Assembly: GCA_030632035.1 (NCBI GenBank)
Contig: DAOVJZ010000001.1
Span: 1 to 24,680, forward strand
Source of the DNA: Granulosicoccaceae bacterium
GTDB taxonomy: Bacteria > Pseudomonadota > Gammaproteobacteria > DAOVJZ01
DNA length: 24,680 bases
Direction of reading: 5' to 3'
Positions 1 through 24,680 of this stretch are shown here, piece by piece. Under the pieces are notes generated by a model. It had not been told where the DNA came from, did no database searches, and saw only the letters and a list, made by a program, of their open reading frames with translations. The translations under genes and the position numbers were made by a program. How positions within the stretch are numbered: the first letter of the stretch is position 1; every line of letters begins with the position of its first letter.

Positions 1-446
1 GTGTAACCAATCACTGCACAAGTTGTGCTAACCACAAAACAGCCTAACAGGAAGGGTTCCCATACATGGGCGAGCCCGGTCATGAGCCAATCCACGGTAG
101 GTTCAAAGTGAAACTCATTAGCTGGTGCCTGGAGTATCCAGGTGCCGACGAGATAGCAGAAGTAAAAAATAGGTGGAATCGTTATCGGGTTTGATATCCA
201 TACCAGCGCAATAGAGACAATCAGGTTGGCTCGAAAAATAATAGCAATAGCAGCAGTTGGTATCATCTGGAATGGTATGGGGACAAAGGCCATGAATAAA
301 CCAATGGCAAACGCATTGGAAGCTGAACGTCGATTCAGGTGAAACAGGTTGGGATCATGCAGTAATGTGCCGAAGATTTGCAGGTGTTTATGTTCCCTGA
401 CCTTTCGGTGATCCGGCATAAAGCGTTTTATGATTTTCTTTGCCAT
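1..446 (-). CDS. DUF2062-family membrane protein, 3'-truncated by the window edge
   Basis: Manual translation from CAT at 444-446: MAKKIIKRFMPDHRKVREHKHLQIFGTLLHDPNLFHLNRRSASNAFAIGLFMAFVPIPFQM...LVWISNPITIPPIFYFCYLVG..., open to the edge. The LNRRS, PxPFQM and WISNPxT motifs and the position beside comEC match DUF2062 proteins as I recall them. Absent from the ORF track because it runs off the window. Confidence 0.85.
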   Translation of the reverse strand, partial: MAKKIIKRFMPDHRKVREHKHLQIFGTLLHDPNLFHLNRRSASNAFAIGLFMAFVPIPFQMIPTAAIAIIFRANLIVSIALVWISNPITIPPIFYFCYLVGTWILQAPANEFHFEPTVDWLMTGLAHVWEPFLLGCFVVSTTCAVIGY

Positions 447-517
447 TGAACTACGTTAGTATTTCATTTGATGAGTAATATTATCATCTATTTTGACAAG
501 GAAGGACAGAACCAACC

Positions 518-2827
518 ATGCGATCAGGGACGCTCGTATTTCTGGCAGGTATCCTGCTGTTTAATCAATTACCGGTATTACCGGAAGAAAATCTACGTTA
601 TTTGCTCGTGGCTTGTCTGGGTCTGGTTTATTTTCGACCAGTACGCCTGCTTGCATTGATGGGCGTCGGATTTTTCTGGATGCACTGGCATGCGGCAATA
701 CTCCTTGCCCAAACTTTACCCGTCATTCTGGAAGGTGCCGATGTTATTGTTGAAGGGGAGATAATTTCTGTTCCTCAACGCCGTGATCGGCGTACCCGTT
801 TTGAATTCGATGTAAAACAACTAACTCATAAAAACAAAGACATTCCTTTTGCAGGACGTGTACGTTTGAGCTGGTATGAAGACTATCCTGATTTAAATGC
901 GGGTGATGAGTGGCAATTTACAGTTCGGATGAAACGTCCACATGGCTTGATGAATCCCGGTGGGTTTGATTATGAAAAATGGTTGTTTCAAAAACATATC
1001 ATAGCAACCGGCTATGTGCGTAGCAAAAGTGGGTATCAATTATTAAACAGCGATCCATACCAGCAATGGATAAACCGGTATCGGCAAGATTTAAAACACC
1101 ATATCAATAACGTATTAAAGAACAATTCCTTTTCAGGAATATTGCAGGCACTTGCCGTAGGTTTGCGAGATGACATTCCACCGGAACAATGGAAAGTATT
1201 AACACATACCGGGACTAATCATCTCATGGCGATCTCCGGCTTGCATATTGGGCTGGTAGCGGGATTGATGTTTTTTGTTACACGCTGGTTGTGGTCATTA
1301 CCGGGCTTTACTGTGCTGTGGATGCCTGCCCAGCGTGTGGGTTCAATCGCTGCCATGATATCGGCCGTTATTTATGCCACTATGGCCGGTTTTTCTATTC
1401 CAACACAACGTGCCTTGATCATGTTGCTGGTCGTGTTGTTATCGCAATGGTTTTATCAACGCCGGCAAGCATCGCAGGTACTGGCGTGGGCGTTACTTAT
1501 TATCCTGATTTATGATCCCTTGTCAGCTATGCAGGCCGGTTTCTGGTTGTCGTTTGGTGCAGTGACGGTGATTTTTTATGGCATGGGTCGTCGTATTTCC
1601 TGTCTTGAACAACCGGGCATGAATAAATGGTGGTGGAAATGGGGACGTGTGCAATGGCTGGTTGCGATTGGTTTAATGCCCATTATGCTGGTGTTGTTTG
1701 GTCAGATATCAGTCTATGCGCCCGTTGCCAATCTGGTGGCTGTCCCGTGGATGAGTATTCTGGTGGTACCGTTTACGTTGCTGGGTGCTGTGTTATCAAA
1801 AGCGTTTCCTTTTATGAGTACGTTGTTGCTGGAGACAGCGGCTAGTTTGCTGTCATGGCTGTGGTGGTTTTTACAATGGTTATCTGAATTACCGGGTGTT
1901 TTATGGATTCAGGCAATGCCACCTTTATGGACGGTCATATCAGGTATTGTCGGGATTGTTTTTATTCTGGCACCAAGAGGTATTCCAGCGCGTTGGTTAG
2001 GTATAGTTTGGTTGTTGCCATTGTTTTTATGGAAGCCATTATTGCCCAATGAAGGTGAGGCATGGGTAACATTGCTGGATATAGGGCAGGGTTTATCGAC
2101 CGTGGTGCAAACCCGGCATCATGCCTTGGTGTTTGATACTGGACCAAGCCGGGGTAGTTTTGATACCGGTGAGTCAGTTGTCATTCCCTTTTTGAGGCAG
2201 TCAGGGATTCAACGTCTGGATAAATTGATCGTGAGTCATGGTGATAATGATCATGCGGGTGGTACGGGGGCTATTTTGTCCATGATGCCAGTTGGGCAGG
2301 TGCTGAGTAGTGAAATATTGAATATCAATGTAGAGAGCGAGACATGTTATGAAGGGCAAGGCTGGAACTGGGATGGGGTTACGTTTCAAATATTGAACCC
2401 ACCGCGCACAAAGCAGTTCAACGGGAATAATAATTCCTGCGTATTAAAGGTGGCGGCAGGTGGAAAAAGCATTTTGATGACCGGTGATATTGGTCGAGTG
2501 GCTGAGGTGAAATTAATAAAAGCATACGGAAATGATCTCAAATCCGATATTCTGGTGGTTCCGCATCATGGTAGTACTACTTCATCCACAAGGGACTTTG
2601 TAAATAGGGTAGCCCCTGAATTTGCTCTGTTTTCAGTTGGATATCGCAATCGATATGGCTTTCCCAAGCAAAAGGTGGTCAATCGCTATCATGAGTCAGG
2701 GAGCCAAATGCTGGAAACAGCGGATCAAGGGGCGATTAGCTTCAAATTGAGTGTGAACAGTCCATTGGTAGCACGGTCATATCGTCAGTCAGAGCGACGA
2801 TATTGGCATGGTAATGCTCTGGAATAA
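518..2827 (+). CDS. comEC: DNA internalization competence protein ComEC/Rec2
   Basis: 769 aa, multi-TM; ISGLHIG competence-domain motif; C-terminal metallo-beta-lactamase motifs LDIGQG, SHGDNDHAGG, PHHGS. Confidence 0.96.
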   Translation: MRSGTLVFLAGILLFNQLPVLPEENLRYLLVACLGLVYFRPVRLLALMGVGFFWMHWHAAILLAQTLPVILEGADVIVEGEIISVPQRRDRRTRFEFDVKQLTHKNKDIPFAGRVRLSWYEDYPDLNAGDEWQFTVRMKRPHGLMNPGGFDYEKWLFQKHIIATGYVRSKSGYQLLNSDPYQQWINRYRQDLKHHINNVLKNNSFSGILQALAVGLRDDIPPEQWKVLTHTGTNHLMAISGLHIGLVAGLMFFVTRWLWSLPGFTVLWMPAQRVGSIAAMISAVIYATMAGFSIPTQRALIMLLVVLLSQWFYQRRQASQVLAWALLIILIYDPLSAMQAGFWLSFGAVTVIFYGMGRRISCLEQPGMNKWWWKWGRVQWLVAIGLMPIMLVLFGQISVYAPVANLVAVPWMSILVVPFTLLGAVLSKAFPFMSTLLLETAASLLSWLWWFLQWLSELPGVLWIQAMPPLWTVISGIVGIVFILAPRGIPARWLGIVWLLPLFLWKPLLPNEGEAWVTLLDIGQGLSTVVQTRHHALVFDTGPSRGSFDTGESVVIPFLRQSGIQRLDKLIVSHGDNDHAGGTGAILSMMPVGQVLSSEILNINVESETCYEGQGWNWDGVTFQILNPPRTKQFNGNNNSCVLKVAAGGKSILMTGDIGRVAEVKLIKAYGNDLKSDILVVPHHGSTTSSTRDFVNRVAPEFALFSVGYRNRYGFPKQKVVNRYHESGSQMLETADQGAISFKLSVNSPLVARSYRQSERRYWHGNALE

Positions 2828-2907
2828 TACTTTATGAAAAGTCCTATCTCTGCTAGATTAAGGGAAAATTATAAGATGAAACATACAGTTGGGAGGTAAA
2901 CAATCTC

Positions 2908-3546
2908 GTGTTAGAGCTAATCAAGGCAGGCGGCTGGTTAATGGTGCCGATTTTGCTCTGTTCCATTATTGCGTTGGCGATTATTGGTGAGCGTCTCTGG
3001 ACATTACAACGTAAGCGGATTATTCCTAAACATCTGGTAGCCCAAATCTGGCATTGGTATAAAAACAACCAGATGGATGCTACACAAATTAATGCAATTC
3101 GTATGAGTTCACCGCTGGGGCGTGTACTAGCTGCCGGTATTGTGAACATGCATCACTCGCGTGAGATTATGAAGGAAAGTATTGAGGAAGTAGGGCGTCA
3201 TGTAGTACTGGAGCTGGAACGGTTCTTGAATACGCTCGGTACGATTGCAGCGATTTCCCCTTTGCTCGGATTACTCGGTACAGTAATTGGTATGATCAAG
3301 GTCTTTACTGCGATCACAACCTATGGTGTGGGTAATTCCGCAATTTTGGCGGGTGGTATTTCAGAAGCACTAATCACAACGGCGGCAGGATTGACTGTCG
3401 CTATCCCAAGTCTGTTTTTTTATCGCTACTTCCGTGGCTATGTGGATTCATTGGTGATCTCGATGGAACAAGAGGCATTGAAGATGATCGAAATTATGCA
3501 TGGTGAACGTGAAGAAGATGATGCTGATGCTGAAGGCAGTGCTTAA
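2908..3546 (+). CDS. exbB: MotA/TolQ/ExbB proton-channel protein
   Basis: GTG start with GGGAGG SD at 2891-2896; AGGWLMVPI N-terminus, SPLLGLLGTVIGMI and GISEALITTAAGL TM motifs. Confidence 0.92.
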   Translation: MLELIKAGGWLMVPILLCSIIALAIIGERLWTLQRKRIIPKHLVAQIWHWYKNNQMDATQINAIRMSSPLGRVLAAGIVNMHHSREIMKESIEEVGRHVVLELERFLNTLGTIAAISPLLGLLGTVIGMIKVFTAITTYGVGNSAILAGGISEALITTAAGLTVAIPSLFFYRYFRGYVDSLVISMEQEALKMIEIMHGEREEDDADAEGSA

Positions 3547-3965
3547 TGAACCTGCGCAATAATGATCGCAGGTCACGTGAACCGGAAGTCAATCTGACAT
3601 CATTAATCGATGTTGTATTTTTGTTACTGATCTTTTTTATGGTATCGACCACATTTACACGTGAATCTGATATCACGATTGATTTACCGCAATCCAGTTC
3701 AAAAGAAGTGGCCGAAGATAAAAAACCACTTGAACTGATGATTGATGAACGTGGTCTCTACTTTATTAATGAACAGAGAGTAACGAATACCAGTACTGAT
3801 ATGCTAAAACGTGCATTAAAAAAAGTGACAGCTGATATGAAAGATCCCAGATTAGTGATTCGTGCTGATGGCAAGGCACCGCATCAGTCAGTCATTACAG
3901 CTATGGATGCAGCGCGTCAGATGGGTATTGTGAAAATTACCTTTGCCACTCGTCAGGAAGACTAA
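3546..3965 (+). CDS. exbD: ExbD/TolR-family biopolymer transport protein
   Basis: NLTSLIDVVFLLLIFFMV with the conserved TM Asp; IRADGKAPHQ periplasmic motif; TAATG overlap with exbB. Confidence 0.93.
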   Translation: MNLRNNDRRSREPEVNLTSLIDVVFLLLIFFMVSTTFTRESDITIDLPQSSSKEVAEDKKPLELMIDERGLYFINEQRVTNTSTDMLKRALKKVTADMKDPRLVIRADGKAPHQSVITAMDAARQMGIVKITFATRQED

Positions 3966-3988
3966 AAAGGCACTCTCCACACATCGTT

Positions 3989-5731
3989 ATGTCCACTCAA
4001 ACTGAATCTGGTCTCAAAGTCTATCGACGATTATTGAGCTATTCAATGTCATATTGGCATCTGTTTCTTGTTGCAGTGCTTGGTATGATTGTGATGGCGG
4101 CGACAGAGCCGGCTTTTGCGGCATTGTTTCAGCCAATGGTGGATGGCAGTTTTGTCAAAAAAGATCCAGATGTAATTAAAACCATGCCGTTGTTGATTCT
4201 TGGTATTTTTGTATTGCGTGGTGTAGCCAGCTTTATATCTAATTATTATATGAATTGGATAAGTCGACAAATTATAAAGCAATTAAGAACCAGTATTTTT
4301 GAACACCTGTTGTACCTGCCTTCCAGTTTTTATGATCGAGCTTCATCTGGTCGAATTTTATCGCGCATGAGTTTTGATGTTGAGCAGGTATCTAATGCGG
4401 CAACAACATCACTGACAGTACTTATTCGTGACACATTGACAATCATTGGGTTGCTGGCATGGATGTTTTATCTAAGTAGCTTGTTAGCACTTATTTTTCT
4501 TCTTGTTGGGCCTGTTATTGCCTTGTTGATTACTTATGTGAGCAAGCGTTTCCGCCGGATCAGCTCCAGAATCCAGCATTCGATAGGGGGGGTTACCCAG
4601 GTTACGCAGGAAACTGTCAATAATTATAAGGTAGTCAAGATATTTGGTGGTCAGAAATATGAAAAGAAACAATTTGATAATGTTAATGAGTACAACCGCA
4701 AACAATATATGAAGCTGGTTGTTACTAATGCGATTAGTAGTCCAGTGGTGCAAACTATAGGTGCCTGTGGTTTATCGATCATTATTTATCTTTCCACAAT
4801 GGAAAATATGCTGGCAACATTTACACCAGGCACATTCATCTCTTTTGTAATGGCGATGGTGATGTTAATGCCGCCTATCAAGCGCCTCACATCAATTAAC
4901 TCAGCTATCCAGCAGGGGATTGCAGCAGGTCAAAGTATTTTTGGTTTTCTGGATGAAAAGCAGGAACGGGATACTGGAACGCAGGAAATTGATATTGCCA
5001 AAGGGGATATTGAATACCGTGGTGTGTCTTTCACTTATGCAACAGGTCATAACAAGGCACTGGATAATATCAGTCTTAATATTGAGTCTGGCAAGACAGT
5101 TGCCTTTGTCGGTCAGTCTGGTAGCGGCAAGACGACGCTGGTTAATTTATTACCAAGACTTTATTCTGATTATGAAGGTGTAATTATGCTGGATGGTCAT
5201 GATATCCATGACTTGAAATTAGCCTCCTTGCGCAGACAAATTTCATTAGTGAGTCAGGATGTCACACTATTTAATGATACGGTCGCCAATAATATTGCCT
5301 ATGGTTTTGAGGAACCAGACAGGGAAGCAATCACCAATGCAGCACGAGCGGCCCATGCGCTGGAGTTTATTGAAAAAATGCCGGATGGGTTGGATACGAT
5401 GGTGGGTGAAGATGGCCTGTTATTATCAGGAGGACAACGCCAGCGTATTGCAATTGCCCGTGCGATTTTAAAAAATGCACCGATTTTGATTCTGGACGAA
5501 GCCACTTCTGCGTTGGACACAGAGTCAGAGCGTCATATTCAGTCTGCACTGGATGAGTTAATAAAAAACAGAACCACATTGGTGATCGCACATCGTCTTT
5601 CAACAATTGAAAAGGCCGATAAGATTGTTGTTATGCATGATGGCAAGATTGTTGAGACAGGCACTCATGACGAACTACTTGGTCAACAAGGTTACTACAC
5701 CAACCTCTACAATATGCAATTCAAGGATTGA
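3989..5731 (+). CDS. msbA: Lipid A/LPS flippase ABC transporter MsbA
   Basis: 580 aa TMD+NBD; Walker A GQSGSGKTT, signature LSGGQRQR, Walker B ILDEATSALD, AHRLST; directly upstream of lpxK. Confidence 0.96.
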   Translation: MSTQTESGLKVYRRLLSYSMSYWHLFLVAVLGMIVMAATEPAFAALFQPMVDGSFVKKDPDVIKTMPLLILGIFVLRGVASFISNYYMNWISRQIIKQLRTSIFEHLLYLPSSFYDRASSGRILSRMSFDVEQVSNAATTSLTVLIRDTLTIIGLLAWMFYLSSLLALIFLLVGPVIALLITYVSKRFRRISSRIQHSIGGVTQVTQETVNNYKVVKIFGGQKYEKKQFDNVNEYNRKQYMKLVVTNAISSPVVQTIGACGLSIIIYLSTMENMLATFTPGTFISFVMAMVMLMPPIKRLTSINSAIQQGIAAGQSIFGFLDEKQERDTGTQEIDIAKGDIEYRGVSFTYATGHNKALDNISLNIESGKTVAFVGQSGSGKTTLVNLLPRLYSDYEGVIMLDGHDIHDLKLASLRRQISLVSQDVTLFNDTVANNIAYGFEEPDREAITNAARAAHALEFIEKMPDGLDTMVGEDGLLLSGGQRQRIAIARAILKNAPILILDEATSALDTESERHIQSALDELIKNRTTLVIAHRLSTIEKADKIVVMHDGKIVETGTHDELLGQQGYYTNLYNMQFKD

Positions 5732-6717
5732 ACTATTTCATGTTCCGCCCGGATAAATACTGGTATAACAACTCGCTATATATAAGGGCATTGCTTCCAT
5801 TATCGTGGTTATTTTGTAGCGTGGTGAAATTACGCAGGCTGGCTTATCAATACGGCATCAAAAAGACACACTATCTGGATGTACCTGTGATTATAGTAGG
5901 CAATATTACGGTGGGTGGTACGGGTAAAACACCAACCGTTATCTGGTTAGTGAATTTTCTGAAAGGTGAAGGTTATAGTCCGGGGATTGTTTCCCGTGGT
6001 TATGGCGGAAAGGCAACACACTGGCCGCAACAGGTTCGTCCAGACAGTGATCCGGTTATTGTTGGTGATGAAGCTATTTTGTTAGCGCATCAGAGCAAGT
6101 GTCCAGTGGCGGTTGGCCCTAAAAGAGTGGAGGCCGCCAGAGCATTGCTGGAATATGAAAACTGCGACATTATTATTTCAGATGATGGTCTTCAGCATTA
6201 TTCGCTGGGTCGTGATATTGAAATTGCATTGGTTGATAGCATACGTCGTTTTGGTAATGGCCATTGTTTGCCAGCAGGTCCTTTACGTGAACCGGAAGAA
6301 CGTATGGAGGAAGTCGATATTATTGTTGCCAACGGTGTGCCTGGCCCACACGAATTTGGTATGCGCCTTGCGGGAATACGATTGGTTAATGTCAGTGATT
6401 ACACACAGCAAATGAACCTTGAGGATTTACGTGGGCAAACTGTCCATGCTGTTGCGGGTATTGGTTATCCAGAGCGGTTTTTTAACCATCTGAACCGTGC
6501 CGGCCTTGATGTGATTGAACATCCTTTTCAGGATCATCATGTCTTCAAACCGGAAGATCTGGATTTTGGCGATGACCTGCCAGTGATCATGACTGAAAAA
6601 GACATCGTAAAATGTCACCGTTTTACCCAGTCTAACCACTGGTACTTGCCTGTAAAGGCCGACCCTGATCCCAGATTGGGTGAACGCATTATGGGGTTGT
6701 TAAAGCAGGTTTCCTGA
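5728..6717 (+). CDS. lpxK: Tetraacyldisaccharide 4'-kinase
   Basis: VGNITVGGTGKTP, SRGYGG, GDE, DDGLQH, GPLRE, TEKD motifs. TTG start overlaps the msbA stop; ATG at 5740 is an alternative start. Confidence 0.96.
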   Translation: MNYFMFRPDKYWYNNSLYIRALLPLSWLFCSVVKLRRLAYQYGIKKTHYLDVPVIIVGNITVGGTGKTPTVIWLVNFLKGEGYSPGIVSRGYGGKATHWPQQVRPDSDPVIVGDEAILLAHQSKCPVAVGPKRVEAARALLEYENCDIIISDDGLQHYSLGRDIEIALVDSIRRFGNGHCLPAGPLREPEERMEEVDIIVANGVPGPHEFGMRLAGIRLVNVSDYTQQMNLEDLRGQTVHAVAGIGYPERFFNHLNRAGLDVIEHPFQDHHVFKPEDLDFGDDLPVIMTEKDIVKCHRFTQSNHWYLPVKADPDPRLGERIMGLLKQVS

Positions 6718-6747
6718 CATCGTTTTTTAGCTCCTGATGCGTGAATA

Positions 6748-6756
6748 TGATAGAAT
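6748..6756 (+). promoter_or_regulatory. Putative extended -10 promoter (TGaTAGAAT) for ycaR-kdsB-ptpA
   Basis: TGATAGAAT in the 76-bp lpxK-ycaR gap, 38 nt before the ycaR ATG; motif match only. Confidence 0.45.
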
Positions 6757-6793
6757 TCGCGTACTCAAACCTTAAATCACAGCGTAAAACCCC

Positions 6794-6973
6794 ATGGATA
6801 ATAAATTACTCGATATTCTGGTATGTCCTGTTTGCAAAGGCCCACTTGTTTATAAAAAAGAACAGGGTGAATTGATTTGCAAGGGCGACAGGCTTGCCTA
6901 CCCGATAAAAGATGACATCCCCGTCATGCTGGAACAGGAAGCAAGAGAACTGCCCGCTGAAGAGGAAGTTTAA
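6794..6973 (+). CDS. ycaR: Trm112-like/UPF0434 protein YcaR, 59 aa
   Basis: Manual translation [59 protein letters not shown]; LLDILVCP and YPIxDxIPVML motifs; lies between lpxK and kdsB; TAATG overlap with kdsB. One residue below the apparent ORF-track cutoff. Confidence 0.95.
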
Positions 6974-7734
6974 TGACCTTTCGTGTCGTGATCCCTGCGC
7001 GTCATGCTTCGACGCGTTTACCTGGTAAGCCTCTGCTTGAGATTGCGGGTAAGCCCATGATTCAGCATGTTTACGAACGTGCGCTTGATTGCGGTGCAGA
7101 TAGCGTTGTGATCGCAACCGATGATGAACGTATCCAGAAGGTTGCAGAATCATTTGGTGCAGATGTGTGCATGACATCACCCGATCACCCATCAGGTACA
7201 GAACGTTTAGCCGAAGTCGTGAGCAAGTTGTCATACGATAAAGATGACATTGTTGTTAACGTACAGGGAGATGAACCATTGATGCCAGCAAGTCTGGTTG
7301 AACAGGTTGCAGAATTGCTGGCGCAAAGCAATAGTGCTGATGTTGCAACCTTGTGTACGCCCATTCTTGATGGGAATGATATTTTTAATCCCAATGTTGT
7401 GAAGGTAGTAACAGATAAAGAAGGTAATGCGCTTTATTTTAGTCGTGCACCGGTTCCGTGGCATCGTGATGCCTTTGCTGAAGAAAAAGATATTGTGCTG
7501 GATGACAGCGTCTACTTTAGACATATCGGGTTATATGCTTATCGTGTTTCATTTCTTAAAGATTACACCTCTTTAACACCTTCACCACTGGAAATAATTG
7601 AATCACTCGAACAATTACGGGTGTTGTGGCATGGACGCAAGATTGCAGTGGCCAATGCGTATGACATACCAGGCCCCGGTGTTGACACTATCGAAGATCT
7701 GAAAAAGGTCGAAATGATTTTGTCTGATAATTAA
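6973..7734 (+). CDS. kdsB: 3-deoxy-manno-octulosonate cytidylyltransferase (CMP-Kdo synthetase)
   Basis: IPARHASTRLPGKPL, SGTERL, NVQGDEP, YFSRAPVP, RHIGLYAYR, ESLEQLR, GVDT motifs. Confidence 0.97.
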   Translation: MTFRVVIPARHASTRLPGKPLLEIAGKPMIQHVYERALDCGADSVVIATDDERIQKVAESFGADVCMTSPDHPSGTERLAEVVSKLSYDKDDIVVNVQGDEPLMPASLVEQVAELLAQSNSADVATLCTPILDGNDIFNPNVVKVVTDKEGNALYFSRAPVPWHRDAFAEEKDIVLDDSVYFRHIGLYAYRVSFLKDYTSLTPSPLEIIESLEQLRVLWHGRKIAVANAYDIPGPGVDTIEDLKKVEMILSDN

Positions 7735-7747
7735 TTGTGGAGCTAAT

Positions 7748-8218
7748 ATGATCAAGGTACTTTTTGTCTGCATGGGCAATATTTGCAGATCACCAACAGC
7801 AGAAGGTGTATTTACCCATTTGGTTCAGCAATCGGGGCTGGCAGATCAGATACAGATCGATTCTGCTGGTACTCATGCCTATCATGTCGGGCATGAACCC
7901 GACACCAGATCGCAAAAGACGGCCAAAGACAGGGGAATAGACATAAGCCATTTACGAGCCCGCTGTGTTTCTGATGGTGATTTTTATGAATTTGATTATG
8001 TACTGGCGATGGATCGGGACAATTACCAGATCCTGCAGGGGGTTTGTCCATTGGGTGAGGAACATCGGCTCAAACTGTTTCTGGAATACGCGCCTGATAT
8101 ACCAGAGGATGAGGTGCCTGATCCTTATTATGGTGGTCCAAACGGGTTTGAGCGCGTAATGGATATGATCGCGATTGCCTCAGAAGGGCTACTTGCAGAA
8201 ATTCGTACCAAACCCTGA
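7748..8218 (+). CDS. ptpA: Low-molecular-weight protein-tyrosine phosphatase
   Basis: P-loop VCMGNICRSP (CX5R), DSAGT, DPYYGG general-acid motif; usual neighbour of kdsB. Confidence 0.93.
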   Translation: MIKVLFVCMGNICRSPTAEGVFTHLVQQSGLADQIQIDSAGTHAYHVGHEPDTRSQKTAKDRGIDISHLRARCVSDGDFYEFDYVLAMDRDNYQILQGVCPLGEEHRLKLFLEYAPDIPEDEVPDPYYGGPNGFERVMDMIAIASEGLLAEIRTKP

Positions 8219-8238
8219 TGGCTTGTCTTTGGTAGCAT

Positions 8239-8273
8239 AAAAAAAACGACGTAGCTAAATGGCTACGCCGTTT
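8239..8273 (-). terminator. Intrinsic terminator oriented for a minus-strand transcript
   Basis: Minus strand reads AAACGGCGUAGC-CAUUUA-GCUACGUCGUUU (12 bp with one G.U) ending in an 8-U run (plus-strand A8 at 8239-8246). On the plus strand the same stem has an A.C mismatch and only 3 T. Confidence 0.75.
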
Positions 8274-8311
8274 AACTAACCACCATTTGGGAGGGGGTGG
8301 TTGGGGATAGT
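8239..8311 (-). ncRNA. Candidate ~73-nt trans-acting sRNA with a C-rich anti-SD loop
   Basis: Promoter TTGACA(8347-8342)-17 bp-TAAGCT(8324-8319); hairpin AACCACC/GGUGGUU with loop CCCUCCCAAAU; terminator with U8; no AUG-initiated ORF of note. TSS at 8311 is inferred. Confidence 0.6.
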
Positions 8312-8318
8312 AAAGATG

Positions 8319-8347
8319 AGCTTAATATAACCTAGTGTTTTTGTCAA
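8319..8347 (-). promoter_or_regulatory. sigma70-type promoter TTGACA-N17-TAAGCT
   Basis: Consensus -35, exact 17-bp spacer, -10 with the conserved T-A---T. It points into the intergenic hairpins rather than at a CDS. Confidence 0.65.
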
Positions 8348-8402
8348 GAATACCGTAGTAATACTGGTGTTTTACAAAAGTAGTTTCCATACAAGCAGAT
8401 AC

Positions 8403-8430
8403 AGAGCCTAGGCTCTATTCCATGTATAAT
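8403..8430 (+). promoter_or_regulatory. Putative gnnA promoter: TATAAT at 8425-8430 with a perfect 14-bp palindrome (8403-8416) over the -35 position
   Basis: AGAGCCTAGGCTCT is its own reverse complement; consensus -10 lies 42 nt before the ATG; no recognisable -35. Confidence 0.4.
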
Positions 8431-8472
8431 CGCATCTTTGTTGTGATAACAGATAAAAGCAGGACATCCTGA

Positions 8473-9447
8473 ATGAATAAATTACGGGCCGGAGTCATAG
8501 GCGTAGGTTATCTGGGAAATTTTCATGCCCAGAAATATGCAGAACTGGAAGATATTGAATTGGTAGGTGTGGCCGATGCCAGTATGGAACGTGCCGAAGA
8601 GATTGCTAAAGAACTCTCAACCGAAGCATTTCAGGATTACAGTGAATTGATTTCACTGGTTGATTTGGTTTCTATTGTTGTTCCCACTGATTTACACCAT
8701 AGCATTGCACGCGAGTGTCTGAATTCTGATGTACATGTCCTGCTCGAAAAACCAATCACGGTAACGGTTGAAGAGGCAGAAGAACTCATCAAATTAGCGA
8801 ATGAACGTAAAAGAGTATTTCAGGTAGGCCATCTGGAAAGGTTTAATCCAGCCATCATGGCACTGGATGGTAAACTGAATAATCCGATGTATGTTGAATC
8901 TCATCGTTTGGCACCATTCAAGATTCGTGGAACCGATGTGAATGTGATTATGGATCTGATGATTCATGATATAGATATCATTTTGAATCTCGTGCAAAGT
9001 GAAATAAAGTCAGTCAGTGCTGTGGGTGTGCCGGTATTATCTGCTGATGTAGATATTGCCAATGCGCGTCTTGAGTTTGCTAATGGTTGTGTGGCTAATG
9101 TAACGGCCAGTCGTGTTAGTCGTGAAGGTATGCGCAAGCTTAGAGTGTTTCAGCCTGATGCCTATTTTTCTATTGATTACAATGATCGCGAAATCACGAT
9201 GGCAAACAAGAAAAGTGATGAACTGGATGAGCAGGGCGTTCCCGTTATTTCGGTTGAAAAAGAAACCTTTGAACAAGCCGATGCATTGATGAGTGAAATC
9301 AAGGCATTTATTGACTCCATCAGAACTGGTAAGCCTCCAGTTGTAAGCGGTGAAGATGGCAAACGCGCACTTGAAATAGCGCTTACCATTAACAAAGATA
9401 TCAAAATTACAAACGATGCCTCACAACTGATGGCAACATCCCAATAA
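8473..9447 (+). CDS. gnnA: Gfo/Idh/MocA oxidoreductase, probable UDP-GlcNAc 3-dehydrogenase (GnnA-like)
   Basis: GVIGVGYLGNFHAQKY Rossmann start, LLEKP, QVGHLERFNP, DLMIHDID; adjacent to a DegT aminotransferase and LpxA. Family is certain; the specific activity is inferred. Confidence 0.75.
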   Translation: MNKLRAGVIGVGYLGNFHAQKYAELEDIELVGVADASMERAEEIAKELSTEAFQDYSELISLVDLVSIVVPTDLHHSIARECLNSDVHVLLEKPITVTVEEAEELIKLANERKRVFQVGHLERFNPAIMALDGKLNNPMYVESHRLAPFKIRGTDVNVIMDLMIHDIDIILNLVQSEIKSVSAVGVPVLSADVDIANARLEFANGCVANVTASRVSREGMRKLRVFQPDAYFSIDYNDREITMANKKSDELDEQGVPVISVEKETFEQADALMSEIKAFIDSIRTGKPPVVSGEDGKRALEIALTINKDIKITNDASQLMATSQ

Positions 9448-9463
9448 TTGAAGGAAGTTTTAC

Positions 9464-10567
9464 GTGTCTAAGTTAAATATCCCAATGGTTGACCTGAAAG
9501 GGCAATATCAATCACTCAAAAAAGAAATAGATAATGGTATTCAGGATGTATTGAATGCTACCAGTTTCATTCTTGGTCCTAATGTACAGGCACTGGAAAA
9601 AGAAGTAGCTGATTATTGCGGTGTCAAACATGCGATTGGTGTTGCATCGGGTACGGATGCCTTGCATCTGGCATTACTTGCCGCTGATATTGGCCCCGGT
9701 GATGAAGTGATTACTTCACCCTTTACCTTTATTGCCACGGCAGAGGCCATTGCCTATGTTGGTGCGAAACCTGTCTTTGTTGATATCAATCCAGATACAT
9801 TCAATATTGATCCTGCCCTGATCGAAGCAGCGATTACCGATAAAACCAAAGCAGTAATGCCAGTACATATGTTTGGACAATCCGTTGATATGGATCCGAT
9901 TGCGGCTATTTGCAAGAAGCATAAACTCAAAATTGTTGAGGATTGTGCGCAATCATTCGGTGCCGAGTATGGCGGTAAAAAATCCGGTGCCTATGGTGAT
10001 CTGGGTTGTTTTTCTTTCTTCCCCAGCAAAAATCTGGGAGCCTTTGGTGATGGCGGTATGGTTATTACCAATGACGATGCCATGGCAGACAATGTGCGTA
10101 TGTACCGTAACCACGGTAGCAAGGTGCGTTATTATCATTCATGCATTGGTTACAATAGTCGTCTGGACGAAATGCAGGCAGTAATTTTAAGAGTAAAACT
10201 GAAACGCATTGATGAATTCAACAGTAATCGTTACAACAATGCACAGGCCTATACAAACAAGCTAAAAGATTCTGGTATTACCGCGCCGTTTGAAGATGGG
10301 AAAGGAACCCATGTTTATCATCAATACACCATAATGCATGACAAGCGTGATGCAATTCATCAGGCATTAACAGAGCGTGGCATTGCTTCAGCGATTTATT
10401 ATCCTGTGCCTTTGCATAGACAGGAAGTATTTGCTGAAGATTACAAGAATATCAGCCTGCCAAATGCAGAAGCAGTATCTGAACGGGTTGTTTCCTTGCC
10501 TATGTTTCCTGAACTGACTCAGGAACAGATACAGCAAATAATGGAAACAGTGCTTTCTGCTATTTAG
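9464..10567 (+). CDS. gnnB: DegT/DnrJ/EryC1/StrS PLP aminotransferase, probable UDP-3-keto-GlcNAc aminotransferase (GnnB-like)
   Basis: SGTDALHLAL, EDCAQ (PLP Asp), FSFFPSKNLGAFGDGG (Schiff-base Lys), GYNSRLDEMQA; GTG start. Confidence 0.75.
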   Translation: MSKLNIPMVDLKGQYQSLKKEIDNGIQDVLNATSFILGPNVQALEKEVADYCGVKHAIGVASGTDALHLALLAADIGPGDEVITSPFTFIATAEAIAYVGAKPVFVDINPDTFNIDPALIEAAITDKTKAVMPVHMFGQSVDMDPIAAICKKHKLKIVEDCAQSFGAEYGGKKSGAYGDLGCFSFFPSKNLGAFGDGGMVITNDDAMADNVRMYRNHGSKVRYYHSCIGYNSRLDEMQAVILRVKLKRIDEFNSNRYNNAQAYTNKLKDSGITAPFEDGKGTHVYHQYTIMHDKRDAIHQALTERGIASAIYYPVPLHRQEVFAEDYKNISLPNAEAVSERVVSLPMFPELTQEQIQQIMETVLSAI

Positions 10568-10570
10568 TAC

Positions 10571-11344
10571 ATGTCTGACATCCATCCTACCGCAATAATT
10601 TCTTCCGAGGCCAGTATTGGCAAGGATGTTTCCATTGCACCCTATGTTATTGTTGAAGGAAATGTTTCGATTGGCAATGGTTGCAGGATTGGTTCGCACA
10701 GTGTCGTAAAAGAATTTACCCGCCTGGGAAATAACAACACCGTACATGAGCATGTGGTACTTGGCGGTACCCCGCAGGATTTCAAATTTTCCCAGTGTGA
10801 AAGTTTTCTGGAGATTGGGGAGGGCAATGTCTTTCGGGAAGCAGTGACCGTACACCGTTCTAATACAGCCGGAAAGAAAACAGTGATTGGCAATAATAAT
10901 TATTTGATGGCCAATTCGCATGTGGCACATGATTGTATTTTGGGTGACAACATTATTATGGCCAATGGTGTGCTATTGGGTGGCCATGTCACAATTGAAG
11001 ATCGTGCATTTTTATCCGGAGCAGTTACTGTGCATCAATTTTGCCGGATCGGCACCATGGCGATGTTGGGTGCCAGTGCACGTATCAATCAGGATTGTTT
11101 ACCCTATATGATTATTGATGGTGCACCAGGTCGTGTGCGCGGACTTAACCTGATAGGGTTGAAGCGAGCTGGTTTTTCAAGAGATGAGATTAGCAGTTTG
11201 AAACAGGCAATGAAAACATTGTTTGGTTCGGGGGAGCTTGATGAAAAACTGGTTGAGATAAAAAAAGTGCCTTCTGAGCAGGTACGGCATCTGGCTGGTT
11301 TTATAGAAACTTCTGAGCGAGGGTTTGCTCACAAAAGTCGTTAG
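10571..11344 (+). CDS. lpxA: Acyl-ACP--UDP-N-acetylglucosamine acyltransferase (LpxA family)
   Basis: 257 aa; hexapeptide repeats from IHPTAII; PQDFKF, SHVAHDC (catalytic His), GGHV, VHQF and the C-terminal GLNLIGLKRAGF helical domain diagnostic of LpxA. Confidence 0.9.
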   Translation: MSDIHPTAIISSEASIGKDVSIAPYVIVEGNVSIGNGCRIGSHSVVKEFTRLGNNNTVHEHVVLGGTPQDFKFSQCESFLEIGEGNVFREAVTVHRSNTAGKKTVIGNNNYLMANSHVAHDCILGDNIIMANGVLLGGHVTIEDRAFLSGAVTVHQFCRIGTMAMLGASARINQDCLPYMIIDGAPGRVRGLNLIGLKRAGFSRDEISSLKQAMKTLFGSGELDEKLVEIKKVPSEQVRHLAGFIETSERGFAHKSR

Positions 11345-11400
11345 ATAATTTTTATTCCAGCGCTAATATCCTGTGTCCGGCTATACGAAAGGGAGTCTGA

Positions 11401-12252
11401 TTAAGGCTGTGTTTCTTCTACTTTCATAAAAATACGATAGTTATTTTCATTTCTTTGGCGAGTTTTATAAATAATGCTTGATGACTCCTGGCTGGACTCT
11501 TCATTTACGCCGCCAATCTCAATCCATTTACCAAGTTCGCCCCTGACACTTGTATGCATGGCTTGCGTATTGATTACCCCCCCACCAGTCTTGCTTAGAC
11601 TTTCTTTTTTGGGGCTGATATCAACAGTGACCATTTTCCCCCTGACACGTGGCAGGGCATAGAAACCTGAAGTGACATCTCGATAACGAATACTGTCTTG
11701 AGTAACAATATTATTACCATTACTGATAACAGTACGTTCAGGTAATGGAATGGCTTTACCTGTTTGTATATGAGCAACATTGCCTTCCAGCACTCTAACC
11801 TGATAAGTATCAGCTTCATTATCTCTGGCAGCAGTTTGATTTATTTTTATTCTGATACGAGTACGGCCATCTACTGATTCAATTTTCTCGTCGGCTGCAA
11901 TAGTTGCCTCGTCACTGATTTTCACCTGACCTGAGATATTGGCATTGAGTTCTTCGAGGTTAATATTGGAGCCATGTTTAACAGAAATAATCAGTGATCT
12001 GGGTGATTTATCCAGCTTGTTGAGTAGTTTTTTTATTTCAGCCATCTTTGAAGGAGTGGCTCTGATAATCAGCTGATAGCCAGTACCCGTTATCGCAGTA
12101 TTATTATCCATCAGCGGCTTTAAAACAGGGATGATTTCCGAGCTGGTTCGGCTATGAAGCTCGATAATTTCGATACTGGTTTTTTCCGCCAGCGTGATGG
12201 GACACTGAACCAGCAGTAGAATGAATATCAGGGGAATAAACAGGTTTTTCAT
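11401..12252 (-). CDS. Small secretin-like exported protein (N3/NolW-like domain plus abbreviated secretin core), function unknown
   Basis: Signal peptide MKNLFIPLIFILLLVQCPITLA; IIELHSRTSSEIIPVL...QLIIRATPSKMAEIKKLLNKLD is the N3-domain pattern; QVRVLEGNVAHIQTGKAIP, DVTSGFYALPRV and WIEIGG resemble secretin-core strands. Confidence 0.7.
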   Translation of the reverse strand: MKNLFIPLIFILLLVQCPITLAEKTSIEIIELHSRTSSEIIPVLKPLMDNNTAITGTGYQLIIRATPSKMAEIKKLLNKLDKSPRSLIISVKHGSNINLEELNANISGQVKISDEATIAADEKIESVDGRTRIRIKINQTAARDNEADTYQVRVLEGNVAHIQTGKAIPLPERTVISNGNNIVTQDSIRYRDVTSGFYALPRVRGKMVTVDISPKKESLSKTGGGVINTQAMHTSVRGELGKWIEIGGVNEESSQESSSIIYKTRQRNENNYRIFMKVEETQP

Positions 12253-12258
12253 GGTGAT

Positions 12259-12771
12259 TTAAAGATAGATTCTTCTGAGGTTAGGGTCAACTTCTGCGGT
12301 TTCCCATACATCGGTAAAAAATTTGGTTTTCTCTCCTGCTTCCAACGGGGTATTAAAGTTTACGATACCTTCATAATGGTCTGATAGGCGTTTATATAAC
12401 AGGCCGGTGTTATCTGCAATCAGGAAGGCGTCATTAAATTCCTTGTAGTCATAGCCAGGTTTACGTAACTCGATATAGCTACTGAGTCGTTGGCTGAGCT
12501 CAATCATCCTGTGACCTTCACGAATACAGCGGAAAGAGTCTTGTATCAGGATACGGATCCTTGAATATTTACTGCGCATAGCCAGTTGTGTGAGGGCAAA
12601 AATAAATTCAGGTGTGTCATAAATGACAGGCTCCAGATCACGGGTAAAAATATCAAGTGTACGGCGTGCTTGCGAGGCCATTGATAAAGCCAATGAACTG
12701 TTATCACTTTTCCTGTTAAATGAAATGGCATCACCGGTTATCCCCAGCTTCATATTTTCTACGTCTTCCAT
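12259..12771 (-). CDS. Conserved hypothetical cytoplasmic protein, 170 aa, possibly a degenerate PLD/TrmB-like fold
   Basis: ARRTLDIFTRDLEP...IRILIQDS...GHRMIELSQRLSSYIELR...FLIADNTGLL...FTDVWE pattern resembles proteins I recall near purB in Pseudomonas-like genomes; no HKD motif. 6-bp gap to the secretin-like gene. Confidence 0.7.
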   Translation of the reverse strand: MEDVENMKLGITGDAISFNRKSDNSSLALSMASQARRTLDIFTRDLEPVIYDTPEFIFALTQLAMRSKYSRIRILIQDSFRCIREGHRMIELSQRLSSYIELRKPGYDYKEFNDAFLIADNTGLLYKRLSDHYEGIVNFNTPLEAGEKTKFFTDVWETAEVDPNLRRIYL

Positions 12772-12807
12772 TCATACGACCCATACATACATATATTCAC
12801 ATTAAAA

Positions 12808-12836
12808 ACAATAGGTTATAGACAGTGTTGTGTCAA
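12808..12836 (-). promoter_or_regulatory. sigma70-type promoter TTGACA-N17-TATTGT for the hypothetical/secretin-like pair
   Basis: Plus-strand TGTCAA at 12831-12836 and ACAATA at 12808-12813, 17-bp spacer, about 35 nt upstream of the ATG at 12771. Confidence 0.55.
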
Positions 12837-13133
12837 AAATATTAGCTACTTTCATAAAGAATATATATCTTATGTCGATATATTCCCTATATATAAGAAA
12901 AAATACCCCGATGCCTGTTTTATATTTTAACCAATTGAAAATACAGCGATTTGATATCGTTTTAATCGGGAGCCTGAGGTATCGGACAATATGAAGCTTT
13001 CGATGAGCAGGAAACGGATTCCCCCATATAGTCAATTTATCAATTTGCATCAGAACATGCAGAAGCATTGTTTGTACACATTTTTTCAGTGAGCGTAGCT
13101 TATTCTATTTGGCAGGAACTTTAATTAATACTA

Positions 13134-15899
13134 ATGAACTTTTTTAAACATCTTTCGCTAATGCAGAAAATGCTTCTGCTCATTATTGGCACTGGCCTGA
13201 TCGGTTGGACAGTGCTTGACAATATAGAGAGCCGGAAACTGACAAATATTTTTAATGAACAATTGAGTCTGCGTTTTAAGCAACAGGCGATAACGGATAG
13301 GCACCAATTTAATGAACATGTTAAAAGTTATAGTAAGACATTAAAAATCGTTACAAGCCTGAATTCAGTGCATAAATATTTGACCACTAATAATTGGAAG
13401 AACAAAAACAATAAAGTATTAGTACACAAGACTCGTCCTGAATGGCTGCCTAATACATCGGTAATGCGTTCTTTAATCCATCCCCGAGTATTTATGATGT
13501 TCGATGACAAAATGAAGTTATGGGAAATTTATCATGCCCGTGAAGAATATCTTCCAGAACACCTGATAAAACCAACAAATAGTCTGCTTGATGCTAGTAA
13601 TGGGCAGAGTTTTGTTACGTGGTTTGATGGCAAACCTTATGTTGTGACAAGCGAAAATATTTATGATGAAAAACGAAATTTATTGGCCACATTATTATTT
13701 TCATCACCTATTGATAATGAATTTCTTATTCGATCACAGGGAGTATTAGATGATAATATTGTTGTTATTCTTGGAGAGGACAAGGAAACTATTATCGCCA
13801 GTAGTAATCCGGCAGTGATTAAGGCCGGTATTTCAATTGAATCTATGAAAACAAGTCATATGAGTGTGATGGATAAGTTGTTTGATTATGGCATGTCATC
13901 ATTCCCAATTAATTTTGTCTCATTAAAGTCCACAGATGAAGTTAAATCTTTAACTAAATCTGTTATCAAGATGGGTAGACAGGAAGGTGTTATTGTAACA
14001 GCAGTATTTGTTGGTTGTTTTGCTATTATTCTAATTTTGATTACCCGTCGGGTGGAAAATATTGGCACTAAAATAACAGAATTCTCTCGTAAAACACTTA
14101 ATGCACAGGAACAAAAATTTGAGAAAGGTGATCAGCTATTTGTTCTGGAACAGCAGTTTCAGGCGCTCACGCAGGAGGTTGTAAAAGGACGGGAAGATCT
14201 CAGGCGTGAAGCGGCAGAGAAGATTTTATTGATAAGGGATAATGTTGAAGAAAAGGAAAAACAACTTGAATTGCTTCAATCAACCACGGGTGTTTTAGGG
14301 GTTGGTGTTATTGTTAAGAAACAGGATGGCAACTATGAACCAGCAAATGATCAAATGGAACGGTTTATAGAATCTTGTGGTGATATCCAGTTATTTATTC
14401 CAAAGAAAGGATTTAAAGAAGAAGAGCATCATCTGCATGATGATAATGATGATGAGCGTATTTTTAATATCAGAAATATGGGTGAGTTATCAGGCGAAAC
14501 CGAGATTTATCTGGTACAGGAAATAACCGAATTAAAGGCAAAGACCAGAGCACTGGAACATCAGGCATTACACGATAGCCTTACCGGATTGCCAAATCGT
14601 GCTTTATTATATGAGCGGTTTGAACAAGTCATTCGTATGGCGCAGCGTGAATATAAAATGGTAGCACTGTTTATGATGGATCTGGATAGATTTAAGGAAG
14701 TGAATGATACATTAGGACACCATTTTGGTGACCTTCTTTTACAGGAAGTGGCCAAACGTTTACGTTATACATTACGAGATTCAGATACTGTAGCTCGTTT
14801 TGGTGGTGATGAATTTGCAGTACTACTTATTGTTCCAGATGAAGAAAAAATTGTTGGTGTTGCAAAAAAAATAACAGATTCTATTGATAAGGAATTTATT
14901 ATTGAAGGTCATACTATCAGTACAGCGATCAGTATCGGTATTTCCGTATTTCCAAATCATGGTGAGGATCCTAATGTATTAATACAGAGAGCAGATGTTG
15001 CTATGTATGTTGCTAAACAGGCACATACTGGTTTCTCTTTTTATGATCCAAGGCAGGATCCACATAGTTTAAACAGACTTTCATTAATGGGTGATTTACG
15101 CCATGCCATTGAGAAAGATGAACTGGTTCCGTATTTTCAGCCCAAGATTGATATGGTAACGGGCAAGGTAACCGGATCAGAGGCACTGGTAAGGTGGCAT
15201 CATGAAACAGAAGGATTTGTACCTCCTGATATGTTTATTCCTATTGCGGAACAAACAGGTTTGATAAAACAGTTAACATACTGGGTTGTTGACAAGGCTA
15301 TTCATCAATGCGCTCGTTGGCGCAGGGAAGGGATAGAAGTTGATGTATCTATCAACTTGTCAGTACGTAATTTACAGGATCCGAGTCTGGTTGAGTATAT
15401 AGCTAAAATTATATCAATGTGCGGAGTTCAACCAGAATGGATTGTATTTGAAATTACCGAGAGTGCCATCATGACAAGTCCTGCTGATGCACGTAATACG
15501 TTAGACAATCTTGACAAGATGGGGGTTGGTCTTTCCATTGATGACTTTGGCACCGGACATTCTTCACTTGCCTATTTGAAACAGCTACCAGTGAAAGAGA
15601 TCAAGATTGATAAATCATTTGTTACTGATATGCTGAAAGATGATAATGATGCTGTTATCGTTAGAGCCACAGTGGATCTTGCTCATAATCTGGGTCTTAA
15701 AGTTGTTGCAGAAGGTGTGGAAACAAAAGACGTAATGGATATGCTGGAAATTCTCGATTGCGATACCATACAAGGTTATTACATTAGCCCACCTATGCCG
15801 GCAGACAAATTCACACATTGGTTCAAGTCTTCACCCTGGGGTGGAGGGGATAGTAAAGGTACTGGCAAGATAGGTAATAATATACGTAGAATAAAATAG
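13134..15899 (+). CDS. Membrane-anchored diguanylate cyclase/phosphodiesterase (periplasmic sensor-HAMP-like-GGDEF-EAL)
   Basis: Two hydrophobic segments flank ~250 aa; HDSLTGLPNR, DLDRFKEVND, RDSD I-site, GGDEF (14802-14816); EAL (15180-15188), SINLS, EITES, DDFGTGHSSL, KIDKSF, AEGVE, QGY. Confidence 0.93.
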   Translation: MNFFKHLSLMQKMLLLIIGTGLIGWTVLDNIESRKLTNIFNEQLSLRFKQQAITDRHQFNEHVKSYSKTLKIVTSLNSVHKYLTTNNWKNKNNKVLVHKTRPEWLPNTSVMRSLIHPRVFMMFDDKMKLWEIYHAREEYLPEHLIKPTNSLLDASNGQSFVTWFDGKPYVVTSENIYDEKRNLLATLLFSSPIDNEFLIRSQGVLDDNIVVILGEDKETIIASSNPAVIKAGISIESMKTSHMSVMDKLFDYGMSSFPINFVSLKSTDEVKSLTKSVIKMGRQEGVIVTAVFVGCFAIILILITRRVENIGTKITEFSRKTLNAQEQKFEKGDQLFVLEQQFQALTQEVVKGREDLRREAAEKILLIRDNVEEKEKQLELLQSTTGVLGVGVIVKKQDGNYEPANDQMERFIESCGDIQLFIPKKGFKEEEHHLHDDNDDERIFNIRNMGELSGETEIYLVQEITELKAKTRALEHQALHDSLTGLPNRALLYERFEQVIRMAQREYKMVALFMMDLDRFKEVNDTLGHHFGDLLLQEVAKRLRYTLRDSDTVARFGGDEFAVLLIVPDEEKIVGVAKKITDSIDKEFIIEGHTISTAISIGISVFPNHGEDPNVLIQRADVAMYVAKQAHTGFSFYDPRQDPHSLNRLSLMGDLRHAIEKDELVPYFQPKIDMVTGKVTGSEALVRWHHETEGFVPPDMFIPIAEQTGLIKQLTYWVVDKAIHQCARWRREGIEVDVSINLSVRNLQDPSLVEYIAKIISMCGVQPEWIVFEITESAIMTSPADARNTLDNLDKMGVGLSIDDFGTGHSSLAYLKQLPVKEIKIDKSFVTDMLKDDNDAVIVRATVDLAHNLGLKVVAEGVETKDVMDMLEILDCDTIQGYYISPPMPADKFTHWFKSSPWGGGDSKGTGKIGNNIRRIK

Positions 15900-15900
15900 C

Positions 15901-17331
<1,431 letters not shown>

Positions 17332-17424
17332 TCATCATGTTCCATGCCCTAAAAGGTATCCTTTCACACGCGCAGGCGGTAAAATTGCCGGCTCGAATTA
17401 AATACGCAAAACAGGAATAGAGCA

Positions 17425-19983
17425 GTGCTAGAGGCTTATCGCAAACATGTCGAAGAACGGGCGCAGGAAGGTTTGCCGCCGTTACCCCTTAATGAAGAAC
17501 AGGTTGTTGAACTGGTTGAGCTGGTAAAGAACCCGCCCGCGGGTGAGGAAGAGACCTTGCTGGAATTGCTGGTTCATCGAGTGCCACCCGGTGTTGATAA
17601 ATCTGCTTATGTGAAAGCCGGTCTTCTTTCGGCTATCGTAAAGGGTGAAGCAACTTCTCCACTCATTGATAAAAAACGCGCTACTGAATTGTTAGGAACC
17701 ATGTTGGGTGGATATAACATTCAGTCATTGGTTGATCTACTGGACGATAAAGAACTGGCTCCAATTGCGGCCGATGCACTTTCCAGCACCTTGCTTATTT
17801 TTGATGCCTACTATGATGTTGCCGGGAAAGCAGCCAATAACAGTTTTGCCAAACAGGTGATCGATTCATGGGCCAATGCTGACTGGTTTACCAAACGTAC
17901 ATCTATGCCGGAAGAAATTACTGTCACGGTTTTCAAAGTACCAGGTGAAACCAATACCGATGATTTGTCACCGGCCTCCGAGGCATGGAGTCGTCCCGAT
18001 ATTCCATTTCATGCCAAGGCCATGTTGATTAACAAAATGCCGAATGCGCTTAGCACTATTGATGAACTAAAAGAAAAAGGACACCCACTGGCCTATGTTG
18101 GTGATGTAGTGGGTACCGGTTCTTCACGCAAATCAGCAATCAACTCTGTACTTTGGCATATGGGTGAAGATATCCCTTATGTGCCGAACAAGCGACAGGG
18201 TGGTGTTGTACTGGGCGGCAATATTGCGCCGATCTTTTTTAATACCGCAGAAGATTCCGGTGCATTACCCATTGAATGTGATGTCACTAAAATGGAAATG
18301 GGCGATGTCATCAAGATCCGTCCCTATGATGGCAAGATCACAGATGAATCTGGTAACGAAATTTGCAGTTTTAGTTTGAAACCAGTCACTATGCCGGATG
18401 AAGTTCAAGCCGGTGGTCGTATTCCACTTATTATCGGGCGTGCGTTGACTGACAAAACCCGTGAGGCATTGGGTCTACCTGCTTCTGACGTATTCCAGCG
18501 TCCGGTTGCACCAAAGGATTCAGGCAAAGGTTATACACTGGCACAGAAAATGGTGGGTCGTGCCTGTGGTGTGGAGGGGATTCGCCCCGGTACTTATTGT
18601 GAACCCAAGATAACTACAGTGGGTTCACAGGATACAACCGGTGCCATGACTCGCGATGAACTGAAAGAACTGGCTTGTCTCGGTTTTTCTGCTGATCTGG
18701 TCATGCAGAGTTTTTGCCATACCGCTGCTTATCCAAAGCCGATTGATATTAAGCTACAGCATGAATTGCCTGAGTTTATCCAGACCCGTGGCGGTGTTGC
18801 GTTGCGTGCTGGTGATGGTGTGATCCATTCATGGCTTAACCGCATGTTATTGCCGGATACAGTAGGTACAGGTGGTGATTCACATACCCGTTTTCCGATG
18901 GGCATCAGTTTCCCGGCTGGCTCCGGCTTAGTCGCCTTTGCTGCGGCTCTGGGTGTAATGCCACTGGATATGTCTGAATCAGTGCTTGTGCGTTTCAAGG
19001 GCAAGATTCAGCCTGGTATTACCTTGCGTGATCTGGTCAATGCGATCCCTTATGTTGCGATTCAAAAAGGTTTGCTGACAGTTGAAAAACAGGGCAAGAA
19101 AAATATTTTCTCCGGTCGTATTCTTGAAATTGAAGGATTGCCTGATCTGAAAGTAGAACAGGCGTTTGAACTGTCCGATGCCTCTGCCGAACGTTCTGCC
19201 AATGGCTGTACTGTGCATTTGAACAAGGAACCAATTATTGAATACATGCAATCCAATGCGACCTTGCTGAAATGGATGATTGCCAATGGCTATGGTGATG
19301 AACGCACTATCCAACGTCGTATTGATGCTATTGAAGCATGGCTGGCTGATCCACAATTACTGGAACCGGATGCCGATGCAGAATATGCAGAAGTGATCGA
19401 GATTGATTTGAATGAAATCAAGGAACCGATCCTTGCATGCCCAAATGATCCAGATGATGTGAAACTGCTTTCCGAAGTGGCCGGTACAAAAATTGATGAG
19501 GTCTTTATCGGTTCATGCATGACCAATATTGGTCATTACCGTGCAGCAGGTAAAGTACTGGAAGACAGTGCCGGTATTCCAACACGTCTTTGGGTGGTGC
19601 CACCCACACGTATGGATGAACACCAGCTGATCGAGGAAGGTTATTACGCCATCTTTGGTAAGGCCGGTGCGCGTACCGAGATCCCGGGTTGTTCATTGTG
19701 CATGGGTAATCAGGCGCGTGTTGCCGATGGTGCAACTGTCATGTCCACTTCAACACGTAATTTCCCGAACCGCATGGGTAAAGATTCAAATGTGTATTTA
19801 GGCTCGGCGGAACTGTCTGCAGTCTGTGCCAAGCTGGGGTATTTACCTAAACCGGCTGAATATATGGAAGCCGTCAAACATCTGGAACCAATGGCGGGAG
19901 AGATTTATCGCTATCTGAACTTCCATGAAATAGCGGAATATCAGGAAGTGGCTGAAAAGGTAATCCCGGTTACTGTAGCCTGA
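17425..19983 (+). CDS. acnB: Aconitate hydratase B (aconitase/2-methylisocitrate dehydratase)
   Basis: GTG start; [17 protein letters not shown]-like N-domain, [25 protein letters not shown], Fe-S cysteines in GSCMTN and [18 protein letters not shown]. Confidence 0.98.
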
Positions 19984-20001
19984 TTCCCGACATTTCTTTT
20001 T

Positions 20002-20029
20002 GTGCCACACAGTTTACTGTGTGGGGCAC
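20002..20029. other. Stem-loop between the convergent acnB and fadL-like genes, lacking a downstream U-tract on either strand
   Basis: GTGC-CACACAG-TTTA-CTGTGTG-GG-GCAC. The T-run (19993-20001) precedes the stem on the plus strand, the wrong side for termination of either gene. Confidence 0.5.
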
Positions 20030-20041
20030 GCTAGTATCAAA

Positions 20042-21247
20042 TCAGAAACGGTATGTCAGCGATGCTGACAGGATGTGAATATCGGATTCATATAGTCCGT
20101 CATATGCTGCTGCCGAAGCAGTTTGGTTACGATCATCCAGCCAGACATAGGCATAGGCAAAATCCATTGTTGTCTGTGTATTCAGGTCATAACCATAACC
20201 AAATGTGATCAATTGTCTATCATTACCCGGTAGTCTTGGTGAAAAATCTTCATCATTAATAGGGGTTGGATCATAGACATAGCCAAAGCGTGCACGCATA
20301 TTTTTGCGATATTGCCATTCGACTCCAGTACGGAATGCGAGTGTGTCTGTCCAGTTTTCAGGGATAGAAGCGCTTGCACCGAGAGCAGGCAGGGTCGCCC
20401 CAGGATATTGCAGATCAATTGAGACAAATCGATCCCAGTTAGTCCAGTCCAGCTCCATACTGACAAGCCATTTATTGGTTGGATTAAAGCTGACACCAAT
20501 ATTGACAAGTTCCGGGAAAGTAATAGAAGTTGTGACACCAACTACAGTACCCGGGGCTCCTGAAAGTACACCACCAGTGGCTGTTCCACTGATATCCGCT
20601 TTTACCTTGCTTCGATAAGTAAGACCAACATTATAACCATCGCCTTTGTACATTAATGCGAGGTTATGACCCCAGCCATCACCATCGCCTTTATGATCAG
20701 CAATAAAACTATCGAGATGCACTTCAAATACATTGTAATAAGTAATACCGGCGGCCACTGAAAAATTATTATTGAGTTTATAACTAATACTTGGGTTAAG
20801 GTTAACCATACGGATTTCAGAAAAGGTAATATTGGCGGCTCCAGCACCTGCTTCACTAAAACTTGCACCTGAATTACGCCAGTTAGCGGTAAGACCAAAC
20901 GGCGCATTAATTGCCAGCCCAAATGTTACCGGCCAGTCATTTCTTTTGTAGCCCAAATAGGCATGAGGGACAAAATAAATTGATTTTTTTGCCTCGTCGG
21001 TATTACCACCAGATGTGAATTTAGTACTTGGGTTAATCAGATCAGCACCGGCTGTAATCATGTTACTTTTTTGAAAGGCCATTGCAGCAGGATTAAACCA
21101 GGCGGCAGATGCATCATCGGCAACAGCAGTATAGGCATTACCCATGCCCATTCCCTTAATACTCATTTCAGGAACCTGATAACCACCGGCAGTTGATTGT
21201 GAACTATAAACAGAAAGTGCTACCAGAACGGAAAGATACTTTCTCAT
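20042..21247 (-). CDS. OmpP1/FadL/TodX-family outer-membrane channel for hydrophobic compounds
   Basis: Signal peptide, then GGYQVPEMSIKGMGMGNAYTAVADDASAAWFNPAAM (NPA hatch motif); amphipathic beta strands; C-terminal Phe (LTYRF). Substrate unknown. Confidence 0.9.
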   Translation of the reverse strand: MRKYLSVLVALSVYSSQSTAGGYQVPEMSIKGMGMGNAYTAVADDASAAWFNPAAMAFQKSNMITAGADLINPSTKFTSGGNTDEAKKSIYFVPHAYLGYKRNDWPVTFGLAINAPFGLTANWRNSGASFSEAGAGAANITFSEIRMVNLNPSISYKLNNNFSVAAGITYYNVFEVHLDSFIADHKGDGDGWGHNLALMYKGDGYNVGLTYRSKVKADISGTATGGVLSGAPGTVVGVTTSITFPELVNIGVSFNPTNKWLVSMELDWTNWDRFVSIDLQYPGATLPALGASASIPENWTDTLAFRTGVEWQYRKNMRARFGYVYDPTPINDEDFSPRLPGNDRQLITFGYGYDLNTQTTMDFAYAYVWLDDRNQTASAAAYDGLYESDIHILSASLTYRF

Positions 21248-21275
21248 AAGGCCCCCAATGATTATTATTGGGAAT

Positions 21276-21305
21276 AGCGTATGGTGAAGCGGTTATCTAT
21301 GTCAA
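21276..21305 (-). promoter_or_regulatory. Putative sigma70 promoter TTGACA-N18-TACGCT for the fadL-like gene
   Basis: Plus-strand TGTCAA at 21300-21305 and AGCGTA at 21276-21281. Confidence 0.45.
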
Positions 21306-21353
21306 CAGATTACTAGTTTAACAGGAAAGAGTTTGCGGAAATTATTAGGGTAG

Positions 21354-21584
21354 TTAACCCTTTTTAATAAAGAAGTGATACACACCATCTTCTTCATAGT
21401 CTTCGAGTATTTCATGACCATGTTGACGACTGTATGACGGGAAATTCTTGAAGGAGCCAATATCAGTAGTGATAATATGAATTATCTGACCAGGTTCTAT
21501 GTCATGCAGGACTTTCTTGGTTTTGATAATAGGGTAAGGACAGACCATATCGGTAGTATCCAGCTCAATATCGAACTCTCTCAT
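21354..21584 (-). CDS. TusA/SirA-family sulfurtransferase, divergent
   Basis: 76 aa; LD...CPYP motif, PGQ, TTD, C-terminal HFFIKKG, typical TusA length. Confidence 0.88.
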   Translation of the reverse strand: MREFDIELDTTDMVCPYPIIKTKKVLHDIEPGQIIHIITTDIGSFKNFPSYSRQHGHEILEDYEEDGVYHFFIKKG

Positions 21585-21688
21585 TTTTATCCCTTTTATT
21601 TGTTTTTATTTAACCACCATAACTACTCCTTATTAATGGCGGCTCAATAACACTAAACCTTTAAAGTTTTGCGGGAATTGGCTAAATA

Positions 21689-22327
21689 TCAGTGCAAAAC
21701 AGGCATTTGAGAGAGCAAACTTTCAGTTATTTTCAGTGTTTTGTTACGTCCAAAAATGAGCTGCAGGCGGCCACCGCCTTTTTGACGCCAAAGAACGGTT
21801 GATCGGATCCCGGCCAATAGCAGGGTGCGAACCTTGTTGGCATTATCAGGGATCTCGAGATAGCCATGTTCACCAGAGACCATAATACGTGGTGACAGGG
21901 TGCTGATCGTGTTCTGATAAAGGTCGGCCAGACTGGCAATGATATTCTCATGTGTATGGTTACCGAAATATTCTGATTGCGCATCGGCTTTTTCTATACC
22001 CACACTGATTGTTTCAAGCATGGCAGGGTTCTTGATAAGTTTGCGTTCCAGCACCATCATGCTGATGACATAACGTGTGATTTCCATGTCTGTTTTTTTG
22101 TTATTTTTATTAAAGAGTCTTGCGATTATTTCAAGTCCATACTTCAAACCGGAAGTGCCGTCATATATATCTTCAACAGAACTGGCATTGATCTTAAAAA
22201 TGGAATGGATGCTGGTATTAAAAGCAGATTGTTCAACAGTACTTTTGCAAGCGACTTCCTGAACGAGTCCTGCCGCCTGAAATATACCGGCTAATGCAAG
22301 TATGCGGTCTGAATTAATATCAGCCAT
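21689..22327 (-). CDS. hflD: High-frequency lysogenization protein HflD
   Basis: RILALAGIFQAA, YVISMMVLERKL, LADLYQNTISTLSPRIMVSG, KVRTLLLAGIRS, WRQKGG. Start moved to the ATG at 22327 (212 aa) so it does not overlap mnmA. Confidence 0.93.
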   Translation of the reverse strand: MADINSDRILALAGIFQAAGLVQEVACKSTVEQSAFNTSIHSIFKINASSVEDIYDGTSGLKYGLEIIARLFNKNNKKTDMEITRYVISMMVLERKLIKNPAMLETISVGIEKADAQSEYFGNHTHENIIASLADLYQNTISTLSPRIMVSGEHGYLEIPDNANKVRTLLLAGIRSTVLWRQKGGGRLQLIFGRNKTLKITESLLSQMPVLH

Positions 22328-22346
22328 GATATCTTGTTGAGTTTTT

Positions 22347-23519
22347 TTATTGGTTACACGCCAATTTTGCAGAATGGGCATTCGAACTTGCAGAAGATTT
22401 ATTGACTTGTTCTTTATCTGTCAAGACGCGATTGATAACACCACCACCCAGACACTGATCATCCAGATAGAACACAATGGACTGTCCTGGTGTAATGGCG
22501 CGTTGTTGCTCATCAAACACAATGACGTATTCATTATGATCGTTACACATCAAAATAGTGCAGTCTTGATCAGCTTGACGATAACGGGTTTTAGCCTTGC
22601 ACTTAAATGGTAATTCCGGTGCTTGTTCTGTTACCCAGTGCATGTCTTCTGCAAGCAAGCTGTCAGCCAATAATAGAGGGTGATCGTGATCCTGAACCAC
22701 AACCAATTTATTGTTTTTAATGTCCTTGTCGGCCACATACCAGGGTTGACCATTACCTTCAGTAGAACCGCCAATACCCAGTCCCTGACGCTGGCCAATA
22801 GTGTAGTACATAAGGCCATTGTGTTCGCCAATTACGACACCATCGGGAGTAATGATATCACCGGGCTCTTCCGGCAAATAACGTTTCAGGAACTGATTAA
22901 AATTGCGCTCACCAATAAAACAAATCCCGGTGCTGTCTTTCTTGTCATGGTTGGCAAAGTTTTTTCTTTCAGCAATTGCACGCACTTCCTCTTTAGGCAC
23001 GTTGGCCAACGGGAAGAGGGTATGTGAAAGTTGTTTCTGATTAAGGGTGTATAGGAAATAACTTTGGTCCTTGTTGTTATCAGAACCTTTAATAAGGTAA
23101 TGATTACCATGACAGGTAATATTGCCAACATAATGACCGGTTGCAATATAATCTGCACCCAAAGTGCGGGCATGATCGAGGAAGGCTTTAAACTTGATCT
23201 CTTTATTACACATGACATCCGGGTTGGGAGTACGACCCACTTCCAGTTCTTCCAGAAAATATTCGAAAACTCGATCCCAGTATTCAGCCGAGAAATTAAC
23301 CGTGTGCAAAGGAATACCCAGTTGATCACAGACAGACTGCGCATCGGCCAGATCTTCAGCTGCAGAGCAGAGGCCTTCGCTGTCGTCTTCTTCCCAGTTC
23401 TTCATGAATAAGCCGCTCACGTCATATCCTTGCTCTTTTAAAAGCAAAGCCGCAACAGAAGAATCAACGCCGCCGGACATGCCAACAATTACGCGGGCAC
23501 CGGTATTTGGAGATGTCAT
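22347..23519 (-). CDS. mnmA: tRNA-specific 2-thiouridylase MnmA
   Basis: [11 protein letters not shown]-loop, [44 protein letters not shown]. Confidence 0.98.
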
Positions 23520-23654
23520 GGATTTAAAACCTACCTGTTTTGAGAGTGTTCTACTGTCGTCCCACGGACAGTCGTGCGCGCATTATACCCGATTTACAGG
23601 AAATCCCATGCGCTTGTGTAACCATCTGATTTTTATTGGGTTTACAGGGCGGAA

Positions 23655-24107
23655 CTAGCTTATATCAGTAATGAGATTAAGAGGATGACGAATGCCGGCT
23701 AAATAATCATCAATAGCAGAAATGACCATTGGGCTTCTTAATTTATCCTGATTTTCCATCAACTCATCTCGGGTTAGCCAGACGGCACGCAAAATACCCT
23801 CATCCAGCTCACGTTCTGGCTCATGTTTTATGGTTTTGCCATAAAAGCAGAAACGCAGGTAGGTGCAGCCATTTTCCGGATTTGGCCAGAGATACACACC
23901 TGTAATAGCCTCTGGCTCAAAATGCCAGGCAGTTTCTTCCAGCGTTTCTCGAACCACTGCATTTAACAGGGATTCGCCCTCATCAAGATGCCCGGCAGGT
24001 TGGTTGAATACCACCTTGCCTTTTGATATTTCTTCTACCATCAGGAATTTGCCATTATCTTCAATAATTGCGGCAACGACTGTATTGGGTTTCCATATTT
24101 CGCTCAT
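23655..24107 (-). CDS. nudJ: Nudix hydrolase (NudJ/YmfB-like)
   Basis: NQPAGHLDEGESLLNAVVRETLEETAW Nudix box, YLRFCF, LRSPMV; conserved position upstream of mnmA. Confidence 0.88.
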   Translation of the reverse strand: MSEIWKPNTVVAAIIEDNGKFLMVEEISKGKVVFNQPAGHLDEGESLLNAVVRETLEETAWHFEPEAITGVYLWPNPENGCTYLRFCFYGKTIKHEPERELDEGILRAVWLTRDELMENQDKLRSPMVISAIDDYLAGIRHPLNLITDIS

Positions 24108-24145
24108 AATTCGTTGGAGTATACCAGCTATCAGTCTGTTAACGA

Positions 24146-24174
24146 TTGCACCGCGTTTTCAGGTGGTTTATGCT
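24146..24174 (+). promoter_or_regulatory. tRNA promoter TTGCAC-N17-TATGCT with a GC-rich discriminator
   Basis: TTGCAC 24146-24151, TATGCT 24169-24174, followed by TGCGCC, as is typical of stringently controlled stable-RNA promoters. Confidence 0.65.
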
Positions 24175-24221
24175 TGCGCCAGTTGATGATCGGCCCGCGA
24201 AAACGTGGGCCTTTTCATTCC

Positions 24222-24311
24222 GGAGAGATGGCCGAGTGGTCGAAGGCGCACGCCTGGAAAGTGTGTAAACGTTAATTCGTTTCGAGGGTTCGAATCCCTC
24301 TCTCTCCGCCA
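24222..24311 (+). tRNA. tRNA-Ser(GGA), 90 nt, class II long variable arm
   Basis: Acceptor stem GGAGAGA/TCTCTCC+GCCA; anticodon arm CACGC-CTGGAAA-GTGTG (GGA at 24256-24258); variable arm AAACG/CGTTT; T-loop GTTCGAATC. Confidence 0.98.
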
Positions 24312-24357
24312 TAAAAACAAAAAAGCCCCTTAGTTGGGGCTTTTTTGTTTTTATGGC
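24308..24357 (+). terminator. Intrinsic (potentially bidirectional) terminator after tRNA-Ser, within a 22-bp perfect inverted repeat
   Basis: GCCATAAAAACAAAAAAGCCCC-TTAGTT-GGGGCTTTTTTGTTTTTATGGC. Confidence 0.85.
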
Positions 24358-24552
24358 AATGTTCGTTTCATCAATTTAGTCCATGTTTAAATCAACAATA
24401 ATATTGTGATATCATAACCAAACAATAATAAAGAATAAATTGTATGAAAAGAGTAATGGGGCTTATACGCAAGTTTTTTTGTCAAACTTTTCTGTTTGCT
24501 ATCCATCGCCTTCGGCTAACACAAAGAATATAAACTCCTGAGAGGAATTGGT

Positions 24553-24680
24553 ATGAACAAACTTCACCTATTTGCTGTAGCGGTAGTGTTGCTATGGTCG
24601 GCATTTACTATTACAAATGTTAATGCCTCTTTGAGCGCGGAAGAGATTATGGAGAAAGCTCATCATATGGTGCTTTATCA
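24553..24680 (+). CDS. Exported protein, N-terminal fragment (possibly LolA-like/outer-membrane lipoprotein-sorting family)
   Basis: SD GAGGA at 24542-24546; MNKLHLFAVAVVLLWSAFTITNVNA signal peptide, then SLSAEEIMEKAHHMVLY, open to the edge. The family guess rests only on the 'sAeEImeKa' start. Confidence 0.6.
   Translation, partial: MNKLHLFAVAVVLLWSAFTITNVNASLSAEEIMEKAHHMVLY

What the first reader, a model, noticed from the sequence alone, without database searches (positions are those of the whole stretch)
8239..8347. Self-contained candidate sRNA gene with a C-rich anti-Shine-Dalgarno loop, between ptpA and gnnA
Seen: on the minus strand, TTGACA-17 bp-TAAGCT is followed by a ~73-nt transcript, ACUAUCCCC-AACCACC[CCCUCCCAAAU]GGUGGUU-AGUU-terminator-U8. 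The terminator stem pairs better on the minus strand (G.U versus A.C) and its U-run serves only a minus-strand RNA, yet no minus-strand CDS lies nearby to need it. Known: exposed CCUCCC loops are the seed regions of anti-SD sRNAs (alphaproteobacterial AbcR, suhB/MmgR and cuckoo RNAs; staphylococcal C-rich-loop RNAs). I recognise the architecture but not the sequence as a named family. Inference: an unannotated, probably Hfq-type translational repressor with many targets.
Basis: partly seen in the sequence, partly recalled or inferred. Interest (0 to 1): 0.75.

Follow-up and report, generated by a model that had tools for sequence, protein, structure and literature searches.

The report
Divergent anti-ribosome-site small RNA gene
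The gap between two cell-envelope gene clusters of an uncultured sulfur-oxidising seep bacterium holds, on the opposite strand, a conserved gene for a roughly 73-base regulatory RNA, a divergent extra copy of a known RNA family thought to silence genes by covering their ribosome-binding sites.

Summary
On the minus strand, TTGACA-17-TAAGCT is followed by a 73-nt unit (8311..8239): a single-stranded ACUAUCCCC 5' end, a 7-bp hairpin with a CCCUCCC loop, an AU-rich spacer and a 12-bp terminator with U8. Only the terminator is strong evidence within the window. The rest rests on comparison.

- **Conservation:** the same spacer in four other species or strains of this lineage keeps the -35, a TAnnnT -10, the 5' 16 nt (one change) and the hairpin. 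The terminator changes by compensatory substitutions and is wholly replaced in one species.
- **Family:** Rfam gives no hit. However, a model of this RNA finds sRNAs in Sulfuriflexus and another family that RF02278 also hits below threshold. RF02278 is the Betaproteobacteria "toxic"/double-hairpin sRNA family (Burkholderia NcS27, like Bordetella S17S).
- **Reciprocal test:** a model built only from such outside members picks the window locus as the best hit in its own genome.
- **Paralogy:** the sister species also carries the canonical copy upstream of rplM, so this is a divergent paralogue.
- **Mechanism:** pairing of the C-rich sites with ribosome-binding sites, inferred by analogy.

Expression, Hfq dependence and targets are untested. 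The scan has met this family before on other DNA.

The parts
8342..8347 (-). -35 hexamer TTGACA
   Evidence: Read. It is TTGAC(A/T) in all five orthologous loci and in three rplM-upstream paralogues.
8319..8324 (-). -10 hexamer TAAGCT, 17 nt after the -35
   Evidence: Matches the consensus at only 3 of 6 positions, so the scanner did not list it. TAnnnT is kept at the same spacing in all five orthologues and aligns with TAATAT/TAGAAT of the paralogues. The exact transcription start is not determined. An adjacent conserved GGTTATAY block could shift it by a few bases.
8303..8311 (-). Single-stranded 5' end ACUAUCCCC (site 1)
   Evidence: Unpaired in the MFE and centroid folds. There is one substitution across the five orthologues, while the 6-7 bases just upstream vary freely.
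8278..8302 (-). Hairpin 1: stem AACCACC/GGUGGUU with the C-rich loop CCCUCCCAAAU (site 2, 8285-8295)
   Evidence: Folds as such. The stem core CCACC/GGUGG is invariant in 11 distinct sequences. One flanking pair switches A-U to U-A between this lineage and the Sulfuriflexus group. The loop keeps CUCC but has indels.
8239..8273 (-). Intrinsic terminator: 12-bp stem, 6-nt loop, U8
   Evidence: Listed. Four pairs have compensatory changes among the five orthologues and eight pairs among 11 sequences. In L066 the sequence is entirely different but the hairpin and U7 are kept.
7748..8218 (+). Upstream neighbour, a low-molecular-weight protein-tyrosine phosphatase (ptpA-like), convergent with the sRNA
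8473..9447 (+). Downstream neighbour, a gnnA-like Gfo/Idh/MocA dehydrogenase, divergent from the sRNA. Its conserved -10 TATAAT is at 8425-8430.

Best explanation
An independent gene makes a primary transcript of about 73 nt from a sigma-70-type promoter. The transcript ends at its own intrinsic terminator.

The RNA is a lineage-specific, divergent paralogue of the double-hairpin CU-rich sRNAs (RF02278 type). It presents two C-rich single-stranded sites: the 5' end ACUAUCCCC and the hairpin loop containing CCUCC.

These sites pair with G-rich Shine-Dalgarno regions of mRNAs and block ribosome binding. The AU-rich spacer plus the U-tailed terminator probably serve as an Hfq-binding module.

Shown here: the anatomy, conservation, covariation, strand and family link. 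Inferred: transcription, pairing at ribosome-binding sites, Hfq involvement and the targets.
For: (1) Structure. The fold has z = -6.6. The orthologues fold the same way, with z = -7.9 and -6.3.

(2) Orthologues. Five distinct orthologues sit in the same ptpA|gnnA spacer, where flanking proteins are 77-99% identical. Conservation is islanded on the -35, the -10, the 5' 16 nt and the hairpin arms. The discriminator and the sequence beyond the U-run are unalignable.

(3) Covariation. 95.7% of cells pair, against 23-67% for slid controls, and four compensatory pairs lie in the terminator. With relatives added, nine pairs change on both sides and 0 of 500 shuffles reach the observed score.

(4) Strand. 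The U-run, the promoter and most G.U pairs fit the minus strand only.

(5) Family link.
- Model R1, built from this lineage, hits Sulfuriflexus mobilis at 43.5 bits (E 5.6e-8 per genome) and G096 at 31 bits.
- Eight of R1's weak hits coincide with RF02278 hits.
- Model R2, built from 22 sequences outside this lineage, finds the window locus as the top hit of its own genome (26.4 bits, E 9e-4) and the L066 orthologue at 34.1 bits, in register.
- RF02278 gives 20.5 bits on the L066 orthologue.

(6) Paralogy. The sister genome G001 has both this copy and a canonical copy upstream of rplM. The promoters align, including spacer bases.

(7) Published family behaviour.
- Burkholderia double-hairpin sRNAs are expressed and carry CU-rich unpaired regions complementary to ribosome-binding sites. 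NcS27 overexpression slows growth (PMC5688073, PMC4603805).
- Bordetella S17S is Hfq-dependent and directly represses a target through its single-stranded sites (PMC11722255).

(8) hfq is present in G001.
Against: - No transcript data exist. No RNA run holds the locus, which is neutral rather than negative.
- The -10 is weak (3 of 6).
- RF02278 does not score the window RNA at all, even in an 87-nt search.
- Site 1 has lost the family's CCUCC.
- The loop varies by indels.
- The hairpin-1 core shows no covariation because it is invariant.
- Translation-start regions with 9 nt or more of complementarity are no more frequent than for shuffled seeds: 3 against 2.8 +/- 2.0. The 5' seed shows no bias to start regions.
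- hfq was not found in this incomplete assembly.
Confidence: 0.6

Rival explanations
1. There is no independent RNA. The two hairpins are only the 3' end of the msbA-lpxK-kdsB-ptpA transcript, a bidirectional terminator next to a chance hairpin, and the 'promoter' is coincidence.
For: The terminator hairpin also forms on the plus strand, and the plus-strand MFE is slightly lower (-28.1 kcal/mol). ptpA has no other terminator before gnnA. The -10 is poor. One orthologue (L077) has a C.A mismatch that would be G.U on the plus strand.
Against: - On the plus strand no U-run follows the hairpin in any orthologue.
- Plus-strand z-scores are weaker (-4.6 and -3.4).
- TTGAC and TAnnnT at fixed spacing are conserved in five loci, while the sequence between ptpA's stop and the hairpin is not.
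- An outside-built model recognises the minus strand, in register, as a member of an expressed sRNA family.
Confidence: 0.08
2. The RNA is made but acts mainly in cis. Convergent transcription and its terminator would insulate or tune read-through from ptpA into gnnA-gnnB-lpxA, or the RNA would pair with read-through antisense transcripts.
For: It lies exactly between two co-oriented lipid A/LPS operons and opposes them. This placement is kept in all five orthologous loci. A conserved block at 8388-8402 sits between the sRNA and gnnA promoters.
Against: Its relatives sit at unrelated places, mostly upstream of and co-oriented with rplM, so position is not what the family conserves. Selection here is strongest on the single-stranded 5' sequence, which a purely positional role would not need.
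Confidence: 0.12
3. The RNA is made but does not act by pairing with mRNA. It might titrate a protein or another RNA, or be a drifting duplicate with little function.
For: Site 1 has lost the family's CCUCC motif. The loop length drifts. Target prediction is no better than chance.
Against: The 5' 16 nt have one change across species whose flanking proteins differ by up to 23%, which argues for purifying selection. No motif of a known RNA-binding regulator, such as GGA for CsrA, is present in the sequence.
Confidence: 0.1

Closest known systems
Rfam RF02278, Betaproteobacteria toxic small RNA, i.e. the Burkholderia cenocepacia double-hairpin sRNAs ncS03, ncS05, NcS27 (bdhR1) and ncS62
   Same: - Size of 57-92 nt.
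- A CU-rich single-stranded 5' end, a first hairpin with the arms CCAnC/GGUGG and a CU-rich loop, then an intrinsic terminator.
- Several copies per genome.
- CU-rich regions complementary to ribosome-binding sites (PMC5688073).
- Linked to the window RNA by reciprocal profile searches through intermediates.
   Different: - The RF02278 model gives no score on the window RNA.
- Site 1 is AUCCCC instead of CUCCUCC.
- The loop is 10-12 nt instead of 7.
- The host is a sulfur-oxidising gammaproteobacterium.
- The locus is ptpA|gnnA.
Bordetella pertussis S17S (PMC11722255)
   Same: About 67 nt. It has two single-stranded CU-rich sites, the 5' end and the first loop, that pair at ribosome-binding sites, and an intrinsic terminator. 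It is Hfq-dependent and resembles the RF02278 sRNAs.
   Different: S17S is cut by RNase E from a 190-nt precursor. The window RNA appears to start directly at site 1 from its own promoter, and its seed sequences differ.
Canonical rplM-upstream CU-rich sRNAs of Gammaproteobacteria
   Same: They have the same hairpin arms, terminator layout and promoter type. G001 carries one beside its ptpA|gnnA copy.
   Different: They carry the core CUCCUCCAUCCUCCUUUGGUGG, often have an extra 5' hairpin, and lie 100-480 nt upstream of rplM in the same orientation.
Other C-rich-loop sRNAs: alphaproteobacterial ar14, suhB/MmgR and cuckoo RNAs, staphylococcal RsaE, Xanthomonas sX13 (the last from memory)
   Same: The working principle is the same: exposed C-rich loops that pair with G-rich translation-start regions.
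   Different: There is no sequence or profile relationship. RsaE scores 17 bits and suhB 11 bits against thresholds of 79 and 41, and ar14 has no hit on the window.

Membership tests
RF02278 Betaproteobacteria toxic / double-hairpin sRNA | Score at or above Rfam's gathering threshold (50 bits) with the family covariance model | tested here: not met
   There is no RF02278 match on the window at E up to 10 in 401-nt and 87-nt searches, and none in G000 or G001 at E up to 0.01. The L066 orthologue scores 20.5 bits.
RF02278 Betaproteobacteria toxic / double-hairpin sRNA | Architecture: a short RNA with a single-stranded CU-rich 5' end, a first hairpin with a CU-rich loop, and a terminator hairpin with a U tail | tested here: met
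   Shown by the folds and the pair counts.
RF02278 Betaproteobacteria toxic / double-hairpin sRNA | Conserved core sequence (CUCCUCCAnCCUCC ... GGUGG) | tested here: inconclusive
   The 3' arm GGUGG and the 5' arm CCACC are kept, and CCUCC is present in the loop. Site 1 reads AUCCCC, and the loop is longer.
RF02278 Betaproteobacteria toxic / double-hairpin sRNA | Detectable homology to accepted or near-threshold members by profile search | tested here: met
   R1 hits Sulfuriflexus at 43.5 bits and G096 at 31 bits, loci that RF02278 also hits at 27.6 and 28.1 bits. R2, built without this lineage, hits the window at 26.4-27.4 bits as the top hit of its genome, and L066 at 34.1 bits. E-values from these models are rough.
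RF02278 Betaproteobacteria toxic / double-hairpin sRNA | More than one homologous copy per genome | tested here: met
   G001 has the ptpA|gnnA copy and a canonical copy upstream of rplM. The rplM region is missing from the G000 assembly.
RF02278 Betaproteobacteria toxic / double-hairpin sRNA | Expressed as a small RNA that represses targets by pairing at ribosome-binding sites | not testable with these tools
   No RNA run is listed. In-silico targets are not enriched over shuffled seeds.
Alphaproteobacterial anti-SD sRNAs (ar14, suhB/MmgR) and staphylococcal RsaE | Match to the family covariance model | tested here: not met
   suhB scores 11.2 bits (threshold 41) and RsaE 17.1 bits (threshold 79). 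ar14 is not listed for the window.

The most novel reading that the evidence does not exclude
The divergent copy has acquired new seeds that co-evolved with the reverse dissimilatory sulfite reductase operon. Its 5' end pairs perfectly over 9 nt with the dsrE ribosome-binding site (GGGGAUAGU). Its loop pairs over 10 nt with that of the adjacent dsrB (AUUUGGGAGG). On this reading it would be a riboregulator of sulfur oxidation in seep bacteria.

Both sites are kept in the sister species. The dsrE site is absent from the other lineages examined. However, this is a post hoc pick from a scan that as a whole did no better than shuffled seeds.
Probability: 0.1. Interest if true: 0.6.

Novelty: new member of a known kind. 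Interest (0 to 1): 0.3.

Why it matters
The result adds a well-supported small-RNA gene to an uncultured lineage of sulfur-oxidising Gammaproteobacteria that has only two species genomes in GTDB.

It also shows that the double-hairpin CU-rich sRNA family reaches well beyond what Rfam's threshold captures. About a third of 150 sampled gammaproteobacterial families have sub-threshold but significant hits, while only one scores over the cut-off.

The family spawns paralogues with altered seeds at new loci. For annotation, this means such RNAs are missed by standard Rfam scans. For biology, a paralogue with a changed seed is a natural experiment in how an sRNA regulon diverges.

It is not a new kind of regulator, and the scan has met the family several times already.

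Tried and rejected
- **Rfam** at gathering and E-value thresholds on the window gave only chance-level hits: ylbH at 19.8 bits on the wrong strand, plus RsaF and others.
- **Genome-collection pattern scan** for the hairpin and loop found only the sister species.
- **Metagenome pattern scan** returned 61 loci. Only L015, which is the G001 species, is homologous. The rest are unrelated sequences that happen to share the two C-rich words.
- **Sequencing runs:** no RNA holder was listed in either search.
- **PtpA homologue P0004** has different neighbours (RNase E) and no sRNA. One GnnA homologue contig had no DNA available.
- **Coding reading:** the only overlapping minus-strand ORF starts inside the -35 hexamer and is 23 codons long, so I rejected it.
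- **Repeat or mobile element:** rejected, because the element is single-copy in the genome.
- **Weak own-genome model hits:** one, on C252, is just a gene's terminator.
- **Target prediction:**
  - The loop shows a modest bias to start regions: 3.3% against 1.5% of windows at -13 kcal/mol or lower.
  - The 5' seed shows no such bias.
  - Counts of perfect matches of 9 nt or more equal those of shuffled seeds.
  - A dsrB-like AUUUGGAGG site also occurs in lineages not known to carry this RNA.
- **L066-species dsr operon:** I could not obtain it to test covariation between seed and target.

Full report
**What is in the window**

On the minus strand, TTGACA (8347-8342) is followed after 17 nt by TAAGCT (8324-8319). 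Seven bases later comes a 73-nt unit, 8311..8239. Its parts are:
- an unpaired ACUAUCCCC at the 5' end;
- a 7-bp hairpin, AACCACC/GGUGGUU, with the loop CCCUCCCAAAU;
- an AGUU spacer;
- a 12-bp terminator hairpin whose U-run totals eight.

The MFE and centroid folds are identical. The energy is -25.9 kcal/mol, against -10.0 +/- 2.4 for shuffles (z = -6.6). The terminator is the strongest such site in 2.5 kb and is listed for the minus strand only.

The consensus scan does not list the promoter, because its -10 matches 3 of 6. Within the window alone, only the terminator and fold are beyond chance.

No credible ORF lies on the minus strand. The neighbours are kdsB, a low-molecular-weight tyrosine phosphatase, and then a gnnA-like dehydrogenase, a DegT aminotransferase and lpxA, all on the plus strand.

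**Where it comes from**

The window is contig 37 of a 258-contig, 78%-complete assembly. The best DNA holder is a cold-seep metagenome.
- GTDB holds one other species of the genus, titled only 'Gammaproteobacteria bacterium'. It holds nothing else closer than class.
- The genome carries dsrABEFHC, so the organism is a sulfur oxidiser.

**Orthologues**

Using PtpA and GnnA homologues, I fetched the same spacer from other assemblies. This gave five distinct versions:

| Locus | Relation to the window |
|---|---|
| window (L078 is identical) | - |
| L076 | GnnA 97% identical |
| L077 | GnnA 93% identical |
| G001 species | PtpA 90% identical |
| L066 | PtpA 77%, GnnA 80% identical |

In the full spacer alignment, conservation falls in islands:
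- the gnnA -10 region;
- TTGAC(A/T);
- GGTTATAY-TA(A/G)nnT;
- AYUAUCCCCAACCACC, with one substitution in all;
- AAAY-GGUGGU.

The 6-7 bases between the -10 and the conserved 5' end differ in every species. The sequence past the U-run is unalignable.

The terminator changes by compensatory substitutions. In L066 it is a wholly different sequence that still forms a 10-12-bp hairpin followed by U7.

On the five sequences, 95.7% of cells pair, against 23-67% when partners are slid. Four terminator pairs change on both sides.

This pattern of conserved promoter hexamers, a free discriminator, a constrained 5' end and a covarying terminator is what an independently transcribed sRNA gene gives. A mere 3' end of ptpA would not give it.

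**Strand**

In every orthologue the U-run exists only on the minus strand. Minus-strand z-scores are -6.6, -7.9 and -6.3, against -4.6 and -3.4 for the plus strand. Most wobble pairs are G.U on the minus strand. One orthologue (L077) has a single mismatch that would favour the plus strand.

**Family**

Rfam gives nothing for the window.
- **R1**, a covariance model of the five orthologues, found one copy in the own genome. Among 150 genomes sampled one per family across the class, it found clear hits in G019 (43.5 bits, E 5.6e-8) and G096 (31 bits).
- G019 is Sulfuriflexus mobilis, identified by its L13 protein. Six of eight genomes of its order have the RNA.
- These RNAs read ACGAUCCUCCUCCACC-UCCCAAAU-GGUGG plus a terminator, close to the window's ACUAUCCCCAACCACC-CCCUCCCAAAU-GGUGG.
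- Rfam scores them below threshold as RF02278, at 27.6 and 28.1 bits against a threshold of 50.

I then searched the same 150 genomes with RF02278 itself.
- It hits 50 of them at E up to 0.01. About half of those are at E below 1e-4, but only one is over the cut-off.
- The hits share the core CUCCUCCAUCCUCCUUUGGUGG.
- Eight of R1's weak hits fall on exactly these loci.

**R2** was built from 22 of these sequences and none from the window's lineage.
- It finds the window RNA, on the right strand and in register, as the best hit in its own genome (26.4 bits, E 9e-4).
- It finds all five orthologues at 20.6-34.1 bits.
- RF02278 itself gives 20.5 bits on the L066 orthologue.

With these relatives added, one pair of hairpin 1 switches A-U to U-A, eight terminator pairs covary, and 0 of 500 shuffles reach the observed covariation.

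I conclude that the RNA is a distant relative of the RF02278 family that fails that family's formal threshold.

**A paralogue, not the family's usual copy**

In G001, R2's best hit (41.1 bits) is a second locus with the canonical core. It has its own TTGACA-16-TAATAT promoter and a 5' hairpin, and lies about 120 nt upstream of rplM.

The canonical RNA lies upstream of and co-oriented with rplM in Sulfuriflexus, in G096 and in 17 of the 20 best RF02278 loci.

The G000 assembly lacks the whole rplM region, so whether it has the canonical copy is unknown.

The promoters of the two kinds of copy align, including bases in the spacer (TACTA/T). This suggests the gene was duplicated together with its promoter.

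R1 found the ptpA|gnnA copy only in this genus-level lineage.

**How it probably works**

Published work on the family:
- The Burkholderia double-hairpin sRNAs are expressed.
- Their CU-rich unpaired regions are complementary to ribosome-binding sites, and 55-80% of predicted interactions fall at start regions.
- NcS27 overexpression slows growth, and antisense silencing speeds it (PMC4603805, PMC5688073, PMC10987360).
- Bordetella S17S is Hfq-dependent and directly represses a sigma-54 activator through its single-stranded 5' end or first loop (PMC11722255).

By analogy, the window RNA should pair through ACUAUCCCC and the CCUCC loop with G-rich start regions. Its AU-rich spacer and U8 tail fit an Hfq-binding 3' module; that rests on general knowledge and was not tested. 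hfq is present in G001 and was not found in the incomplete G000.

**Targets**

I called 1,693 crude genes in G000 and scored duplexes with start regions.
- The loop shows a modest bias to start regions. The 5' seed shows none.
- Genes with 9 nt or more of perfect complementarity number 3, against 2.8 +/- 2.0 for shuffled seeds.
- Two of the three are adjacent genes of the dsr operon. The dsrB leader carries AUUUGGGAGG, which matches the loop. The dsrE leader carries GGGGAUAGU, which matches the 5' end.
- Both sites are unchanged in G001.
- The dsrE site is absent in Sulfuriflexus, G096 and two other lineages. A similar dsrB site occurs elsewhere.

This is a post hoc lead, not a finding.

**Verdict**

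The RNA is a divergent new member of a known kind rather than a new family. The scan's earlier notes had already identified RF02278-type RNAs upstream of rplM and at other loci in other genomes. I found the same independently before reading them.

Noticed in passing
L109-L127, L086, L087, L128 (loci): An RF02278-like sRNA with the core CUCCUCCAUCCUCCUUUGGUGG sits 100-480 nt upstream of rplM-rpsI, in the same orientation, in 17 of the 20 best loci from different gammaproteobacterial families. It does so also in Sulfuriflexus, G096 and G001. Only 1 of 151 genomes scores over Rfam's cut-off. Many loci share a TATTAGA-like motif in the promoter spacer.
   Followed up: partly
G000 contig C116, 9680-9700 and 10805-10821 (L135:1681-1701 and 2806-2822): The ribosome-binding sites of the adjacent dsrB and dsrE genes are perfectly complementary to the sRNA loop (10 nt) and 5' end (9 nt) respectively. 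Both sites are kept in G001. The overall target scan is not above chance.
   Followed up: partly
L066:1567-1677 (-): In the most distant orthologous locus, a 36-codon ORF with a strong AAGGAG site was called just upstream of the sRNA. It ends inside the sRNA's -10. It is not conserved in the window or in G001. It recalls the 32-codon ORF in the long form of Bordetella S17.
   Followed up: partly
window 8388-8402: A block reading GTATCTGCTTGTATG on the minus strand (GTAT repeated after 7 nt) lies between the divergent sRNA and gnnA promoters. It is conserved in four of the five orthologous spacers and could be a regulator site.
   Followed up: no
L132:1376-1427 and 1501-1556 (-) (G001 contig C16): Two tandem short units, each with a CU-rich start (CAUCUCCU and UAUCUCCCCCUCC) and its own terminator but no first hairpin. 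They may be further CU-rich sRNAs.
   Followed up: no
L005, L022, L031, L044, L049-L051, L058, L062; and L006, L008, L011, L017 and others: Two unrelated, well-conserved metagenome sequence families share the words TATCCCCAA and CCCTCCCAAA. One follows a TATAAT-type promoter and ends in a hairpin. Neither is related to the window RNA.
   Followed up: no
G000 assembly as a whole: rplM and hfq were not found in the window's own assembly (78% complete), although both are present in the sister genome. Absences in this genome should not be read as real.
   Followed up: yes

What the first reader, a model, noticed from the sequence alone, without database searches (positions are those of the whole stretch)
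8473..11344. Stand-alone gnnA-gnnB-lpxA cassette predicting a 2,3-diamino-2,3-dideoxyglucose lipid A
Seen: a Gfo/Idh/MocA dehydrogenase, a DegT aminotransferase and a full LpxA are tightly linked (16- and 3-bp gaps), have their own -10 box, and sit right after msbA-lpxK-kdsB. Known: GnnA/GnnB convert UDP-GlcNAc to UDP-GlcNAc3N, which LpxA N-acylates, giving amide-linked lipid A (Acidithiobacillus ferrooxidans; also Leptospira, Mesorhizobium, Campylobacter). lpxA usually sits in lpxD-fabZ-lpxA-lpxB, and none of those neighbours is here. Inference: either lpxA was relocated, or this is a second, amine-selective LpxA that lets the cell make or switch between ester- and amide-linked lipid A, a more hydrolysis-resistant outer membrane.
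Basis: partly seen in the sequence, partly recalled or inferred. Interest (0 to 1): 0.65.

Follow-up and report, generated by a model that had tools for sequence, protein, structure and literature searches.

The report
Second LpxA with GnnA/GnnB cassette
An uncultured sediment gammaproteobacterium keeps its normal lipid A gene cluster and also carries a conserved three-gene module (GnnA, GnnB and a divergent second LpxA) that should add amide-linked, amino-sugar units to its lipid A; the chemistry is already known, so this is a solid but modest new example.

Summary
Window 8473-11344 encodes three genes with 16- and 3-bp gaps, directly after msbA-lpxK-kdsB-ptp:
- a GnnA orthologue (best solved relative is GnnA, 7bvj);
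- a DegT aminotransferase (GnnB-like);
- a full LpxA with all catalytic residues.

The gene was not relocated. The genome also has a native lpxD-fabZ-lpxA-lpxB cluster on contig C179, so the window gene is a second LpxA, 41% identical to the first. A third cluster, on C180, belongs to another organism in the bin.

The whole arrangement recurs at 82-93% protein identity in a same-genus genome and in sediment metagenome contigs. It is under strong purifying selection.

In a sample of 300 genomes of the class:
- 115 have GnnA;
- 35 have two LpxAs, and every one of those has GnnA.

The extra LpxAs form their own, never fabZ-linked branch. Their nearest solved relative is the amine-selective Leptospira LpxA.

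Most likely the module makes UDP-GlcNAc3N and N-acylates it, giving mixed or hybrid GlcN/GlcN3N lipid A. Amine selectivity is inferred, not shown.

Two lpxA genes together with gnnA/gnnB were already noted in Capnocytophaga canimorsus. This scan has also reported similar cassettes on other DNA. Verdict: a new member of a known kind.

The parts
8473..9447 (+). gnnA: UDP-GlcNAc 3-dehydrogenase orthologue (324 aa)
   Evidence: Pfam GFO_IDH_MocA N- and C-terminal domains. The best PDB match is 7bvj (GnnA), E 7e-70 and 239 bits over residues 3-307, with the Rossmann GxGxxG, EKP and DLMIHD blocks aligned; the next hit scores 100 bits. 89% identical to the gene in G001 and L196, with dN/dS about 0.05.
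9464..10567 (+). gnnB: DegT-family sugar-nucleotide 3-aminotransferase (367 aa, GTG start)
   Evidence: Pfam DegT_DnrJ_EryC1 at 450 bits, full length. PDB matches: 7b0d at 403 bits, WbpE at 344, QdtB at 333. It follows gnnA directly in most of the 40 class loci examined, at 45-66% identity. dN/dS about 0.03.
10571..11344 (+). lpxA3: second, divergent LpxA (257 aa), predicted UDP-GlcNAc3N N-acyltransferase
   Evidence: TIGR01852 at 297 bits, above the cut-off. 41% identical to the native LpxA on C179. Q69, D70, H117, H120, G138, H139, H155, Q156, N193 and R199 are all conserved. The best PDB match is L. interrogans LpxA, 3hsq, at 212 bits. It sits in the branch of non-fabZ-linked LpxAs, and the AU test rejects placing it in the canonical clade. 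dN/dS about 0.06.
8425..8430 (+). Conserved TATAAT (-10-like) box upstream of gnnA
   Evidence: Read. Invariant, within TTCCATGTATAAT, in the window, L196 and L198. No -35 partner was found, and the scan gave no more sites than chance.
8461..8464 (+). AGGA ribosome-binding site, 8 nt before the gnnA ATG
   Evidence: Sequence read.
3989..8218 (+). Upstream co-oriented lipid A / Kdo genes: msbA, lpxK, kdsB and the low-molecular-weight phosphatase
   Evidence: The same order followed by gnnA-gnnB-lpxA3 is found in G001:C73 and in metagenome contigs L196 and L198.

Best explanation
The three genes form an accessory branch of lipid A synthesis. The proposed steps are:
1. GnnA oxidises the 3-OH of UDP-GlcNAc using NAD.
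2. GnnB transaminates the 3-keto sugar to UDP-GlcNAc3N.
3. The second LpxA (LpxA3) transfers an R-3-hydroxyacyl chain from ACP to the new 3-amine.

The single-copy LpxC, LpxD, LpxH, LpxB and LpxK then process this intermediate together with the ester-linked one made by the native, canonical LpxA. The outer membrane should therefore contain GlcN3N-containing lipid A (all-amide, mixed or hybrid) alongside, or instead of, GlcN lipid A.

The ruler position differs between the two LpxAs: Ala168 in LpxA3 against Met in the native enzyme. The amide-linked chain is therefore probably longer than the ester-linked one.

What is shown:
- gene identities and orthology of GnnA;
- presence of two native LpxAs and single copies of the downstream genes;
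- conservation and purifying selection;
- the phyletic link between a second LpxA and GnnA.

What is inferred:
- the substrates of GnnB and LpxA3;
- the acyl chain length;
- the composition of the final lipid A.
For: GnnA orthology.

The gnnA-gnnB pair sits next to lpxB or lpxA in most of 40 loci from the class.

LpxA3 passes the LpxA equivalog cut-offs and keeps every catalytic and UDP-GlcNAc-contact residue checked except the E200 and R205 equivalents.

Native canonical cluster on C179:
- C179 matches G001:C147 at 78-88% nt.
- C180 matches the same syntenic locus at only 64-73% nt, so C180 is a foreign contig.

Single-copy downstream genes: LpxC and LpxH are single-copy in G000 and G001, and LpxD is single-copy in G001.

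The cassette is syntenic at 82-93% aa identity in G001 and in contigs L193-L198, with dN/dS 0.03-0.06.

Class survey:
- 115 of 300 genomes are GnnA-positive.
- 34 other genomes have two or more LpxAs, and all 34 are GnnA-positive.
- It is 30 of 30 if the four unpublished genomes G040, G117, G262 and G272 are left out.

Trees:
- The second copies form one non-fabZ-linked group (SH-aLRT 93 with 130 rows; 85/92 with 53 rows).
- This group is apart from the canonical clade that holds E. coli and C179.
- AU test p = 0.005.

Similarity to solved structures:
- LpxA3 is nearest to the UDP-GlcNAc3N-using L. interrogans LpxA: 212 bits, against 193 for E. coli (enzyme property from PMC4624066).
- C179 LpxA scores 309 (P. 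aeruginosa), 300 (E. coli) and 192 (Leptospira).
- LiLpxA shares the branch-specific V63, F147, M165, V/I195 and A200 states (alignment compared).
Against: No enzyme was assayed, and no lipid A chemistry exists for this uncultured genus.

Canonical-type LpxAs with the same signature residues are the only LpxA in many GnnA-positive genomes, for example G139, G291 and G147. The canonical type can therefore evidently cope with the amine sugar, and the extra copy is not strictly required for GlcN3N lipid A.

The preference for the Leptospira enzyme is only 19 bits.

LiLpxA and A. ferrooxidans LpxA could not be placed in the tree.

GnnB is about as close to WbpE-type enzymes as 3-aminotransferases generally are.

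The MAG is 78% complete with 4% contamination.
Confidence: 0.65

Rival explanations
1. Both LpxAs use UDP-GlcNAc3N, or both use either sugar. The second copy exists to install a different acyl chain length, giving asymmetric or heterogeneous acylation rather than a sugar-specific branch.
For: The hydrocarbon-ruler position (E. coli G173, P. aeruginosa M169) differs between the two groups:
- Met in C179 and in 21 of 37 canonical rows.
- Gly or Ala in 30 of 31 second-copy rows (Ala168 in LpxA3).

Canonical-type LpxA is the sole copy in many GnnA-positive genomes.

Two LpxA homologues have been linked in the literature to acyl heterogeneity in Segatella copri and Psychrobacter (PMC12643348, PMC4557000).
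Against: This rival does not explain why every sampled genome with two LpxAs has GnnA. It also does not explain why the extra copy is so often adjacent to gnnA/gnnB. The two ideas are not exclusive.
Confidence: 0.2
2. GnnA/GnnB-like enzymes supply a 3-amino sugar for an O-antigen or other surface glycan, as WbpB/WbpE do, and the neighbouring LpxA is unrelated to them.
For: GnnB scores 344 bits to WbpE. A low-molecular-weight phosphotyrosine phosphatase, often associated with polysaccharide synthesis, lies just upstream.
Against: GnnA matches GnnA 7bvj, and no WbpB/WlbA chain appears at E<=1e-10. The cassette has no UDP-GlcNAc 6-dehydrogenase, N-acetyltransferase or epimerase. The pair is embedded in lipid A clusters throughout the class.
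Confidence: 0.05
3. The window gene is the organism's only lpxA, moved out of its usual cluster.
For: No lpxD, fabZ or lpxB lies in the window.
Against: A native lpxD-fabZ-lpxA-lpxB cluster is present on C179 and in G001:C147. G001 is 99% complete and also carries the cassette.
Confidence: 0.01
4. LpxA3 is a redundant duplicate that is drifting or decaying.
For: It is the least conserved of the three genes (84% identity, against 89% and 92%). One metagenome contig, L195, shows it in two frames.
Against: dN/dS is about 0.06 and all catalytic residues are intact. It is 41% identical to the native copy and belongs to an old, widespread branch.
Confidence: 0.03

Closest known systems
GnnA/GnnB/LpxA of Acidithiobacillus ferrooxidans (Sweet, Ribeiro and Raetz 2004, J Biol Chem 279:25400; GnnA structure 7bvj/7bvk)
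   Same: The same three enzyme types and the same predicted chemistry: UDP-GlcNAc to the 3-keto sugar, then to UDP-GlcNAc3N, then to the N-acylated product. GnnA is a clear orthologue. The genes are linked to lipid A genes.
   Different: Here the cassette has its own extra LpxA, while a canonical lpxD-fabZ-lpxA-lpxB cluster is kept elsewhere. The gene order is gnnA-gnnB-lpxA, appended to msbA-lpxK-kdsB-ptp. The gene order in A. ferrooxidans is known to me only from memory and from an earlier scan note; I did not verify it.
Leptospira interrogans LpxA (PDB 3hsq, 3i3a, 3i3x), which uses UDP-GlcNAc3N (PMC4624066, citing Robins et al. 2009)
   Same: It is the nearest solved structure to LpxA3 (212 bits). 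It shares the branch-specific residues V63, F147, M165, V/I195 and A200, and a basic residue at position 171.
   Different: The margin over E. coli LpxA is only 19 bits. The published selectivity determinants could not be read, because that paper is not held. Leptospira has a single LpxA.
Capnocytophaga canimorsus lpxA + lpxA' + gnnA/gnnB with a hybrid GlcN3N-GlcN lipid A (PMC3342949)
   Same: Two lpxA genes together with gnnA and gnnB in one genome, interpreted there as the basis of a hybrid backbone and of differing 3 and 3' acylation.
   Different: It is in a different phylum. There, lpxA and lpxA' sit in one operon with lpxC and lpxD, and the gnn genes are dispersed. Here the second lpxA is fused to gnnA-gnnB. 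In neither case has the second enzyme been assayed.
Two LpxA homologues in Segatella copri and other Bacteroidetes, and in Psychrobacter cryohalolentis (PMC12643348, PMC4557000)
   Same: Divergent LpxA pairs (about 45% identity) that keep their catalytic residues, proposed to diversify lipid A.
   Different: In those cases the pairs were linked to acyl-chain heterogeneity, and the passages I searched do not mention gnnA/gnnB or GlcN3N.
WbpB/WbpE (UDP-GlcNAcA 3-dehydrogenase and aminotransferase of O-antigen synthesis)
   Same: The same two folds and the same 3-oxidation followed by transamination. WbpE scores 344 bits to GnnB.
   Different: No WbpB/WlbA chain matches GnnA at E<=1e-10. The cassette has no 6-dehydrogenase, acetyltransferase or epimerase partner, and its neighbours are lipid A genes.

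Membership tests
GnnA (UDP-GlcNAc 3-dehydrogenase, Gfo/Idh/MocA) | Gfo/Idh/MocA two-domain fold with the N-terminal NAD-binding Rossmann motif | tested here: met
   PF01408 at 1.3e-33, plus PF02894 and PF22725. GVIGVGYLG aligns to GnnA 7bvj.
GnnA (UDP-GlcNAc 3-dehydrogenase, Gfo/Idh/MocA) | Closer to characterised GnnA than to any other characterised dehydrogenase | tested here: met
   7bvj scores 239 bits over residues 3-307. The next PDB hit scores 100 bits, and no WbpB/WlbA chain appears at E<=1e-10. 7bvj is identified as GnnA in bioRxiv 10.1101/2024.11.05.622173.
GnnA (UDP-GlcNAc 3-dehydrogenase, Gfo/Idh/MocA) | NAD-dependent oxidation of UDP-GlcNAc at C3 | not testable with these tools
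   Needs an enzyme assay.
GnnB (UDP-3-keto-GlcNAc aminotransferase, DegT family) | Full-length DegT/DnrJ/EryC1 PLP-dependent fold | tested here: met
   PF01041 at 450 bits, covering residues 18-363 of 367.
GnnB (UDP-3-keto-GlcNAc aminotransferase, DegT family) | Conserved pairing with gnnA inside lipid A gene clusters | tested here: met
   gnnA and gnnB are adjacent in most of 40 class loci, usually followed by lpxB or lpxA. The same holds in G001, L193, L196 and L198.
GnnB (UDP-3-keto-GlcNAc aminotransferase, DegT family) | Sequence distinct from O-antigen 3-aminotransferases such as WbpE and QdtB | tested here: inconclusive
   The best chain, 7b0d (403 bits), has no function I could find. 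WbpE at 344 and QdtB at 333 follow closely.
LpxA (acyl-ACP:UDP-GlcNAc acyltransferase, TIGR01852) | Score above the curated equivalog cut-off, with a left-handed beta-helix plus the LpxA C-terminal helical domain | tested here: met
   TIGR01852 at 297 bits (cut-off 231), NF003657 at 318 bits (cut-off 226), hexapeptide repeats and PF13720.
LpxA (acyl-ACP:UDP-GlcNAc acyltransferase, TIGR01852) | Catalytic His (E. coli H125) and the sugar and diphosphate contacts Q73, D74, H122, H144, H160, Q161, N198 and R204 | tested here: met
   All are conserved as Q69, D70, H117, H120, H139, H155, Q156, N193 and R199. The residue roles are taken from PMC7072397.
LpxA (acyl-ACP:UDP-GlcNAc acyltransferase, TIGR01852) | Placement in the lpxD-fabZ-lpxA-lpxB cluster (typical, not obligatory) | tested here: not met
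   None of these neighbours is in the window. The native cluster is on C179.
Amine-selective LpxA (L. interrogans type) | Preference for UDP-GlcNAc3N over UDP-GlcNAc | not testable with these tools
   The support is only indirect: the nearest PDB chain is 3hsq, branch-specific residues are shared, the gene is linked to gnnA/gnnB, and the phyletic pattern fits.
Amine-selective LpxA (L. interrogans type) | Same clade as the characterised enzyme in a phylogeny | not tested
   The LiLpxA sequence is available only as a printed alignment and could not be entered in the tree.
WbpB/WbpE pathway (UDP-ManNAc3NAcA) | A WbpB-type dehydrogenase, with partner genes wbpA, wbpD and wbpI nearby | tested here: not met
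   There is no WbpB/WlbA match, and no such neighbours in the window.

The most novel reading that the evidence does not exclude
The non-fabZ-linked LpxAs form an old, unnamed paralogue branch. In the sample it occurs only in GnnA-positive genomes and spans several phyla. Its members would be dedicated UDP-GlcNAc3N N-acyltransferases with a longer-chain ruler. Carrying one alongside a canonical LpxA would then be a genomic marker for hybrid or mixed GlcN/GlcN3N lipid A. In this genus the branch gene has been fused with gnnA-gnnB onto the msbA-lpxK-kdsB operon, so the amide-linked form could be dosed separately from the ester-linked one.
Probability: 0.4. Interest if true: 0.5.

Novelty: new member of a known kind. 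Interest (0 to 1): 0.3.

Why it matters
Lipid A with amide-linked chains resists hydrolysis better, and in Campylobacter and Capnocytophaga it alters recognition by innate immunity and antimicrobial peptides. How bacteria produce hybrid GlcN3N-GlcN backbones is still argued from gene lists rather than from enzymology.

This locus gives a clean, conserved pair for testing: one canonical LpxA and one gnn-linked LpxA, with every downstream enzyme single-copy. That setup can show whether the split happens at the LpxA step.

The class-wide pattern, in which every sampled genome with two LpxAs also has GnnA, offers a simple genomic predictor of lipid A type in uncultured bacteria. For this organism itself the result is ordinary cell-envelope biology.

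Tried and rejected
- Relocated single lpxA: rejected. There is a native cluster on C179 and in G001.
- Three native lpxA genes: rejected. C180 is the same syntenic locus as G001:C147 but only 64-73% nt identical, against 78-88% for C179. Its LpxB is closest (60%) to a different family. It is therefore bin contamination.
- A partner LpxD for the new branch: G000 has an extra LpxD on C111, but G001 (99% complete) and G055, G152 and G247 each have only one LpxD. Only part of C111 matches G001. I do not count it as part of the system.
- Own promoter or terminator: only the conserved TATAAT stands out. The scans gave no more than chance, and there is no terminator-like fold after lpxA3 (z = -0.28).
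- Cis-regulatory RNA before gnnA: only a sub-threshold ylbH hit (19.8 bits against 50), taken as chance.
- Signature residues as a read-out of sugar choice: rejected as decisive, because canonical LpxAs of single-LpxA, GnnA-positive genomes carry the same residues as those of GnnA-negative genomes.
- Compositional sign of recent transfer: none. GC is 0.43 across the cassette, against 0.437 for the genome.
- AU test on the 130-row tree did not finish in three runs. I repeated it on 53 rows.
- Papers by Sweet et al. 2004, Robins et al. 2009 and Williams and Raetz 2007 are not held, so published selectivity determinants and the A. ferrooxidans gene order could not be checked.
- The function of PDB 7b0d could not be traced.
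Full report
**What is in the sequence**

The window is contig C37 of a metagenome-assembled genome: 1.66 Mb, 258 contigs, 77.8% complete, 3.9% contamination and 43.7% GC.

- ORF 1 (8473-9447) is a Gfo/Idh/MocA dehydrogenase.
- ORF 2 (9464-10567) is a full-length DegT aminotransferase.
- ORF 3 (10571-11344) passes both curated LpxA equivalog cut-offs and has the LpxA-specific C-terminal domain.

Upstream, on the same strand, lie comEC, exbB, exbD, msbA, lpxK, kdsB and a low-molecular-weight phosphotyrosine phosphatase. Downstream, a secretin-like gene converges on the cassette.

A perfect TATAAT at 8425-8430 is invariant in three diverged versions of the 254-bp spacer. It has no -35 partner, and the promoter scan gave no more sites than chance. 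No terminator-like fold follows lpxA3.

**Identity of the two sugar enzymes**

GnnA. The best solved relative of ORF 1 is 7bvj at 239 bits, aligned end to end with the NAD motif, EKP and DLMIHD blocks conserved. The next chain scores 100 bits, and no WbpB/WlbA chain appears at E<=1e-10. 7bvj is the UDP-GlcNAc 3-dehydrogenase GnnA (bioRxiv 10.1101/2024.11.05.622173). From memory, it is the A. ferrooxidans enzyme.

GnnB. ORF 2 is nearest to 7b0d (403 bits), whose function I could not trace, then to WbpE (344 bits) and QdtB (333 bits). Sequence alone therefore does not separate GnnB from O-antigen 3-aminotransferases. The assignment comes from context: in most of 40 loci taken from the class, gnnA is followed directly by this aminotransferase and then by lpxB or lpxA.

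**Relocated or second lpxA?**

The genome holds three LpxA genes above the family cut-off: C179, C180 and the window. C179 and C180 both carry lpxD-fabZ-lpxA-lpxB.

The same-genus genome G001 (99% complete) has one such cluster, on C147.
- C179 matches it at 78-88% nt and 81-93% aa.
- C180 matches the same syntenic stretch at only 64-73% nt, and its LpxB is closest to that of another family.

C180 is therefore a contig of a second organism in the bin. The genus natively has two LpxAs: the canonical one and the window's, which are 41% identical.

G001 also carries comEC-exbBD-msbA-lpxK-kdsB-ptp-gnnA-gnnB-lpxA3, but its contig ends inside lpxA3. Metagenome contigs L193-L198 complete the picture, with the same order at 82-93% aa identity and the same convergent secretin-like gene.

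Pairwise dN/dS is 0.05 for gnnA, 0.03 for gnnB and 0.06 for lpxA3, like the flanking essential genes. dS is saturated, so these ratios are approximate.

LpxC and LpxH are single-copy in G000 and G001, and LpxD is single-copy in G001. Only the first step of the pathway is duplicated.

**What kind of LpxA is it?**

All catalytic and substrate-contact residues I checked are kept: Q69, D70, H117, H120, G138, H139, H155, Q156, N193 and R199. The equivalents of E. coli E200 and R205 are Ile and Ala (residue roles from PMC7072397).

| Query | L. interrogans (3hsq) | E. coli | P. aeruginosa |
|---|---|---|---|
| LpxA3 | 212 bits | 193 bits | 172 bits |
| Native C179 LpxA | 192 bits | 300 bits | 309 bits |

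The L. interrogans LpxA uses UDP-GlcNAc3N (PMC4624066).

Trees:
- In a 130-row tree, LpxA3 falls in a group of 31 LpxAs (SH-aLRT 93), none of which is next to fabZ. The group is apart from the canonical gammaproteobacterial clade (98, starred), which holds C179, C180, G001 and the canonical copies of the other two-LpxA genomes.
- A more careful 53-row tree without unpublished genomes gives the same split: 85/92 for the second-copy group and 94/86 for the canonical group including E. coli. The sister of LpxA3 is a Thiobacillaceae MAG gene (57% identity, support 96/95).
- Forcing LpxA3 into the canonical clade costs 105 log-likelihood units, AU p = 0.005. The group was named after seeing the tree.

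Columns that separate the two groups include the equivalents of E. coli S67, I152, M156, M170, G173, E200 and R205. The printed alignment to LiLpxA shows that enzyme sharing V63, F147, M165, V195 and A200 with the second-copy group.

At the hydrocarbon-ruler position the canonical copies, including C179, mostly have Met, as in P. aeruginosa M169. The second copies have Gly or Ala, as in E. coli G173. From established knowledge of LpxA rulers, which I recall rather than re-read, this predicts a longer chain for LpxA3.

**How common is this?**

I sampled 300 genomes of the class, drawn evenly and at least 90% complete.
- 115 have a GnnA-like gene at E<=1e-45.
- 35, including G000, have two or more LpxAs at E<=1e-45.
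- All 34 others with two LpxAs are GnnA-positive, against 80 of the remaining 265.

Four of the 34 (G040, G117, G262, G272) are unpublished genomes; without them the count is 30 of 30. These genomes come from about 26 families, but relatives are not independent, so I give no p-value.

Gene arrangements seen:
- The commonest is lpxD-fabZ-lpxA converging on lpxB-gnnB-gnnA.
- The exact order gnnA-gnnB-lpxA' recurs in G055.
- lpxA'-gnnA-gnnB occurs in G152 and G247.
- lpxA-gnnA-lpxA'-lpxB occurs in G220, and also in the unpublished G040.
- In about ten genomes the second copy is unlinked.

The canonical LpxA of C179 groups with E. coli, Xanthomonadales, Lysobacterales and Arenicellales. The class is therefore Gammaproteobacteria in the broad sense.

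**Interpretation**

The most economical reading is a GlcN3N branch. GnnA and GnnB make UDP-GlcNAc3N, LpxA3 N-acylates it, and the shared LpxC, LpxD, LpxH, LpxB and LpxK carry both ester- and amide-type intermediates forward. That would give mixed or hybrid lipid A.

The main caveat is that canonical-type LpxAs, with the same signature residues as those of GnnA-negative genomes, are the only LpxA in many GnnA-positive genomes. The canonical type can apparently use the amine sugar too. The extra copy may therefore add strict amine selectivity, a different chain length, or both. Nothing here shows regulated switching.

**Comparison with what is known**

The pathway itself is textbook (Sweet et al. 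2004, cited in PMC5644692 and PMC3342949).

Two lpxA genes together with gnnA/gnnB and a hybrid GlcN3N-GlcN backbone were described for Capnocytophaga canimorsus, without enzymology (PMC3342949). Unexplained LpxA pairs are also noted in Segatella copri, other Bacteroidetes and Psychrobacter.

This scan has already reported second, divergent LpxAs and lpxA-gnnA-gnnB cassettes on other genomes.

What is specific here is the gene order, the fusion to the msbA-lpxK-kdsB operon, and the clean one-step duplication. The finding is a new member of a known kind.

**Limits**
- The key primary papers are not held.
- The reference amine-selective enzymes could not be added to the trees.
- The organism's name and habitat are not given by the tools. 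The close metagenome contigs carry Ga02244xx-Ga02245xx identifiers. One contig of that series has the same length (23,963 bases) and match identity as a record whose title names an isolate labelled '4_1_July_SF'.

Noticed in passing
G000 contig C180 (L173:1-5127): A second lpxD-fabZ-lpxA-lpxB locus, with the same flanking synteny as G001:C147 but only 64-73% nt identical. It is most likely a contig from another gammaproteobacterium binned into this MAG. Its LpxB is 60% identical to that of G032.
   Followed up: yes
G000 contig C111 (L174:224-1300, minus strand): An extra LpxD (293 bits, above the cut-off), followed by threonine-dehydrogenase-like and kbl-like ORFs. This half of the contig has no DNA match in G001, which has a single LpxD. 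The other half matches G001:C169 at 75% nt. Whether it is a strain-specific gene or foreign DNA is not settled.
   Followed up: partly
G000 contig C179 (L175:3465-3734): A stretch of about 270 bp just after lpxB matches at least eight places on six contigs of G001 at 72-94% identity, on both strands. It looks like a dispersed repeat or miniature mobile element.
   Followed up: no
Loci L133-L172 (class sample): The commonest layout is lpxD-fabZ-lpxA converging on lpxB-gnnB-gnnA. In these loci the gnn-linked LpxB is only 28-42% identical to the LpxB of C179/C180, and where I checked (G026) it is the only LpxB found. LpxB may have co-diverged with the amine sugar.
   Followed up: partly
L195:35-804: In one metagenome contig the lpxA3 orthologue aligns in two pieces in different frames (35-298 and 295-804). 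This is either a frameshift or an assembly error.
   Followed up: no
window 8237-8347: The ptp-gnnA spacer holds a strongly conserved block with a hairpin and T-run on the minus strand (8244-8273) and a G-rich GGGAGGGGGTGG stretch. It coincides with the antisense small-RNA gene reported earlier for this window. On the plus strand only a sub-threshold ylbH-leader hit was found (19.8 bits against 50).
   Followed up: partly
window 6718-6972: A 255-bp gap between lpxK and kdsB, which is also present in G001 and L196. On the minus strand, ORF 6806-7234 (142 aa) overlaps this gap and the start of kdsB. I did not examine it.
   Followed up: no
L015, L016, L020, L021 (sponge-associated gammaproteobacterial MAGs, by their record titles): A tight clade of stand-alone, non-fabZ-linked LpxAs lying directly after two large ORFs (about 1146 and 865 aa), with an ABC exporter a few kb downstream. 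No gnnA or gnnB lies within 8 kb.
   Followed up: no
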